From an uncultured Chloroflexia bacterium (GTDB lineage: Bacteria > Chloroflexota > Limnocylindria > Limnocylindrales > CSP1-4), in NCBI GenBank assembly GCA_963713095.1, contig CAVQKK010000001.1, positions 338,054 through 402,053 of the forward strand: a stretch of DNA of 64,000 nt. Direction: 5' to 3'. The notes beneath the pieces were generated by a model that worked only from the letters and a program-made list of their open reading frames with translations, did no database searches and was not told the origin of the DNA. Positions 1 to 64,000 of the stretch are shown here, piece by piece. Position 1 is the first letter of the stretch. Each line of letters starts with the position of its first letter. Both the position numbers and the translations under genes were made by a program.

Positions 1-78
1 CGAAATCTGACCTTGTGGTCGTGACCGGTGCCTGGCGGAGCACCGAGAGACCGGTGTCTGGCGGGTGAGGGGCGGTGC

Positions 79-84
79 TACACT
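79..84 (+). promoter_or_regulatory. Putative extended -10 box (TG-c-TACACT) for topA
   Basis: TACACT preceded by TG, 10 nt before ATG 95; no Shine-Dalgarno. Confidence 0.5.
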
Positions 85-94
85 CCCGGCCGCC

Positions 95-2518
95 ATGCCC
101 AAGCACCTCGTGATCGTGGAGTCGCCCGCCAAGGCGCGGACGATCGAGCGCTACCTTGGCGGGGACTTCCAGGTCCTCGCCTCGTACGGCCATGTCCGGG
201 ATCTGCCCGAGAACCCGGGCAAGGGCAAGTTCGGGGTCGACGTCGATCACGACTTCGCGCCCGAGTACGTGATCCCCGAGGACCGGCGCCGGCAGGTGAC
301 CGCCATCGAGAAGGCGGCACGCTCAGCCGACGACGTCTACCTCGCCACGGACCTCGACCGGGAGGGGGAGGCGATCGCGTGGCACGTGGCGGAGGCGGCG
401 CACGTTCCCAGCACCAAGACCCGCCGGGTCACGTTCAACGAGATCACGGAGGGGGCGATCCTTGACGCGTTCGCCCATCCTCGCGACATCGACCGGAATC
501 TGGTCGACGCTCAGCAGACCCGCCGCATCGTGGACCGGCTGGTGGGCTACACGCTCAGCCCGCTGCTGTCCCGCAAGATTCGAGGCGGCCTCTCCGCCGG
601 CCGCGTGCAGTCGGTCGCCCTGCGCATGGTGGTGGAGCGGGAGCGTGAGATCCGCGCCTTCGTGGCCCGCGAGTACTGGACGCTCGAGGCGCTGCTCGTC
701 AGCACCGATGGGAGCCAGCTCACCGCGGACGTCGTGCGGATCGGCGGCAAGCCGCTCTCGATCGACAACGAGGCGGACGCCCGCGGCCACGCCACCGCGC
801 TGGGCGCCCTGAGCCCGGTCGTCGATTCGGTCGCCAAACGGGCGTCGAAGCGCAACCCGGCCCCGCCGTTCACGACCAGCACGCTGCAGCAGGAGGCGAG
901 CCGCAAGCTCGGCTTCAGCCCCAAGCGGACGATGTCGGTTGCCCAGCGGCTGTACGAGGGTGCGGACACACCCGATGGGCACGTCGGGCTGATCACCTAT
1001 ATGCGGACGGACTCGACTGCGATCGCGAGCGTCGCGATGACCGAGGCGCAGGAGCTGATCGTCGAACGGTTCGGCGAGCGCTACGGCACCGGTAAGGGGC
1101 GGGTCTACAAGACGCGCTCGAAGGGAGCGCAGGAGGCGCACGAGTCGGTCCGGCCGACGTCGTTCAGGCGCGATCCCGAAAGCCTGCGGTCGACCCTGAG
1201 CGCCGAGGAATATCGTCTCTACCGCCTGATCTGGCAGCGTGCCGTCGCCTCGCAGATGGCGCCCAAGGAGCTCGAGACGACGACGATCGAGCTCACGGCC
1301 GGCGACTACCGCCTGCGGGCGTCGGCGACCCGGACCCTGTTCGACGGCTTCGCCCGCGTCTATACCGAAGGCCGGGACGACGCCACCGAGGACGAGGCCG
1401 AGCGCACGCTGCCGCCCCTTCGCGCGGGCGACCGCACCCGGGTGCTCGAGGTCACGCCGACCCAGCACTTCACCGAGCCACCGCCGCGATACACGGAGGC
1501 GACGCTGGTCAAGGCGCTGGAGGAGCATGGCATCGGCCGGCCGTCCACCTATGCGGCGACGATCTCGACCATCGTCGATCGAGGGTACGTGCGCGTCGAG
1601 GAGCGCCGGCTGCACCCGGAGGAGATCGGCGAGATCGTGACCGATCTCCTGGTCCAGCACTTCGGCGAGTACGTTGACCTCGCGTTCACGGCGCGCATGG
1701 AGGAGGAGCTCGACGAGATCGCTCGCGGCGAGCGGGCCTGGGTCCCGTTGCTGCACGAGTTCTTCGAGCCGCTGCGCGCCCGGGTTGACGAGAAGCGCCG
1801 CGAGCTCCGGCGGCGGGACTTCACCACGGTCGAGACGGACGAGGTCTGCTCCGAAGGTCACCCGATGGTCATCCGGCTGGGGCGCAACGGCAAGTTCCTG
1901 GCCTGCTCGCTCTACCCCGAGCACAAGGAGACCCGCCCGCTGCCCGGCGAGGAGACACCGCAGCTCGAGGGCGACGGCGAGGTGTGCCCCCAGTGCGGCG
2001 AAGGGACCCTCACCACGAAGCGCGGCCGGTTCGGTGCGTTCGTCGGCTGCTCGCGCTACCCCGACTGCACCTATATCCGACGCGACGGCCCGCCGCCCCC
2101 CGAGCAGCTGCCGTTCGAGGTCAGCTGTCCCAAGAACGGTGACGGCCATCTGGTCGCCCGTCGCGCCCGTCGGACCGGCAACGTCTTCTGGGGGTGCTCC
2201 AGCTACCCGCGCTGCGACTTCACCACGAACCTCGAGCCGACCGGCGCGATCCACGACGCGCACGACGACGGCAAGGGGGCGGTCGCCCGCCGGACCGAGG
2301 ACGGCATCTGCCTGACCTGCGGCGCGGCGGTGCCGCTGCCGGACCGCGATCTGGTTGGCCAGCGCCTCCCGGGCGGGCCACCGGATCCATCGGCGCTCGA
2401 ACGCCCCGCCCGCGGGGCCCGGCGGCCCGGTGGCCGGGCGGGCGGGGCGGGCCGACGGGGGACCCGGGCGCCGACCGGGTCACGGCGATCGGGAGCAGGG
2501 ACGCGCAACCGAGCGTGA
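95..2518 (+). CDS. topA: DNA topoisomerase I (type IA) with C-terminal zinc ribbons
   Basis: Toprim LVIVESPAK, ATDLDREGE, SAGRVQS, catalytic LITYMRTDS, GIGRPSTY, several Cys-rich ribbons, basic tail. Confidence 0.97.
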   Translation: MPKHLVIVESPAKARTIERYLGGDFQVLASYGHVRDLPENPGKGKFGVDVDHDFAPEYVIPEDRRRQVTAIEKAARSADDVYLATDLDREGEAIAWHVAEAAHVPSTKTRRVTFNEITEGAILDAFAHPRDIDRNLVDAQQTRRIVDRLVGYTLSPLLSRKIRGGLSAGRVQSVALRMVVEREREIRAFVAREYWTLEALLVSTDGSQLTADVVRIGGKPLSIDNEADARGHATALGALSPVVDSVAKRASKRNPAPPFTTSTLQQEASRKLGFSPKRTMSVAQRLYEGADTPDGHVGLITYMRTDSTAIASVAMTEAQELIVERFGERYGTGKGRVYKTRSKGAQEAHESVRPTSFRRDPESLRSTLSAEEYRLYRLIWQRAVASQMAPKELETTTIELTAGDYRLRASATRTLFDGFARVYTEGRDDATEDEAERTLPPLRAGDRTRVLEVTPTQHFTEPPPRYTEATLVKALEEHGIGRPSTYAATISTIVDRGYVRVEERRLHPEEIGEIVTDLLVQHFGEYVDLAFTARMEEELDEIARGERAWVPLLHEFFEPLRARVDEKRRELRRRDFTTVETDEVCSEGHPMVIRLGRNGKFLACSLYPEHKETRPLPGEETPQLEGDGEVCPQCGEGTLTTKRGRFGAFVGCSRYPDCTYIRRDGPPPPEQLPFEVSCPKNGDGHLVARRARRTGNVFWGCSSYPRCDFTTNLEPTGAIHDAHDDGKGAVARRTEDGICLTCGAAVPLPDRDLVGQRLPGGPPDPSALERPARGARRPGGRAGGAGRRGTRAPTGSRRSGAGTRNRA

Positions 2519-3510
2519 GCGGAGCGGCGGCAGCGGCGGGTACGGAGGCGCTGCGGCGGTTCGTCCGATCGCTGGAGGCGCGCGACGCCTCGCCCCACAC
2601 TCGCCGGTCGTACCAGGCGACCGTGGCTGCCTATCTCGAATGGCTCGCGGCGCGTGACGTCGACTGGCGGAGCCCCGGGCGCCGGGAGCTGCGTGGCTAT
2701 CTCGGGAGCCTGACCGAGGGCCACGCCCGCACGTCGGTCGCGCAGCGTCTTGCCGCCATCCGCGCCTTTCACCGCTACGCGGCCCGGTCCGGGCTCGCGC
2801 CCGGTGACCCGTGGGGCGCGATCGCCACCCCGCGCCTGCCCCGGCGCCTGCCACGCGTGCTCGAGGTCGACGAGGTCGAGCGCCTGATCGCCGCGGTCGA
2901 TGCGGACCTGCAGCCGATCTCCGATGCCGGTGCGCCGCGCCGCCGCGGACGGGTGGACCCCGAGCTCCACCATGCGATCGGGCTCCGGGATCTGGCGCTG
3001 GTGGAGACCGCGTATGCCGCGGGCCTTCGGATCAGCGAGCTGGCCGCCGCGGAGCTCGGCAGCCTCGATCTATGGCGCGGTGAGCTGCGAGTCCTGGGCA
3101 AGGGACGAAAGGAACGAATCGGGCTCCTCGGGCGCCCGGCGCGGGAGGCGATCGCCGGGTACCTCGAGGACGGGCGGCCCGTGCTTGCCGATCGTCGACC
3201 GGCGCTCTCGGAGATCCCGGTGGCCCTGTTCCTGAACCACCTGGGCGGGCCGCTCGGCGTGCGCGGCCTGCGCGGCCGCCTCGACCGGCTGCGGCGGATG
3301 GCGGGGCTGCCCGAGGGTGTCAGTCCCCACACCCTGCGGCACAGCTTCGCGACCCATCTGCTCGAAGGCGGGGCCGACCTGCGGGTCGTCCAGGAGCTGC
3401 TGGGTCACGAGAGCCTGGCGACGACCCAGATCTACACGCACGTGTCGCCGGCGCGGCTGCGCGAGAGCTACCGCTCGGCGCACCCGCGCGCCAGGGCCCG
3501 GTCCACCTGA
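2515..3510 (+). CDS. xerC: Tyrosine recombinase, XerC type
   Basis: GLRISEL, GKGRKER, HTLRHSFATHLL, LLGH, TTQIYTHV; GTGA overlap with topA stop; topA-xerC synteny. Confidence 0.85.
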   Translation: MSGAAAAAGTEALRRFVRSLEARDASPHTRRSYQATVAAYLEWLAARDVDWRSPGRRELRGYLGSLTEGHARTSVAQRLAAIRAFHRYAARSGLAPGDPWGAIATPRLPRRLPRVLEVDEVERLIAAVDADLQPISDAGAPRRRGRVDPELHHAIGLRDLALVETAYAAGLRISELAAAELGSLDLWRGELRVLGKGRKERIGLLGRPAREAIAGYLEDGRPVLADRRPALSEIPVALFLNHLGGPLGVRGLRGRLDRLRRMAGLPEGVSPHTLRHSFATHLLEGGADLRVVQELLGHESLATTQIYTHVSPARLRESYRSAHPRARARST

Positions 3511-5180
3511 TGGACGAGACGGACGCGATCACCGGGCTGGGCGGGGAAGGGCTCGGCGGCGAGGCCCTGGCGCCCGCCGCCCCACTCGCGGCCGAGCGGG
3601 CCGGCTCGGCCACGAACCACGCCCTCGCACAGGCCGGGCTCATCGTCATGGGCCTGTTCTTCGCCTCGCGCGTGCTCGGTTATGTCCGGACCCTGGCGAT
3701 CGCGGGGTCCGTGTCGGACCCCGTGGTCCAGCTCGCACCGTTCTACGCCGCGTTCCGCATCCCCGACTTCCTGTTCCAGCTGGTCGCCGCGGGAGCCTTG
3801 TCGTCGGCGCTCATCCCTGTGATCGCCGCCCTGTTCGCCACCGACGAGGAGGCGCGGGCCTGGCGGGTCGTATCCACCGTGACCACGCTGATGCTGTCCA
3901 CGCTCGCGGTGCTGGCGGTCGTGGCCATGCTGCTCGCACCGCAGCTGGTCGCGTTCATCACTCCGGGGTTCGACGCCGATCAACTGGCACGGACGACCGA
4001 GCTCACCCGGCTCATGGTGCTCTCGCCGCTGTTCCTGGCGGCGGGCGCGGTGGCGACCAGCGCGCTCAACAGCCGGGGCCGGTTTGCGGCCGCCGGGCTC
4101 GCGCCGCTCGTCTACAACGGCGCGATCCTCGTGGGAGCCCTGATCTTGGTGCCGACGTTTGGTATCGACGGCCTCGCCTACGGGGTCGTGCTGGGCGCGG
4201 CCGGGCAAGTCCTGGTGCAGGCGCCGTCGCTGGTGCGGATCGGTGCCCGCATCCGGCCTCGGATCGACCTCCGCGACGAGCAGGCGCGCCTGGCCCTCGC
4301 GCTGATGGCGCCGCGCGCGCTCGGCATGGGGGGGACGCAGGTCGTGTTCCTGGTCATGACCAGCCTTGCGTCCGGGCTGGGTGCCAACGCCGTGACCGTC
4401 TTCAACTGGGCGTTCATGCTGCTGCAGATCCCGATGGGCCTGATCGGCGTCCCGCTGGGCGTCGTCCTGCTGCCCTCGCTCGCCCGCGAAGCGGCGGTCG
4501 GCGGAACCGAGGCGTTCCGGCGGCTGCTGGTGCGGGGTCTGTCTGTGCTCGGGTTCGTGATGCTCGCCATCGCGGCCCTGGGGATCGTGGTTTCCGAGGA
4601 CGTCGTGCGGTTGCTGTTCGGCGTCGCCCACATCGGCGAGGCCGCGACCATGGCGACCGCCGAGGCGCTCGCCGTGTTCCTGCTCGGGTTGACCGCGCAC
4701 TCGCTGATCGCCGTGCTCGCCCGGGCGTTCTACGCGCTCCAGGACACGAGGACACCGGTGGCCGCGGCGCTGCTGGCGGTGGTGACCAACATCGTCGCGG
4801 CCAACGTCCTGGTCGGTCCGCTGGGGCTCAACGGGCTCGCGGCGGCCATCGCGGTGTCGGCGTGGCTGGAGACCATCGCGCTTGTCGTCCTGCTCCAGCG
4901 GCGGATGCCCGCGCTGGGCCTGGCGACCGTCTGGATCGTGCTCGGCAAGTCGCTCGTCGTCGCCGTCGCCGGCGCGCTGGTGGCGCTGGGGGTGGAGCAG
5001 GCGCTCACCGGCGCGTGGGGCGCGAACGCCGGGTACGTGCTGGTGCTGGTCCGGGCTGGCCTCGCGGTCGCGGCCGGCGGCCTGGTCATCCTGGCGGGCT
5101 CGGTCGCGTTGCGGATCGAGGAGCCGAGGCTTATCGTCGGGATCGTGGTCGACCTCATCCGCCGCCGCGGCCGCGCATGA
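3510..5180 (+). CDS. murJ: Lipid II flippase MurJ (MviN)
   Basis: SRVLGYVR, AAFRIPDFLF, RAFYALQDTRTP motifs; many hydrophobic helices. Confidence 0.93.
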   Translation: MDETDAITGLGGEGLGGEALAPAAPLAAERAGSATNHALAQAGLIVMGLFFASRVLGYVRTLAIAGSVSDPVVQLAPFYAAFRIPDFLFQLVAAGALSSALIPVIAALFATDEEARAWRVVSTVTTLMLSTLAVLAVVAMLLAPQLVAFITPGFDADQLARTTELTRLMVLSPLFLAAGAVATSALNSRGRFAAAGLAPLVYNGAILVGALILVPTFGIDGLAYGVVLGAAGQVLVQAPSLVRIGARIRPRIDLRDEQARLALALMAPRALGMGGTQVVFLVMTSLASGLGANAVTVFNWAFMLLQIPMGLIGVPLGVVLLPSLAREAAVGGTEAFRRLLVRGLSVLGFVMLAIAALGIVVSEDVVRLLFGVAHIGEAATMATAEALAVFLLGLTAHSLIAVLARAFYALQDTRTPVAAALLAVVTNIVAANVLVGPLGLNGLAAAIAVSAWLETIALVVLLQRRMPALGLATVWIVLGKSLVVAVAGALVALGVEQALTGAWGANAGYVLVLVRAGLAVAAGGLVILAGSVALRIEEPRLIVGIVVDLIRRRGRA

Positions 5181-6325
5181 CGGCGCGGATCGCCGGGACC
5201 TCCCGATCCGAGCCGTCGGCCATCCCGGACGACGCAACGGCGTGGGATGCGTTCGTCGAACGGGACCCGCGGGGGTCGTATCTCCAGCTCAGCGGTTGGT
5301 CCAGCGTCAAGGCGGTCAACGGCTGGGGCGTCCTCCGGATCCTCGACCGGTCCGAGCCCGCGATCGGCGCCCAGGTGCTGACGCGCCGTCCCGGGCCGCT
5401 GCCTTGGGCGTTCGCCTATGCCCCGCGGGGTCCGGTGCTCGGCGGCTGGGACGTGAGCTCCATCGAGCGCTTCACCGCGCTCGCCCGCGGCGGCCTTCGC
5501 TCTGGGGTCAGGGCGAGCCACCTGCGGATCGACCCCGAGGTCGAGCGCGGCGCGGGACCGGATGCCCACGGGGCGGTCGTGGATGCCCTGCTCGGGACCG
5601 GCTGGCAACCGGCGCCGCCGGTCCAGCCGATGGCAACCCGCGTCGTCGATCTTGCCGCCGATGAGGACGCCCTGTGGGGAGACCTGCGCAAGAAGTGGCG
5701 CCAGTACGTCAACAAGGCCCGTAGCGGTGGCGTCCGGGTCGTGGACGGCGGCGGTGACCGGCTCGGCGACTTCTACCGGATCTATCGCGAGACCGCGGAC
5801 CGGGCCGGGTTCCTGATCCGCTCCGCGTCTGCGTATCGCGACGTGTGGGAGGCGTTCGGGCCGGCGGGTCGCGCCCGGCTCCTGTTCGCGGAGCTGCCCG
5901 ACGGCACACCGGTGGCCACCCTGTTCCTGGTCCGGGCCGGGTCGCGCGTGGTCGAGCCCTACGGCGGCATGACCGCGGCGGGCGCCGACAGCCGCGCGAA
6001 CTACCTGCTCAAGTGGGAGGCGATCCGCAGCTCGAAGGAAGCGGGCGCCACCGTCTACGACCTGTGGGGGCTCGCGCACGCCGGGATCGCCCATTTCAAG
6101 ACCGGGTTCGGCGGCCGGGAGGTCGGCTACGTCGGATCCTGGGATCTCGTCCTGGACCCGTTCGGGCGGCGGACCTACGCCGTTGCCCAGCGAGCACGGG
6201 TGCGAATCGCGCGACTGCGTCACGGGCTGGGTCGGGCCGGCGAGACGGCGTCCGGCTACGCCGGCGACGCGGGCAGCACCGAGGGTGATGTCGACGGGGC
6301 CGCTGGGGGCGCGGACGACCGATGA
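5177..6325 (+). CDS. FemABX-family peptidoglycan bridge aminoacyltransferase (1)
   Basis: SYLQ..W..VK, YAPRGP, LRIDP, LRKKWRQYVNKA, NYLLKWEAI, YDLWG, FKTGFGG; ATGA overlap with murJ. Confidence 0.9.
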   Translation: MTARIAGTSRSEPSAIPDDATAWDAFVERDPRGSYLQLSGWSSVKAVNGWGVLRILDRSEPAIGAQVLTRRPGPLPWAFAYAPRGPVLGGWDVSSIERFTALARGGLRSGVRASHLRIDPEVERGAGPDAHGAVVDALLGTGWQPAPPVQPMATRVVDLAADEDALWGDLRKKWRQYVNKARSGGVRVVDGGGDRLGDFYRIYRETADRAGFLIRSASAYRDVWEAFGPAGRARLLFAELPDGTPVATLFLVRAGSRVVEPYGGMTAAGADSRANYLLKWEAIRSSKEAGATVYDLWGLAHAGIAHFKTGFGGREVGYVGSWDLVLDPFGRRTYAVAQRARVRIARLRHGLGRAGETASGYAGDAGSTEGDVDGAAGGADDR

Positions 6326-7464
6326 CCGCACCGATCCGGACGGTGACGGGATCCGAGCTCGACCGCTGGGACGCCGCGGCCGTCGACCGCGCCGGCGGCC
6401 ATGTGCTCCAGTCGCGTGCCTGGGCGGCGCATCGGGCCGAGCGCGGATGGCAACCCACCTTCCTCGCGGTGGGCGAGGTCCGGGCGCTGGTGCTGGTCCG
6501 GCCGTGGCCGCTCGTGCGCGGTGGCTCCGGGTACGCGCCGCGCGGCCCGGTCGGTCCCGGCACGCCCTGGACGGCGGACCGCTCGGTCGGCGATGGTGGC
6601 GCGATCGGCGAGGCGCTGACCCGGATCGCGCACCATCTGGCCGCAGAGGGCGTCGACGTGATGGCCGCCGATCCGGAGGTTGCGGAGGACGACGAGGGCT
6701 ACCGCGAGGCGCTCGACGAGGCTGGATTTCACCCGATCGGCGACATCCAGCCATCGCGCCACCGGATGGCCCTTGCCCTGCCCGCCGACGGCGATGGGGC
6801 GGTGGTGCTCGACGGCATCGCCAAGGCGACCCGGCAGCGGATCCGTCGGGCCGAGCGGGACGGCGTGGTGGTGTTGCGCTGGGATGTCGGGACCTCGGAG
6901 ATCGAGGGGTGCCGGCGAGCCGCCGAACCGGGAGAGGGCGCGCTGAAGCGCTTCTACGGGCTGCTCCGAGCCACCGGAGAGCGGCGGGGGTTCGGGTTCG
7001 CAGGGCCGGACGAGTTCGTGGCCTGGTGGGTCCGGGCGCTGGCGGCCGGGCATCTGGTCTACCTGGAGGCACGCGAGGGGGCGCCCGAAGGCGACGTCCT
7101 CGGTGGGCTCGTGCTCTACCGGCACGGCCGGCGGCTGACGACGGTCCACTCGGGTGACCGGGCCGAGCGGCGGCGCGATCACCCTGGCGCGATGCACCTG
7201 CTGCGCTGGCGGGCGATCGAGCTCGCGCTCGCCGAGCGGCGCGACGAGATGGACCTGGGCGGCGTGGATGTCGCGGGCGCCAGGCGGCCACCGGAACCCG
7301 GGGAGCCGACCTACGGGCTGTACGAGCACAAGCGTTCATTCGGGGCTCGGTGGGTGGCGCTCGCCGGCGCCCGGGAGCGAGTCGCACGGCCCTGGCGATA
7401 CGCGGCCGGCCGGGCGACGGCACGCGTCGGGCGCGCGATCGGCACCGGGGGCGGGCGACGATGA
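6322..7464 (+). CDS. FemABX-family / GNAT-fold peptidoglycan bridge aminoacyltransferase (2)
   Basis: HVLQSRAW, YAPRGP, KATRQRIRRAER, HLLRWRAI, MDLGG, LYEHKRSFG; ATGA overlap. Confidence 0.85.
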   Translation: MTAPIRTVTGSELDRWDAAAVDRAGGHVLQSRAWAAHRAERGWQPTFLAVGEVRALVLVRPWPLVRGGSGYAPRGPVGPGTPWTADRSVGDGGAIGEALTRIAHHLAAEGVDVMAADPEVAEDDEGYREALDEAGFHPIGDIQPSRHRMALALPADGDGAVVLDGIAKATRQRIRRAERDGVVVLRWDVGTSEIEGCRRAAEPGEGALKRFYGLLRATGERRGFGFAGPDEFVAWWVRALAAGHLVYLEAREGAPEGDVLGGLVLYRHGRRLTTVHSGDRAERRRDHPGAMHLLRWRAIELALAERRDEMDLGGVDVAGARRPPEPGEPTYGLYEHKRSFGARWVALAGARERVARPWRYAAGRATARVGRAIGTGGGRR

Positions 7465-9194
7465 CGGGGCCGAGGCCGACGGGGGACGCGGTGCCGACCG
7501 TCGAGGGGCTCATCGCCCGGTCCGCCCCGACGACCCCGCGTGCGCTGTCGGACCTCGTGGCGCGGCTGGCGGCCGAGGGCCTCGTGCGCGGAATCACGAT
7601 CGGTGGCCGCGACGTGGAGGCGGCGGGGACCGGCCCGGTCGCGATCCGTGGCCTGACCGAGGATTCGCGGGCGGTCGCCCCTGGATCGCTGTTCGTCGCG
7701 GTGCCCGGGTTCCATGTCGACGGCCACACGTACATCGCCAGGGCGGCCGCGGCGGGGGCCGCGGCCGCCCTGGTCGAACGCCCGGTCGAGGGTGCGCCGC
7801 TGCCCCAGGTGATCGTTGATGCCGCGCGGCCCGCGCTGGCCATCGCGGCCGGATGGTGGTACGGCGATCCGTCGCGCGAGCTGGGGCTGATCGGGATCAC
7901 CGGCACCGACGGCAAGACGACGACGTCGTTCCTCGCTGCCGGCGCGCTCGAGGCCGCCGGTCTGCCGACCGGGTTGCTGGGCACGGTCGAGACGCGGATC
8001 GGACCCGCGCGCGATCGCCACGAGGCCCACGTCACGACGCCCGCGGCGCCCGATCTCCAGGCCGCGCTGGCAGCCATGGTCGCGGCGGGCGACGTCGCGG
8101 CCGTGGTCGAGACCACCTCCCACGCGCTGGCGCTCGACCGCGTGCTTGGCGTGGCCTGGGACGCGGCCGTGTTCACCAACCTGACCCATGAGCACCTGGA
8201 GCTGCACGGCACGTTCGAGGCGTACCGGGCGGCCAAGCTGCGGCTGTTCGAGGCACTCGCCTCGGGCCCGGGCAACCCCGCCAAGCGCGTCGGCACGCGG
8301 CCGTGGCCGAAGGCGGCGATCGTCAATCGCGACGATCCGTCCGCCGCCTGGTTCGAGGCCGCCGGGAACCAGGCCGGAGCGCGGGTCGTCTCCTACGGCG
8401 TGGACGAGGGCGCCGCCGTTCGCGTGCTGTCGGTCGACGAGGATGCCCGGCGGCTCCACGTGGACTACGCGGCGCCGTCGGGTGCCGGGAGCCTCGATCT
8501 GCGCCTTGCGGGGCGGTTCAACGTTCACAACGCGCTGGCGGTGGTCGCGCTCGGCGAGGCGCTCGGTCTCGATGCGGCGGCGGTCCGCGACGGTCTCGAA
8601 CGGGTGCCCGGCGTGCCCGGCAGGATGGAGCGGATCGATGCCGGCCAGCCGTTCTCGGTGATCGTCGACTACGCGCATTCGCCGGCCTCGCTCCGGGACG
8701 TGCTCGACATCCTGGGGCCCATGGCCCGGCGGCAGGGCGGCGGGCTGATCGCGGTGTTCGGCTCGGCCGGCGAGCGGGACACGGCCAAGCGCCCGGTGAT
8801 GGGCCGGATCGCCGCTGAGCGATGCCGGCTCGTGGTGATCACCGACGAGGACCCCCGTGGCGAGGATCGAGCGGCCATCGTGGACGCCATCGTCGTCGGG
8901 GCGGAGTCGGCCGGTGGGCACCGTGGCGATGACGTCCTGGCGATCCCGGACCGGCGGCAGGCGATCGAGACGGCCTTCGATCGCGCGACGCCGGGCGACG
9001 TGGTGCTGCTGGCGGGCAAGGGCCACGAGCGCACCATCCTGTACGCGGACGGGGGAATCGCGTGGGACGAGGCGGCCGCCGCGCGCGAGCTGCTGGCGGC
9101 CATGGGCTACCCGGCGGGCGGCGGGACCGCCGATGGGCGAACGCGCGACGACGGGGTACCGGGCGACGCGCCCACGGGTGGTCGAGGAGCCTGA
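7461..9194 (+). CDS. murE: UDP-MurNAc-dipeptide:diamino acid ligase MurE
   Basis: GITGTDGKTTT P-loop, VETTSHAL, FTNLTHEHL, VDYAHSP, DEDPR, LLAGKGHE. Confidence 0.93.
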   Translation: MTGPRPTGDAVPTVEGLIARSAPTTPRALSDLVARLAAEGLVRGITIGGRDVEAAGTGPVAIRGLTEDSRAVAPGSLFVAVPGFHVDGHTYIARAAAAGAAAALVERPVEGAPLPQVIVDAARPALAIAAGWWYGDPSRELGLIGITGTDGKTTTSFLAAGALEAAGLPTGLLGTVETRIGPARDRHEAHVTTPAAPDLQAALAAMVAAGDVAAVVETTSHALALDRVLGVAWDAAVFTNLTHEHLELHGTFEAYRAAKLRLFEALASGPGNPAKRVGTRPWPKAAIVNRDDPSAAWFEAAGNQAGARVVSYGVDEGAAVRVLSVDEDARRLHVDYAAPSGAGSLDLRLAGRFNVHNALAVVALGEALGLDAAAVRDGLERVPGVPGRMERIDAGQPFSVIVDYAHSPASLRDVLDILGPMARRQGGGLIAVFGSAGERDTAKRPVMGRIAAERCRLVVITDEDPRGEDRAAIVDAIVVGAESAGGHRGDDVLAIPDRRQAIETAFDRATPGDVVLLAGKGHERTILYADGGIAWDEAAAARELLAAMGYPAGGGTADGRTRDDGVPGDAPTGGRGA

Positions 9195-9198
9195 GCGG

Positions 9199-9918
9199 GT
9201 GCGCGGCTGCCTGTTCACACTCCTGCTCGGGATCGTCGCGCTCACCCTCCTGGTCACGATCGGCCTGCCGCGGATTGCCGCGGGCGCGCTGACCGCGGCC
9301 GTGACCACGGCCGGCGTCCACGCGGACGACACGACCGTGACCGTGTCCAGCGATCCGCCGACGGACCTGGTGGGGTTGCACGCGGACCGGGTACGGATCA
9401 CGGCCACCAGGGCCACCTTCCGTGGGCTCCAGATCGGCTCCCTCGACGTGACCCTGACGGGCGTGGACCTCCTGGGGCGCACCGCGACGTCAGTCGACGG
9501 GCAGCTGACGCAGGTGGTCGTCCCGGGCGTCACCTCGAAGCCGATGACGCTCGCCACGATCCGGCTGTCGGGCGGCGGCGACACGATCACCGCCGCCACC
9601 ACGGTCCCGGCGGCCCAGGCGAAGACGCTGGTCGCCGATGCCGTCGAGGCCACCCTCGGTGTCCGGCCGACATCGGTCTCGCTGACGGCGCCCGACAAGG
9701 TCAAGGTGACCGAGGCGGGGACGGTCGTCCATGGCCGGCTCTCCGTCACGAGCTCCGGCGACCTCGTGGCCGACGTCCTCGACGGGCCGGCAGCCGGACA
9801 GCAGGTGGTGGTGGTGGCCGGTGGCCAGGACCTCCCGATCCGGCTGTCCTCGGCGTCGGTGACGTCCGCCGGCGCGCTGCGGCTCGGCGGCGGGCTCACG
9901 GTGGGTCTGTTCGGCTGA
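9199..9918 (+). CDS. Membrane-anchored LmeA/DUF2993-like protein
   Basis: N-terminal hydrophobic anchor then a beta-rich region (DLVGLHADRVRITAT); family call by resemblance only. Confidence 0.55.
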   Translation: MRGCLFTLLLGIVALTLLVTIGLPRIAAGALTAAVTTAGVHADDTTVTVSSDPPTDLVGLHADRVRITATRATFRGLQIGSLDVTLTGVDLLGRTATSVDGQLTQVVVPGVTSKPMTLATIRLSGGGDTITAATTVPAAQAKTLVADAVEATLGVRPTSVSLTAPDKVKVTEAGTVVHGRLSVTSSGDLVADVLDGPAAGQQVVVVAGGQDLPIRLSSASVTSAGALRLGGGLTVGLFG

Positions 9919-9941
9919 GGAGCCCGTTCCCGGCCTGGGGG

Positions 9942-9947
9942 TAGACT
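9942..9947 (+). promoter_or_regulatory. Putative -10 box for leaderless rel
   Basis: TAGACT 7 nt before ATG 9955, no SD. Confidence 0.55.
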
Positions 9948-9954
9948 CCGGTGC

Positions 9955-12243
9955 ATGGCCGAGCCCGTCGTCCGCGACCCGGAGATCCCGCTCCCGACGC
10001 CAGCGGAGCAAGGGACCGGGGGCCGCCGCGGGCCGCGCCGGGCACCAGCCACACGGCCGGCCAGGACACCGGCGGCCCGTCGACCCGCGCGCCGGTCGCC
10101 CTGGGACCTCGATGCCCTGCGCACCACCCTGATGAACACGCTGCGGGCGCAGCACCCGCAGGCCGATCTGTCCATCGTCGAGCGCGCGTTCGACCTCGCC
10201 GTGGAGGCGCATGCCAACCAGGTCCGAGCCTCGGGGGAGCCGTACGTCACCCACCCGATCGCCTCGGCGCAGATCCTGTCCGAGCTCGTCATCGACCCGG
10301 TCGCCATCGCCGCGGCCCTGCTCCACGACGTGCCCGAGGACACCGAGTACAGCCTGGCCGATGTCGAGGAGGGCTTCGGGCCCGAGATCGCGCATCTCGT
10401 CGACGGCGTCACGAAGCTGTCCAAGTTCAGCACCCACAGCCACGAGCAGCAACAGGCCGAGAACATCCGGAAGATGTTCCTGGCCATGGCGGACGACATC
10501 CGGGTCGTCCTGATCAAGCTCGCCGATCGCCTCCACAACATGCGCACGCTCGGCGCGCTGCCACCCGAGAAGCAGCTCCGGATCGCCCGCCAGACGATGG
10601 AGATCTACGCGCCGCTTGCCGAGCGGCTGGGCATCTGGCAGATCAAGTGGGAGCTTGAGGACCTCGCCTTCAAGACCCTCGAGCCCGACGCGTACCGGCA
10701 GCTGGCCCGCCAGCTGGACACCCGCCGGCGAGGTCGCGAGCGGTACATCGAGCGGGCGATCGACGAGCTTCGACCGCGCCTCGAGGCGGCCGGGATCGAG
10801 GCCGAGCTCCAGGGGCGCCCGAAGCACATCGCCAGCATCTGGAAGAAGATGCAGCGCAAGGGCGCCGGCTTCGGCGAGATCTACGACGTGTACGCGATCC
10901 GCCTGCTGGTTCACGAGGTCCGCGACTGCTACGCGGCGCTGGGCATCGTCCACGCCCTGTGGCGCCCGATCCCCGGCCAGTTCGACGACTACATCGCGGT
11001 GCCCAAGAACAACCTCTACCAGTCGCTGCACACGGCGGTCATGGCGCTCGACGGCAAGCCGCTCGAGATCCAGATCCGGACGCACGCGATGCACCAGGTC
11101 TCGGAGGTGGGCATCGCTGCCCACTGGCGGTACAAGGAGGGGTCGAAGGCCGAGCGCGACTACGATGCCAAGCTCGCCTGGCTGCGCCAGCTCATGGACT
11201 GGCAGCGCGACGTGTCCGATGCGACCGAGTTCGTCGAGGGCATCAAGCTCGACATCTTCCAGGACCAGGTGTTCGTGTTCACGCCGCGCGGCGACATCAA
11301 GGATCTGCCGGCGGGCGCCACGCCGCTCGACTTCGCCTATCGCATCCACACCGACATCGGCCACCGCACCATCGGCGCCAAGGTCAACAACCGGCTGGTG
11401 CCGCTCGACTACCGGCTCAAGAACGGCGACATCGTCGAGATCGTGACCACCAAGGGCGAGCACGGTCCGTCACGCGACTGGCTGAACCTGGTCCGGACCA
11501 GCCACGCCCGCGAGAAGATCCGGCAATGGTTCAAGAAGAAGGACCGGGCCGAGAACATCGTCCATGGCCGGGAGTCGCTCGAGCGTGAGCTCCGCCGCCT
11601 CGCCCGGACGAGCGTCCAGGCGGTGGGCCTGGACCGGATCGCCGAGGTCGCGAAGACCTACAGCCACGAGACCGTCGACGACTTCTTCGCGGCCATCGGC
11701 TACGGCGCCATCTCTGCCCAGCAGGTCGTCATGCGCCTGGGCGTGCTCGATGACGGCGAGATCACGCTGCCGACCATCGCTCCGCCCCAGCCGGCCCGGT
11801 CCGGCGGCGTGCGGGTCAAGGGCGTCGGTGACCTTCTGGTCCGGTTCGCGAAATGCTGCCACCCGATCCCGGGTGACCCGATCCAGGGGTTCATCACCCG
11901 GGGCAAGGGGATCACCGTCCACCTGCGCTCCTGCCCCACCGTCCTCAACGAGCGCGAGGTGAGCCGGCTGATCGACGTCGAGTGGGAGTCGGCCGCCACC
12001 CAGACCTACCCGATCGCGATCCGCGTGGAGGCCTACGACCGGACGGGGCTGCTGTCCGACATCACCCAGGTCATGGCCGAGAACAAGGTCAACATCCTGG
12101 CCGCCAACGTCGGGGTCAACCCGGATCACACCGCGGTGGTGACGATGACCCTCCAGGTGGCGTCGGTTGCGCAGCTGGCCAAGGTCATGATCCGCGTGGA
12201 GCAGCTCAAGGACGTGCTCAGCGTCCAGCGCGACCTGAGCTGA
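9955..12243 (+). CDS. relA: Bifunctional (p)ppGpp synthetase/hydrolase (long RSH, Rel)
   Basis: Intact HD motif LLHDVPEDT, GRPKH/YQSLHT/EIQIRT synthetase, TGS (DFAYRIHT), KCCHP zinc region, C-terminal ACT. Confidence 0.96.
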   Translation: MAEPVVRDPEIPLPTPAEQGTGGRRGPRRAPATRPARTPAARRPARRSPWDLDALRTTLMNTLRAQHPQADLSIVERAFDLAVEAHANQVRASGEPYVTHPIASAQILSELVIDPVAIAAALLHDVPEDTEYSLADVEEGFGPEIAHLVDGVTKLSKFSTHSHEQQQAENIRKMFLAMADDIRVVLIKLADRLHNMRTLGALPPEKQLRIARQTMEIYAPLAERLGIWQIKWELEDLAFKTLEPDAYRQLARQLDTRRRGRERYIERAIDELRPRLEAAGIEAELQGRPKHIASIWKKMQRKGAGFGEIYDVYAIRLLVHEVRDCYAALGIVHALWRPIPGQFDDYIAVPKNNLYQSLHTAVMALDGKPLEIQIRTHAMHQVSEVGIAAHWRYKEGSKAERDYDAKLAWLRQLMDWQRDVSDATEFVEGIKLDIFQDQVFVFTPRGDIKDLPAGATPLDFAYRIHTDIGHRTIGAKVNNRLVPLDYRLKNGDIVEIVTTKGEHGPSRDWLNLVRTSHAREKIRQWFKKKDRAENIVHGRESLERELRRLARTSVQAVGLDRIAEVAKTYSHETVDDFFAAIGYGAISAQQVVMRLGVLDDGEITLPTIAPPQPARSGGVRVKGVGDLLVRFAKCCHPIPGDPIQGFITRGKGITVHLRSCPTVLNEREVSRLIDVEWESAATQTYPIAIRVEAYDRTGLLSDITQVMAENKVNILAANVGVNPDHTAVVTMTLQVASVAQLAKVMIRVEQLKDVLSVQRDLS

Positions 12244-13588
12244 CGGGCTCGACGACGGCATGGGTCGCGACGGGCCGGGCCGCCGCCGGTGCCAGGGTGC
12301 CCAGCTCGGTCGCGACCGCGGCTCGCCCGGCGCGGCTGCGTAGCCACACGATGCCGGCCGCGCCGACCGCGGCGCACGCGACGCCGCCGGCGACCAGCGA
12401 GACGCTGACGCCGAAACGGGATGCGATGCCACCCATCAGCAGGCCGCCCACCGGCGTCGAGCCCGCGAACACCGTGACGTAGACGCTCATCACCCGACCG
12501 CGGAGCTGGTCGGGGACAACGAGCTGGATCGTGGTATTGGCGGTGGCGGCCATCGAGATCGCGCCGAAGCCGACGAAGAACATCAGGACCAGGCTGAGCG
12601 GGAAGCTGCCGGCCGCGGCGATCGCGATCTCGCCCGCGCCAACCACGACGCCCCCGATCACGATGAGGCTGGGCCGGGCTCGCCGCGAGAAGGCGATCAC
12701 GAGCGCCGCCGTGAGCGAGCCGACCCCGGATGCCGCCATCAGGAACCCGTAGGCGCTGGCGTCGGCGCGGAGGACGTCCTGGACGAAGGCAGGGAAGATC
12801 ACCGGGAAGTTCATGCCGAACGTCGCCACCAGCCCGACGCCGGCGACCGCGAGCAGGACCAGCGGCGTCGCGCGGACGTAGCGCAGGCCCTCGCGGACCC
12901 CCTCGACGACCTCGGCCACCGAGCCCGGTCGCGCCATGACCGGCGGTGAGCGGAGCTCCGACTCCCGCATCGCGAACAGGGCGGCGATGACCGCGATGAA
13001 GCTGATCGCATCGATCAGGAACGCGGTCGAGATGCCAAGCGCCCCGATCACCAATCCCGCCACGGCGGGACCGACGATGCGGGCGCCGTTGAACATCGCG
13101 GAGTTGAGCGCCACGGCGTTGGCGATGTCCTCGCGGCCGACCATCTCCACCGAGAAGGCCTGACGGGTGGGCATGTCGAACACGTTCGTCAGGCCGCCGA
13201 GCAGCGCGAGCAGCACGACCTGCCAGACCTCGACCGCCCCGCTGGCGACGAGCGCGAACATGGTGAACGACAGCGCCATCTTGACCGTCTGGGTGCCGAT
13301 CAACGTGCGGCGCTTGGGAAGCGAGTCCGCGATCAGCCCGCCGAACAGGCCGAGCATCATGACCGGCAGGAACTGGGCCGCCGCGACGACGCCCAGCATG
13401 AACGGGTCGCCCGTCAGCTGGAGCACCAGCCAGCTCTGGGCCACCGTCTGCATCCAGGTCCCGATGAGGGACACCAGCTGACCGCCGAAGAACAGCCGGT
13501 AGTTGCGATGGCGGAACGCCCGCGCGCCGTCGGCGAGGGCGAGGCCGGTGGCGGCGATCGGCAGGCGGCGCCCGGGTCCGATCGTCAT
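12218..13588 (-). CDS. MFS transporter (DHA3/enterobactin-exporter-like)
   Basis: RHRNYRLFFGGQLVSLIGTWMQ, DMPTRQAF, NSAMFNGARIVGP; about 12 TM segments. Confidence 0.92.
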   Translation of the reverse strand: MTIGPGRRLPIAATGLALADGARAFRHRNYRLFFGGQLVSLIGTWMQTVAQSWLVLQLTGDPFMLGVVAAAQFLPVMMLGLFGGLIADSLPKRRTLIGTQTVKMALSFTMFALVASGAVEVWQVVLLALLGGLTNVFDMPTRQAFSVEMVGREDIANAVALNSAMFNGARIVGPAVAGLVIGALGISTAFLIDAISFIAVIAALFAMRESELRSPPVMARPGSVAEVVEGVREGLRYVRATPLVLLAVAGVGLVATFGMNFPVIFPAFVQDVLRADASAYGFLMAASGVGSLTAALVIAFSRRARPSLIVIGGVVVGAGEIAIAAAGSFPLSLVLMFFVGFGAISMAATANTTIQLVVPDQLRGRVMSVYVTVFAGSTPVGGLLMGGIASRFGVSVSLVAGGVACAAVGAAGIVWLRSRAGRAAVATELGTLAPAAARPVATHAVVEPVSSGRAGR

Positions 13589-13608
13589 CGGTGCGCGCCG
13601 ATCGTCAT
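13585..13608 (-). CDS. Putative 7-aa bridging micro-ORF MTIGAHR
   Basis: ATG overlaps the merR stop (ATGA) and its TGA overlaps the MFS ATG (ATGA). Confidence 0.35.
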   Translation of the reverse strand: MTIGAHR

Positions 13609-14096
13609 CCTCGCGCTCCGCGTCCGGCGCCGGCCCGTGCCCGGTGCTCGGGCTCCGCGTCGAGCGCGTCGAGGTGCTCGGCGAGGTGGGCGCGGCGGCC
13701 CGCCGCCTCGGCGATCATCGACGTCAGCCGCTCCACCTTGTGCTCCAGCGTGGCGATCTGGCGATCGACGCGCGCGATCGCATCGGTCAGGATCGCGCCT
13801 CGCTCGACCGCGTCGGTGCTGGTCCGGAACTGCGCCTTGTTGCGGGTCCGGGCGACCTCGTCCTCGAGCAGCTGCCCGATCTCCGCCAGCGAGAACCCCG
13901 CATCGTCGCGCAGCCCGCGGATGAACCGCAGCCGCTCGAGGTCCTCGGCGTCGTACAGGCGGTACGCGCCCTCGGAGCGGGCCGCCGGCTCGAGCAGCCC
14001 CAGCTCCTCGTAGTAGCGGATCGCGCGCGGCGTCAGGCCGGTCTCGGCGGCGACCTCGTGGATCCGGAGCAGGCCGCGTCGGGCGTCCTGGGCCAC
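13605..14096 (-). CDS. MerR-family transcriptional regulator
   Basis: LRIHEVAAETGLTPRAIRYYEELGLL HTH, RLYDAEDL, GFSLAEI, coiled coil; alternative leaderless GTG start at 14120. Confidence 0.92.
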   Translation of the reverse strand: MAQDARRGLLRIHEVAAETGLTPRAIRYYEELGLLEPAARSEGAYRLYDAEDLERLRFIRGLRDDAGFSLAEIGQLLEDEVARTRNKAQFRTSTDAVERGAILTDAIARVDRQIATLEHKVERLTSMIAEAAGRRAHLAEHLDALDAEPEHRARAGAGRGARG

Positions 14097-14126
14097 GGTC
14101 GAATCGCCCTTTCTCGTCACGCATCG

Positions 14127-14161
14127 AGTGTAGCCAACATTACCGCGCGCGTAAACGTTGG
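14127..14161 (-). promoter_or_regulatory. merR promoter (-35 TTTACG, 17 nt, -10 TACACT) overlapped by an imperfect palindrome, probable operator
   Basis: CCAACATTACCGCGCGCGTAAACGTTGG at 14134-14161; AT-richer than surroundings. Confidence 0.65.
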
Positions 14162-14235
14162 GTCCGTCGGCAGGCGGCCGCGGGCGCGGCGAACGCGGCC
14201 CGGGGGTGACCGTGGGCCGGATAGACTTCGGGTCG

Positions 14236-15522
14236 ATGGCGACCCTTCGCGCCCCCCGGGGCACTCGTGACCTGCTGCCCGATGAGCGCGCGCTGTTCGA
14301 GCACCTGATGCGGACGGGGGCGGATCTGGCCACCCGCTATGGCTACCAGCGGATCGAGACGCCGATGTTCGAGCAGGCGGCGGTGTTCGAGCGTGGCATC
14401 GGCGAGGTGACCGACGTCGTCGAGAAGGAGCTGTTCCGGATCGCACCGCGGAACGAGGAGTCCGAGTCGTGGGCGCTCCGGCCGGAGCCCACCGCCGGCA
14501 TGGTTCGTGCCTACGTGCAGCACGGGATGCAGACCTGGCCGCAGCCGGTCAAGCTCACGATGACCGGTCCGATGTTCCGCTACGACCGCCCGCAGGCCGG
14601 ACGGTACCGTCAGTTCTGGCAGTTCGACGTGGAGGCGATCGGGGATCCGGGGCCGGCGGTGGATGCCGAGATCATCGAGCTCGGCCTGCGCTTCTATCGG
14701 GACGCCGGCGTCGTCGGCGTCGAGGTGCTGGTCAACTCGATCGGAGACATCGAGTGCCGGCCGGCCTACACCGAGGCGCTGACGCTGTACTACCGGCGTC
14801 ACGCGCCCGCGCTACCACCGACCGAGCGCGACCGTCTCGAGCGGAACGTGCTCCGGTTGCTCGATTCCAAGGATCCGGCGATGGCCGAGCTCAACGAGAC
14901 CGCGCCGCGCATCACCGATCATCTGTGCGATGCGTGCGCGGCGCATTTCGAAGCGGTGAAGGCGCATCTGACCGCGGTCGGTGTGCCTTTCCGGGTCGAG
15001 TCCGCGATCGTGCGCGGTCTCGACTACTACACCCGGACCGCATTCGAGTTCTACGTCGCCGGCCGCGAGGGTCAGCAGCAGGCACTGGGTGGAGGTGGCC
15101 GGTATGACGGCCTGGTGCAGCTGCTCGGTGGGCGCCCCACGCCTGGGATCGGCTTCGGGCTGGGCCTCGACCGGGTCGCCCTGGTGCTGGCGGAGCAGGG
15201 GAGCGTCGCGAGCAGGGAGACGGGCCCGCTGGCGGTGGTTGTGGGAGCCGACCCGCTCGACACCGTAACCCGTCTGCGGATCGCCACCGAGCTCCGGACA
15301 GCCGGCCTCCGCGTGCGGGCCGACCTCGGCCGTCGCAAGCTCGGTCGGCAGCTCGAGGCGGCCGGGCGCGAAGGCGCCCACTTCGCGGTGATCCTCGGCG
15401 ACGAGCTGTCCGCGGGTCAGGTCCAGGTACGTGACCTGCTGGCCGGGACGCAGCGGATCGTCGCGACCGACGACCTCGCCCGGGAGCTGGCGCGGGCCGA
15501 GGCCAGCCACCGTCACGGCTGA
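14236..15522 (+). CDS. hisS: Histidine--tRNA ligase
   Basis: PRGTRD, LRPEPTA, FRYDRPQAGRYRQF, VRGLDYYT, GGGRYD; TAGACT 8 nt upstream. Confidence 0.97.
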   Translation: MATLRAPRGTRDLLPDERALFEHLMRTGADLATRYGYQRIETPMFEQAAVFERGIGEVTDVVEKELFRIAPRNEESESWALRPEPTAGMVRAYVQHGMQTWPQPVKLTMTGPMFRYDRPQAGRYRQFWQFDVEAIGDPGPAVDAEIIELGLRFYRDAGVVGVEVLVNSIGDIECRPAYTEALTLYYRRHAPALPPTERDRLERNVLRLLDSKDPAMAELNETAPRITDHLCDACAAHFEAVKAHLTAVGVPFRVESAIVRGLDYYTRTAFEFYVAGREGQQQALGGGGRYDGLVQLLGGRPTPGIGFGLGLDRVALVLAEQGSVASRETGPLAVVVGADPLDTVTRLRIATELRTAGLRVRADLGRRKLGRQLEAAGREGAHFAVILGDELSAGQVQVRDLLAGTQRIVATDDLARELARAEASHRHG

Positions 15523-15663
15523 CGATCCACGCGGGGAGGGGAGACGGCCCGTCGCGCTCCGCTCGTCGCGCCGTCGGGGCTCGCGGTGACCGCGCGACCC
15601 GGACGGCCTGCACTACGATGGGCACACCACCGCCCACTCGAATCCATCCGGAGTCAACCGACC

Positions 15664-17532
15664 GTGCCCGCCGACACTGCCAGCCTCGCCACGTCGTACC
15701 GCACCCATACCTGCGGAGCGCTGCGCGCCGACGACGCCGGCCAGCCCGCCAGGCTCGCCGGCTGGGTCCACCGCCGGCGCGACTACGGCAAGCTGATCTT
15801 CATCGACCTCCGCGACCGCCACGGGATTACCCAGGTCGTCGTCGATGCCGCTGACGCTCCGGAAGCGCACGAGATCGCCAACCGTGCACGCTCCGAGTTC
15901 GTGATCGCGGTCGAGGGCGAGGTGGCGAGGCGCCAGCCGGGCACCGAGAACGCGAAGCTGGTGACGGGTGCCGTCGAGCTCCAGGCACGCACCGTGCGCA
16001 TCCTCAACGAGGCAAAGACGCCGCCCTTCTACATCAACGACCCCGACGCCCCGATCGACGAGAGCCTGCGGCTCAAGTACCGCTACCTCGACATCCGGCG
16101 TGACGCGATGCAACAGCGCCTGCTCCTTCGCAGCCGCCTGGTGCAGGCGATCCGGGAGGTCCACCACGCGAACGGGTTCGTGGAGGTCGAGACCCCCAAC
16201 CTGATCAAGAGCACCCCCGAGGGCGCGCGCGACTTCATCGTCCCATCGCGGCTCCAGCCGGGAACCGTCTACGCGCTGCCCCAGAGCCCGCAGCAGCTCA
16301 AGCAGCTGCTGATGGTGGGTGGCATCGACCGCTACTTCCAGATCGCGCGCTGCTTCCGCGACGAGGACCTGCGGGGCGACCGGCAGCCGGAGTTCACGCA
16401 GCTGGACCTCGAGATGAGCTTCGTGGACGAGGCGGCGGTCATGGGCTTCATCGAGCACATGGCGATCGAGGTGTCACGGGCGACGGTCCCCGACCGGCCG
16501 ATCCGGGAGGTTCCGTTCCCGCGGTTCACCTACGACGAGGCGATGGAGCGGTTCGGGTCCGACAAGCCGGACCTCCGGTTCGCGATGGAGCTGTTCGACG
16601 CAGCCCCGGCGCTCGCCGGCGACGATGGAGCGCCGAGCTCGGGCTTTCGGGTGTTCGACGAGACGCTCGCCTCGGGCGGTCGGGTCAAGGGGATCACGGT
16701 CCCCGGCATGGGCTCGGCGTCGCGGCGCGAGGTCGACGAGCTGACCGAGCTCGCGAAGCGGTTCGGCGCCCGGGGCCTCGTCCATCTCTCAGTGGTCGCG
16801 GGGGGCGAGCTGCACGGACCCATCGCCAAGTTCCTCGACACGCCCACGGCCGAGGCCCTGCGCTCGCTCGCGAACGCCGCCGAGGGCGACCTGATCCTGC
16901 TCGTGGCGGACGGCGGCGAGGTCGTCAACGACGTGCTTGGCCGGCTTCGCGTGGAGCTGGGTGGCAGGCTCGGCCTGGCCGACCCCGACGAGCTCGCCTA
17001 TTGCTGGGTCTACCGGTTCCCGATGTACCAGTGGGACGAGGAGCATCGGCGCTGGGACGCGACCCACAACCCCTTCAGCGGCGTCGTGCCCGAGGACGAG
17101 GCGCTGCTCACGACGGTCTCCGGCGATCTCGACGTGCGGTCACCCGAGGATCCCGCCGGGCGAGCGCGCGCCATGCAGTACGACATCGCGCTCAATGGCT
17201 GGGAGCTCGGCGGCGGCTCGGTCCGGATCTGGCAGCACGACCTGCTCGCCAGGAGCTTCAATCTCCAGGGCTACTCGATCGACCAGATGCGCGAGCGATT
17301 CGGCGCGATGCTGGAGGCGTTCGAGTACGGGGCGCCACCGCACGGCGGGATCGCGCTCGGGATCGATCGCTGGGCCGCGCTGTTCAGCTATCAGACGAAC
17401 ATCCGCGAGGTGATGGCGTTCCCCAAGACCCAGTCGGGCTCCGACCTCATGCTCGAGGCGCCGTCGGCGCCCGATGATGAGCAGCTGTCCGAGCTCGGCC
17501 TGCGGTACGTGGGCGGCCCGGCCGGAAGCTGA
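15664..17532 (+). CDS. aspS: Aspartate--tRNA ligase
   Basis: YRTHTCG, STPEGARDF, LPQSPQ, FRDEDLRGDRQPEF, GAPPHGGIALGIDR; GTG start with GGAG upstream. Confidence 0.97.
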   Translation: MPADTASLATSYRTHTCGALRADDAGQPARLAGWVHRRRDYGKLIFIDLRDRHGITQVVVDAADAPEAHEIANRARSEFVIAVEGEVARRQPGTENAKLVTGAVELQARTVRILNEAKTPPFYINDPDAPIDESLRLKYRYLDIRRDAMQQRLLLRSRLVQAIREVHHANGFVEVETPNLIKSTPEGARDFIVPSRLQPGTVYALPQSPQQLKQLLMVGGIDRYFQIARCFRDEDLRGDRQPEFTQLDLEMSFVDEAAVMGFIEHMAIEVSRATVPDRPIREVPFPRFTYDEAMERFGSDKPDLRFAMELFDAAPALAGDDGAPSSGFRVFDETLASGGRVKGITVPGMGSASRREVDELTELAKRFGARGLVHLSVVAGGELHGPIAKFLDTPTAEALRSLANAAEGDLILLVADGGEVVNDVLGRLRVELGGRLGLADPDELAYCWVYRFPMYQWDEEHRRWDATHNPFSGVVPEDEALLTTVSGDLDVRSPEDPAGRARAMQYDIALNGWELGGGSVRIWQHDLLARSFNLQGYSIDQMRERFGAMLEAFEYGAPPHGGIALGIDRWAALFSYQTNIREVMAFPKTQSGSDLMLEAPSAPDDEQLSELGLRYVGGPAGS

Positions 17533-17601
17533 TCCGGCCCCTGCACGGATAGCGGACTCGAGCCAGGAACCCGTGCGCCTCCTCGTTCCCGGTCCCCGGC
17601 G

Positions 17602-18522
17602 ATGAGCCTGTTCGCGACCCTTGCCGCCCGGCCGAGGGCGGCGGCGATCCTCGGCGCGCTGGCGATCGCGTTCTCGGGGATCCTCTATCGCGAGTCCGCC
17701 GTCTCGCCCTCGACCGGTGTCTTGTTCCGGTGCCTGTATGGGCTGCCGATCCTCGTGCTGGTCGGTGTCGGCGAGTGGCGCTCGCTGGGCCCGATGTCGC
17801 GTCGCGCGGTCGGGATCTCGACGCTGGCCGGGGTCTTCTTCGCGGTCGATCTGATCACGTATCACTACGCGGTCGACGTGATCGGGGCGGGCCTGGGCAC
17901 GGTCATGGGCAACGTCCAGGTGGTGATCGTGGCGCTCGCCGCCTGGGCCCTGTTCGGCGAGCGTCCGCGTTCCGAGGTCCTGGTGGCAATGCCGGTCGTG
18001 CTGGCCGGTGTGGTGCTGATCTCGGGCGTGATCGGGACCGACGCCTACGGAGCCAACCCCCAGCTGGGCGTGGCGATCGGGCTGGTGACCGCGGCATCGT
18101 ACGCGGGCTATCTGCTGGTCATCCGGCAAGCCAGCCCGGACCAGCGTCCGGCCGGCCCGGTGGCGATCGCCACGGCGCTGACGGCCGTCGCGGCGCTGGG
18201 GTTCGGAACAGCGATCGGCGATCTCGACCTCGTGCCGTCGCTGCCCGCGCACGCCTACCTGATCGCCCTGGGCATCCTGTCGCAATCGGTCGGTTACCTG
18301 CTCATCCAGTCGTCGCTGCCGCGGCTGCCGGCGGTGATCACGTCCGTCCTGTTGCTGATCCAGCCGGTAGCGACGGTGCTGCTGGGAGCCGTCCTGCTGG
18401 GTGAGGCTCCGTCCGCGTGGCAGCTCGGCGGTGTGGCCTTCGTCGTGGGCGGGATCGCGCTCGCCACGGGGGTGGGGAGGAGGGTCCAGGTGGCCCTGAT
18501 GACCCGGTCGGCGAGCTCGTAA
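17602..18522 (+). CDS. DMT/EamA-family transporter
   Basis: About 10 TM segments in two EamA-like halves (LFGERP, LLIQPV, LLGEAP). Confidence 0.88.
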   Translation: MSLFATLAARPRAAAILGALAIAFSGILYRESAVSPSTGVLFRCLYGLPILVLVGVGEWRSLGPMSRRAVGISTLAGVFFAVDLITYHYAVDVIGAGLGTVMGNVQVVIVALAAWALFGERPRSEVLVAMPVVLAGVVLISGVIGTDAYGANPQLGVAIGLVTAASYAGYLLVIRQASPDQRPAGPVAIATALTAVAALGFGTAIGDLDLVPSLPAHAYLIALGILSQSVGYLLIQSSLPRLPAVITSVLLLIQPVATVLLGAVLLGEAPSAWQLGGVAFVVGGIALATGVGRRVQVALMTRSASS

Positions 18523-18594
18523 CGTCCCCGGACGCGAGGGTTTGCGGGGCCCCGGGCACCTGTCTCGGCAGCCGGTGATGCAGTGGGGGGATCG

Positions 18595-19683
18595 ATGACG
18601 GACAGCCCTGGCGGGACGGCCGGCCAGCTCGCCGGTGACGGTCCGGCGCGCTCGCGTCCGATGGCGACCTTCACGGCCCCCACGACACCGGATCCGTGGG
18701 CGACCTTCGACCGCTGGGCGCGAAACCTGTTCCTCGCCCTCGCCCTGGTGGCCTTCGTCGTGTGGCTGACCCTGATCGGGACCGCGAACCAGCTGGGGGC
18801 CGTGACGCTGGCCTCCGGATGGACGATCGATGTCGGGGTGGCGTTCGCGGTCAGCGCGCTCCTCGGCGCGCTGGCCATCCTGGCGCTCGCGTGGCTCGCC
18901 GCGGGGCTCGACCGCGGACTGCCATGGGCGCGGCCCGCCGCCGGCAACGCGCTGGTGATCCTGGTCGTGGTTGGCCTGATCGGGGTCGTCCTCGATTTCG
19001 CCGCCAGCCGGCTGACGATCCCGCTGGCGGCGATCGGGGCGCTCGCTGTGATCTCGAAGCGGCCGGCCCGGCCGCGGGCCGTCCACGGCCGCGACGCCGC
19101 GATGGCGGGCCTTCTCACGAGCGCGATCCTGTTGACCGCGCTGCTCGGTACGGCGTCGAGCTGGACGGCGGCATCCGGCAGGCCGTTGTTCGCGGCGTCA
19201 CCGGATGCCCTCGACCTCGGGATCGCGGCCGACTGCCAGGCTGCGCCGGCTTCGGCCGGGGACACCATCACGGTCACGGTCACCTGGCGCTGGCGCTCGC
19301 GCGACGGCCTGGTGCTGCAGCCCGATGCCGTGCGGATCGCGTGGTACGAGGGTGTGACGCTGGCGCCCCTGGTTGCCGATCTTCCGCCGGGGGTCTCGCG
19401 GTACGCGGACACCCCGGCAACCGAGCGGCTGAGCGGGCCGGATGAGCTTGACGCCTCCTCGGGCCTGGGCATGTTCGGCGCGTGGATGGCGCCGCCAGGC
19501 ATCGTCTACGCCATCGATCCCGGGTCGCCGGTCAGCTCGGATGGGAGCCTCACGCAGGCGTTTCAGGTCCTCAGCCGGGGTGACGGTGTGGCTGCCGACA
19601 TCGCGGTAACGTTCGCCCACGGCTCGGTGTGGACGAAGGCCGAGGCCATCAGCTGCACGCTGCCCGGAGTCGCCCAGGATTGA
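18595..19683 (+). CDS. Hypothetical membrane protein (about 5 N-terminal TM helices, C-terminal soluble beta domain with two Cys)
   Basis: GC-rich codon pattern and hydrophobicity profile; no family recognised. Confidence 0.6.
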   Translation: MTDSPGGTAGQLAGDGPARSRPMATFTAPTTPDPWATFDRWARNLFLALALVAFVVWLTLIGTANQLGAVTLASGWTIDVGVAFAVSALLGALAILALAWLAAGLDRGLPWARPAAGNALVILVVVGLIGVVLDFAASRLTIPLAAIGALAVISKRPARPRAVHGRDAAMAGLLTSAILLTALLGTASSWTAASGRPLFAASPDALDLGIAADCQAAPASAGDTITVTVTWRWRSRDGLVLQPDAVRIAWYEGVTLAPLVADLPPGVSRYADTPATERLSGPDELDASSGLGMFGAWMAPPGIVYAIDPGSPVSSDGSLTQAFQVLSRGDGVAADIAVTFAHGSVWTKAEAISCTLPGVAQD

Positions 19684-19760
19684 AGCGGCCGCCACAGCCG
19701 CCGAGGACCGTTGCGTGCGGCTTCTGCGGCCGTCCGCCCGAGCGAGGACGGTCGCGACGC

Positions 19761-20456
19761 TCAGCGGGGGCTGGCCGACGAAAGCCGATCCGGCCCGGCG
19801 AGCGGTGCGTCGTCGGGAAGGTCGGCGGCAGCGGCGCCCCACTCGTGGGCGTGCGCGTCGGCCGGTCCTGGGGGGCCGTCGTACGGCGGAAGGTCCGCCC
19901 GGGCCGTCGACACGTCGTGGGCGACGCCCGGATCGCCGCTCTCGACCAGGCGGAACGGGATGCCTGCCGCCCCCAGGTCCGCCAGCAGATCGTCGGGCAT
20001 CCGGTCCGAGGCGAGCGCACCGAGGGCGCCCAGGTGCCGGATCGGGACGAGCGCGGGCCAGCCGGGCTGCCCGTGCCACGATGGGCGCGCGATGACGCTG
20101 CGGTCCTCGCCGTGAGCGGCGATCAGGGTGGTAACCGTCTCCGCATCGACCCAGGCGAGCCGGGCCGGCCAGACCAGCGCCGCCTCCGTCTCGGATACCA
20201 GCCGGACCGCCGCCTCGATTCCGCTGACGATCTGGCCGACGGGGCCCCGCACCGGATCCACCGGGTCGACCAGGGTCACCTCCGCGTTGGCCAGCGCCGC
20301 GGCGACCGTTCCGTCGGGGTCGAACGAGCACACCACGACCGGGGTTGCCCCGCCCGACCAGGCGACGCCGGCCATACGCCGGACCGCAGGCGTGCCGTCG
20401 GCGTCGGCGAGCGCCGAGGCAGCGGACGCGGCAAGGATGACGGCGGCGACGGTCAC
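19761..20456 (-). CDS. MobA/MocA-like NTP-transferase-fold protein, degenerate motifs
   Basis: VAAVILAA start, GQIVSGIEAA, GQPGWP, HDVST; lacks canonical G-rich loop and DxP. Confidence 0.7.
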   Translation of the reverse strand: MTVAAVILAASAASALADADGTPAVRRMAGVAWSGGATPVVVCSFDPDGTVAAALANAEVTLVDPVDPVRGPVGQIVSGIEAAVRLVSETEAALVWPARLAWVDAETVTTLIAAHGEDRSVIARPSWHGQPGWPALVPIRHLGALGALASDRMPDDLLADLGAAGIPFRLVESGDPGVAHDVSTARADLPPYDGPPGPADAHAHEWGAAAADLPDDAPLAGPDRLSSASPR

Positions 20457-20473
20457 GCGATCAGCGGCTGCAT
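20453..20473 (-). CDS. Putative leaderless 6-aa micro-ORF MQPLIA
   Basis: TACACT (20480-20485, - strand) 6 nt before its ATG; its TGA overlaps the downstream GTG (GTGA). Confidence 0.4.
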   Translation of the reverse strand: MQPLIA

Positions 20474-23400
20474 CGGGGCAGTGTAGCGAGTCCCCTTCGC
20501 TGCCCTCGGGTGCCACGCCTCTCGGTGGGGGCGAGGCGTGGATCCAGATGCGCCCCCTGGACCTCGCGGACCGGGATCCAGCGGCCCACCGTCTCGAACA
20601 GGCGATCGGGGTTCACGGCTTGCCCAGGTGATCGTTCATGCCCGCGTCGAGGCATGCCCGCCGGTCGTCCGCGAACGCGTTTGCGGTCATGGCCACGATC
20701 GGCGTCGCTCGCGGCCGGGGACGCGGCGGATCCGGCGGGTCGCGTCCAGGCCGTCCATCGACGGCATCTGGACGTCCATCGGGATCAGGTCGTAGTCGGC
20801 TCGGGTTGCCATCTCGACCGCCGACTGGCCGTCAGTGGCGACGTCGACCTCGACCCCGGTCAGGCACAGCAGCTCGGCGGCCACCCGCTGGCTGATCAGA
20901 CTGTCCTCCGGATGGGGCCGCCCTCATCACGAGGCTCCCGAGGGAGGGGGCGTTCGACCGGCGAGAGATCGAGCTCGATCGTGAATGCGCTGCCCCTGCC
21001 GACCTGACTCTCGACGCGGATGGTGCCGCCCATGAGCTCCACCAGCGAGCGGGAGATGGCGAGGCCGAGCCCGGTGCCCCCGTAGCGGCGCGTCGTGGAC
21101 GTGTCGGCCTGCTCGAACGCGCGGAACAGTCGGTCGATGTCGGCCGGCGCGATACCGATGCCCGTGTCGCAGACGGTGAACCGGAGCCCGTACGGACCAC
21201 GCTCCGGCTGGCGCGCCACCGCGACGGTCACCTCGCCCTGGTCGGTGAACTTGAGGGCGTTGCCCACGAGATTGAGCAGCACCTGCCCCAGGCGCAGCCG
21301 TCGCCGTGCAGGATTGACGGGACATCGGGATCCACGCTGATCGCCAGCTCGACACCCTTCTCAGCGGCCCGGACGGCGGCGGTCGCGCGAAGGTTGTCGA
21401 GAACGTCGGCGAGCGCGAAGTCGCTCAGCTCCAGGCCCAGCTTGCCGGTCTCGATCTTGGACAGGTCGAGGATCTCATTGAGCAGCCCCATGAGATGCCG
21501 GGCTGCGTCCGAGACGCCCCCGAGGATCTCGTCCTGGGGGGTGGTCAGCGCCTCGGTCCGTAGCAGGTGGGTGAGCCCGATGATCGCGTTCATCGGCGTC
21601 CGGATCTCGTGGCTCATGTTGGCCAGGAACGTGGACTTGGCGCGGTTCGCGGTCTCCGCCTCTTCCTTCGCCCGGGCCAGCGCAATCTCCGTGCGTCGCC
21701 GGACGACGATCTGCCACAGGTCCTCGCCGATGAGGGCCAGCGCCTCGGCGTCCGAATCGTCGTACGGCCCATCCCTGTTGCCGACCCCGATGACCATCCG
21801 GACGCGATCGGCATCGAACACGGGCGCGCTCATGTGGCGGTGCAGCGGGGGGTGGCCTGCGGGTAGCGTCCGGCTCCCCGATGTCGCCGCCCAGTCGTTG
21901 TGGACGATTGGCCGTCGGAGCCGGGCGCTCTCGGCCCACACGCCGGCCTCGGGCAGCGGCGCGTGGCTCGCGAACACCGACGAGCAGCTCGCGAGGGAGC
22001 CCTCGGAGAACGTGTTGACCTCGATCGTGCCATCGTCGTTGAGGACGTGGACGTAGCCGACCTGGCTCGCGGTCAGCCCGACCGCCGCCTCGACGCCGAC
22101 TCGGAGCAGCTGGTGCTCATCCATCTCGGCCGCGCGCTGGGAGAGATCGAGCATCGCGCGCATGCGGACCTCGCTCAGCGTCAGCTGCCGATTGGCGGCG
22201 GCCAGCTCGGTGGTCCGGGTGGCGACGATCTCCTCGAGGTGCTGTCGGTGGTAGCCGAGCTCGAGCTCGACGGTCTTGCGCTCGGTGATGTCGGCGGCGA
22301 CAGCGATCACCTGGACCTGGTCGCCGATCGTGACCGGCTCCACGGTTACGTCCAGCCATCGGCGTCGCCCGTCCCGGTCGGGCCGAACCCACTCGAACCG
22401 CTGGCGGCCCTCCGCGGCGGCTCGCCTGATCCGGTCGATGGCCTCGGCCGGTGCGTGTGGGGGCTCGGCCGCAAACACGATATCGGGCGTGAGCTCCCGG
22501 ACGTCGGTTGCCCCAACGCGGCGAGCGCGGAGCCGTTGGCCTCCACGATGCGTGCCAGTGTCCGCCTCGTCGGACCGTGATCGAGACATCCGCGGCGTCG
22601 AACACCGTCCGCAGCTTGCGCTGGCTCTGCGATCAGGGCCCCTTGAGCACGCCGCAGCGCAGCCTCGCTCTCTGCCAGCGCCGCCGCGCGCCGCCGGTCC
22701 TCGGTGACGTCGCGCCACACGGAGGCACCGACCGATCGACCCCGGAGCTGCAGGGGCCGGAGGCTGACGTCCACGTCGCGCAGGAAGCCGTCCCTGTCAC
22801 GGTGGCGAGCAGACAGACGAACGGTCCGACTCTGTTGGAGCTCGCGACCGATCTGACCCATGTCGAGGGGCGGGTCGCTGCCGTCGATGTCCTCTACGCG
22901 AAGCCGTGCGAACTCCTCGCGTGTGTAGCCAAGGCCTTCGCAGGCGGCATCGTTGAACTGGAGGAAGCCGCGAGTCTCGGCGTCGATGAGGGCCATCGCA
23001 TCGGCCGACTGGCTGACGATGGCCTCGAACGTCTCCTCCTGCTCTCGAAGCGCCTCCTCGGCGGCCCGCATGGCGGTGATGTCACGCGCGATGCCCAGCA
23101 CGCCGATGAGCGACCCGTCGTCAGCGTACATCGGGGTCTTGATCGTCTCGACGAGCTCGCGGTGGCCGTCGGCGAAGGTCATCCACTCCTCGTAGGTGAT
23201 CGGGCCGCCCGTCTCCACCGCCCTGCGGTCGTTGGCAAGGACGGACGCGATCCGGTCGGGGACCAGCTCCTCGGCCCGGTGGCCGACGATCTCTGCCTCG
23301 GACCGGCCGCGGAGCGCCTCGAACCTCGGGTTGCAGGCGAGGTAGACGCCGTCGGGGTCCTTCAGCCAGACAGGGTCGGGCAGCGTCCGCAGGATCGTCA

Positions 23401-23512
23401 GGAGCCGCGCGCGGTCGAAATCCGTCGATGGCCCCGGCCGGGCGCGCGTCGGGGCGGACGCGGCGGGATCGGTGGCGGCGGGCCGGGCGGCGGTGTTCGG
23501 ACGATCGGGCAT
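20461..23512 (-). pseudogene. Frameshifted hybrid sensor histidine kinase (PAS-PAS-PAS-GAF-HisKA-HATPase-REC)
   Basis: Motifs split across frames: [73 protein letters not shown]; at least 7 frame changes; 3' end approximate. Confidence 0.85.
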
Positions 23513-23720
23513 GACTGAAGGCAGAGACTCTCTGGCTCTGGACTGTATGGGGTCGTCACCTGAGTATGCGCCCTGATCGTCGCCGGCGATGGTCCCTCGG
23601 GTCGCACAGATGGGGGATCGCCGGGGGCCACTCGTGGGCGGTGTGGTCGGCCGGCTGCGATCAGGGCTCGATCCGTCCGCTCGCCGGAATCGGCCCGCAT
23701 GTGCGACACTGCGCCGGCCC

Positions 23721-25685
23721 ATGAGCGACACGCCCGGCTCCGCCATGCCCGCCACCGACACCTCGAGAGCCGCTCGGCCCGTGGACCGAAGCGCGGCCTC
23801 GTCCGCTGTCCGGGACGACCTGCGCAACGTCGCGATCGTGGCCCACGTGGACCACGGCAAGACCACGCTGGTCGACGCGATGCTGCGTCAGACCGGCGTG
23901 TTCCGCGACAACCAGGCGGTAGTGGACCGGGTGATGGACTCGATGGATCTCGAGCGCGAGAAAGGCATCACGATCCTCGCCAAGCAGACGACGATCGAGG
24001 TCGGTGGCGTCCGGCTCAACATCGTGGACACGCCGGGCCACGCGGATTTCGGCGGCGAGGTCGAGCGCAGCCTGCTGATGGTCGACAGCGTGCTGCTGCT
24101 GGTCGATGCGGCCGAGGGACCGCTGCCCCAGACGCGATACGTGCTCCAGAAGGCAATGGCACGCCGGCTGCCGGTGGTCGTGGCGCTCAACAAGATCGAC
24201 CGCTCCGACGCACGCCCGGCCGTGGTGCTCGACGACGTCTACGAGCTGTTCATCGATCTGGGCGCCGACGAGCAGCAGATCGAGTTCCCGGTGGTCTACA
24301 CCAACGCCAAGGCCGGGACCGCGAGCCTGGACCCGGGAACGCCCGGCACCGACCTCCGCCCGCTCCTCGACCTCCTGGTCCGGGTCACGCCGGCGCCCGT
24401 GTTCGAGCCCGGCCACGCGCTCCAGCTGCTGGTCACCAACCTGTCCGCCAACGACTACGTCGGGCGGATGGCCGTCGGGCGGATCCGCAACGGAACCATC
24501 CGCATGGGTCAGCGGATCGCCGTCGTGCGCGAGGAGGCCGACGACGTGACGGGCGAGATCGAGCCCGGCCGCACGATCAGCCTCTCGGGCTCGGTCACCA
24601 GCCTCCAGACCGCCCGTGGGATGGACCGGGTGGACATCGCCGAGGCAGGTCCGGGCGAGATCGTGTCGGTCGCCGGGCTGCCCGAGGTCACGATCGGCGA
24701 CACGATCACCGACCCGTCCGATCCGCGGCCGTTGCCGCGGCTCGACGTCGATGCGCCAACGCTGCGGATGACGTTCGGGGTGAACACCTCGCCGCTCGGC
24801 GGCCGCGACGGGAAGTACGTCACCTCGCGCCAGATCAAGGCGCGGCTCGAGCGCGAGGTGCTGGGCAATGTCTCGATCGAGGTCCACCCGACCGACTCCG
24901 GAGACACGTTCGAGGTCCGGGGCCGCGGCGAGCTCCAGCTGGCGGTCCTGATCGAGCAGATGCGCCGCGAGAGCTACGAGCTGACGGTCAGCCGGCCCGA
25001 GGTGATCCTGCGGACGGTCGATGGCGAGACGCAGGAGCCGTACGAGCGAGTCACGATCGACATCCCGCCCGACTTCATCGGCGAGGTGCAGCAGGCGCTG
25101 GCCGGTCGCAAGGGGCGCCTCGAGCAGATGACCACCGACGCCGACGGCCGGGTGCGGATGGAGTTCGTGCTGCCTGTCCGGGGCCTGATCGGCTATCGGG
25201 GCCAGCTGCTGACGGACACCCGCGGGACCGCGCTGCTGCACCAGATCGGCGAGGGGTATGGACCGTGGGCGGGCGAGGTCACCCACCGGACCAGCGGCGT
25301 CCTGGTCAGTGACCGGGCCGGCACCTCCAACTCGTACGCCCTGTTCAACCTCCAGGACCGCTCGGAGCTGTTGATCGGGTCGGGCGAGGAGGTGTACGAG
25401 GGGATGATCGTCGGCGAGAACGCGCGGTCGGGTGACATGGACGTCAACCCGACCAAGGAGAAGAAGCTCACCAACATCCGGACCCACGCTCACGACGAGG
25501 CGCTCCGGCTCACGCCGCCGCGTCCGCTGACCCTCGAGAGCGCCATCGAGTTCATCGGTGCCGACGAGCTGGTCGAGGTGACCCCGTCCGCCATGCGGCT
25601 GCGAAAGCGGCTGCTCTCGAAGCAGGACCGCGAGCGGGAGCGAGGGCGCGCCTATGAGCGGGCGCGGGCGTCCGAGGGCACGTAG
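23721..25685 (+). CDS. typA: Translational GTPase TypA/BipA
   Basis: AHVDHGKTTLVD, EREKGITI, DTPGHADF, NKID, GRGELQL, YEGMIVG, KKLTNIR. Confidence 0.97.
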   Translation: MSDTPGSAMPATDTSRAARPVDRSAASSAVRDDLRNVAIVAHVDHGKTTLVDAMLRQTGVFRDNQAVVDRVMDSMDLEREKGITILAKQTTIEVGGVRLNIVDTPGHADFGGEVERSLLMVDSVLLLVDAAEGPLPQTRYVLQKAMARRLPVVVALNKIDRSDARPAVVLDDVYELFIDLGADEQQIEFPVVYTNAKAGTASLDPGTPGTDLRPLLDLLVRVTPAPVFEPGHALQLLVTNLSANDYVGRMAVGRIRNGTIRMGQRIAVVREEADDVTGEIEPGRTISLSGSVTSLQTARGMDRVDIAEAGPGEIVSVAGLPEVTIGDTITDPSDPRPLPRLDVDAPTLRMTFGVNTSPLGGRDGKYVTSRQIKARLEREVLGNVSIEVHPTDSGDTFEVRGRGELQLAVLIEQMRRESYELTVSRPEVILRTVDGETQEPYERVTIDIPPDFIGEVQQALAGRKGRLEQMTTDADGRVRMEFVLPVRGLIGYRGQLLTDTRGTALLHQIGEGYGPWAGEVTHRTSGVLVSDRAGTSNSYALFNLQDRSELLIGSGEEVYEGMIVGENARSGDMDVNPTKEKKLTNIRTHAHDEALRLTPPRPLTLESAIEFIGADELVEVTPSAMRLRKRLLSKQDRERERGRAYERARASEGT

Positions 25686-25760
25686 CCTGTCCGGCGCCCG
25701 CCCGCCACCGAGACGCGCATGGGCGGGCCGCTGCGGGGCTCGGACTACAATCGCCGGGCG

Positions 25761-26942
25761 ATGCCGATCTATCTCGACCACGCGGCGACGACCCCGTTGC
25801 GGCCGGAGGTCCGGGACGCGATGCTCCCGTACCTCGGCGCCGTGTTCGGCAACCCATCGTCCGTGCACGCGTTCGGGCGTCAGGCGCGCGAGGCGCTCGA
25901 CGACGCCCATGAACGCCTGGCGGCGGCGATCGGTGGCAGCGCCCGCGAGATCGTGTTCACCAGCGGTGGCACGGAGGCCATCAACCTCGCCATCAAGGGC
26001 GCCGCCTGGGCCGGCCGCGCAAAGGGTCACCGGATCGTCACCACCCCGATCGAGCACCATGCCGTGGGCCACGCGCTGGCCCATCTCGAGAAGTTCGGGT
26101 TCGAGGTCGTGGGGGTTCCTGTCGATCGCTATGGGCGCGTCGATCCGGGCGACGTGGAGCATGCGATCACGGACCGCACGATCCTGGTGTCGGTCATGCT
26201 CGCGAACAACGAGGTCGGCACCATCGAGCCGATCGCCGAGATCGCCGAGGTGGTCCGGGCTCGCCGGGGCACGCTGCTCCATGTCGATGCCGTGCAGGCG
26301 GCAGCGTGGCTGGCCCTGGACGTGGGGACCCTGGGTGCCGATCTGGTGTCGCTGGCGGCGCACAAGCTCGAGGGACCCAAGGGCACGGGCGCGCTCTGGA
26401 TCCGGCGCGGGACGCACATCCTCGCCCAGCAGCATGGCGGCTCGCAGGAGCGGCACCGCCGCGCCGGAACGGAGAACCTGGCCGGCGTCGTGGGGATGGC
26501 CGTTTCGTTCGAGCTGCGGGCCGCCGAGCGTGAGACCCTCGTCCCGGTCGTCCGGGCCCGCCGGGACCGGATGATGGCCGAGCTGGCGGATGTCGAGGGT
26601 GTCGAGCCCACGGGCCACCCCGTCGATCGATTGCCGCACATCGCGTCGCTGATCGTGCCCGGCAACGACGGCGGCTCGATCACGCAGGCGCTCGACCTGG
26701 AGGGGATCGCCGCATCCACCGGATCGGCCTGCACCAGCGGCTCCACCGAGGTGAGCCACGTGCTGGCCGCGATGGGCTACCCGGACGAGGAGGCACGGGG
26801 CGCGGTGCGCCTGAGCCTGGGGCGGACCACGACCGACGCGGAGATCGATGAGGCGGTGCGCGTCGTGGCGGCCGTCATTCGTCGTGCGCAGGCGAGCGGG
26901 CCCGTGACAACTCCGGCCGGATCGCTCGAAGCGGTGACCTGA
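25761..26942 (+). CDS. iscS: Cysteine desulfurase (IscS/NifS class I)
   Basis: YLDHAATTP, TSGGTE, HVDAVQ, AHKLEGPKG PLP lysine, STGSACTSG catalytic Cys; TACAAT 9 nt upstream. Confidence 0.92.
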   Translation: MPIYLDHAATTPLRPEVRDAMLPYLGAVFGNPSSVHAFGRQAREALDDAHERLAAAIGGSAREIVFTSGGTEAINLAIKGAAWAGRAKGHRIVTTPIEHHAVGHALAHLEKFGFEVVGVPVDRYGRVDPGDVEHAITDRTILVSVMLANNEVGTIEPIAEIAEVVRARRGTLLHVDAVQAAAWLALDVGTLGADLVSLAAHKLEGPKGTGALWIRRGTHILAQQHGGSQERHRRAGTENLAGVVGMAVSFELRAAERETLVPVVRARRDRMMAELADVEGVEPTGHPVDRLPHIASLIVPGNDGGSITQALDLEGIAASTGSACTSGSTEVSHVLAAMGYPDEEARGAVRLSLGRTTTDAEIDEAVRVVAAVIRRAQASGPVTTPAGSLEAVT

Positions 26943-27081
26943 GGGCCGGGCCTCCGAGGCCGCGGGGCCCGGGCACGGCGCCCGGGCGCCTGCCGACCTG
27001 CCGAATCGCGAACCTGCGGTACGCTCGCCGGGCCGGCCCGGCGGACCCGCCCCGGCGTGAGCGCTCTGGGAGGGAGGCCGC

Positions 27082-29040
27082 GTGACCGACACGATCAAGC
27101 CCATCGACACTGCCCTGATGGACCCGACCGTCCCGGCCGCGGTGGACTTCTACCGCCGTGCGAACGGCGGCTGGCTGGCCGCCAACCCGGTGCCGCCGGC
27201 CTACGGCGCATGGGGGGCGTTCCACGAGGTCAACGAACGGAACCTCGCGATGCTCCGCCGCCTGCTGGCGGACGCAGCAGATTCCGGTGGTTCCGCAACC
27301 GGCCCGCGCCGGATCGTGGGCGACTACGTCGCAGCGGGCATGGACGAGGCGGCGATCGCCGCCGCGGGTGTCGAGCCCCTGCGCCCGCTCCTCGACGAGG
27401 TCGATGCCGTTGCGACGATCGGCGACCTGCGCGCGGCCGCGGGCGATCTCCAGCGCCACGGCATCGGGGCGCTCTACTCGTTCGCGGTGGCCGCCGACTT
27501 CGAGGATTCCGATGCCTACCTGGCCTATGTCGGGCAAGGCGGCCTGGGGCTGCCCGAGCGCGACTACTACCTTCGGGACGACGAGCGGTCGGACGGCCTG
27601 CGTCGGGCGTACGTCGACCACGTCGCCGCGCAGCTCCACAACCTCGGATCCGGCCCCGACGCGGCGGGACGCGACGCGGCGGCGATCCTCGCGTTCGAGA
27701 CGCGTCTTGCGCAGGCGTCCCTGCCGGTCGAGCAGCTGCGCGACCCGAAGGTGACCATGAACCGGCATGCGGTCAGGGCTCTGGACGCGCTGATGCCGGG
27801 CTTCGGGCTGGCGGCGGCGGTGCGCGAGCTGGGCGTGCCATCGCCGACGGTGAACATCGACAACGCGGCGTTCTTCGATGCGCTCGACGCGGCGCTGACC
27901 GAGACGCCGATCGAGACCCTCCGCGCATACCTTCGCTGGCACGTCGTCCGCACCTGCGCATCGTCGCTGCCACCCGCGTTCGAGGACGAGGCATTCGCCT
28001 TCCACGGCCGGATCCTGGGCGGCCGCAAGGAGATGCACCCTCGCTGGCGTCGCGTCCTGGACGCCGCCGGCAGCGATATCGGCGACCTGGTTGCCCGGCT
28101 CTACGTGGACGCTGCGTTCCCGCCGCAGGCCAAGGCCAGGTGCGAGGAGCTGGTCGGCCACCTGTTGAACGCGATGGGGCGCGCCATTCGCGGCGCCGCC
28201 TGGATGACCGAGCCGACGCGGACCGAGGCGCTTGCGAAGCTCGCGGGGTTCGGCTGCAAGATCGGCTATCCCGACCGGTGGCGCGACTACACCGGCATCG
28301 CGATCGACCGTGGCTCGTTCGCCGGCAACCGCCTGGCGGCATCGGCGTTCGAGCACCAGCGCGTCGTCGGTCGCATGGCCGAGCCGGTGGACAGGGGCGA
28401 GTGGGAGATGCCCGCGCACTCGGTCAACGCCTACTACCATCCGCTGCTCAACGAGATCGTGTTTCCGGCCGGCATCCTGCAGCCTCCGTTCTTCTTTGCC
28501 GAGGCGGACGATGCCGTGGACTACGGGGCCATCGGCACCGTGATCGGTCACGAGATCACCCACGGCTTCGACGACCAGGGGAGCCGGTTCGATGCCGCCG
28601 GGAAGCTCCGCGACTGGTGGACGGCCGAAGACCGCTCCGAGTTCGAGCGACGTGCCCGGGTGGTGGTCGAGCAGTTCAATGGGTTCACCGTGGCCGACGA
28701 CAGCCACGTCAACGGGCAGCTCACGCTGGGCGAGAACATCGCGGACCTGGGCGGCCTCGAGATTGCCTTCGACGCCCTGCGCGAGGCAGGCGGTCTCGAC
28801 GGCCCGCGGATTGACGGGTTCACGCCGGCCCAGCGCTTCTTCCTGGCGTTCGGTTCGACCTGGCGCATGAGCTACACGGAGGAGACCGCGCGGCTGCTGG
28901 TATCGGTGGACCCGCATGCGCCCGCGCACGACCGGGTCAACGGGCCGCTCGCGAACCTGCCGAGCTTCGCCGCCGCATTCGACGTGCCCGACGGCTCACC
29001 GATGGCGCACCCCGCAGCGGTGCGGGCAAAGATCTGGTAG
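27082..29040 (+). CDS. M13 family zinc endopeptidase (PepO/neprilysin-like), no signal peptide
   Basis: [28 protein letters not shown]; GGAGG SD. Confidence 0.95.
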
Positions 29041-29150
29041 CAGCACCGGCTCCTCCGGTTCCACCGTTGCCGGCTCTGATGCCGAGCCATGACCGGGCCG
29101 CCCGGGCGCCGGCATCGAGCGAGTCGGACCCGGGCCGTACAATCCGGCCC

Positions 29151-30368
29151 ATGAGCCGGATCCTGGTCGCCATGTCGGGCGGCGTCGACAGCTCCGTCGC
29201 GGCCGCCCTGCTGCATCAGCAGGGCCACGAGGTCGTCGGCGTGTGGATGCGTCTCCACGACGTGGCCGACAGCTACTCGGCGTTCCGGAAGAGCTGCTGC
29301 TCGGCCGATGCCGCCGACGACGCGCGGCGCGTCGCCGCGCGGCTCGGGATCCCGTTCTACGTCATGAACCTCGAGCGCGAGTTCGCCTCGGGCGTGATCG
29401 AGCCGTTCGTCGCCGCGTACCTCGGCGGGCGCACCCCGAGCCCGTGCGTCGACTGCAACAGCTACGTCAAGTTCGGGGCGCTGCTCGGTCGTGCGCGCCA
29501 GCTGTACCAGTGCGAGGCTGTCGCCACCGGTCACTACGCGCGCCGGCTGGTGGTGGACACGCCCGACGGCCCGCGCGCCCGGCTGGCACGTGCCGCTGAC
29601 GCCGACAAGGACCAGACGTACTTCCTGTACGGTCTGCGCCAGGATCAGCTGTGGCACAGCCGCTTTCCCCTGGGCGACCTGGTCAAGTCCGATGTGCGCG
29701 ACATCGCCCGCGGCCTGGACCTCGTGACCGCGGACAAGCCCGAGAGCCAGGAGATCTGTTTCGTGCCCGGCGGCGACTACCGCGCGGAGCTCCGGTCACG
29801 CGGCAGCTGGAGGCCGGTGAGCGGCCCGGTGTTCGATGCAGACGGCACGCGGGTCGGAGAGCACGGCGGCGCCGCGGGCTTCACGGTAGGGCAGCGCAAG
29901 GGCCTGGGAATCTCGCTGGGCGAGCCACGGTTCGTGTCCCTGATCGACCCCGCGACCAATGCGATCGTGCTCGGTCGACGGGAGGATCTCGAGACGCGAT
30001 ACATCCCGATCGAAGCCGGCACGTTCGTGGCCGGCGAGCCTCCGGCGGGCCGCGATGCGGCCGGCGCCTGGCGACCCTTCCGGGCGCAGGTACGGATCCG
30101 CCACCGCGCGCCGCTGGTCGAGGCGACGGTCCGTGCCGCGAGCGCTGGGGAGCCGGCCCGGGGCGGCAGATGGCTGATCGAGACGGACCGCCCGGTGTGG
30201 GCGATCGCGCCCGGCCAGGCGTGCGCGCTGTATGACGGAGACGCGTGCCTGGGCGGGGGCAGGATCGAGAGTCCCGGCGGGGCAGCGATCGGTGTGGGCG
30301 CGCGGGTAGCCGACGGGGCCACCGTGCAAGGCGGCGGGAACCCGGCCGCCGTGGGGTCTTCCGCGTGA
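29151..30368 (+). CDS. mnmA: tRNA 2-thiouridylase MnmA
   Basis: [47 protein letters not shown]; TACAAT 7 nt upstream. Confidence 0.96.
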
Positions 30369-30646
30369 TCATCGGCCCGGCCCCCGCGCTGGCTCTCCTG
30401 GTCGGGCTCGTCCACACGGCCCTCTACGTGCTGATCCGCGGCGACGCCGGCGGCCGCTTGCCGCTGACCTACCTCGCGGCGTCGCTCGGCGCGTGGGCCG
30501 GCGCGGCGATCGGCGGTCGGCTGGGGATCGAGGTGCTCACCATCGGCGACTTCGGGCTGATCCCGGCGTCGCTCGTCGCCTGGCTCGGGATCGGGATCGT
30601 CGCCATCCTCGCGACCCTGGGACCGCAGTCGCCCAAGGTGCGCTGA
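30365..30646 (+). CDS. Small hydrophobic membrane protein (about 3 TM)
   Basis: GTGA overlap with mnmA stop; almost entirely hydrophobic, 93 aa. Confidence 0.7.
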
Positions 30647-30649
30647 CCG

Positions 30650-30862
30650 GTGCCTGGCGATCGGGAGCCCGCAACCGACCGCAACCCGGTGCCGGTACCC
30701 CGGCCGCTGGGCGGCCTCGCCGATCTGGCCGAGCTGCTGGGCGGGGACACCCAGCGGTCGCGGCGGTTCCTGGGTGGGCTCGTGGTCGGGGCGCTCGTGG
30801 GGGCCGCCGTCGCCGGCGGCTCGCTGCTCCGCCGGCGGAAGGATCGGCCGACCGAACCCTGA
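30650..30862 (+). CDS. Small protein with a C-terminal Gly-rich TM helix and basic tail
   Basis: RRFLGGLVVGALVGAAVAGGSLLRRRK; fills the gap before alaS. Confidence 0.55.
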   Translation: MPGDREPATDRNPVPVPRPLGGLADLAELLGGDTQRSRRFLGGLVVGALVGAAVAGGSLLRRRKDRPTEP

Positions 30863-30935
30863 CGATGGGGACCCGGAGGCGCCGGCGGTCGTCGCGGGCG
30901 CTGGAGCGCCCGTCCCGTTCGCTACCATTGCCCCG

Positions 30936-33731
30936 ATGGCCAGCCCCACCTCCGACCCATCCGTCCCGTATCTCCCCGCGTCCGAGATCCGGCGTCGGTT
31001 CGTCGAGTTCTTCGCCGAGCGCGGCCACACCATCGTGCCCAGCGCGAGCCTGGTGCCCGCGGGCGACCCGACGCTGCTGTTCACGAACGCCGGCATGGTC
31101 CAGTTCAAGGATGCGCTGACCGGGGTCGAGAAGCGCGACTACGTCCGGGCCGTCGACTACCAGCGCGTCCTGCGCGTGGCCGGCAAGCACAATGACTTCG
31201 AGGAGGTCGGCCGGACGCCCCGCCACCACACGCTGTTCGAGATGCTCGGCAACTGGAGCTTCGGCGACTACTTCAAGCGCGACGCGATCCTGTGGGCGTG
31301 GCAGTTCCTTACCCGCGACCTGGGCATCCCCGGAGATCGGCTGGCCGCGACCACCTACACCACCGATGAGGAGGCGTACGCGGTCTGGCGCGACGAGATC
31401 GGCCTGCCGCCCGAACGCCTCGTCCGCTGGGGCGACTTCCCGGCCGGCGACGAGAAGAACTGGTGGCGGATGGGCGACATCGGTCCCTGCGGGCCGTGCT
31501 CGGAGCTCCACTACGACCGTGGCGCGCACCTGTCCGAGGGCCCGGAGTGCGTCCCGGATCACAGCGAACATTGCCCCCGCTGGCTCGAGGTCTGGAACCT
31601 CGTGTTCATGGAGTTCGAGCTCCATCCGGACCGGAGCCTGACGCCGCTGCCGGCGCCCGGCGTGGACACCGGTATGGGGCTTGAGCGGATCGCGTCGGTG
31701 GTCCAGGGGGTCGCGAGCAACTACGACACCGACCTGTTCGCCCCGATCCACGGGCGGATGCGCGAGCTGCTCGGTCACGACCCCGAGGCGTTCGAGCAGG
31801 AGCGCTTCAGCTACCAGGTGATCGCCGACCACGCCCGCGCGGTGACGTTCCTGATCGCCGACGGCGTGCTGCCCGCGAACGAGGGCCGCGGCTACGTTCT
31901 GCGCCGGATCCTCCGCCGCGCCGTTCGACACGGGCGCCTGCTGGGCCGCACCGAGCCGTTCCTGGGTGAGACGGCCAAGGTCGTGATCGAGACGATGGCC
32001 GGCGCGTATCCGCACCTTGCCCAGCGGCGTGCCGAGATCCTGGGTGCCATCGAGCGCGAGGAGCGCCAGTTCAACCGGACACTCGAGGCCGGCACCGGGC
32101 TGCTGGAGGAGGCGCTCATCCCCCTGACGTCGGCGGCGCGCGAGGTCGGCCGCCAGGCGGACAGCCTGCCAGCGGACGCGCCGGTGCTGCCGGGCGCGGT
32201 GGCGTTCCGGCTCCACGACACGTACGGCTTCCCGATCGACCTGACCGTGGAGCTGGCCGCCGAGTATGGGGTGCGGACGGACCTGGCCGGGTTCGAGGAT
32301 TCGCTCGCCGAGCAGCGGGAGCGGAGCCGGAGCGGGACGAAGGCGGAGCTGGCGAAGACGGCCGAGATCGCCTCGCTGTACAACTCACTCCTGTCCCGGG
32401 CCGCGCCCACCGAGTTCCTGGGTTACGAGACGAACACGGCCGACGGGCGCGTGGTCGCGATCCTGCGCGATGGCGTCGAGTACGAGACCCTCGAGGCCGT
32501 TGCCGAGATCGAGCTCAGGGCCGATGCCTCGGCGCGGGCAGAGCTGGTGCTCGACCGTACGCCGTTCTACGCGGAGAGCGGCGGGCAGGTCGCCGACACC
32601 GGCGTCATCCGCGGGGCGGACGGCGCGGTGCTGTTCGAGGTCGACGACGTCCGGCGCGTGGCCGGCACCCAGAACGCCGGGCTGATCGTCCACCGCGGGG
32701 TGCTCCATGGCGCGCTGCGCGTCGGCGAGATCGTCCGGTCCGAGGTGGACGCGGCGCGCCGCGCACGCACGATGCGCAACCACACCGGGACCCACCTGCT
32801 GCATCGGGCGCTGCGCAACGTGGTGGGGGAGGGGGCGCGCCAGGCCGGCTCGCTGGTGGATCCCGACTACCTGCGGTTCGACTTCCCGCTCGACCGGGCG
32901 CTGAGCGACGACGAGCAGCGTGCGATCGAGGCCGAGGTGCGGCGGATCGTTCGTGAGGACCGCCCGGTCACGGTCGAGTGGATGACGATGGCCGAGGCGC
33001 AGGCAGCAGGTGCCGATGCGTTCTTCGACGAGAAGTACGGCGAGCGGGTGCGGACGGTCCGGGTCGAAGGGTTCAGCCACGAGCTGTGCGGCGGGACCCA
33101 CTGCCGGGCCAGCGGCCAGGTAGGCAACTTCGTGATCACCGGCGAGCGCAGCATCGGCTCGGGGATGCGCCGGATCGAGGCCGTGACCGGCGAGGGCGCC
33201 GATCGGTTGATGGACCAGCGGTTTGCGGCGCTCCAGCGGGCGGCGACGGCCGCCGGAGCGATGACCACGGACGCGATCGAGGAGCGGATCGCAGCCCTCC
33301 AGGAGGAGCTGCGTGAGGCGAAGCGGCGCCTGCGCAGCGGCGCGGCGGGTGGCCCCCCGCGCCCGGGCGATCTGGCCGGCAGGGCCGAGGAGGTTGCGCC
33401 CGGCGTCCGGTTCCTGGGCTGGCACGGCGATCTGGAGTCGGTCGATGCGCTCAAGGCGCTGGCCAAGGACGTGCGCGGCGCGCTGCCCAGTGGGATCATC
33501 GCGCTCGGGCTCGACGCCGATGAGCCGCAGCTGTTCGTGACCGTGAGCGACGACCTCGTTGCGCGTGGCATCGCGGCAGGACCGCTCGTCCAGCAGGCAG
33601 TCAGCGCGATCGAGGGACGTGGAGGAGGTCGGCCGCAGATGGCCCAGGGCAAGGGCACGCGCCGGGAGGGGCTCGGGGAGGCGATCGCGGCGGTGCGCGC
33701 CGCGGCCGCCCGCCGGGGCAGGGCGGTCTAG
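30936..33731 (+). CDS. alaS: Alanine--tRNA ligase
   Basis: LLFTNAGMVQFK, HHTLFEMLGNWSFGDYFK, DTGMGLER, editing HTGTH and ELCGGTH, GRGGG tail. Confidence 0.98.
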   Translation: MASPTSDPSVPYLPASEIRRRFVEFFAERGHTIVPSASLVPAGDPTLLFTNAGMVQFKDALTGVEKRDYVRAVDYQRVLRVAGKHNDFEEVGRTPRHHTLFEMLGNWSFGDYFKRDAILWAWQFLTRDLGIPGDRLAATTYTTDEEAYAVWRDEIGLPPERLVRWGDFPAGDEKNWWRMGDIGPCGPCSELHYDRGAHLSEGPECVPDHSEHCPRWLEVWNLVFMEFELHPDRSLTPLPAPGVDTGMGLERIASVVQGVASNYDTDLFAPIHGRMRELLGHDPEAFEQERFSYQVIADHARAVTFLIADGVLPANEGRGYVLRRILRRAVRHGRLLGRTEPFLGETAKVVIETMAGAYPHLAQRRAEILGAIEREERQFNRTLEAGTGLLEEALIPLTSAAREVGRQADSLPADAPVLPGAVAFRLHDTYGFPIDLTVELAAEYGVRTDLAGFEDSLAEQRERSRSGTKAELAKTAEIASLYNSLLSRAAPTEFLGYETNTADGRVVAILRDGVEYETLEAVAEIELRADASARAELVLDRTPFYAESGGQVADTGVIRGADGAVLFEVDDVRRVAGTQNAGLIVHRGVLHGALRVGEIVRSEVDAARRARTMRNHTGTHLLHRALRNVVGEGARQAGSLVDPDYLRFDFPLDRALSDDEQRAIEAEVRRIVREDRPVTVEWMTMAEAQAAGADAFFDEKYGERVRTVRVEGFSHELCGGTHCRASGQVGNFVITGERSIGSGMRRIEAVTGEGADRLMDQRFAALQRAATAAGAMTTDAIEERIAALQEELREAKRRLRSGAAGGPPRPGDLAGRAEEVAPGVRFLGWHGDLESVDALKALAKDVRGALPSGIIALGLDADEPQLFVTVSDDLVARGIAAGPLVQQAVSAIEGRGGGRPQMAQGKGTRREGLGEAIAAVRAAAARRGRAV

Positions 33732-34994
33732 ATGGCGTTCCTGCGTCGCCTGTGGAGCCGAGACGAGGAGCCGGTGCCAGCCGCGTGCACGGCTCTCGAC
33801 ATCGGCACCGAGTACGCCAAGGCGCTCGTGTTCGAGATCGACGACACGGGGCACGGGACCGTCGTCGGCGTGGGCCGCAAACGCCAGGGCCTGTCGCACA
33901 TGCAGTCGGGCACGGTGGCCGACATCGCGGCCGTCGTCGACAACTGCTCGGTCGCTCTCCAGGAAGCCGAGGAGATGGCGGGATTCCGGCCCACGCAGGT
34001 GGTCATCGGGATCGCCGGCGAGCTGGTGAAGGGGTTCACGACAACCCTGACCCAGGAGCGCAAGAAGCCCGAGCAGCCGATCAGCGACGCGGAGCTGGTC
34101 AAGCTCATCGACACCGTCCAGCACGAGGCGATCCGCGAGGCGGAACGCTCGATCACCTGGGAGACGGGCCTGCCGCACGTGGATGTCCGGCTGGTCCACA
34201 GCGCGATCGTGGGCGCCTCGATCGACGGCTATGCGCTCACCAATCCGGTCGGGTTCCAGGGCCGCCACGTCAAGATCGGGATCTTCAACGCCTTCGCGCC
34301 GCTGGTCCACCTGGGCGCGCTCCAGTCGGTGGCGAGCCAGCTCGACCTCGAGCTGCTCGAGGTCGTGGCCGAACCGTACGCGGTCGCGCGCGTGCTGGGC
34401 GCCGAGCAGGTCCGCCAGGCAGGCGCCCTGTTCATCGACGTCGGCGGTGGCACCACGGACGTGGCGCTGGTGCGACAGGGCGGGATCGAGGGGACCCGGA
34501 TGTTCGCGCTCGGCGGTCGCGCGTTCACCAAGTCGATCGCGGACCGGCTGGACCTGCCGTTCCCCCGTGCCGAGGCGCTCAAGGTCGACTATGCGCGTGG
34601 CCTCGACATCGAACGGCGGGACGACGTCGCGGGGATCATCCACGACGACGTCCAGGTCTGGGCGGCAGGCGTCGAGCTGGTGATGGAGGAGCTGGCGGCA
34701 GGGGAGATGCTGCCGGCGAAGATCCACCTGTGCGGCGGCGGCTCGAGGCTCCCCGAGATCCGCGAGGCCATCGCGGCCGAGCGCTTCTGGAAGCGACTCT
34801 CGTTCGCCCGCCCGCCGGAGGTGTCGATCATGTCGCCCGGCGAGGTCGAGTCGATCTCGGACGCCACCGACCTCCTGGTCGACCAGCAGGACGTGACGCC
34901 GCTTGGTCTTGCCTACCAGGCGATCGAGCTCCACACGACCGAGGATCCGCTCGATGCCGCCCTCCGCCGGGTGCTCCGGGCGATGAAGGTCTGA
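33732..34994 (+). CDS. FtsA-like actin-fold ATPase (orphan, outside the dcw cluster)
   Basis: ALDIGTE (phosphate 1), 1C/SHS2-like insert (IDGYALTNPVGFQG), EPYA, IDVGGGTTD (phosphate 2), AEALK, LCGGGSRL. Confidence 0.85.
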   Translation: MAFLRRLWSRDEEPVPAACTALDIGTEYAKALVFEIDDTGHGTVVGVGRKRQGLSHMQSGTVADIAAVVDNCSVALQEAEEMAGFRPTQVVIGIAGELVKGFTTTLTQERKKPEQPISDAELVKLIDTVQHEAIREAERSITWETGLPHVDVRLVHSAIVGASIDGYALTNPVGFQGRHVKIGIFNAFAPLVHLGALQSVASQLDLELLEVVAEPYAVARVLGAEQVRQAGALFIDVGGGTTDVALVRQGGIEGTRMFALGGRAFTKSIADRLDLPFPRAEALKVDYARGLDIERRDDVAGIIHDDVQVWAAGVELVMEELAAGEMLPAKIHLCGGGSRLPEIREAIAAERFWKRLSFARPPEVSIMSPGEVESISDATDLLVDQQDVTPLGLAYQAIELHTTEDPLDAALRRVLRAMKV

Positions 34995-35113
34995 CGATGG
35001 CCCACCGCCGTCCGATCCATGTCGACGCGCAGGTCCGGGAGCCCGCACCCGGGTGGCCCGCGCAACGCATGGGCCCGGCGGATCGCGGCGGGTCGGGGTA
35101 GGCTCGGGCCGGC

Positions 35114-36922
35114 ATGGCCACCATCGTCTATCTCGACGCCGAGGACGAGATCACCTCCGCCGCGTCGCGGATCCGCGAGGCGGCGGACACGCGCGTCGGC
35201 CTCGTGCTCCCGTTCGGCTCCCGCGTCGCGACGTCGCGGATCAACTTCCGGCTGCTCGCCCGCGAAGCCATGAGCAAGGACCGGCGGCTGGACATCATTG
35301 CGCCCGACGCGTCGGCCCGTGCCCTCGCGGCATCGGCCGGGCTGCCGGTGTTCGGCTCGGTGGCCGAGTACGAGAGCGCGCTCGAGGCTCCTCCGCCGGG
35401 CATGGACGCCGAGGCCACGGCGGGTGGCGCCTTCGGCGCGGGCGCTGCGGCGGGGGGGGCCGACGTCGCATCTGTTGCCGGCCCTAGCGTCGCGGCCGGT
35501 ACCGTCTCATCGTGGGACAGGACCGAGCCGGCCGTCGTGGGTGACGATGCCCGGGCCGGATTCGCCCGGCCGGCGCCCCTCGACGCGGAGGACCGGGGCA
35601 GGCGCGATCTCCCCGTGATGCGATCCCGCCGGCGTCTTCCGGTCCGAGCCGTGGCCGTGGCGGTCGTGCTGCTGCTCGTGATCGGCGGCGCGGGTGCGGT
35701 CGCCGGCTACCTGTTGCTCCCATCCGCGGTGATCACGATCACGCCCCGCATCGAGGAGGTCGGCCCGATCTCGTTCGACGTCCACGCGAATCCCGCCGCG
35801 ACGGCGGTGGATGCCGCTGCCGGCGTCATCCCGGCCCAGACGCTGACCATCCCGGTCGAGTCCCAGGGCGACTTCCCGGCGACCGGCAAGCGGGTCGAAA
35901 AGACGGCGGCGACGGGCGGTGTGCGGTTCAAGAACTGCGATACCTCGAACGGTCACCGGATCCTCGCGGGCACCGTCGTAAAGACACCGGGCGGGGTGAG
36001 CTTCACAACCGATCAGGAAGTGTTCTTGCCGGTGGCACCGATCCTGCAACCGGGTGACAAGCTTGACTGCCAGACCAGTGAGACAAGCGTAACGGCGGTC
36101 AAGCAGGGCACAGACGGAAACGTCAAGGCTGGCACCATCACTGTCCTGCCGGCCTCGCTGAACGCCAATGTCTTGAGCGTCACCAACCTGGATCCAACAT
36201 CGGGTGGGTCCCGAACCGAGTACGTGCGGGTGTCGCAGGCGGACGTCGACGCCGCGGTCGAGCAGCTGACCAAGGACATCGAGGCCCAGTTCGCCACCGA
36301 GCTCGAGAACCCAACTCGGGTTCCACCCGGGACCACCGCCTTCCCGGACACCGCCGTTCTGGGGGACACGGTGCCCTCGGTCGATCCGGCAACGCTGGTG
36401 GGCCAGGAGGTCGACTCGTTCACGCTCCGGATGACCGCGCAGGGCACCGTCCTCGCCGTGGATCCCGCCCCGGTCCAGTCGATCGCGCGTCAGCGCCTGT
36501 CGGGCGACGTCAGCGACGGCTACCGGCTGGTCGACGGATCGACCAGCGTCGAGGTCGGGGACGGCGAGGTGGTGGCGGGTGTCGTGACCTTCCCGGTGAC
36601 CGGTTCGGCCAGGGAGGTTCAGCCGGTCGACGGCCCGGCGCTCCAGACGCAGGTGCTGGGGATGTCCGAGTCCGACGCGCGGGCGCTGCTGGCGCCGTAT
36701 GGCGACGTGACCATCGAGCTGTGGCCCGACTGGGTCCACTCGGTGCCGTCGCTCCAGCAGCGGGTGACGCTGACGGTGAACGAGCCCGTGGACACCACGC
36801 CGTCGCCGTCGGCCAGCCCTGTACCGTCGGTGGCCACGCAGTCCGAGGCGCCATCCGGTTCACCTTCAGAGGCGCCATCGGGGGGCGCCGGCGGGAGCGA
36901 GCCGGTACCATCCGCCGGATGA
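35114..36922 (+). CDS. Single-pass membrane protein with an extracellular baseplate-J/gp47-like region
   Basis: About 90-aa N-terminal alpha/beta domain, low-complexity linker, basic patch + TM (about 35640-35720), A.G.V.F.N / GTVVKT..G..F.T / GTDGNVKAGTIT / VTN..PTSGG pattern, Ser/Pro tail; family by resemblance. Confidence 0.7.
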   Translation: MATIVYLDAEDEITSAASRIREAADTRVGLVLPFGSRVATSRINFRLLAREAMSKDRRLDIIAPDASARALAASAGLPVFGSVAEYESALEAPPPGMDAEATAGGAFGAGAAAGGADVASVAGPSVAAGTVSSWDRTEPAVVGDDARAGFARPAPLDAEDRGRRDLPVMRSRRRLPVRAVAVAVVLLLVIGGAGAVAGYLLLPSAVITITPRIEEVGPISFDVHANPAATAVDAAAGVIPAQTLTIPVESQGDFPATGKRVEKTAATGGVRFKNCDTSNGHRILAGTVVKTPGGVSFTTDQEVFLPVAPILQPGDKLDCQTSETSVTAVKQGTDGNVKAGTITVLPASLNANVLSVTNLDPTSGGSRTEYVRVSQADVDAAVEQLTKDIEAQFATELENPTRVPPGTTAFPDTAVLGDTVPSVDPATLVGQEVDSFTLRMTAQGTVLAVDPAPVQSIARQRLSGDVSDGYRLVDGSTSVEVGDGEVVAGVVTFPVTGSAREVQPVDGPALQTQVLGMSESDARALLAPYGDVTIELWPDWVHSVPSLQQRVTLTVNEPVDTTPSPSASPVPSVATQSEAPSGSPSEAPSGGAGGSEPVPSAG

Positions 36923-37440
36923 GCCACATCCTGGGCATCGACCTCGGCGCGCGGAGGATCGGCCTCGCCATCGCCGATGAGCGGATCGGGATCGCGAGAC
37001 CGCTGGCGACGATCGCGCGCGCGGGCTCCGTGGAGGCGGATGCGGCGGCCATCAGCCGGGTCAGTCACGAGCAGCAGGCCGCGGAGCTGGTGGTCGGGCT
37101 TCCGATCGACGCCGGGGGCGACGAGGGATCGATGGCCGTGGCGGCGCGGTCCTGGGCCGCCGAGATCGGCGAGCGGACGAGCCTGGCGGTGACCCTGCGG
37201 GACGAGCGGCTGTCGTCGTTCGAGGCCGAGCAGCGACTGGGGCGGATGCCGCGAGGCCGGTCCGGCGGGCCGCCCTCGCGCACGCAGCGCAACGCGTTCC
37301 GGGCCCGGATCGATCGCGAGGCCGCCGCCGTGATCCTCCAGGACGAGCTGGACGCCCGGCGTGATGCCGGTGCCGGTGCAGCTCGTGTCGATCCCGCCGG
37401 GCGAGCCGACGCCATCGTGCGAATGCCGGAGGGCCGGTGA
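36919..37440 (+). CDS. ruvX: Pre-16S rRNA nuclease YqgF/RuvX
   Basis: ILGIDLGARRIGLA, VVGLP, DERLSS, IDREAAAVILQ; ATGA overlap. Confidence 0.94.
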   Translation: MSHILGIDLGARRIGLAIADERIGIARPLATIARAGSVEADAAAISRVSHEQQAAELVVGLPIDAGGDEGSMAVAARSWAAEIGERTSLAVTLRDERLSSFEAEQRLGRMPRGRSGGPPSRTQRNAFRARIDREAAAVILQDELDARRDAGAGAARVDPAGRADAIVRMPEGR

Positions 37441-38837
37441 GCGTTCGCGGCGGAAGGGGTCCCCGGGACCCGTACGCCACACCCGGTCCGGCTTCGACGC
37501 CGCCCACCTCTGCGCGCCGCGTGAGCTCGTACCAGCGGACCGGCCGCTACGGCCGAGGTCCGGGCGACCAGCGGCGGTACGTGGGCTACGGAGACCGGAA
37601 GGGCGGCGTGCCCGGGATCCTGCGGTTCATCGCCTTTCTGTTCGTCCTGGCGGCGGCCGTGCTCCTGGTCATGGTCACCGTCGCGCGGCCGCTGGTGCGC
37701 GCCGTGGTCGTCCCGTGGGCATGGGACAACCCCTCCGCGCTGCGGATCGGGTTCGTGTCCGACCTCGTCCGGGAGGACCTCGGATCGGCGCTCACCGCTC
37801 CCGCCGGCAGCGACGCATCGACGGTCGAGTTCACGGTCGAGACGGGGGACACGCCGGCGACCCTCGCGCCCCGGCTCCAGGAGGCCGGGGTCATCGCCAG
37901 CCAGCACGCCTTCTTGTACGAAGCCCTGTCCGAGGACCTCACGCCACATCTGACCGCGGGCCGCTTCTCGCTCGCCCTGAACCTGACTCCCGCCCAGGTC
38001 GTGGATGGGCTGGTCAACAACCGGATCGTCGTGCACACCGTGGTGGTGACGTTCCGGGAGGGGCTCCGGATCGAGCAGATGACGGCCAAGCTCGAGACCG
38101 TCACCGGGACCGCCGTCGATGCCAAGGCGTTCTATGACCTCGCGATGCACCCCACCGACGAGCTGCTGGCCGACTATCCGTGGCTGCTCGACACGTCGGT
38201 CCGCCCGAAGGGCGCATCGCTCGAAGGCTTCCTGTACCCGGCCACCTACGACCTGCGGGTCGGCGATGCTGAGGCCACGACGGCGGAGGGGCTGATCCGG
38301 ATGATGCTCGACGCGTTCTACCAGCGCGTCGGCCAGGAGCGGCTGGACGTTCCCGGCTCGCGGGGCCTGACCTTCTACCAGGTGCTCGTGATGGCGTCGA
38401 TCGTCGAGCGCGAGGCGGTGCTCGACGAGGAGCGGCCGCTCATCGCCGGGGTCTATCAGAACCGGCTCGACCCGAAGAAGTGGAAGACCGGCCTGCTCGA
38501 GTCGGACCCGACGATCTTCTACGTCAATGACACGCTCCAGCTGGCCCAGCTGGACTTCGCGAAGTGGCCGACATACGTGTTCTGGGACACGCTCAAGGAG
38601 CAGCTGCCCGCAGCGCTCCCGGACGCGCTCGCCGGGTACAACACCTACACCAGCAAGGGTCTGCCGCCGGGGCCGATCTGCTCGCCCTCGCTGCCGTCGA
38701 TCGATGCCGCGCTTGCACCGGACACCAAGGCCGGTTACCTGTTCTTCATCGCCAAGGGCGACGGGACTGGCCAGAGCGCGTTCGCGAAGACCAAGGCCCA
38801 GCACGACAAGAACGTCGCCAAGTACGGCGGCAACTGA
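37437..38837 (+). CDS. mltG: Endolytic transglycosylase MltG (YceG)
   Basis: N-terminal TM, LEGFLYPATY, MASIVERE catalytic Glu, NRL, LESDPT, YNTY..GLPPGPI, YLFF. Confidence 0.94.
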   Translation: MSVRGGRGPRDPYATPGPASTPPTSARRVSSYQRTGRYGRGPGDQRRYVGYGDRKGGVPGILRFIAFLFVLAAAVLLVMVTVARPLVRAVVVPWAWDNPSALRIGFVSDLVREDLGSALTAPAGSDASTVEFTVETGDTPATLAPRLQEAGVIASQHAFLYEALSEDLTPHLTAGRFSLALNLTPAQVVDGLVNNRIVVHTVVVTFREGLRIEQMTAKLETVTGTAVDAKAFYDLAMHPTDELLADYPWLLDTSVRPKGASLEGFLYPATYDLRVGDAEATTAEGLIRMMLDAFYQRVGQERLDVPGSRGLTFYQVLVMASIVEREAVLDEERPLIAGVYQNRLDPKKWKTGLLESDPTIFYVNDTLQLAQLDFAKWPTYVFWDTLKEQLPAALPDALAGYNTYTSKGLPPGPICSPSLPSIDAALAPDTKAGYLFFIAKGDGTGQSAFAKTKAQHDKNVAKYGGN

Positions 38838-38838
38838 C

Positions 38839-40089
38839 GTGCCCGGGCCTTCCGGTGTGGTCAGGGGCCTGCCCACCACCGCCGATTTCGCGCCACCGCC
38901 GGGCATCGCCACCCGGCGTCGCTGGGCCGACGAGGATCGGGCGGCCCGGCCGCTCCGCCTGGCCCGGCTTCGCGACCGGCTGGGGACCGAGGGCATCGAT
39001 GCCTACTTCGGCGTCCGCCCCGAGCACATGCGCTGGCTCACGGGCTTTGCGCTGGCCGACGGCGAGGAGAAGGTCGCGGGCCATTCCGGGCAGTTCCTGG
39101 TCGGAGACACCGACGTGATCCTGGTCACCGACTCGCGGTACACCCTCCAGGCGCGGCGCGAGGCACCGGAGGCGTCGGTCGAGGAGATCGGGTACGAGCT
39201 GCCCCGCGCCTGGCCGGCCCTGCTCGCCCGGCTCGGCGCCCACCGGGTGGCCGTCGAGGTCGCGGCCGTCCCGTATGCGCTCTGGCAGCGCCTCCGGGAG
39301 GCGGCGCCCGGCGTCGAGCTGGTCCCGATCGAGAACTGGGTCGAGCCGATGCGGGCGGTGAAGACTCCGGGTGAGATCGAGCGGATCGCGGCCGCGTGCG
39401 CGGTGGCCGATCGCGCGCTGGCCGCGATCCTGCCCGAGATCCGGCCGGGCGTGACCGAGCGGGACCTGGCGATGCGCCTGGAGTGGCTGATCCGCACCGG
39501 CGGTGCCGAGGCGCTCGCGTTCGACGTCGCCTGCCTCGCCGGGCCCGAGGCCGCCCTGCCGCACGGGTCGCCGGGCGAGCGTCCGGTGCTCGCGGGAGCC
39601 GTCCTGCTGTTCGACTTCGGGGCGCAGGTCGAGGGCTACCGGAGCGACATGACCCGAACGCTGTTCGTGGGCGAGCCGTCCGCCCGCGACCTCGACCTGT
39701 ACCGGGTCGTGGCTCGGGCCCAGCAGGCCTCGATCGACGCCATCGCGTCTTCGGTCGAGGCGGCCGTGAGCGATGAGCAGCCGATCATCTCGGGGGCCGA
39801 CGCGGACGCCGCCGCGCGGGACGTGATCGAGGCGGCCGGGCACGGCGCCCACTTCGGGCATGGCACCGGGCACGGCATCGGCCTCGCCACGCACGAGGAG
39901 CCGAGCCTGAGCCGGAGGGCCTCGACGGAGCCGCTGCCGAGCCCCACCGTGTTCTCGGTCGAGCCCGGCGTCTACCTGGACGGCGAGACGGGCGTCCGGA
40001 TCGAGGACCTGGTGCATCTCGACGCGGCCCGGAGGATCGTCGAGCGCCTGACGTCGTTCCCACGCGACGTGCTGGTGCTGCCGGGCTGA
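38839..40089 (+). CDS. Xaa-Pro peptidase, M24B family
   Basis: TDSRY, RAVKTPGE, ALPHG, DFGA...SDMTRT, HGTGHGIGLATHE, VEPGVY, GVRIED; adjacent to efp; start approximate. Confidence 0.93.
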   Translation: MPGPSGVVRGLPTTADFAPPPGIATRRRWADEDRAARPLRLARLRDRLGTEGIDAYFGVRPEHMRWLTGFALADGEEKVAGHSGQFLVGDTDVILVTDSRYTLQARREAPEASVEEIGYELPRAWPALLARLGAHRVAVEVAAVPYALWQRLREAAPGVELVPIENWVEPMRAVKTPGEIERIAAACAVADRALAAILPEIRPGVTERDLAMRLEWLIRTGGAEALAFDVACLAGPEAALPHGSPGERPVLAGAVLLFDFGAQVEGYRSDMTRTLFVGEPSARDLDLYRVVARAQQASIDAIASSVEAAVSDEQPIISGADADAAARDVIEAAGHGAHFGHGTGHGIGLATHEEPSLSRRASTEPLPSPTVFSVEPGVYLDGETGVRIEDLVHLDAARRIVERLTSFPRDVLVLPG

Positions 40090-40155
40090 CCAGTCGCCTC
40101 TGGTAGCATCCCGGGACACCCACTCGAGTATGCGCGGGAGTCCGCACACCTCGCG

Positions 40156-40210
40156 ACCGTGCCATACGAACACCACCGTGCCATACGAACACCACCGCGC
40201 CATACGAACA
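40156..40210 (+). repeat. Tandem repeat ACCGTGCCATACGAACACC, 19 bp x about 2.9
   Basis: Copies at 40156, 40175 and 40194 (last is truncated with one mismatch), directly upstream of the efp RBS. Confidence 0.9.
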
Positions 40211-40223
40211 GCGGAGCACGCCC

Positions 40224-40781
40224 ATGATCAGCACCGGCGAGCTGCACAAGGGCGTCGTCATCGAGCTTGACGGCGACCTGTGGCAGATCCTCGACTACCA
40301 CCACATCAAGATGGGCCGCGGATCCGCCCAGGTCCGGATCAAGCTGCGCAACGTCAAGAAGGGAAGCACGGTCGAAAGGTCGTTTCAGGCGGGCGACCGG
40401 TGGCCGCGCGCCCAGCTCGACCGCCGGCCCGTCCAGTTCCTGTACCGGGACGGTGACGACTTCCATTTCATGGAGGCCGAGTCGTACGAGCAGTTCACGC
40501 TGAGCGCGGACCAGCTCGAGGACGCCGTGGGCTTCCTCAAGGACAGCATGATGCTCGACCGGACCAGCTACCAGGGCGAGACGCTGGGCGTCGAGCTGCC
40601 GGTGACGGTGGACCTGGTGGTCGCCGAGACGGAGCCCGGCTACGCCGGCGACACGGCGGCGGGCGCGCGCAAGAGCGCGACCATGGAGACCGGTCTCGTG
40701 GTGACGGTGCCGCTGTTCGTCAACGCCGGCGACACGCTGCGCATCGACACCCGCACGGGCGAGTACCAGACGCGCGTCTAG
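40224..40781 (+). CDS. efp: Elongation factor P
   Basis: HIKMGRGSAQVR loop (Arg at tip), FLYRDG, GDTA, METGLVVTVPLFV, IDTRTGEY. Confidence 0.97.
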   Translation: MISTGELHKGVVIELDGDLWQILDYHHIKMGRGSAQVRIKLRNVKKGSTVERSFQAGDRWPRAQLDRRPVQFLYRDGDDFHFMEAESYEQFTLSADQLEDAVGFLKDSMMLDRTSYQGETLGVELPVTVDLVVAETEPGYAGDTAAGARKSATMETGLVVTVPLFVNAGDTLRIDTRTGEYQTRV

Positions 40782-40784
40782 GCG

Positions 40785-40832
40785 ATGGCGAGGCGTCCGG
40801 TCTCCGACGCGCGGCAGCCAAGCGCCGGCTGA
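40785..40832 (+). CDS. Putative 15-aa bridging micro-ORF MARRPVSDARQPSAG
   Basis: ATG 3 nt after the efp stop; its TGA overlaps the xseA ATG (TGATG). Confidence 0.3.
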   Translation: MARRPVSDARQPSAG

Positions 40833-42340
40833 TGTCCCGTCGCGACCCGCTCGACGCAAGGCTCCCGGGCTGGGACGCGGTCGACGAAACTGGCTCGACG
40901 CAGGAAGGCGGCGCGGTCCATGAGGGCGGCGCAGTCCATGAGGCGGGCACGGGTTGGAGCCGCCAGCCGGTACCGCCCGGCACGTTCGGCCTCAGGGTTC
41001 GCTCCGTCTCCGAGGTCAGCCGCGCGATCCGCGAGCGTGTCCGGGCCGATGACGGCCTCCGGGACCTGTGGGTCGAGGGCGAGGTCGGCCGGGTGACTGT
41101 GTCGGCTGCGGGTCATGCTTACTTCACGCTCAAGGATGCGCGGGCCCAGCTCCAGTGCGTCTGGTTCCGGGACGAGCGGGCACGCTCGCCGTTCCAGCCC
41201 CGGACGGGCCTCCAGGTGGTGGCCCACGGGCGGGTGGACGTGTTCGAGCCCCAGGGCGCGCTCCAGCTGTATGTGGACTCGCTCCAGCCGTGGGGATTCG
41301 GCGATCTCGCCATCCGCTTCGAGCAGCTGAAGGCGAGGCTGGCAGCCGAGGGGCTGTTCGAGGCGGCCCGCAAGCGAGCCCTGCCCGCCCGACCCCGCGC
41401 GATCGCCGTCGTCACCTCGCCGTCGGGTGCAGTCTGGCGCGACGTGTGCAACGTGCTCGCTCGTCGCTGGCCGCTCACGCGCGTCGTGCTCGTCGCATGC
41501 CAGGTCCAGGGCGAGGGTGCGCCCGCCAGCATCGTGGCGGCCTTCCGCCGGCTCGAACGGTGGGTCGCCACGCTCGACGGCGGGGCAGGGGATACTGGCC
41601 CGCTCGGCGGTGGGCCGGCGGTTGCCGCTCCGCCCGAGCTCACCATCCTCGCTCGAGGCGGGGGCTCGCTCGAGGATCTGTGGTCGTTCAACGACGAGCG
41701 CGTGGTGCGAGCGATCGCCGCGCATCCGTTGCCGGTGGTCTGCGGCGTCGGGCACGAGACGGACGTCACGCTGGCCGACTTCGTGGCGGACGTGCGAGCC
41801 CCCACGCCGTCGGCGGCGGCTGAGCTCGTCGTGCCGGACCGGGTCGAGGTTGCGGCGCTCCTCGTCGGACTCGGCAGCCGTGGAGGCATTTCGGTCGCGG
41901 CCAGGGTCGGTGCGGCGGGCCGTGGCCTGGCCGCCGAGCGCCGGCTGCTGGACCGGCTCGAGCCGCGCGCCCAGCTTGCGGCCTCGCGCGAGCGTGCGGG
42001 CCTGCTGCTCGATCGAGCCGCACGAGCGGTGACGGACCGGCTGGCCGCGGGGGTCGCCGGCCAGGAGCGCCTGGGCGCCCGGATGGCCCCGGTCGTTGAA
42101 GCGCGGCTGAGCGGTGCTCGCACGGGTCTCGCGGCGGCGACCGCCTCGTTGGTGGCGCTGGCGCCCGAAGCCACCCTGCGGCGCGGCTACGCAATCGCGC
42201 GGCGGACCGCGGACGGCGCGATCCTGCGCGATCCGTCGGACGCGCCAGCCGGGACGTCACTGGACGTCACGCTTTGGCACGGGACGCTCGGCGCAACGAG
42301 CGACGGGCGGCGCTCGTCCGACGAGCCAGGGCGGTCATGA
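40832..42340 (+). CDS. xseA: Exodeoxyribonuclease VII large subunit
   Basis: WVEGEV, GHAYFTLKD, VVTSPSGA, VQGEGA, ARGGGSLEDLWSFNDE, GVGHETD, PTPSAAAE. Confidence 0.95.
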   Translation: MSRRDPLDARLPGWDAVDETGSTQEGGAVHEGGAVHEAGTGWSRQPVPPGTFGLRVRSVSEVSRAIRERVRADDGLRDLWVEGEVGRVTVSAAGHAYFTLKDARAQLQCVWFRDERARSPFQPRTGLQVVAHGRVDVFEPQGALQLYVDSLQPWGFGDLAIRFEQLKARLAAEGLFEAARKRALPARPRAIAVVTSPSGAVWRDVCNVLARRWPLTRVVLVACQVQGEGAPASIVAAFRRLERWVATLDGGAGDTGPLGGGPAVAAPPELTILARGGGSLEDLWSFNDERVVRAIAAHPLPVVCGVGHETDVTLADFVADVRAPTPSAAAELVVPDRVEVAALLVGLGSRGGISVAARVGAAGRGLAAERRLLDRLEPRAQLAASRERAGLLLDRAARAVTDRLAAGVAGQERLGARMAPVVEARLSGARTGLAAATASLVALAPEATLRRGYAIARRTADGAILRDPSDAPAGTSLDVTLWHGTLGATSDGRRSSDEPGRS

Positions 42341-42489
42341 TCGGGCTGTTCTCGGTCGTCGAGGCGACCATGGCGAGCGTGCTCGGGCGGGCCGCCAAAG
42401 GCCGCCGGCAGCTTCGTCGCTATGATCGTCGCCAGCCGCCCGAGCACTGGGCCGGCGAACCGGCGGCAAGCCAGGAGGACCACCGTTGA
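42337..42489 (+). CDS. Putative 50-aa protein between xseA and xseB
   Basis: ATGA overlap with the xseA stop and TTGA overlap with the xseB start; hydrophobic N-terminus then basic patch. Confidence 0.5.
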   Translation: MIGLFSVVEATMASVLGRAAKGRRQLRRYDRRQPPEHWAGEPAASQEDHR

Positions 42490-42773
42490 CGGACACCGAC
42501 CGGGCGCCGCTCCCCGAGGACGTGGAGGCGCTCGCGTTCGATGAGGCGTTCGCCGAGCTGCAGCGGGTCGTGGGCGCGCTCGAGGCGGGCGGGCAGTCGC
42601 TCGAGGTGACGATCACGCAGTACGAGCGTGCGGTCGCCCTCCAGCGCCGGTGCGAACGGCTCCTGGCCCAGGCCGAGCTCCGGGTCCAGCAGCTGATGAC
42701 CCAGCCGGGTGGCGCCCTGGCCACGGTGGATGTGCGTCCGGAGGACGCCAGCGACGAGGCGGGCGACGCCTGA
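42486..42773 (+). CDS. xseB: Exodeoxyribonuclease VII small subunit
   Basis: FDEAFAELQRVVGALE, LEVTITQYERA, CERLLAQAELRV; GGAGGA SD before TTG. Confidence 0.92.
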   Translation: MTDTDRAPLPEDVEALAFDEAFAELQRVVGALEAGGQSLEVTITQYERAVALQRRCERLLAQAELRVQQLMTQPGGALATVDVRPEDASDEAGDA

Positions 42774-42805
42774 TGATCGTGCTACCATCCGGTATCCAAT
42801 AACCC

Positions 42806-44953
42806 ATGCCGAGCCAGGAGCGTCCGAGCGCCGTGCCGATCCTCGATCGCCTGCAGGGACCCGCCGATCTTCGTGGACTGTCGGAGATCGAGCTCGAGCA
42901 GCTGGCGTCCGAGATCCGCGAGACGATCATCCGCACCGTGGCGGTGACCGGTGGCCATCTGGGCTCGTCGCTGGGCGTGGTCGAGATCACGCTCGCCCTG
43001 CACCGCCTGCTCGAGTCGCCCCGGGACCGCATCGTCTGGGACACGGGGCATCAGGCATACGCGCACAAGCTGCTCACGGGGCGCCTGGAGCGCTTCCACA
43101 CGCTGCGCCAGATCGACGGCATCGGTGGCTTTCCACGCCGATCCGAGTCGCCCCATGACGTGTTCGACGGCGGCCATGCGGGCACGGGCCTGTCCATCGC
43201 CGAGGGGCTCGCCACGGCGCGGGACCTGCGCCACTCGCTGGAGCGAATCGCCGTGGTCGTGGGCGATGCCGCGCTGCTGTCGGGCCTGTCGCTCGAGGCC
43301 CTCAACGACATCGGTCACCGCCAGAGCCAGCTGCTGATCGTGCTCAACGACAACGAGATGTCGATCAGCCCGTCCGTCGGCGCGCTGTCAAAGTACCTCT
43401 CGGAGATCAAGCTGTCGGTGGCCTGGCGCCAGGGCAAGACGGCCTGGGACAGCGCGACGGAGCAGATCCCGTTCGTGGGTCCGAGGTTGCTGGAGCTGTC
43501 TCGCCGGTTCCGCCAGTCGGTCGTCTCGTTCGCACAGCCCGGGCAGCTGTTCGAGGACCTGGGCATCACCTACATCGGAGTCATGCCCGGCCATGACCTG
43601 CGCCTGCTCGAGGAGACGTTCCGCCGGGCGCTGGCGCTCGACGGTCCGGTGATCGTGCACGTGCGCACCCACAAGGGGAAGGGCTACCGCCCGGCCGAGA
43701 CGGATCAGGTGTCGTTCCACGGCGCGGCGCTGCCACCCATCCGGGTCCCCGACACCGATGGTCACGATCAGCTGCCAGGGAGGCTGCCGGCCAACGGGGA
43801 CAGCATGGCGTCTGCGGCCGCCGGCGGGTCGGCGATCACGCTCGGTCGGGGCGCGGAGGATGGCGCCCCGCCGTCGGCGTCGGTCATGGCCGACCGGCGG
43901 ACGCCGGTGCGCAGCAGCGAGGGCGACGCGGAGCCGCCCGCAGCCCACGCCCCGGGGCCGGAACGCACGCCGAACTACACGGCATTCTTCGCGCAGGAGC
44001 TGGTCGACCTCGCGTCCAGGGACCGGCGGATCGTGGCGATCACCGCGGGCATGCCCACCGGGACCGGGCTCGCGCGGTTCCAGGCTGCGTATCCCGACCG
44101 GTTCATCGACGTCGGGATCGCCGAGCAGCATGCGGTGACCCTGGCCACCGGCCTCGCCCTGGGCGGCATGCGGCCCGTGGTCGCGCTGTACTCGACGTTC
44201 CTCCAGCGTGCCTTCGACCAGACCGTCCACGACGTGTGTCAGAACGACGCCCCGGTGGTCCTTGCGGTCGACCGGGCCGGCCTGGTCGGGGAGGACGGCA
44301 CGAGCCATCAGGGCATGTTCACGCTCCCGGCACAGCGGATGCTGCCCAATCTGGTCATCGCCAGCCCGAGAGACGAGCAGGAGCTGCGGTCGCTGCTGCG
44401 AACGGGCCTCGGGCAGGACCATCCATTCGCGCTCCACTATCCACGCGACGCCGGGTTCGGCGTGCCGGAGCGGGAGCCGGAATACTTGCCGATCGGCCGC
44501 GGGGAGGTGCTCCGCGAAGGGGAGGACCTGCTGTTCGTCGGCTTCGGGCCGATCACGCGCCGCGCCGTCGAGGTCGCCGATGCCCTGGGCTCGCGTGGCT
44601 GGTCGGTGGGCGTCATCAACGCCCGGTTCGCGAAACCGCTCGACCGCCAGCTGATCCTGGAGCACGCGCGCGGCAAGCGGCTGGTGGTGACGTTCGAGGA
44701 GAGCGTGGTGAGCGGCGGCTTCGGGAGCGCCGTGCTCGAGGCGTTCGAGGAGGCGCGACTCGCCGATCCTGCGTACCGTGCCGTTTCGCTCCGGCTGATC
44801 GGGATCCCGGGCGACCGGTTCGTCGACCACGGCTCGGTGGCGGACCTGCGGCGGCTGACCCAGCTCGACGTGCCCGGCCTGACCGCGCAGGTGGACGAGG
44901 CGATCACGCAGCTGGGGATCGAGAAACCGGCCGTCCGAAGCGAGTCTCGCTGA
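42806..44953 (+). CDS. dxs: 1-deoxy-D-xylulose-5-phosphate synthase
   Basis: GGHLGSSLG, WDTGHQAY, GDAA...NDN TPP motif, DVGIAEQH, YSTFLQRA, DRAGLVGEDG. Confidence 0.97.
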   Translation: MPSQERPSAVPILDRLQGPADLRGLSEIELEQLASEIRETIIRTVAVTGGHLGSSLGVVEITLALHRLLESPRDRIVWDTGHQAYAHKLLTGRLERFHTLRQIDGIGGFPRRSESPHDVFDGGHAGTGLSIAEGLATARDLRHSLERIAVVVGDAALLSGLSLEALNDIGHRQSQLLIVLNDNEMSISPSVGALSKYLSEIKLSVAWRQGKTAWDSATEQIPFVGPRLLELSRRFRQSVVSFAQPGQLFEDLGITYIGVMPGHDLRLLEETFRRALALDGPVIVHVRTHKGKGYRPAETDQVSFHGAALPPIRVPDTDGHDQLPGRLPANGDSMASAAAGGSAITLGRGAEDGAPPSASVMADRRTPVRSSEGDAEPPAAHAPGPERTPNYTAFFAQELVDLASRDRRIVAITAGMPTGTGLARFQAAYPDRFIDVGIAEQHAVTLATGLALGGMRPVVALYSTFLQRAFDQTVHDVCQNDAPVVLAVDRAGLVGEDGTSHQGMFTLPAQRMLPNLVIASPRDEQELRSLLRTGLGQDHPFALHYPRDAGFGVPEREPEYLPIGRGEVLREGEDLLFVGFGPITRRAVEVADALGSRGWSVGVINARFAKPLDRQLILEHARGKRLVVTFEESVVSGGFGSAVLEAFEEARLADPAYRAVSLRLIGIPGDRFVDHGSVADLRRLTQLDVPGLTAQVDEAITQLGIEKPAVRSESR

Positions 44954-45027
44954 CCGACGACCGGGGGGCATCCGCAGCCTGTGCCGCGGGTTGATCCGGG
45001 TGAAGCGACGTGTGCCACGATAGCGCC

Positions 45028-45852
45028 ATGCCGACCGCCCACCCGCGACGCCTGCGTCTCGACCAGCTCCTCGTGGACCGGGGGCTCGCCGACTCCCGCA
45101 GCCGGGCCCAGGCGCTCGTGCTGGCCGGCCAGGTCCGCGTGGGAGATGGTGACGCCGCGCGAGGGGACCTCAAGGCGGGCGACCTGATCGCCCGCGACAC
45201 GCCGGTCGCGGTGGCAGCCGGACGTGAATGGGTGAGCCGCGGTGCCCACAAGCTCCTGGCTGCGCTCGATGCGTTCGGGGTGGATCCGGCGGGGCTCGTG
45301 GGTCTGGACGTCGGCGCTTCGACCGGCGGCTTCAGCGAGGTCCTGCTGGCGCGGGGTGCGGGCCGGGTCTATGCGGTCGATGTCGGGCGTGGCCAGCTGG
45401 CGCGCCGGCTGCAGCTCGACCCGCGGGTGGTGTCGATGGAGCGCGTGAATGCGCGCACCCTTGACGCCTCGGCCCTGCCCGAGCCGGCCGATCTGGCGGT
45501 GATCGACGTCTCGTTCATCTCGCTCGCGCTCGTGCTCGGCCCTGTGCGCTCCGTGCTGCGGGACGGCCGGGGGCCGATCATCGCCCTGGTCAAGCCGCAG
45601 TTCGAGGCCGGACGCGCGGATGCGCGCGGGGGGGTCGTGCGCGATCGCGCGGTCCATCGTCGGGTGCTCGGGGAGGTGGTGGCCACCGCCGCGTCGCTGG
45701 GCCTCGGGACGCGCGCGGTCATCGCCTCGCCGATCCGGGGCGCCGAGGGCAACCGCGAGTTCCTCGTGCACCTCCAGGCCGGCCCGTCGTGTGCCGAGAT
45801 CGACGACCGGATCGAGGAGGCGGTCGCGAGCGCCTGGGAGGATGCCGGATGA
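45028..45852 (+). CDS. tlyA: TlyA rRNA 2'-O-methyltransferase
   Basis: S4 RLDQLLV, WVSRGAHKL, DVGASTGGF, DVSFISL, LVKPQFE, GNREF. Confidence 0.95.
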   Translation: MPTAHPRRLRLDQLLVDRGLADSRSRAQALVLAGQVRVGDGDAARGDLKAGDLIARDTPVAVAAGREWVSRGAHKLLAALDAFGVDPAGLVGLDVGASTGGFSEVLLARGAGRVYAVDVGRGQLARRLQLDPRVVSMERVNARTLDASALPEPADLAVIDVSFISLALVLGPVRSVLRDGRGPIIALVKPQFEAGRADARGGVVRDRAVHRRVLGEVVATAASLGLGTRAVIASPIRGAEGNREFLVHLQAGPSCAEIDDRIEEAVASAWEDAG

Positions 45853-46691
45853 CCGTCCGCCGGATCGGCTTCGCCTACAACCCGACCATCGAGCAGGCGA
45901 TCGAGCTTCGGGAGCGCGCTGCCGGCTGGTGCCGGATGCGCGGCATCGACCAGTGGGCCGCCGCCGCCGGCGACACGGAGGCGCTCAAGACCGAGCTGCC
46001 GACCACCGACGCCTTGGTCGTGCTGGGCGGCGACGGCACGTTCCTGCGCGCCATCCAGGCCGTGGTCGAGGTGGACGTGCCGATCCTCGGGCTCAACGTG
46101 GGCAAGGTGGGCTTCCTTTCGAAGGCCGAGGCGCACGAGCTCGAGACGATGCTCGAGAAGCTGCGTTCGGGCTCGTTTGCGATCAAGGAGCGGATGGCCC
46201 TGTCGGGAGCCGTGCTGCCGGCGGGCCGCCCAGCGGCGAGCAGCTTCACGGCGCTCAACGACATCGTCATCGCTCGCGGGTCGCTCGCCCGCGTGGTCCG
46301 GATCGCCGTGTCCATCGACGAATCGCACCTGGCCACGTTCGTCGCGGACGGCCTGATCGTGGCCAGCCCCACCGGCTCGACCGGGTACTCGTTCTCGGCC
46401 GGTGGCCCGATCCTTGATCCGCAGAGCCGGAACCTGGTGGTGACCCCGATCGCCGGCTACCTGTCCGCGATCCGCTCGGTCGTCGTCTCGCCGCGCCAGG
46501 TGGTGCGCTGCCGGGTGCTGGACGCACACGAGGCGCTGGTCTCGATCGACGGCCGCGAGGATCGCAGGATCGAGGTGGGCGACGTGGTCGAGGTGCGCGC
46601 CCTCGAGCGGCCGGTGCGCTTCCTGGAGCCGGCCGGCAGCCAGCCGTTCTGGGATCTGCTGCGGACCAAGGTCGAGCTGCTGCCGTTCTGA
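45849..46691 (+). CDS. nadK: NAD(+) kinase
   Basis: LGGDGTFL, GKVGFL, ALND, DGLIVASPTGSTGYSFSAGG. Confidence 0.96.
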   Translation: MTVRRIGFAYNPTIEQAIELRERAAGWCRMRGIDQWAAAAGDTEALKTELPTTDALVVLGGDGTFLRAIQAVVEVDVPILGLNVGKVGFLSKAEAHELETMLEKLRSGSFAIKERMALSGAVLPAGRPAASSFTALNDIVIARGSLARVVRIAVSIDESHLATFVADGLIVASPTGSTGYSFSAGGPILDPQSRNLVVTPIAGYLSAIRSVVVSPRQVVRCRVLDAHEALVSIDGREDRRIEVGDVVEVRALERPVRFLEPAGSQPFWDLLRTKVELLPF

Positions 46692-46693
46692 CG

Positions 46694-46711
46694 ATGGCGA
46701 CCGATCCGTGA
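46694..46711 (+). CDS. Putative 5-aa bridging micro-ORF MATDP
   Basis: ATG 2 nt after the nadK stop; its TGA overlaps the recN GTG (GTGA). Confidence 0.3.
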   Translation: MATDP

Positions 46712-48462
46712 CGAGTGCCGCACGAGCCCGGGCGATGACGACACGGCCGGACCCCGACCGCGCCGGACGGCTGCTCGAGCTGGCCGTTGCCGATCTGGCG
46801 CTGATCGATCGCCTGCGGCTCGTGCTCGGGCCGGGGTTGAGCGTGCTGACCGGTGAGACCGGGGCGGGCAAGAGCCTGCTGATCGACGCGCTGGGGCTGG
46901 CGCTCGGAGCGCGCGCGGACACGACGCTGGTCCGGCACGGGGCGGACGGCGCGCGTGTCGAGGCGCTGTTCGATCGGGCTCCCGAACCCTTGATCGCGGT
47001 GCGCGAGGTGGCCGCCTCGGGACGATCGACCGCGCGCCTCGACGACGAGACGGTCACGGCCGGCCGGCTGGCGACCACGGTGGGTCCGCTGGTCGAGATC
47101 CACGGGCAGCATGATCAGCAGCGGCTGCTGGACGAGGACTGGCAGCGCGATCTGCTGGACGCATTCGGGCGCCACGAGGCGGCGCGGGAGGCCGTGGCAG
47201 TCGCGGTGGAGGGCTGGCGTGCGAACCGTGCGGCGTTGGCCGAGCTCTCGATCGCTCCGCGCGAGCTCATCCGGCGGCTCGAGATGCTGGAGCACGAGGC
47301 AACCGAGATCGCCGGCGCTTCGCTGCGGGCCGGCGAGGCAGCCGAGATCACGCGTGCGCTCGCGGCGGCCCAGCACGCCGAGACCATCGCGTCGGGCGCG
47401 GCGACGGCCCGGGAGGTGCTCATCGGTGAAGGGCGTGGTGCCCGCGAGCGGGTAGGGGAGGCAGTACAGGAGATGCGGGGTCTCGCCCGGCTCGACGAAC
47501 GATGGGCGCCGCTGGCGGATCGGCTGGCGGGTCTCGAGGCCGAGCTCGAGGACGTGGCGTCAGAGATGCGGACCCTGGCCGAGACGGTCGACCACGACCC
47601 GACGTCGCTCGTCCGGCTGGAGAGCCGACTGGGCGAGATCCACCGCCTGCTTCGTCGCTACGGGGATGACGAGGCGGCGGTCATCGCCCACGGCGAGCGC
47701 GCCGTCGAGGAGGCGGAACGGTTGCGCGGGCTGGACGAGGAGCGCGCCGTGCGCGCCGCCGAGGATGCGCGGCTGCTGGCCGAGGTGGGGGAGGTCGCGG
47801 CGACGCTGTCGATCCGGCGCACGGAGACGGCCGCAGCGCTCGGTCGCGCGGTCGCGGCGGTGCTCGTGGAGCTGGGCTTTCCGGCCGATACGTTCGAGGT
47901 TGCGGTGGGGCGCCGTCCGGCCGCCCGGGACGACCCGGCGGTCGAGGTCGACGGGGACGCGGTCGCGTTCGACCCATCCGGGATCGACGCCGTCGTGTTC
48001 ACGTTCCGCCCGAACCCCGGCGAGCCGGCCCGGCCGCTGGCCCGCATCGCGTCGGGTGGCGAGCTGTCGCGCGTCGCCCTGGCCGTGAAGCAGGTGCTCG
48101 CCGAGGCCGACGCGACGCCGACGCTCGTGTTCGACGAGATCGACTCGGGGATCGGCGGCCGCAGTGCCGATCCGGTGGGGCGCAGCCTGTGGACGCTGGC
48201 GAGGAACCACCAGGTGGTGTGTGTCACCCACCTGCCGCAGATTGCCGCCTATGCGGACGCGCACTACCGGATCGCGAAGCTCGAGCGCGGTGGGCGGACG
48301 GTGACCGAGGTCGTGGAGCTGGACAGGGTCGAGCGCGAGGTCGAGCTGGCCGAGATGATCGGGGGCGCAGTCGGAGGGGTGGCCGCCACGCAATCGGCCC
48401 GTGAGCTGCTCGACCGCGCGGAGACCTGGCGCGGCACGAGGCTGGCCGACGCGAGAGCCTGA
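46708..48462 (+). CDS. recN: DNA repair protein RecN
   Basis: TGETGAGKS, IHGQH, ASGGELSR, FDEIDSGIGG, VTHLPQ; alternative start ATG 46735. Confidence 0.96.
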   Translation: MTSAARARAMTTRPDPDRAGRLLELAVADLALIDRLRLVLGPGLSVLTGETGAGKSLLIDALGLALGARADTTLVRHGADGARVEALFDRAPEPLIAVREVAASGRSTARLDDETVTAGRLATTVGPLVEIHGQHDQQRLLDEDWQRDLLDAFGRHEAAREAVAVAVEGWRANRAALAELSIAPRELIRRLEMLEHEATEIAGASLRAGEAAEITRALAAAQHAETIASGAATAREVLIGEGRGARERVGEAVQEMRGLARLDERWAPLADRLAGLEAELEDVASEMRTLAETVDHDPTSLVRLESRLGEIHRLLRRYGDDEAAVIAHGERAVEEAERLRGLDEERAVRAAEDARLLAEVGEVAATLSIRRTETAAALGRAVAAVLVELGFPADTFEVAVGRRPAARDDPAVEVDGDAVAFDPSGIDAVVFTFRPNPGEPARPLARIASGGELSRVALAVKQVLAEADATPTLVFDEIDSGIGGRSADPVGRSLWTLARNHQVVCVTHLPQIAAYADAHYRIAKLERGGRTVTEVVELDRVEREVELAEMIGGAVGGVAATQSARELLDRAETWRGTRLADARA

Positions 48463-48482
48463 GCGCCGACCCTCGACGGAGG

Positions 48483-49478
48483 GTGACAATCAGCGTCGTG
48501 GGCACGAACCTGGACGGCACGATCGAGGACTACCTCTCGTACCTGCGCGTCGAGCGCGGTGTCGCGGACGCCACGATCCGCGCCTATCGCTCGGATCTCT
48601 CCGATTTCGCCATGAGCCGCGGCGCCGCCTCGCGATGGGCGGCGGGTCCCGAGACCGCCCAGCGGTATCTCGCCGCGCGGGCGCGTCGGGGCCGGCCGCG
48701 GGATCCGGGTCTCGCGCCCACGAGCCTGCGGCGCCGGGCGGCGGCCATCCGCGGCTTCTACCGGTTCGCGTACGGGGAAGGGGCGATCGACGTCGATGTC
48801 GCCGCACACCTCGACCTGCCACGCCAGCCGCGGCTGCTGCCCGAGACGCTCACGGTGGACGAGGTGACCCGGCTGCTCGAGGCGGCGGGCGGCGCCGCCG
48901 CGGAGGCGCCGAGTGACGGTGACGGCGGCTCATCGGTCCCAACCGCTGAACCCGAGGCAACGGCGATCCGCAATCGGGCGCTGCTCGAGCTGCTGTACGC
49001 GGCCGGGCTACGCGTGTCCGAGGCGCTGGATCTCGATCTTGGGGACATGTCGCTCGATGGCGCCTGGGTACGGGTGATCGGCAAGGGCGATCGGGAGCGC
49101 GTCGTCCCGGTCGGCGAGGTCGCGATCGAGTGGCTGGCCCGCTACCTCACCTGGCCGAGGCCGCAGTGGCTCGCGGCGGGGACGGCACCGGACGCCCCGG
49201 CGGAGCCAGTGTTCGTGACCGCGCGTGGCGGCAGGCTCGGCCGCCAGCAGGCGTGGGGGATCGTCAAGACGGCCGCCGCCGCGGCCGGCCTCAGCGACCG
49301 CGTCTCGCCCCACACGCTGCGCCACTCGTTCGCGACCCATCTCCTGGAGGGTGGAGCTGACCTGCGCGTCGTCCAGGAGCTCCTCGGACATGCGAGTATC
49401 TCCACCACACAGTTGTACACGCATCTGACCGGTGAGCGGATCCGCGAGGTGTACGCCCGCGCCCACCCGCGTGCCTAG
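48483..49478 (+). CDS. xerD: Tyrosine recombinase, XerD type
   Basis: LRVERG..TIRAYRSDL, GLRVSE, GKGDRER, HTLRHSFATHLL, TTQLYTH; synteny near scpAB. Confidence 0.88.
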   Translation: MTISVVGTNLDGTIEDYLSYLRVERGVADATIRAYRSDLSDFAMSRGAASRWAAGPETAQRYLAARARRGRPRDPGLAPTSLRRRAAAIRGFYRFAYGEGAIDVDVAAHLDLPRQPRLLPETLTVDEVTRLLEAAGGAAAEAPSDGDGGSSVPTAEPEATAIRNRALLELLYAAGLRVSEALDLDLGDMSLDGAWVRVIGKGDRERVVPVGEVAIEWLARYLTWPRPQWLAAGTAPDAPAEPVFVTARGGRLGRQQAWGIVKTAAAAAGLSDRVSPHTLRHSFATHLLEGGADLRVVQELLGHASISTTQLYTHLTGERIREVYARAHPRA

Positions 49479-49495
49479 GGAGGTCGTTCGGGACG

Positions 49496-50368
49496 ATGAG
49501 CTACACGGACACTCTCCTCGCCTCGGGTGAGCGCATCCTGCGTCGGTCCCGGCAGCACTGGTTCGTGATGGCCTGGAACTCGCGCTGGGCCATCGTCGCC
49601 GTGATCGCCGCCGTGGCGCTGCTGATCCTGCGCCTGGCGATCTCGGGCAGCAGCCTGATCCTGGACATCCTGGGCTACGTGACCCTGCTGCTGTTCGTGA
49701 TCGGGCTGGTCGTCGTCGCGTGGGGCTGGATCAGGTACCAGAACGAGGAGTTCGTGATCACGAGCCGGCGGATCATCCACGTGTCGGGCGTGGTCAACAA
49801 GAAGGCCTCGGATTCGTCGCTCGAGATGATCAACGACGCCGTGCTCACCGAGAGCATGTTCGGCCGCATGTTCGGCTTCGGCGACCTCGATGTCCTGACC
49901 GCGTCCGAGAACGGCGACGAGCGGCTGCGCATGCTCAGGGAAGCAAAGTCGTTCAAGAAGGCCATGATCGAGGCCAAGCACGACCTGGCGATCGAGCTGG
50001 AGCGCCCGACGGGGCCGCCGATCCGGAGCACCGCGCCGGGAGCGCCCGGCACGGGCGGGCCGGCACCGGCACCGCCCGCCCGCCCTGCGTCGTCTCCGAC
50101 GCTGACCGGGGACGCGGCACCCGACCCGGCGATGCCGGGCTGGGGAACGGGCGGGCCTGCCTCGGCGCCGCCGCCACCCCCGACGCGCTCGGCCGGCTCG
50201 GCCACGGGGCCGACTGTGGCGGCGCCAGGTCCGGGCAGCCAGCCCGCCGAGATGAGCGGTGGCGAGGTGACCGACGCGCTCGACCGGCTGGGCGACCTGC
50301 GTGATCGTGGGATCGTGACCGAGGAGGAGTTCGAGGCCAAGAAGCGGGAGCTGCTCGACCGGCTCTAG
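49496..50368 (+). CDS. Membrane protein with bacterial PH domain, Pro-rich linker and C-terminal SHOCT domain
   Basis: Two TMs, FVITSRRII..SGV, GRMFGFGDL; LDRLGDLRDRGIVTEEEFEAKKRELL. Confidence 0.85.
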   Translation: MSYTDTLLASGERILRRSRQHWFVMAWNSRWAIVAVIAAVALLILRLAISGSSLILDILGYVTLLLFVIGLVVVAWGWIRYQNEEFVITSRRIIHVSGVVNKKASDSSLEMINDAVLTESMFGRMFGFGDLDVLTASENGDERLRMLREAKSFKKAMIEAKHDLAIELERPTGPPIRSTAPGAPGTGGPAPAPPARPASSPTLTGDAAPDPAMPGWGTGGPASAPPPPPTRSAGSATGPTVAAPGPGSQPAEMSGGEVTDALDRLGDLRDRGIVTEEEFEAKKRELLDRL

Positions 50369-50418
50369 GGTCCGCCCGGTACCATACGCGGGTTCCCACG
50401 TTCCACCACGAGGCCCGC

Positions 50419-51048
50419 GTGTCCATCACCCCGCTCGACATCGTCCTGATCGCGATCTTCCTGCTGGTCGCGTTCCCCGTCCACGAGTTCGCCCACGCCG
50501 CCGCCGCATACCTGCTGGGCGACGCGACGGCGAAGCTGTTCGGCCGCCTCACGCTCAACCCGGTGGCCCACTTCGATCCCATGGGCGGGCTGATGACGGT
50601 GATCTCGATCCTGTTCAGCCCGATCCTGTTCGGCTGGGCCAAGCCGACCCCGGTCAATCCGGCGAATCTGCGCGACCGGCGGAACGGCGAGCTGTATGTG
50701 GCCCTCGCCGGGCCGGTGTCGAACCTGGTGATGGCGGTGCTGGGCGCGATCGTGATCCGGGTGATGCTTGCCTTCGACGTCAGCCGCACCCTGCCGGATT
50801 TCGCGTACCAGACGCTGTTCCTGTTCGTCGTGTTCAACGTCGCCCTGGCCCTGTTCAACCTGATCCCGATCCCGCCGCTCGACGGATCGGCGATCCTGTT
50901 CCGGTTCCTGTCGCCGCGACAGGTGTGGGAGATCCGCCCGTTCCTCGCGCAGTACGGGATCTTCATCCTCCTGTTCGCCGTGCTGTTCCTGGGCCGGGTG
51001 CTCAGCGATGTGATCTTCGGTGTCTCGCACTTCCTGGTGGGCGCGTAA
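50419..51048 (+). CDS. Site-2 protease family (M50) intramembrane metalloprotease
   Basis: HEFAH, GRLTLNP, AGPVSN, FNLIPIPPLDG. Confidence 0.94.
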   Translation: MSITPLDIVLIAIFLLVAFPVHEFAHAAAAYLLGDATAKLFGRLTLNPVAHFDPMGGLMTVISILFSPILFGWAKPTPVNPANLRDRRNGELYVALAGPVSNLVMAVLGAIVIRVMLAFDVSRTLPDFAYQTLFLFVVFNVALALFNLIPIPPLDGSAILFRFLSPRQVWEIRPFLAQYGIFILLFAVLFLGRVLSDVIFGVSHFLVGA

Positions 51049-51517
51049 GGCGCGCCAGCTCCGGATCCACCTGGCGGCGCGGGTGAGTCCGGAGGAGCGG
51101 GCCGCGCTGGCCGCCTGGCTGCGTCCGTCGGAGCTGGCGCTGTTCGACGCGATGCATGTCGCGGATCGCCGTCACGGGCTCGACGTCGTCGATGCGCTTC
51201 GCCGCTCGGGCGTTCACGATCGGGACGTGCTGGTCGCCGGGCTGCTCCACGACTGCGCCAAGGGCGATACCGGCCCGGGGCCGCGGGTTGCCTGGTCGCT
51301 GGGTGAGGCGTACGGCGGATGGGTGGTGAGGCTCGCCGTGCTCGTCCCGGGGTGGCGGACCGCGCTGGATCGGCTGCGGGACCACGCCGAGGCGTCGGCC
51401 GCCATGGTCGAGGCGGCCGGGCTGCCCCCTCGGGCCGTCGATCTGGTGCGGTACCAGTCGGCTCCGCACGATCCGGAGTTCGGCCCCCGGTTCCGCGCTG
51501 CGGACGAGGCCTCCTGA
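51020..51517 (+). CDS. Small HD-domain protein
   Basis: DRRHGL, GLLHDCAK, HAEASA, C-terminal AADE. Confidence 0.8.
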   Translation: MSRTSWWARKARQLRIHLAARVSPEERAALAAWLRPSELALFDAMHVADRRHGLDVVDALRRSGVHDRDVLVAGLLHDCAKGDTGPGPRVAWSLGEAYGGWVVRLAVLVPGWRTALDRLRDHAEASAAMVEAAGLPPRAVDLVRYQSAPHDPEFGPRFRAADEAS

Positions 51518-51543
51518 TGACGGTAGCCGAGACATCCCGATGA
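51517..51543 (+). CDS. Putative 8-aa bridging micro-ORF MTVAETSR
   Basis: TGATG overlap with the HD gene stop and ATGA overlap with the scpA start. Confidence 0.35.
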   Translation: MTVAETSR

Positions 51544-52406
51544 CGATGAACGCCCTGCCCGCGGTCGCCTTCGGCGAGGGCCGGCGGCCCGAGGCTGCCA
51601 CCCGGGTCACGCTGCCGGCGTTCGATGGGCCGCTGGCGCTGTTGCTGGCGCTGATCGAGGCTCGCCAGCTCGACGTCCTGACCGTGCCGCTGGGCGCCCT
51701 CGCCGAGGCGTATCTCGATGCGCTGGCAACGCTCGACGAGGACCGGATGGGCCACGTGTCGACGTTCGTCGCGGTCGCCAGCCAGCTGATCCTGATCAAG
51801 TCCCGGGCGCTGCTGCCGAGGCGTGCCGTCGAGGGCGCGGTCGCGCTGCCCGACGAGGGGCCCGACCCGGAGGCGGAGCTGCGGGCGCGGCTGATCCTCT
51901 ACCGCGCCTTCCGTGATGCGGGTGCGCGCCTGCTCGACGAGGCGCAGCGTCGCGTGGGCCTGTTCCACCGCGAGCCGGGCCCCGCGCGCGTCGCAGGCCT
52001 GGCCGGCGCACGTCCTGCCGAGACCGAGCCGCTGTCGCCGTCGCTGCTGACGATGGCCCTCGCGGGCCTTGCCCGGATCGTCCCGCCGCCGCCGCCGCCG
52101 CCCGAGACGATCCGTCGAGCGGTGACCCTGAGCTCGCGAGCGGCGATCATCCGCGAGGCGCTCCGCGGGGCGCCCGCGATCGTGCTCCAGGACGTGCTGC
52201 GCGGCGTTCGCGACCGGGTCGTGGTGGCGGTGACATTTCTTGCCATGCTGGAGCTGATGAAGCGCCGCGAGATCGTCGTCGAGCAGGCGGAGCCGTGGGG
52301 TCCGATCGTGGCCCGGCGGACCACCGCGGAGGAGCGCGCAACGGCGGGGGTGGCGGCGATCGACGACGAGTCGCCCCTGGACGAGTCGCTGGGGTCGTTC
52401 GCGTGA
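51540..52406 (+). CDS. scpA: Segregation/condensation protein A
   Basis: FDGPLALLLALI, LILIKSRALLP, TFLAMLELMK...EQAEPWGPI. Confidence 0.93.
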   Translation: MTMNALPAVAFGEGRRPEAATRVTLPAFDGPLALLLALIEARQLDVLTVPLGALAEAYLDALATLDEDRMGHVSTFVAVASQLILIKSRALLPRRAVEGAVALPDEGPDPEAELRARLILYRAFRDAGARLLDEAQRRVGLFHREPGPARVAGLAGARPAETEPLSPSLLTMALAGLARIVPPPPPPPETIRRAVTLSSRAAIIREALRGAPAIVLQDVLRGVRDRVVVAVTFLAMLELMKRREIVVEQAEPWGPIVARRTTAEERATAGVAAIDDESPLDESLGSFA

Positions 52407-53077
52407 TCGAGCGAGACCCGGCCGAGCAGGCCCGGGAGGCCACCGATGGACCCGGCGTGACGGAGACGCCGGCCCTCGGCGCGCTGACCGAGGCGCAGCT
52501 CGAGGCACTCCTGTTCGTCGCCGAGAAGCCCCTGTCGCGGCGCGAGATCGGGGCCCTCGCCGGCGTGGATCGGACAACCGTGGACGCGTGCCTGGGCGAC
52601 CTCGAGGTCTCGCTCGCGAGTCGCGGCATCCGGATGATCCTGTCCGAGGACCGGGTGGAGCTGACGACCGCGCCCGAGGCCGGGGCCCTCATCGCCCGCT
52701 ATGTCGGGGCCGACGCCGTCCGGCTGTCACCCGCGGCGCTCGAGACGCTCGCGATCGTCGCCTACCGCCAGCCCGTGACCCGGGCCCTGATCGAGCGGAT
52801 CCGGGGCGTCGACTCCGACTACACCCTGCGAACGCTGCTGCACCGCCGTCTGATCGTGGAGCTGGGCCGTTCCAACGCGCCGGGCCGTCCGTACCTCTAC
52901 GGCACGGGCTTCGAGTTCCTGGAGCGCTTCGGGATCACCACGCTCGAGGATCTGCCGCCGCTGGACGTGGAGGTGGCTGCGCGGCTGATCGACGCGCAAC
53001 CGGCACCCTCTGCGGACCAGCCCGCCGTGGATCCGGACGGCTCGGGCACCCACAGCCCCGACGCCGGCGCAGGCTGA
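52403..53077 (+). CDS. scpB: Segregation/condensation protein B
   Basis: LEALLFVA, LSPAALETLAIVAYRQPVTR, IRGV, GRPYLYGT..FLERFG. Confidence 0.95.
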   Translation: MIERDPAEQAREATDGPGVTETPALGALTEAQLEALLFVAEKPLSRREIGALAGVDRTTVDACLGDLEVSLASRGIRMILSEDRVELTTAPEAGALIARYVGADAVRLSPAALETLAIVAYRQPVTRALIERIRGVDSDYTLRTLLHRRLIVELGRSNAPGRPYLYGTGFEFLERFGITTLEDLPPLDVEVAARLIDAQPAPSADQPAVDPDGSGTHSPDAGAG

Positions 53078-53080
53078 CCG

Positions 53081-53857
53081 GTGCCACCCGAGCGGATCTC
53101 GAAGGTGCTGGCAGGGGCCGGAGTCGCGTCCCGCCGTGGCGCCGACGAGCTCTTGGCCGCGGGCCGGGTGAGCGTCGACGGCCGGCCGGCCGCGGTCGGG
53201 GAGCGCGTGGATCCGGCCACCCAGTCGATCCTCGTGGACGGACGGCCGGTGGAGGCTGCTGCACAACGGCATGTCCACTTCGTGCTCCACAAGCCCGCCG
53301 GTGTCACGTCCACCGTCCGCGATCGCCACGCCGGGACGACCGTGATCGACCTCGTGCCCCCCGAGCTCGCCGGCGACGCCCGGCTGTACCCGGTCGGTCG
53401 GCTGGACCAGGACTCCGAGGGGCTGCTGCTGCTGACCAACGATGGCGACTGGGCCGAGCACGTCCTCCATCCCCGCTACGAGGTCGAACGTGAGTACGCC
53501 CTCGCCCTGGGTGGCCCCCTGGCGCGGGAGCAGGTCGAAAGGCTCCAGACGGGCGTCACGCTGGCGGAGGGCACAGCCGCCGTGACCGGCCTGCGCGTCC
53601 AGACGCGAACCGAGGATCGCCGCCTCGCGGATCTCCTGGAGCCGCCGCCAGACCCCGGGCTGACCTGGGTGAGGGTTACGATCCACCAGGGATGGAAGCG
53701 CCAGCTGCGTCGGATGTTCGCCGAGGTTGGCGCGCCCGTTCGCCGTCTCGTCCGCGTCCGGATCGGGACACTGCGCCTGGAGTCGCTCGTGAGCGGCGAG
53801 GTCCGCGCCCTGACAGCCGCCGAGGTTCGCCGGCTCGTGTCCTCGAGGAGGGCCTGA
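53081..53857 (+). CDS. rluB: rRNA pseudouridine synthase, RluB/RsuA family
   Basis: S4 domain, HKPAG, YPVGRLDQDSEGLLLLTNDG, LVRVRIG; follows scpAB. Confidence 0.88.
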   Translation: MPPERISKVLAGAGVASRRGADELLAAGRVSVDGRPAAVGERVDPATQSILVDGRPVEAAAQRHVHFVLHKPAGVTSTVRDRHAGTTVIDLVPPELAGDARLYPVGRLDQDSEGLLLLTNDGDWAEHVLHPRYEVEREYALALGGPLAREQVERLQTGVTLAEGTAAVTGLRVQTRTEDRRLADLLEPPPDPGLTWVRVTIHQGWKRQLRRMFAEVGAPVRRLVRVRIGTLRLESLVSGEVRALTAAEVRRLVSSRRA

Positions 53858-53926
53858 GCCCAGGTCCCGCGCGACCCGCAGGCGGTTGACGGCTCGCCGA
53901 GGTCCGCGGCCCGCTATGCTCGGCTC

Positions 53927-55549
53927 ATGCCCGGTTCCAGCGAGGTCGCAAACGTCCGCGCCCGTCGATCGCGCGCTACGCCGAGGCGGTCGACGATCGT
54001 CGTCGCGATCGATGGACCTGCGTCGAGTGGCAAGAGCAGCGTGGGTGCCGCCGCGGCCGGCAGGCTCGGCCTGCGGTTTCTCGACACCGGTCTCATCTAC
54101 CGGGCGCTGACCGCGCTCGCGCTGCACGAGGGCGTGTCCGTGGGCAACCCGGGTGGGCTGGTCCCGCTCGTCGACCGGATCACCCTTGCCGATGACGGCA
54201 CCGGCCGGCTGACCCGCGTGATGCTCGACGGCGTGGATGCGACCGATGAGGCCCGGAGCCCCGAGGTCGACGCGTCCGTGTCGGCCGTGGCCCGCCTCGC
54301 GGCGGTCCGGACGGCGCTGCTCGATCGCCAGCGCGACCTGTCATCTGGGGGCGGGATCGTGGTGGCCGGGCGTGACATCGGAACGGTGGTGCTGCCCGAT
54401 GCTGATCTGAAGCTGTTCCTCGATGCGTCCGTCGAGGAGCGGGCGGCTCGCCGGATCAGCGAGCGCGGTCTGGATCCCGATAGCGATGAGGCTGGTGCCG
54501 TCCGCGACCAGCTCCGTGCCCGCGACGAGCAGGACCGGACGCGCGCGGTGTCGCCGCTTCGCCCGGCCGACGACGCCCGGATCATGGCGACCGACGGCAA
54601 CACGTTCGAGCAGACGGTCGATCTCGTGACGGCGGCGATCGAGGCGGCCGAGGAAGTGCGGGGAGACACGTCGCCCCGGTCACCGGCTGCTGCTGCCGCG
54701 ACGGATGAGCTCACGTCGGCGCCGACCACCACGACATCCGGGCCAGGGCCTGTCCCTGCGTCGGGGCCGGCGCGCTCCCGCACCAGCCGCACCGGGCTGC
54801 TCGAGGTCGCGATGCGTCTCGACAACGACCTGAGCATGCTGGTCCGGATGGTCGCGCTCGTCTCGCGCATCGGTGCCAGGCTGTTCGCCAACGTGGACGT
54901 CAAGGGCCTCGACCGGATCCCACGGACCGGCCCGGTGATCCTGGCCATCAACCACGCGTCCAACGCCGATCCGTTCGTGACCGGCGCCTGGATCACAACC
55001 GCCCTGCACCGCCGCCGGATCCACTGGCTGGGCAAGGAGGAGCTGTTCGCCTGGCCGATCTTCGGCTGGCTGGTGGCCAACGGAGGCGTGCACCCGCTCG
55101 CCCGCGGGACCGCCGACATCGAGTCCTACCGGCTGGCCACTCGGATCCTCGAGCGCGGCTACGTGCTGCTCATCTTCCCCGAGGGCACCCGGAGCCCCGA
55201 TGGCGCGCTCCAGGAGGCAAAGGACGGGATGGCGACGCTCGCCATGCGGACCGGGGCGACGATCGTGCCGATCGGCGTCAACGACTCGGACCGCGTATGG
55301 CCAAAGGGCCGCAGGATCCCGCATCCGATCCCGCGTCGAACGATCAGGGTCCGCATCGGCGAGCCGTTCGCCATCGCCGACGTGGTCCCGGCCGGTGCGG
55401 ATCGCCGCGCCGCCAAGCGGATCGCCACCACCGCCATCATGGGCCGGATCGCCGCGCTGCTCGAGCCGCGCCAGCGAGGCTTCTATGCCAATTCCGTGCC
55501 CGGCGAGGACGCGGGAAGGAACGGCAGGCAAGGTCCGCCGTCCACGTAG
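53927..55549 (+). CDS. cmk: Fusion of cytidylate kinase and PlsC-type acyltransferase
   Basis: AIDGPASSGKSS, DTGLIYR, GRDIGTVV; Pro/Thr linker; NHASNAD (HX4D) and IFPEGTRS. Confidence 0.92.
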   Translation: MPGSSEVANVRARRSRATPRRSTIVVAIDGPASSGKSSVGAAAAGRLGLRFLDTGLIYRALTALALHEGVSVGNPGGLVPLVDRITLADDGTGRLTRVMLDGVDATDEARSPEVDASVSAVARLAAVRTALLDRQRDLSSGGGIVVAGRDIGTVVLPDADLKLFLDASVEERAARRISERGLDPDSDEAGAVRDQLRARDEQDRTRAVSPLRPADDARIMATDGNTFEQTVDLVTAAIEAAEEVRGDTSPRSPAAAAATDELTSAPTTTTSGPGPVPASGPARSRTSRTGLLEVAMRLDNDLSMLVRMVALVSRIGARLFANVDVKGLDRIPRTGPVILAINHASNADPFVTGAWITTALHRRRIHWLGKEELFAWPIFGWLVANGGVHPLARGTADIESYRLATRILERGYVLLIFPEGTRSPDGALQEAKDGMATLAMRTGATIVPIGVNDSDRVWPKGRRIPHPIPRRTIRVRIGEPFAIADVVPAGADRRAAKRIATTAIMGRIAALLEPRQRGFYANSVPGEDAGRNGRQGPPST

Positions 55550-55603
55550 AGCCCGGGTTCCCGAGGGGCACGATCGCCGGACGTGTGCGAACATCGACCG
55601 GCC

Positions 55604-56575
55604 ATGGGAAGCGTAGAGGCCGTCCGAATCGCCAAGCGCACCGGGTTCTGCTACGGCGTCCGTGAGGCCATCGACAAGGCCAAGGAGTCGGCGGCGACCG
55701 GGCAGCTCACCCATACCCTCGGACAGGTGGTTCACAACGAAGGCGTGATCCACGAGCTCCAGGAGATCGGCGTTCGCAGCGTGGACTCGCTCGACGACGT
55801 GGACCACGGGGCCGCGGTGGTCATTCGTGCCCACGGCGTCAAGCCCGAGGTGTTCGAGCGCGCCGAGGCTCGCGGGCTGGAGGTCATCGACGGCACCTGC
55901 ACCTGGGTGATCCAGGAGCAGCGCCAGCTCCAGGAGCTGGTCGAGGAGGGCTACACGATCGTCCTGCTCGGCACTCCGAAGCACCCCGAGGTCGTCGGCC
56001 TGCTGGGCTTCGCCCCGGATGCGATCGTGGTCGACGAGGAGGAGGACTGGGTCCGGATCCCACGCCGCAAGCGGATGGCGCTCATCACCCAGTCCACGCA
56101 GCCGCCGTGGAAGTTCGAGAAGCTGGCTGCGTTCCTCGTCTCGAGAGCGCACGAGCTCAAGATCGTCAACACCGTGTGTCCGGTCACGATCCGGCGCCAG
56201 GAGGACACGCTCGAGACGGCGCGGGACGTGGACCTGATGGTGGTCGTGGGTGGCCGCCACTCGGCGAACACCAAGGAGCTGACGCGGCTGTGCCAGATCG
56301 TGGGCACCCGTGCGATCCAGGTCGAGAACGCCGGCGATCTCGATGACGCAAGCGTGTTCGATGATGTCCGCGTGGTCGGGGTGACCGGTGGCACCTCGAC
56401 CCCGATCGAGGACCTGCGCGACGTTGCCGAGCGGATCCTTCGCCTCGGTGGCACGAATGAGGCTTCGGCCCGGGCCGCCGAGCTCGCCCGCGGCGCGCTG
56501 GGCGCCGCCGCGCACCCGGCCGGCCGGACGACCTCGCTGCCCACCCTCACGCCGACGCCCGCCGGCGCGGCCTGA
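55604..56575 (+). CDS. ispH: 4-hydroxy-3-methylbut-2-enyl diphosphate reductase
   Basis: GFCYGV, VHN, RAHG, DGTCTWV, HPEV, NTVCPVT..RQ, SANT, GVTGGTSTP. Confidence 0.96.
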   Translation: MGSVEAVRIAKRTGFCYGVREAIDKAKESAATGQLTHTLGQVVHNEGVIHELQEIGVRSVDSLDDVDHGAAVVIRAHGVKPEVFERAEARGLEVIDGTCTWVIQEQRQLQELVEEGYTIVLLGTPKHPEVVGLLGFAPDAIVVDEEEDWVRIPRRKRMALITQSTQPPWKFEKLAAFLVSRAHELKIVNTVCPVTIRRQEDTLETARDVDLMVVVGGRHSANTKELTRLCQIVGTRAIQVENAGDLDDASVFDDVRVVGVTGGTSTPIEDLRDVAERILRLGGTNEASARAAELARGALGAAAHPAGRTTSLPTLTPTPAGAA

Positions 56576-56580
56576 TCGCC

Positions 56581-58164
56581 GTGCCTGCCCGCTCGGCCGG
56601 CCTTCCGGTGGTCGCCCTCGTCGGCCGACCCAACGTGGGCAAGAGCACGCTGTTCAACCGGATCGTGGGCGACGCGCGCGCGGCGATCGTCGAGGACCGG
56701 GCGCGGACCACGCGGGACCGTCTGTACGGCGACGCCGAGTGGAACGGGCGACGCTTCGTGGTGGTCGACACCGGCGGCCTCGAGATGACGCCCGATGACC
56801 CGATCGAGGCGCAGGTCCAGCTGCAGGCGAAGCTGGCGATCAACGAGGCGGACGTGATCGTGTTCCTGGTGGACGCGGTCACAGGCCCGACGCCCGCCGA
56901 CGACGATGCTGCGGACCTGCTCCGCCGGACGACCAAGCCGGTGCTGGTCGCGGCGAACAAGGCTGACAACGATCGGCGCGAGCTCGACGCCGCGGAGTTC
57001 TACGCGTTCGGCTGGGAGCACACGTTTGCCATCTCGGCCAGCCATGGTCGGGGTGTCGCCGACCTGCTGGACGCCGTGGTCTGGGTGCTGCCTCCCGAAT
57101 CCGATGCGGAGATCGCCCGCAAGGCCCGCGAGGCCGAGGCCGAGGTCTGGGCGAAGGAGATGGCCCGGGCGCGGCCCGATCCGTACATCGTGGGCGACCC
57201 GTCGACCGCCGATGAGGACGACGAGGACGGGGATGCCGACGGATCGGACGAGGAGCCGGGTGCGGGCACGAGCAACGAGATTGCCGCCCGTTGGGATGCC
57301 GCGATGGCCGCCGAGGACGACGAGCCGCCCGGGATCGCGTTCGTCGGCCGCCCGAACGTCGGCAAGTCGAGCCTGCTCAACGCGCTGCTGGGTTATACGC
57401 GCACGATCGTGTCCGACGTGCCGGGCACCACCCGCGACGCGATCGACACCACGATCTCCTGGGGGCGGAGCGAGGTCGTCCTCATCGACACCGCCGGCAT
57501 CCGCAAGCGGGGCAAGGTCGCCTCGGGACCCGCCGCCGAGCGCTACTCGGCGCTGCGCGCGCTCAAGGCGATCTCGCGGGCGGACGTGGCGGTCCTGGTG
57601 CTCGACGCGGTCGATGGGCTTACCGCCCAGGACGCCCACGTGGCCGGCTACGTGGTGGAGGAGGGGAGAGGCCTCGTCATCGCGGTCAACAAGTGGGACA
57701 TCGTCGAGGACAAGACCCACCGATCGTTCGACGAGTTCGTGGCCGACCTCCGGCGCGAGCTGCCGTTCATCGGCTATGCGCCGGTCGTCTCGATCAGCGC
57801 CAAGACCGGGCAGCGGGTGGGGCGCGTGCTCGAGCTCGCGGTCGATGCCTGGGGTGAGCGCCGCAAGCGGATCCCGACCGGAGAGCTCAACCGGCTGGTT
57901 GCCGCGTCCGTCGAGCGGACGCCGCCGGCGATGGTCCGGGGGCGCCGGTCGAAGATCCGGTACGCGACGCAGGCGGGCGTGGCGCCGCCCACGTTCGTGT
58001 TCTTCGCCACGGATCCGGCGTCGCTCCATTTCTCGTACCGCCGCTACCTCGAGAACCGTCTGCGCGACGCCTACGGCTTCGACGGGACGCCGATCCGGCT
58101 CGTGTTCCGCGAGCAGGTGCGCGAGAAGCGGGAGCGGAAGCGAGCGCGCGCCAGGAGGCGCTGA
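56581..58164 (+). CDS. der: Ribosome biogenesis GTPase Der (EngA)
   Basis: Two GRPNVGKS G-domains (DTGG, NKAD; DTAG, NKWD), acidic linker, KH-like C-terminus. Confidence 0.97.
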   Translation: MPARSAGLPVVALVGRPNVGKSTLFNRIVGDARAAIVEDRARTTRDRLYGDAEWNGRRFVVVDTGGLEMTPDDPIEAQVQLQAKLAINEADVIVFLVDAVTGPTPADDDAADLLRRTTKPVLVAANKADNDRRELDAAEFYAFGWEHTFAISASHGRGVADLLDAVVWVLPPESDAEIARKAREAEAEVWAKEMARARPDPYIVGDPSTADEDDEDGDADGSDEEPGAGTSNEIAARWDAAMAAEDDEPPGIAFVGRPNVGKSSLLNALLGYTRTIVSDVPGTTRDAIDTTISWGRSEVVLIDTAGIRKRGKVASGPAAERYSALRALKAISRADVAVLVLDAVDGLTAQDAHVAGYVVEEGRGLVIAVNKWDIVEDKTHRSFDEFVADLRRELPFIGYAPVVSISAKTGQRVGRVLELAVDAWGERRKRIPTGELNRLVAASVERTPPAMVRGRRSKIRYATQAGVAPPTFVFFATDPASLHFSYRRYLENRLRDAYGFDGTPIRLVFREQVREKRERKRARARRR

Positions 58165-58292
58165 TCGGCACCGGATCGGGGACGGGATCAGGGGCCGACG
58201 GGCCAGTGGGCTGCCGGGACCGACCCTCGTGGCGACGCGAGCGGAGGTACCGGCTGGGGGCCACCGCACGGCGGTGATAGACTCGCGCCCGT

Positions 58293-58369
58293 CGGGGCGT
58301 GGCGCAGCCTGGTAGCGCACCTGAATGGGGTTCAGGAGGTCGAGCGTTCGAATCGCTCCGCCCCGACCA
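58293..58369 (+). tRNA. tRNA-Pro(GGG)
   Basis: Acceptor CGGGGCG/CGCCCCG-ACCA, D arm with TGGTAG, anticodon stem CCTGA/TCAGG with loop ATGGGGT, TTCGAAT T loop; TAGACT -10 at 58278. Confidence 0.96.
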
Positions 58370-58384
58370 TCGATCTAAGCACGA

Positions 58385-58420
58385 GAAGGGCCCCCGGAGC
58401 GATCCGGGGGCCCTTCGTTT
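58385..58420 (+). terminator. GC-rich hairpin, probable terminator between the tRNA and the integrase
   Basis: GAAGGGCCCCCGGA-GCGA-TCCGGGGGCCCTTC followed by GTTT. Confidence 0.75.
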
Positions 58421-58424
58421 GGGT

Positions 58425-58448
58425 GCCGTACCCAACGCCGTACCCAAC
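58425..58448 (+). repeat. Tandem 12-mer GCCGTACCCAAC x2, candidate integrase arm-type sites
   Basis: Perfect tandem copies between the tRNA and the integrase stop. Confidence 0.6.
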
Positions 58449-58449
58449 A

Positions 58450-59550
58450 CTAGCCCGATGAGACACTCGACCTCGGTCCGATGATCCGGTCCATTCGGGC
58501 GGCTGCCCGTTCGAGCATGGCCGGCGTCAGGTGCGCGTAGACGTCCGCCGTGGTGGACAGGTCGGTATGGCCGAGCGACCGGGATACCACGGCCAGCTCC
58601 TCACCGTCCTCGAGCATGAGGGTCGCGTAGGCATGGCGGAGGTCATGGAACCGCTGCCGCGGCAGGCCCAGCCGGGCGAGTGCCCGCTGTAGCTCCTGGG
58701 TCACGTTGCGGGAGTCCAGCGGCGTCCCGGTTCGACTGGCGAACACGTAGCCATCCCGGCCGCGGACCGGCTGGCGCGCGCGGTGGGCGCGGAGGGTGGC
58801 GACCGTCTCGGGGCCGAGCCGAAGGGTCCGGCGGGCCCGTGGTGTCTTGGGTTCGGCCAGCACCCGCGTGGCCCGTTGGAGGGTGTGCCGGATCGCCAGC
58901 GTGCCGGCGTCAAGGTCGACGTCGGACCACCGGAGCGCGAGTAGCTCGCCCTGGCGCATCCCCGTGGCGATGGCCAGCGCGTAGATCGCCCCGAAGCGAT
59001 CCTCGGCCGTGCCGGCGATCAGGTCGCGCGCCTTCTCGGCCGTGAGCGGCTGTAGCTCGTGGCGAGCCTTGGCCGGGGGATCGACCAGCGTTGCCACGTT
59101 GCGCGCGACCTTGCCCTGTTTGAGCGCACGCCCGAGTGCGATCCGAAGCACGCTGTAGGCGTAGCGCACCGTGGTGGGGGACAGGTCGCCGCGGGCGGTC
59201 AGGCCGGCCAGCATGTGCGCCACGTCGGCCGGCTCGAGCTTGGCCAGCGGGCGCGAGCCGATGGCCGGGAGGATGTACCTCCGCACCGTTTCGCTGTAGC
59301 TCTCCACCGTCCGCGGACGGCACCGCGTGGCCACCGTCGTGCCCAGCCATTCGGCCAGCCACGCCGCGACCGTCATCCGACCGCGGACCGGCCGGATGCC
59401 GCTGTCAGCCGCCGCGCACGCCGCGCGGAGTCGTTCCTGCGCCTCGCGTTTCGTGGCGCCGTAGACGCTGAGGTCGCGCCCGTTGACCCGGGCCCGCCCT
59501 TCCCATCGGCCATTGGACCGCTGCCGGACGCCGCCACCGCTACCGCTCAT
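58450..59550 (-). CDS. Tyrosine integrase (phage/ICE type with N-terminal arm-binding domain)
   Basis: GGVRQRSNGRWEG N-terminus, TGMRQGELLALRWSD, PKT, FHDLRH, LGH, VYAH. Confidence 0.95.
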   Translation of the reverse strand: MSGSGGGVRQRSNGRWEGRARVNGRDLSVYGATKREAQERLRAACAAADSGIRPVRGRMTVAAWLAEWLGTTVATRCRPRTVESYSETVRRYILPAIGSRPLAKLEPADVAHMLAGLTARGDLSPTTVRYAYSVLRIALGRALKQGKVARNVATLVDPPAKARHELQPLTAEKARDLIAGTAEDRFGAIYALAIATGMRQGELLALRWSDVDLDAGTLAIRHTLQRATRVLAEPKTPRARRTLRLGPETVATLRAHRARQPVRGRDGYVFASRTGTPLDSRNVTQELQRALARLGLPRQRFHDLRHAYATLMLEDGEELAVVSRSLGHTDLSTTADVYAHLTPAMLERAAARMDRIIGPRSSVSSG

Positions 59551-59623
59551 CGTTCGCCCCTTGCTGCTGGTGCCCGAGCACGTCCGCCCGCTGCGCGTCG
59601 CGCGCCGCTCGACGGTCCCGGAC

Positions 59624-60193
59624 CTATTGGAAGGTCGCCCGATCCTGTTCCTGCTGCGCCCGGGCCGCGAGCGCCCAGTCGGCAAACTCCGCATGTAGCC
59701 CGATGATGGCCCCGGCCGGCGCCGCGCCCCGGTTCACCGCCGCGAACAGGGCCGCCGGATCGACCCACGGCGTGAACGCTAGATAGCACTCGACGTCCTC
59801 TGCCGCGCCTCGCACCGCGAGCGAAGCGAGCAGGTGGACGTCGGCCGGTTCGAGCTCGGGATATGCGCGCCCGATGCGCGCGATCCACGCAGCCATGGCC
59901 CGGGTCGGCCACCAATCCGGGCCGGGGCCCTCGATCACGTAGCGGAGCACGGCGAGCACGGCCCGCGAGTCGGCAGGTTCGAGGTCATCCGCCATTGACC
60001 ACGGGCCCGAGTCATCCGGTCGACTGAACGCGCGGAGGTACCGCTGCACCGTCCGTAGGCTCGGGCTGTCCGCATCCCCGTCCCTGGCGACTAGCTCACG
60101 GTGGATCTGGCCGGCCGTCCAGTCGGGATGCTTGACCGCCACGGCTCGCAACGCGTCAGCCACCGGACCGTTGAGCCTCGTTCGTGGCGCCAT
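59624..60193 (-). CDS. HTH DNA-binding protein, probable element repressor
   Basis: HPDWTAGQIHREL...PSLRTVQRYL HTH; AGGAGG SD; divergent from the xis gene. Confidence 0.7.
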   Translation of the reverse strand: MAPRTRLNGPVADALRAVAVKHPDWTAGQIHRELVARDGDADSPSLRTVQRYLRAFSRPDDSGPWSMADDLEPADSRAVLAVLRYVIEGPGPDWWPTRAMAAWIARIGRAYPELEPADVHLLASLAVRGAAEDVECYLAFTPWVDPAALFAAVNRGAAPAGAIIGLHAEFADWALAARAQQEQDRATFQ

Positions 60194-60294
60194 CTGTCCT
60201 CCTAGTGTCGCGTTGTGCGTATTGAGTTGTCGCGTCCACAGGATATGGTGTCGTTAGGCCAGTTGGCAAGTGGAAACACGGGAGATTAGCCCGG
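60194..60294. promoter_or_regulatory. Divergent control region with TGTCG repeats
   Basis: AT-richer; TGTCGCGT at 60206 and 60228, TGTCGT at 60249; possible TTGAGT/TATGGT promoter. Confidence 0.55.
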
Positions 60295-60510
60295 ATGACG
60301 CGAAACGGGAACGACGAGGACGCGCGGCCGATCCTCGTGAACGTCGAAACGGCCGCCCGCCTGCTCGGCATCAGCCGCAGCGAGGCGTACCAGATGGTCG
60401 CCCGAGGCGAGCTGCCAACGGTTCGCTTCGGCCGGGCCGTGCGCGTCCATCGTGGCCAACTCGAACGGTGGGCCGACGAGCAGGCGCGCGTCGCCGCCGC
60501 TGCGGGATAG
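60295..60510 (+). CDS. Excisionase-like HTH (HTH_17/AlpA-like) protein
   Basis: LVNVETAARLLGISRSEAYQMVARGELPTVRFGRAVRV. Confidence 0.9.
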   Translation: MTRNGNDEDARPILVNVETAARLLGISRSEAYQMVARGELPTVRFGRAVRVHRGQLERWADEQARVAAAAG

Positions 60511-60569
60511 GAAGCGACAAGAGGCCCCGCCGGCATCTGATCTGCCCGGCGAGGCCAAGAGGAGCCGCG

Positions 60570-60752
60570 ATGGAACCGCGACCCAATGAGCAGCGTAGCG
60601 ACCGGCCGTCGCCATTGCCACCCGTGACCGATGCCGACCTCGAGCGCGAGCGCGCGGCCAAGATCGCCAGCGTCGCCGGTCACCTCGCCGCTGAGCGGGC
60701 GCGTCGGGGCATCTCCAGCTGGTCGGTTCGGCCCTCGGCTCGTCCGTCATGA
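60570..60752 (+). CDS. Small hypothetical protein
   Basis: GAGGAG SD; stop overlaps the next ATG (ATGA). Confidence 0.55.
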   Translation: MEPRPNEQRSDRPSPLPPVTDADLERERAAKIASVAGHLAAERARRGISSWSVRPSARPS

Positions 60753-61867
60753 GCGCCGATCCCCTCATGGCCGACTGGGACGGCCCCATTGACGAGCGAT
60801 GGGTCGCCGAGCAGGCGCGGCGTCAGGCACTCGTCGACCGTGCCCCGGTCGAGCCGCCCTGGCTGGCCGAGGCGCCCGCGGTCGTGCCCGTGGCACCCAT
60901 GCGACCGGCCCCGGCCCCCGTCGAGCCCGAGGCCGTGACCTGGCGCACCCTCGCTGACGTCCCGGACGATCCCCCCGCACCGCTGCTGCTCGGGATGCTC
61001 GAGCACGGGCCGACCCTCTGCTACGGGGCGCCCGGGGTCGGCAAGGGCACCACCGGCGCGTGGATGGTCCGCGAGCTGCTCGAGCTCGGCCACCGGCCGA
61101 TGATCTTCGATGCCGAGCGACGCGAGCGCGAATGGTCCCGGCGCGTGTCCGGGCTGGGTGCCGACCGGCGGAGCGTCGTCTACCTGGCCCCCGGCGACCT
61201 CGGGCCGAAGCTCGCCGGCCGGCCGCTGTGGGACGTGGCGCCCGCCCTCGGCCGTGTCATGGTCGCGAGCCGCGCGGACATCCTGCTGGTGGACAGCATC
61301 CTCCCGGCCATCGGCGTCGGCGAGGAGCGGCTACGGTCCGATGCTCAGGCGCCATTCCTGTACGTGGACGCCCTCGAGGCGCTCGGCCGGCCGTCCGTAT
61401 CGTTCGGCCATCCTCCGAAGGGACAGCCGGAGGGTGACCCGTTCGGGTCGCTGGCATGGCTCGCGGCCATGCGGTTGACGTGGATCGGCACCCGGGCCGA
61501 GGGTGACGCGCACCGCGTCCGGTGGCGCCCTCGCAAGCGCAACGAGCGCGGCCATATCGCCGGCGTGCTGCTGACCTTCGAATACGGGCTAGACGGGCGC
61601 CTGTGTGGCGTGCAGCGCGACGACGACGAGGAGAGCACGCGCGATTGGATCCTCGCCGCCCTGATCGCCGGCCCGCGGACCGTCTCCGCCCTGGCCGACG
61701 AGCTGCTCGAGGATGCCGAGGAGCCACCCTCCGATGATCGGCGAGCCCGCGTCAAGCAGCGATTGGCGCAGGCCCTCCTGCGCATGAAGCGCGAAGGGTG
61801 GGTGTCGAAGGACGGCACCACCGGCCCCGGAGTCCGGTGGCATCTCCGGCTCGAGGATCGGCCGTGA
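60749..61867 (+). CDS. RecA-superfamily/AAA_25-like ATPase with C-terminal winged helix, candidate replication protein
   Basis: Walker A GAPGVGKGT, IFDAE, Walker B ILLVDS; ILAAL..GPRTVSALADEL...LLRMKREGWV wHTH. Confidence 0.78.
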   Translation: MSADPLMADWDGPIDERWVAEQARRQALVDRAPVEPPWLAEAPAVVPVAPMRPAPAPVEPEAVTWRTLADVPDDPPAPLLLGMLEHGPTLCYGAPGVGKGTTGAWMVRELLELGHRPMIFDAERREREWSRRVSGLGADRRSVVYLAPGDLGPKLAGRPLWDVAPALGRVMVASRADILLVDSILPAIGVGEERLRSDAQAPFLYVDALEALGRPSVSFGHPPKGQPEGDPFGSLAWLAAMRLTWIGTRAEGDAHRVRWRPRKRNERGHIAGVLLTFEYGLDGRLCGVQRDDDEESTRDWILAALIAGPRTVSALADELLEDAEEPPSDDRRARVKQRLAQALLRMKREGWVSKDGTTGPGVRWHLRLEDRP

Positions 61868-61869
61868 AC

Positions 61870-62051
61870 GTGTCGGGAACTCGGTTCTGGACAGCCCGCA
61901 CGAGCCGTGTCGGGAACCGTGTCGGGAACCGCACGAGCCGTGTCGGGAACCGCACGAGCCGTGTCGGGAATGAGCACGAACCCGTGTCGGGAACCCTGTC
62001 GGCGCCTATTCCCGACACGAACGGGGGACGTAGGCCCCCCGTGTCGGGAAC
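61870..62051. repeat. Iteron-like array of GTGTCGGGAA(C), candidate origin
   Basis: Direct copies at 61870, 61907, 61919, 61940, 61961, 61984, 62041; inverted copy at 62009-62018. Confidence 0.85.
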
Positions 62052-62073
62052 TCCCGGACGGAACGAACGACCG

Positions 62074-62556
62074 ATGAGAGAAGCGGGCGCCGTGAGCTTC
62101 GATGTACGCGGACTCCCGGTGGCGCAGGGTTCCGCTCGCGCGTTCGTCGCCGGAGGCCGGGCGATCGTCGCCACCGAAGGCAACCGCCCGCGGTCGCCCC
62201 TCGGGGCATGGCGCTCGGCGATCGCCTCCGAGGCCCGCAGCGCGATCGGCTCGGCGCCGCTGCTCTCCGGCCCGGTCCGGGTGGGGCTCGTGTTCCGACT
62301 CCCGCGGCCACGGTCGCACTACCTCCCGGCCAATGGCCGCCGGCCCGTGCCCGTGCTCCGGCTCGAGGCGCCCGTCTATCACGGTGGCAAGCCCGACGCC
62401 GACAAGCTCGCCCGGGCCGCGCTGGACGCCCTGTCCGCCGTCGTGTTCGGGGACGATGCCCAGGTGGCCCGGCTCACCGTCACGAAGCTCTACACCGGCC
62501 CGGACGAAGGCCCCGGCGTCGCCGTGTCGGTCCGATGCCTCGAGGCGACCCGATGA
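62074..62556 (+). CDS. RusA-family Holliday junction resolvase
   Basis: GLPVAQGS, GPVRVGLVFRLPRP, KPDADKLARAALDAL, DDAQV; frame is open back to GTG 61864. Confidence 0.88.
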   Translation: MREAGAVSFDVRGLPVAQGSARAFVAGGRAIVATEGNRPRSPLGAWRSAIASEARSAIGSAPLLSGPVRVGLVFRLPRPRSHYLPANGRRPVPVLRLEAPVYHGGKPDADKLARAALDALSAVVFGDDAQVARLTVTKLYTGPDEGPGVAVSVRCLEATR

Positions 62557-62840
62557 GCCACCGACCCGCCGGCTCGCCTCGGTTCCGTGCTGGCCGCGAT
62601 GGCGTCGCCCACGCGCACCGTGGCCGCGATCCGCGGGCCCTCTGTGGGGCCCCCAGCGTCCCGGAGCGGTTCGCCTGGCCCGAGACGAGCCGGTGTGCCG
62701 ACTGCCTGGCGCTCGACCTCTGGCCCACCACATCCCCCACCGTCCGCCGACCGGATCGAGGCGTGCTGCCTGGTGGCGCCTCCCGCGCTGGCGACCGTCC
62801 GCGGGCGGTGGGCCCCCCATCCGGAAGGAGCGAGCCGTGA
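62553..62840 (+). CDS. Putative small zinc-binding protein
   Basis: AH...ALCG...CADC; ATGA overlap upstream and GTGA overlap downstream. Confidence 0.6.
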   Translation: MSHRPAGSPRFRAGRDGVAHAHRGRDPRALCGAPSVPERFAWPETSRCADCLALDLWPTTSPTVRRPDRGVLPGGASRAGDRPRAVGPPSGRSEP

Positions 62841-63070
62841 TCTGCGCCGTTTGCCGCCTGCCTCTGACCGCGGGCGAGGCCCTCGAGGTGCTCGACCTCG
62901 CGACCGGCAGCGCCTGGCACGTCCACAGGCCAGCGGCCGGGAGCGGCGGCCGATGCTTCCGGGTCGGCGCACCTGGCGGCCAGCGGTTCGCGATCCGGCT
63001 CGTTGACGAGCTCGCGGCCCGCGACCACGACCGCCGGACCCTCGACCTCGACCCACCCGACCTCACGTAA
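62837..63070 (+). CDS. Putative small zinc-binding protein
   Basis: CAVC...HVH...C; AAGGAG SD. Confidence 0.6.
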   Translation: MICAVCRLPLTAGEALEVLDLATGSAWHVHRPAAGSGGRCFRVGAPGGQRFAIRLVDELAARDHDRRTLDLDPPDLT

Positions 63071-63084
63071 AGGAGATATGCACC

Positions 63085-63819
63085 ATGGCCATCCTCGATA
63101 CCAAACCGCGCCGATCGTTGGCGCCGAGCGACGTCGAAGAACTCGGCACCGTCGGCCCCAACCGATATGTCCGCTACCGCGAGCGTGAATACGTCATGGG
63201 CTCGGGACCGATGGACGCCGGCAGCGTCGCCGCGCCAGTCAGCGATGGCGAGATCCGCATCGCCGAGCGGAAGGAGCGCGTCGATTACGGGACCGTGGGC
63301 AGCTACACCGCGACGATCCGCGGGACCGAGGTGCCGACCGGCACCTACGCGGCCCAGGTGGCGCGCGAGGCGAAGCGACGCCGCGCGTTCGAGCCGAAGG
63401 CGCGGCAGCCGCTCGATCTGCTCGCGAGGATGCCGGCGCTGGCGCCGACCGGACCGAAGGTGCTTGGGGCCGGCTCGCCCGTGTCACGCTACGTCGAAGG
63501 CGCCCGTCCGTCAGCGGACGTCGATGCCGTGCTGCGGTTGTGCGAGCGCGAAGGCGTGAGCCTGAGCCTGGCGCCTGCCGGCAAGTTGCTCCTGCATGGT
63601 CCTGCCGGCCGCGCGACGGACGGGGTGCTGGGTCTGCTGCGGATCGTCGAGCGGCTGGTGGTGGGCCGCCTGAGCGGCAGGGTGGTCCCGTGCGAGTGCT
63701 GGCACGTGGACGGGCCTCCGGCTGCCGTGACCATGCTCGCCCTCGATGTCGCAGCGTGCGCCGACCATGCGTCGGGCGCCTTGCCGATCATCGACTCGAC
63801 ACGGGCCGGTGCGTCGTGA
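63085..63819 (+). CDS. Hypothetical protein with C-terminal Cys/His cluster
   Basis: AAGGAG SD; CECWH...CADH; GC-rich codon pattern. Confidence 0.65.
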   Translation: MAILDTKPRRSLAPSDVEELGTVGPNRYVRYREREYVMGSGPMDAGSVAAPVSDGEIRIAERKERVDYGTVGSYTATIRGTEVPTGTYAAQVAREAKRRRAFEPKARQPLDLLARMPALAPTGPKVLGAGSPVSRYVEGARPSADVDAVLRLCEREGVSLSLAPAGKLLLHGPAGRATDGVLGLLRIVERLVVGRLSGRVVPCECWHVDGPPAAVTMLALDVAACADHASGALPIIDSTRAGAS

Positions 63820-64000
63820 GCACGCCCAAGGTGCACGGGCGCAAGATCGTCGCGACGATCGTCGACGTTGAGCACATCGAACGCAAGGCGACACCTGGCG
63901 CCCGGACCGTGGCCGCCCGGCTGAGCATCGCGGGCCAGTCACCCGCGGTGGCGTGGGTCCGTGGTCCACGCCCGACCGAGCCACCGAAGCCACCGGAGGA
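63816..64000 (+). CDS. Hypothetical protein, truncated by the window end
   Basis: GTGA overlap with the previous stop; frame MSTPKVHGRKIVATIVDVEHIERK stays open to the end. Confidence 0.45.
   Translation, partial: MSTPKVHGRKIVATIVDVEHIERKATPGARTVAARLSIAGQSPAVAWVRGPRPTEPPKPPE

Follow-up and report, generated by a model that had tools for sequence, protein, structure and literature searches.

In bacteria, actin-like proteins serve as organisers of cell division (FtsA), of the growing wall (MreB) and of pili (PilM). Here we ask what role a further protein of this fold may play in a soil Chloroflexota bacterium, where its gene lies between alaS and ruvX and is followed by the gene for a membrane protein, referred to below as the partner. 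Literature searches yielded no description of this ATPase-partner pair: the available portion of PMC10608941 uses the FtsA equivalog family TIGR01174 only as a marker, and the available portion of the main text of PMC10633639 makes no mention of FtsA, baseplate, alaS or RuvX. The pair is uncharacterised.

The locus comprises alaS, the 420-aa ATPase gene, the 602-aa partner gene, ruvX and mltG, all on the plus strand and placed as in an earlier sequence-only reading of the window, i.e. of the whole stretch of 64,000 nucleotides that was analysed. The alanyl-tRNA synthetase gene alaS spans positions 30774..33731, and its product matches the Pfam families tRNA-synt_2c (609.8 bits, from residue 71), tRNA_SAD and DHHA1; position 30774 is the start of the longest ORF, whereas translation probably begins at Met55 (ATG at 30936). 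The TAG stop codon of alaS abuts the ATG of the ATPase gene (P0001, 33732..34994), and a spacer of 119 nt (34995..35113, no strand assigned), read directly in the sequence, separates the ATPase gene from that of the partner (P0002, 35114..36922). The partner gene had been described as coupled to ruvX by an ATGA and ruvX as coupled to mltG by a GTGA, and both overlaps of stop and start codons are indeed present in the sequence: ruvX (YqgF; 36919..37440; PF03652, 104.1 bits) starts with the ATG at 36919, and mltG (YceG family; 37437..38837; PF02618, 218.6 bits; TIGR00247, 141.2 bits) starts with a GTG. A promoter and terminator scan of the plus strand between 30000 and 40500 found no promoter-like or terminator-like site, and an Rfam search of the same region, the 119-nt spacer included, gave no match. 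The neighbouring genes are housekeeping genes (those for an M13 peptidase, an mnmA-type tRNA methyltransferase (tRNA_Me_trans) and an M24 peptidase as well as efp, xseA and dxs), and scanning the window ORFs between 27082 and 44953 revealed no phage, ftsZ or pilus gene, in agreement with the earlier statement that neither ftsZ nor a pilus gene adjoins the ATPase gene. The GC content at the locus is unremarkable.

The ATPase is not the FtsA of the divisome but a second, distinct paralogue. It matches the Pfam family FtsA (PF14450) with 62.3 bits (cut-off 31.8), scores 105.6–110.5 bits against TIGR01174, which is under the cut-off of 175.85, and has no match to SHS2_FTSA (PF02491) in Pfam. When the ATPase was modelled with AF2 (pLDDT 90.4) and the model used as query in Foldseek, the top matches were all FtsA structures (TM 0.73–0.86 over 393–417 columns), with 7q6i being the best, and these matches bear out the FtsA-type subdomain arrangement including the 1C insert; structures of PilM rank second by fold (TM 0.56–0.78). 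The ATP-binding residues D23, G25, D236, G238, G335 and G336 do not vary among 35 family sequences. The same genome encodes a canonical FtsA, which reaches 414 bits against TIGR01174 and whose gene is located directly upstream of ftsZ. As this ftsZ (C1:841391-842353) is the only one in the genome, the sole canonical ftsA-ftsZ pair lies some 470 kb from the ATPase locus; two MreB genes are present as well. In a quick maximum-likelihood tree the 35 members of the ATPase family were separated from eight canonical Chloroflexota FtsAs with an SH-aLRT support of 98. Thus, as the sequence-only reading had required, the ATPase is neither the only FtsA of its genome nor grouped with canonical FtsA.

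FtsA holds the tail of FtsZ at subdomain 2B. This segment had appeared shorter in the ATPase than in FtsA, and the comparison confirmed it: it comprises 55–59 residues in 35 of 35 family members versus 71–79 residues in the eight canonical Chloroflexota FtsAs, making it 16–24 residues shorter than in all of the latter. The 1C segment comprises 94 residues in the ATPase versus 81 residues in canonical FtsA. Amphipathic helices had been suggested for both ends of the protein, and for the C-terminus this suggestion holds: residues 406–420 (34947..34991, plus strand), of which 406–418 form a helix in the model, constitute a candidate membrane-targeting sequence containing the 11-mer with the highest hydrophobic moment of the whole protein (0.81), and for the majority of the 35 aligned sequences of the family the best C-terminal 11-mer has a moment of 0.5–1.08. 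The basic-hydrophobic peptide at the N-terminus is less regular than the C-terminal helix.

The partner carries a baseplate-J-type barrel in its ectodomain. Its structural model (pLDDT 83.8) starts with an alpha/beta domain (residues 1–92; 35114..35389, plus strand; pLDDT 95–98), which matches no Pfam or NCBIfam family, appears to be cytoplasmic and is the predicted docking site of the ATPase. Residues 96–176 are disordered in the model and are followed by a single transmembrane helix (residues 177–200; 35642..35713, plus strand) that coincides with a hydrophobic stretch; a basic cluster, RSRRR, precedes this helix, so that, according to the positive-inside rule, the N-terminus should face the cytoplasm. 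The modelled ectodomain is beta-rich (residues 204–555; 35723..36778, plus strand) and includes the barrel (residues 260–369; 35891-36220, plus strand), which matches Baseplate_J (PF04865) with 30.6 bits (cut-off 21.1). The ectodomain was further matched by PHROG_6, a baseplate wedge subunit (1.5e-12), and by the PDB profile 9g8s_C (5.2e-7), its model by 8kea_d in Foldseek (3.1e-8), and the matches in BFVD are Baseplate J proteins. In the comparison with solved J proteins the probability is 1.0, with a global TM of 0.13–0.25 and an rmsd above 30 Å over the full alignments; the barrel alone superposes over 110–120 residues at 3.8–5.1 Å, and likeness at the 3Di level runs over 340–450 columns. 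The resemblance to baseplate J, which had been noticed together with the lack of tail genes nearby, is thus borne out for the barrel. PADLOC assigned no defence family to the partner and only one negligible match (E 0.0064) to the ATPase.

The two genes are strictly linked. In a sample of 201 Chloroflexota genomes we found an orthologue of the ATPase (E <= 2.4e-46) in 60 genomes besides the source genome, and the partner gene is located directly downstream in all 60 of them, as judged from coordinates in 48 cases, from tblastn in two and from an HMM of the partner alignment in ten; two of these ten are truncated by contig ends, one of them being weak (E 9e-6), and one of the 60 genomes (G173) is unpublished. 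Homologues of the partner occur in 99 of the 201 genomes, and in at least 28 Chloroflexota loci (8 of 20 loci and 20 further ones) the partner gene precedes ruvX-mltG without the ATPase gene. The N-domain is retained in 25 of 28 such loci and must therefore have a use independent of the ATPase. The constant member of the pair is the partner rather than the ATPase. A match to the partner is absent from at least 80 of the 179 YceG-bearing Chloroflexota genomes, indicating that a specific tie to MltG is weak.

Patescibacteria-like contigs from metagenomes show the same gene order, alaS-ATPase-partner-ruvX. Eleven metagenome loci are 53–63% identical to P0300, a protein named Patescibacteria by NCBI; alaS lies upstream of the ATPase gene in all eleven, the partner gene directly downstream in all nine that have sequence there, and ruvX directly next in seven, with L139 and L143 being apparent duplicates and L144 and L145 near-identical. 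Hence, the linkage in other genomes on which the sequence-only reading had staked its proposal is found in both groups. In these loci mltG is not adjacent, suggesting that the tie to mltG is weaker than that to alaS and ruvX. The parallel drawn earlier to ReoM/IreB, the cell-wall regulator encoded in the alaS-ruvX interval of Firmicutes, gains no support from the present observations. The pair is very old, and the conserved alaS-ruvX order could partly reflect inherited synteny. The best matches of the partner are 50–71% identical, and a profile search of genome contigs with the ATPase alignment recovered only close kin of the Limnocylindria type (best 80 loci, 65–93% identical). We also considered natural fusions, as 14 longer proteins, 54–89% identical to the ATPase, are joined to pieces of alaS, RuvX or Baseplate_J; all of them are single-member clusters and probably result from merges in assembly or gene calling.

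We then co-folded the ATPase with residues 1–95 of the partner, using our own alignments and taking the median of three runs. The score was 0.67 versus 0.14 for the best control; of 80 solved complexes 58 attain this mark, as do 2 of 110 mismatched pairs, counts that apply only roughly because the co-fold, a single job, used its own alignments. The runs agree in 100% of the contacts, and the pLDDT of the partner is at least 87. The model thus supports docking of the ATPase on residues 1–95 of the partner, in line with the earlier proposal that the ATPase is bound to the partner. In the predicted interface of the ATPase, F265 is kept in 32, W310 in 27 and G313 in 25 of the 35 family members. 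On the side of the partner, entropy in lineages without the ATPase is increased by 0.47 bit at 21 interface positions versus 0.11 bit at 61 other positions (one-sided permutation p 0.019, ignoring phylogeny and with the interface taken from the same co-fold model).

ATPase and partner probably form one membrane-spanning complex. On balance, we favour the view that they constitute a single trans-membrane module in which a membrane-held ATPase docks on the partner and which links the cytoplasm to the envelope beside FtsA-FtsZ and MreB. The ATPase would lie on the cytoplasmic side of the membrane, with the C-terminal amphipathic helix as its probable anchor, and would contact the cytoplasmic alpha/beta domain of the partner via a conserved 2A/2B face (F258, L260, F265, D306, W310, G313 and L316), whereas the partner would cross the membrane once and display its beta-rich ectodomain, built around the baseplate-J-type barrel, on the outside. 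Such a module would be expressed as part of the alaS-ruvX(-mltG) housekeeping operon, would be passed on mostly by vertical descent within Chloroflexota, Dormibacterota and Patescibacteria, and would work alongside canonical FtsA-FtsZ and MreB instead of replacing them, with the link between cytoplasm and envelope serving growth, division or a surface structure. We infer that the module binds the membrane, uses ATP, oligomerises and has a role in the envelope. Polymerisation of the ATPase, its independence from FtsZ, for which the shortened 2B segment is the one indication, a phage origin of the outer domain of the partner and a positioning of peptidoglycan processing, all proposed in the sequence-only reading, would be further, conjectural features.

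Parts of this arrangement are known from other systems. Like FtsA (7q6i, 7q6f, 7q6d, 4a2a), the ATPase has an actin fold of FtsA topology with phosphate and adenosine motifs and a C-terminal amphipathic helix as candidate membrane-targeting sequence, and its predicted docking on a bitopic protein recalls that of FtsA on FtsN. It differs from FtsA in its score under the TIGR01174 cut-off, its separate group in the tree, its shorter 2B and longer 1C segments, the position of its gene, which is beside neither ftsZ nor ftsQ, and its coexistence with canonical FtsA. A cytoplasmic actin-fold protein sitting on the cytoplasmic end of a single-pass, wall-facing protein, as modelled here, would also resemble MreB-RodZ and PilM-PilN. 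RodZ offers a folded cytoplasmic domain, and the partner likewise presents a folded domain and not a short peptide; the pair has, however, no sequence or family relation to MreB, RodZ or PilN, and the ectodomain of the partner is of the J type. With baseplate J, Mu gp47 and T4 gp6 (PF04865, PHROG_6; 8kea, 9euf, 9gb2, 9ki1) the partner shares the barrel domain, but it is membrane-anchored, possesses a cytoplasmic domain, lacks accompanying tail genes, is chromosomal and vertically conserved, and has a low global TM.

The similarity to FtsA raises the alternative that the two proteins are an accessory divisome pair, binding each other at the Z-ring, with the ATPase co-polymerising with FtsA or binding FtsZ and the partner coupling septal wall synthesis in the manner of FtsN or FtsQ. 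We regard this as unlikely, although the closest folds are FtsA structures, among them the FtsA-FtsN complex 7q6i, the Chloroflexota operon contains the wall enzyme gene mltG, the partner is found in 0 of 20 listed YceG-less genomes, and the N-domain retained in ATPase-less loci could dock on canonical FtsA there. The pair is located outside and not near the dcw/ftsZ region, and the 16–24 residues missing from 2B are present in all eight canonical Chloroflexota FtsAs. Even less probable, in our judgement, is that ATPase and partner are mere neighbours with unrelated jobs, kept together by an old and seldom rearranged alaS-ruvX operon. The ATPase is never found apart from the partner, neither in the 60 genomes nor in the nine Patescibacteria-like loci, the co-fold score clearly exceeds that of the control, and the interface positions are relaxed where the ATPase is absent; these observations have to be set against the loci in which the partner stands alone and the conservation of the alaS-ruvX slot with or without the ATPase.

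An assembly platform of the PilM/PilN type for a pilus or secretion apparatus is very unlikely. PilM is the second-best fold match of the ATPase and is likewise paired with a bitopic protein, and a member of the cluster from Berkelbacteria is named 'pilus assembly protein PilM' by NCBI, but the ATPase reaches only 20.6 bits against PF11104 (cut-off 27) and 25.4 bits against TIGR01175 (cut-off 133). Moreover, no pilus or secretion gene is present in the window ORFs between 27082 and 44953 or in L141, the one locus of the Patescibacteria-like set that was scanned, and the partner, with its folded 92-residue N-domain and J-type ectodomain, is not PilN-like. That the locus is left over from a prophage or contractile injection system, as suggested by the matches to Baseplate_J and PHROG_6 and by the best fold matches of the partner, which are all phage baseplate wedge proteins, is hardly credible, as the context already contradicts it: genes for a sheath, tube, spike or other tail part are lacking nearby, the GC content is inconspicuous, the genes have a fixed place in a housekeeping operon across phyla, and a true contractile-system cluster with sheath, tube, spike and its own J protein is located on contig C5.

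The baseplate-wedge fold forms rings in phage tails. Extending the trans-membrane module that we favour, we tentatively consider that the pair represents a third system of the actin family, one that does not depend on FtsZ and dates back to the ancestor of the Chloroflexota-Dormibacterota-Patescibacteria group. In it, a membrane-bound FtsA-like filament or oligomer would be wired via the bitopic protein to an extracellular assembly of the baseplate-wedge fold and would organise the monoderm envelope; we think this possible, with the odds against it. If it is true, the operon slot would be a character of gene order that joins Patescibacteria and Chloroflexota, and the shared alaS-ATPase-partner-ruvX order in any case bears on the proposed kinship of the two. 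It is unusual for a chromosomally encoded surface domain anchored in the membrane to have a phage-baseplate fold, and a further strongly constrained actin-like family with a fixed membrane partner, spanning Chloroflexota, Dormibacterota and Patescibacteria, would add an envelope system to soil and water lineages that are abundant and hard to culture. Since Patescibacteria include the genetically tractable Saccharibacteria, its function is directly testable. The best 120 matches of the ATPase are 84–97% identical, 115 of these 120 are exactly 420 aa long, and the segment lengths are near-invariant from Chloroflexota through Patescibacteria.

The ATPase P0001, a 420-aa FtsA-like paralogue, and its partner P0002, a 602-aa bitopic membrane protein, belong to a row of five consecutive genes on the + strand of the window, consisting of the open reading frames of alaS (30774-33731), P0001 (33732-34994), P0002 (35114-36922), ruvX (from an ATG at 36919 to 37440) and mltG (37437-38837). 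As read from the sequence, the ATG of P0001 directly abuts the alaS stop codon, and stop and start codons overlap as ATGA between P0002 and ruvX and as GTGA between ruvX and mltG. Scanning the + strand from 30000 to 40500 revealed no terminator-like or promoter-like sites, and a Rfam search of 30000-40500 gave no family matches. The outer neighbours are housekeeping genes, coding for an M13 peptidase, an mnmA-type tRNA methyltransferase (tRNA_Me_trans) and an M24 peptidase and comprising efp, xseA and dxs. By the names of close homologues, the organism falls within Candidatus Limnocylindrales of the Chloroflexota. The longest alaS ORF starts 54 codons ahead of the first Met preceding the Pfam domain (30774-30935), and the mltG ORF carries a long basic N-terminal extension ahead of a hydrophobic segment (37437-37650), the true start codons of both genes being uncertain.

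P0001 scored 62.3 bits against Pfam FtsA and 110.5 bits against the NCBIfam FtsA equivalog, below the cut-off of 175.85. The sequence-only reading had described it as an orphan FtsA-like protein, and a separate canonical ftsA-ftsZ pair is indeed present on contig C1, about 470 kb away from the window, with the canonical ftsA (843146-844249; 414 bits) located immediately upstream of the sole ftsZ of the genome (841391-842353). The same genome also contains two MreB genes. Using an AF2 model of P0001 built from a 35-sequence alignment (pLDDT 90.4), a structure search identified the FtsA structures 7q6i, 7q6f and 7q6d as closest (TM 0.73-0.86), PilM (TM 0.56-0.78) and MreB ranking behind them. 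A quick maximum-likelihood tree separates the 35 family members from eight canonical FtsAs, all from Chloroflexota, by a branch with an SH-aLRT of 98, and MreB groups on the canonical-FtsA side of that branch.

Segment lengths were taken from one common alignment of the ATPase family (n = 35) and canonical Chloroflexota FtsA (n = 8). The 2B segment comprises 55-59 residues in the ATPase family and 71-79 residues in canonical FtsA, in line with the earlier claim that this region is shorter than in FtsA, and the 1C segment has 94 residues in 33 of the 35 family members as compared to 81 in canonical FtsA. The remaining segments are of near-invariant length throughout the 35 family members. The nucleotide-binding motifs are retained, with D23, G25, D236, G238, G335 and G336 being invariant in the 35-sequence alignment. 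The final 15 residues of P0001 form an amphipathic helix whose hydrophobic moment of 0.81 is the maximum of the protein, and this C-terminal pattern recurs across the family, the short basic-hydrophobic N-terminus being less regular.

AF2 modelling of P0002 from a 22-sequence alignment (pLDDT 83.8) gave a compact α/β N-domain (residues 1-92) followed by a disordered stretch (residues 96-176), a single long hydrophobic helix (residues 177-200) with a basic cluster ahead of it, and a β-rich ectodomain (residues 204-555) with a Pro/Ser-rich tail after it. The N-domain had no Pfam or NCBIfam family matches. The resemblance of the external region to baseplate J proteins, suggested earlier from the sequence, was recovered by four approaches: residues 260-369 match Pfam Baseplate_J (30.6 bits, cut-off 21.1) and PHROG_6 'baseplate wedge subunit' (1.5e-12), the partner-family profile matches the solved baseplate J protein 9g8s_C (5.2e-7), and Foldseek ranks phage wedge proteins top in both PDB and BFVD with a probability of 1.0. 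However, the global TM is only 0.13-0.25, good superposition being limited to the barrel (110-120 columns at 3.8-5.1 Å). As the barrel alone superposes well, the safe statement is that the modelled partner contains a J-type barrel within an ectodomain that differs in overall shape from known wedge proteins. Partners from the Chloroflexota family f23 are about 890-970 aa long (L046, 7346-10027; L047, 7385-10066; L156, 5760-8678; L157, 4355-7072), with an insert of about 300 residues separating N-domain and ectodomain.

The true contractile-system cluster of the genome is found on a contig other than that of the pair (L163, G000:C5:137000-156900). It encodes a sheath, a gp19-type tube, a CIS tube protein with LysM, a VgrG-like spike, its own Baseplate_J protein (648 aa), a P2-I-like protein, and a zinc-ribbon/F5_F8-type-C protein, and is a complete contractile injection system or phage-tail-like cluster.

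Among 201 sampled Chloroflexota genomes, 60 besides this one carry a P0001 orthologue (E ≤ 2.4e-46, 32-87% identity), 14 more give matches at canonical-FtsA level only (E about 1e-21 to 1e-24), and a P0002 homologue (E ≤ 1e-5) occurs in 99. The proposed linkage of the two genes holds in all 60 orthologue-bearing genomes, the partner lying immediately downstream of the ATPase gene as judged by coordinates in 48, by tblastn in 2, and by an HMM of the partner alignment in 10 that the first search had overlooked; two of these 10 partners are truncated at contig ends, one of them being a weak match (E 9e-6). Exclusion of the unpublished genome G173 gives 59/59.

The complete order alaS-ATPase-partner-ruvX-mltG was found in 10 of 20 fetched loci, and two showed ATPase and partner alone on shorter contigs. 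The other eight contain partner-ruvX-mltG without the ATPase, with alaS immediately upstream in four, a pattern of partner without ATPase that was repeated in twenty additional loci. Since the partner occurs without the ATPase and the ATPase was never seen without the partner, the partner is the constant element of the locus. Its N-domain is retained in 25 of 28 ATPase-less partners. The three in which it was not detected (L043, L176 and L186 from genomes G089, G035 and G116) all belong to family f20, suggesting one single loss. A search for longer ATPase forms yielded nothing beyond single-member merges among close kin, namely 14 long proteins (P0472-P0485) in which the ATPase is joined to alaS, RuvX or Baseplate_J pieces; frameshifts or faulty gene calls in public assemblies are the probable cause of these merges. 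One ATPase with 85% identity to P0001 comes from a 2057-base contig (L067) whose record bears the title Candidatus Methylomirabilota, more likely reflecting a binning error than a genuine occurrence in Methylomirabilota.

When 1.84 billion representatives were scanned in full, 375 ATPase clusters were obtained at E ≤ 1e-30. Organism names are absent from most sampled clusters; the named members are Berkelbacteria (representative 49% identical), Dormibacteraeota (42%), 'Patescibacteria group' (33%), Azambacteria (30%) and Portnoybacteria (29%), and a protein atlas gave the same taxonomic lead for both ATPase and partner. Using P0300, a protein named Patescibacteria by NCBI, as query returned 11 metagenome loci, including the apparent duplicates L139/L143 and L144/L145, and from the 53-63% identity to P0300 we infer that these contigs derive from Patescibacteria. 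The ATPase gene is preceded by alaS in 11/11 and immediately followed by the partner in all nine loci with sequence there; ruvX comes directly after the partner in seven and 2.7 kb beyond in one. With a threshold of E ≤ 0.01, none of the 11 loci gave an mltG match, and an HU gene comes after ruvX in L141. The alaS matches in L139-L149 end at about residue 804 of the window AlaS (the L141 ORF having 574 aa), so these AlaS proteins seem to lack the C-terminal part.

Co-folding of the ATPase with the N-terminal region of the partner, as envisaged in the sequence-only reading, was carried out with residues 1-95 and scored 0.67 (0.66-0.68 across three runs), compared to 0.14 for the highest of three controls. 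Among solved complexes, 58 of 80 attain this mark, and among mismatched pairs 2 of 110, counts that are only approximate as our own alignments were used. Contacts agreed to 100% between the runs, with a partner pLDDT of at least 87. On the ATPase, the predicted interface is formed by residues 258-272 and 305-317 of subdomains 2A/2B together with 143-147, and F265, W310, G313 and F258 are conserved in 32, 27, 25 and 24 of the 35 family members, respectively. On the partner, the 21 predicted interface positions are more variable by 0.47 bit in 25 ATPase-less than in 20 ATPase-linked N-domains, compared to 0.11 bit for the 61 other N-domain positions (one-sided permutation p 0.019, ignoring phylogeny), and L47 is retained in 18/20 ATPase-linked versus 8/25 ATPase-less partners. 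As phylogeny is uncorrected and the interface was taken from a model, these values are only suggestive of a partner interface that relaxes where the ATPase is absent.

The best-supported picture is that the pair would constitute a single trans-membrane module, in which an FtsA-family ATPase positioned at the membrane docks onto the cytoplasmic domain of a bitopic partner that would display its J-type ectodomain toward the wall. The pair would be co-expressed with housekeeping genes and operate beside FtsA-FtsZ and MreB. The ATPase may bind the membrane via its C-terminal helix, turn over ATP and act independently of FtsZ, and the module might oligomerise. The pairing logic is the same as in FtsA-FtsN, MreB-RodZ and PilM-PilN, although neither protein belongs to the families of these pairs. 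A wall-related role is conceivable, being weakly indicated by predicted co-transcription with mltG in Chloroflexota and by the absence of the partner from YceG-less genomes: YceG is missing from 22 of 201 genomes, and none of the 20 listed ones contains the partner. Partner matches are, however, also lacking from at least 80 of the 179 genomes with YceG, so a specific tie to MltG would be weak (the unpublished genomes G038, G145 and G173 are counted in the partner and YceG tallies). A literature search for the ATPase-partner pair found no paper describing it; in databases P0001 is labelled 'cell division FtsA domain-containing protein' or in some cases PilM, and P0002 'baseplate J/gp47 family protein'.
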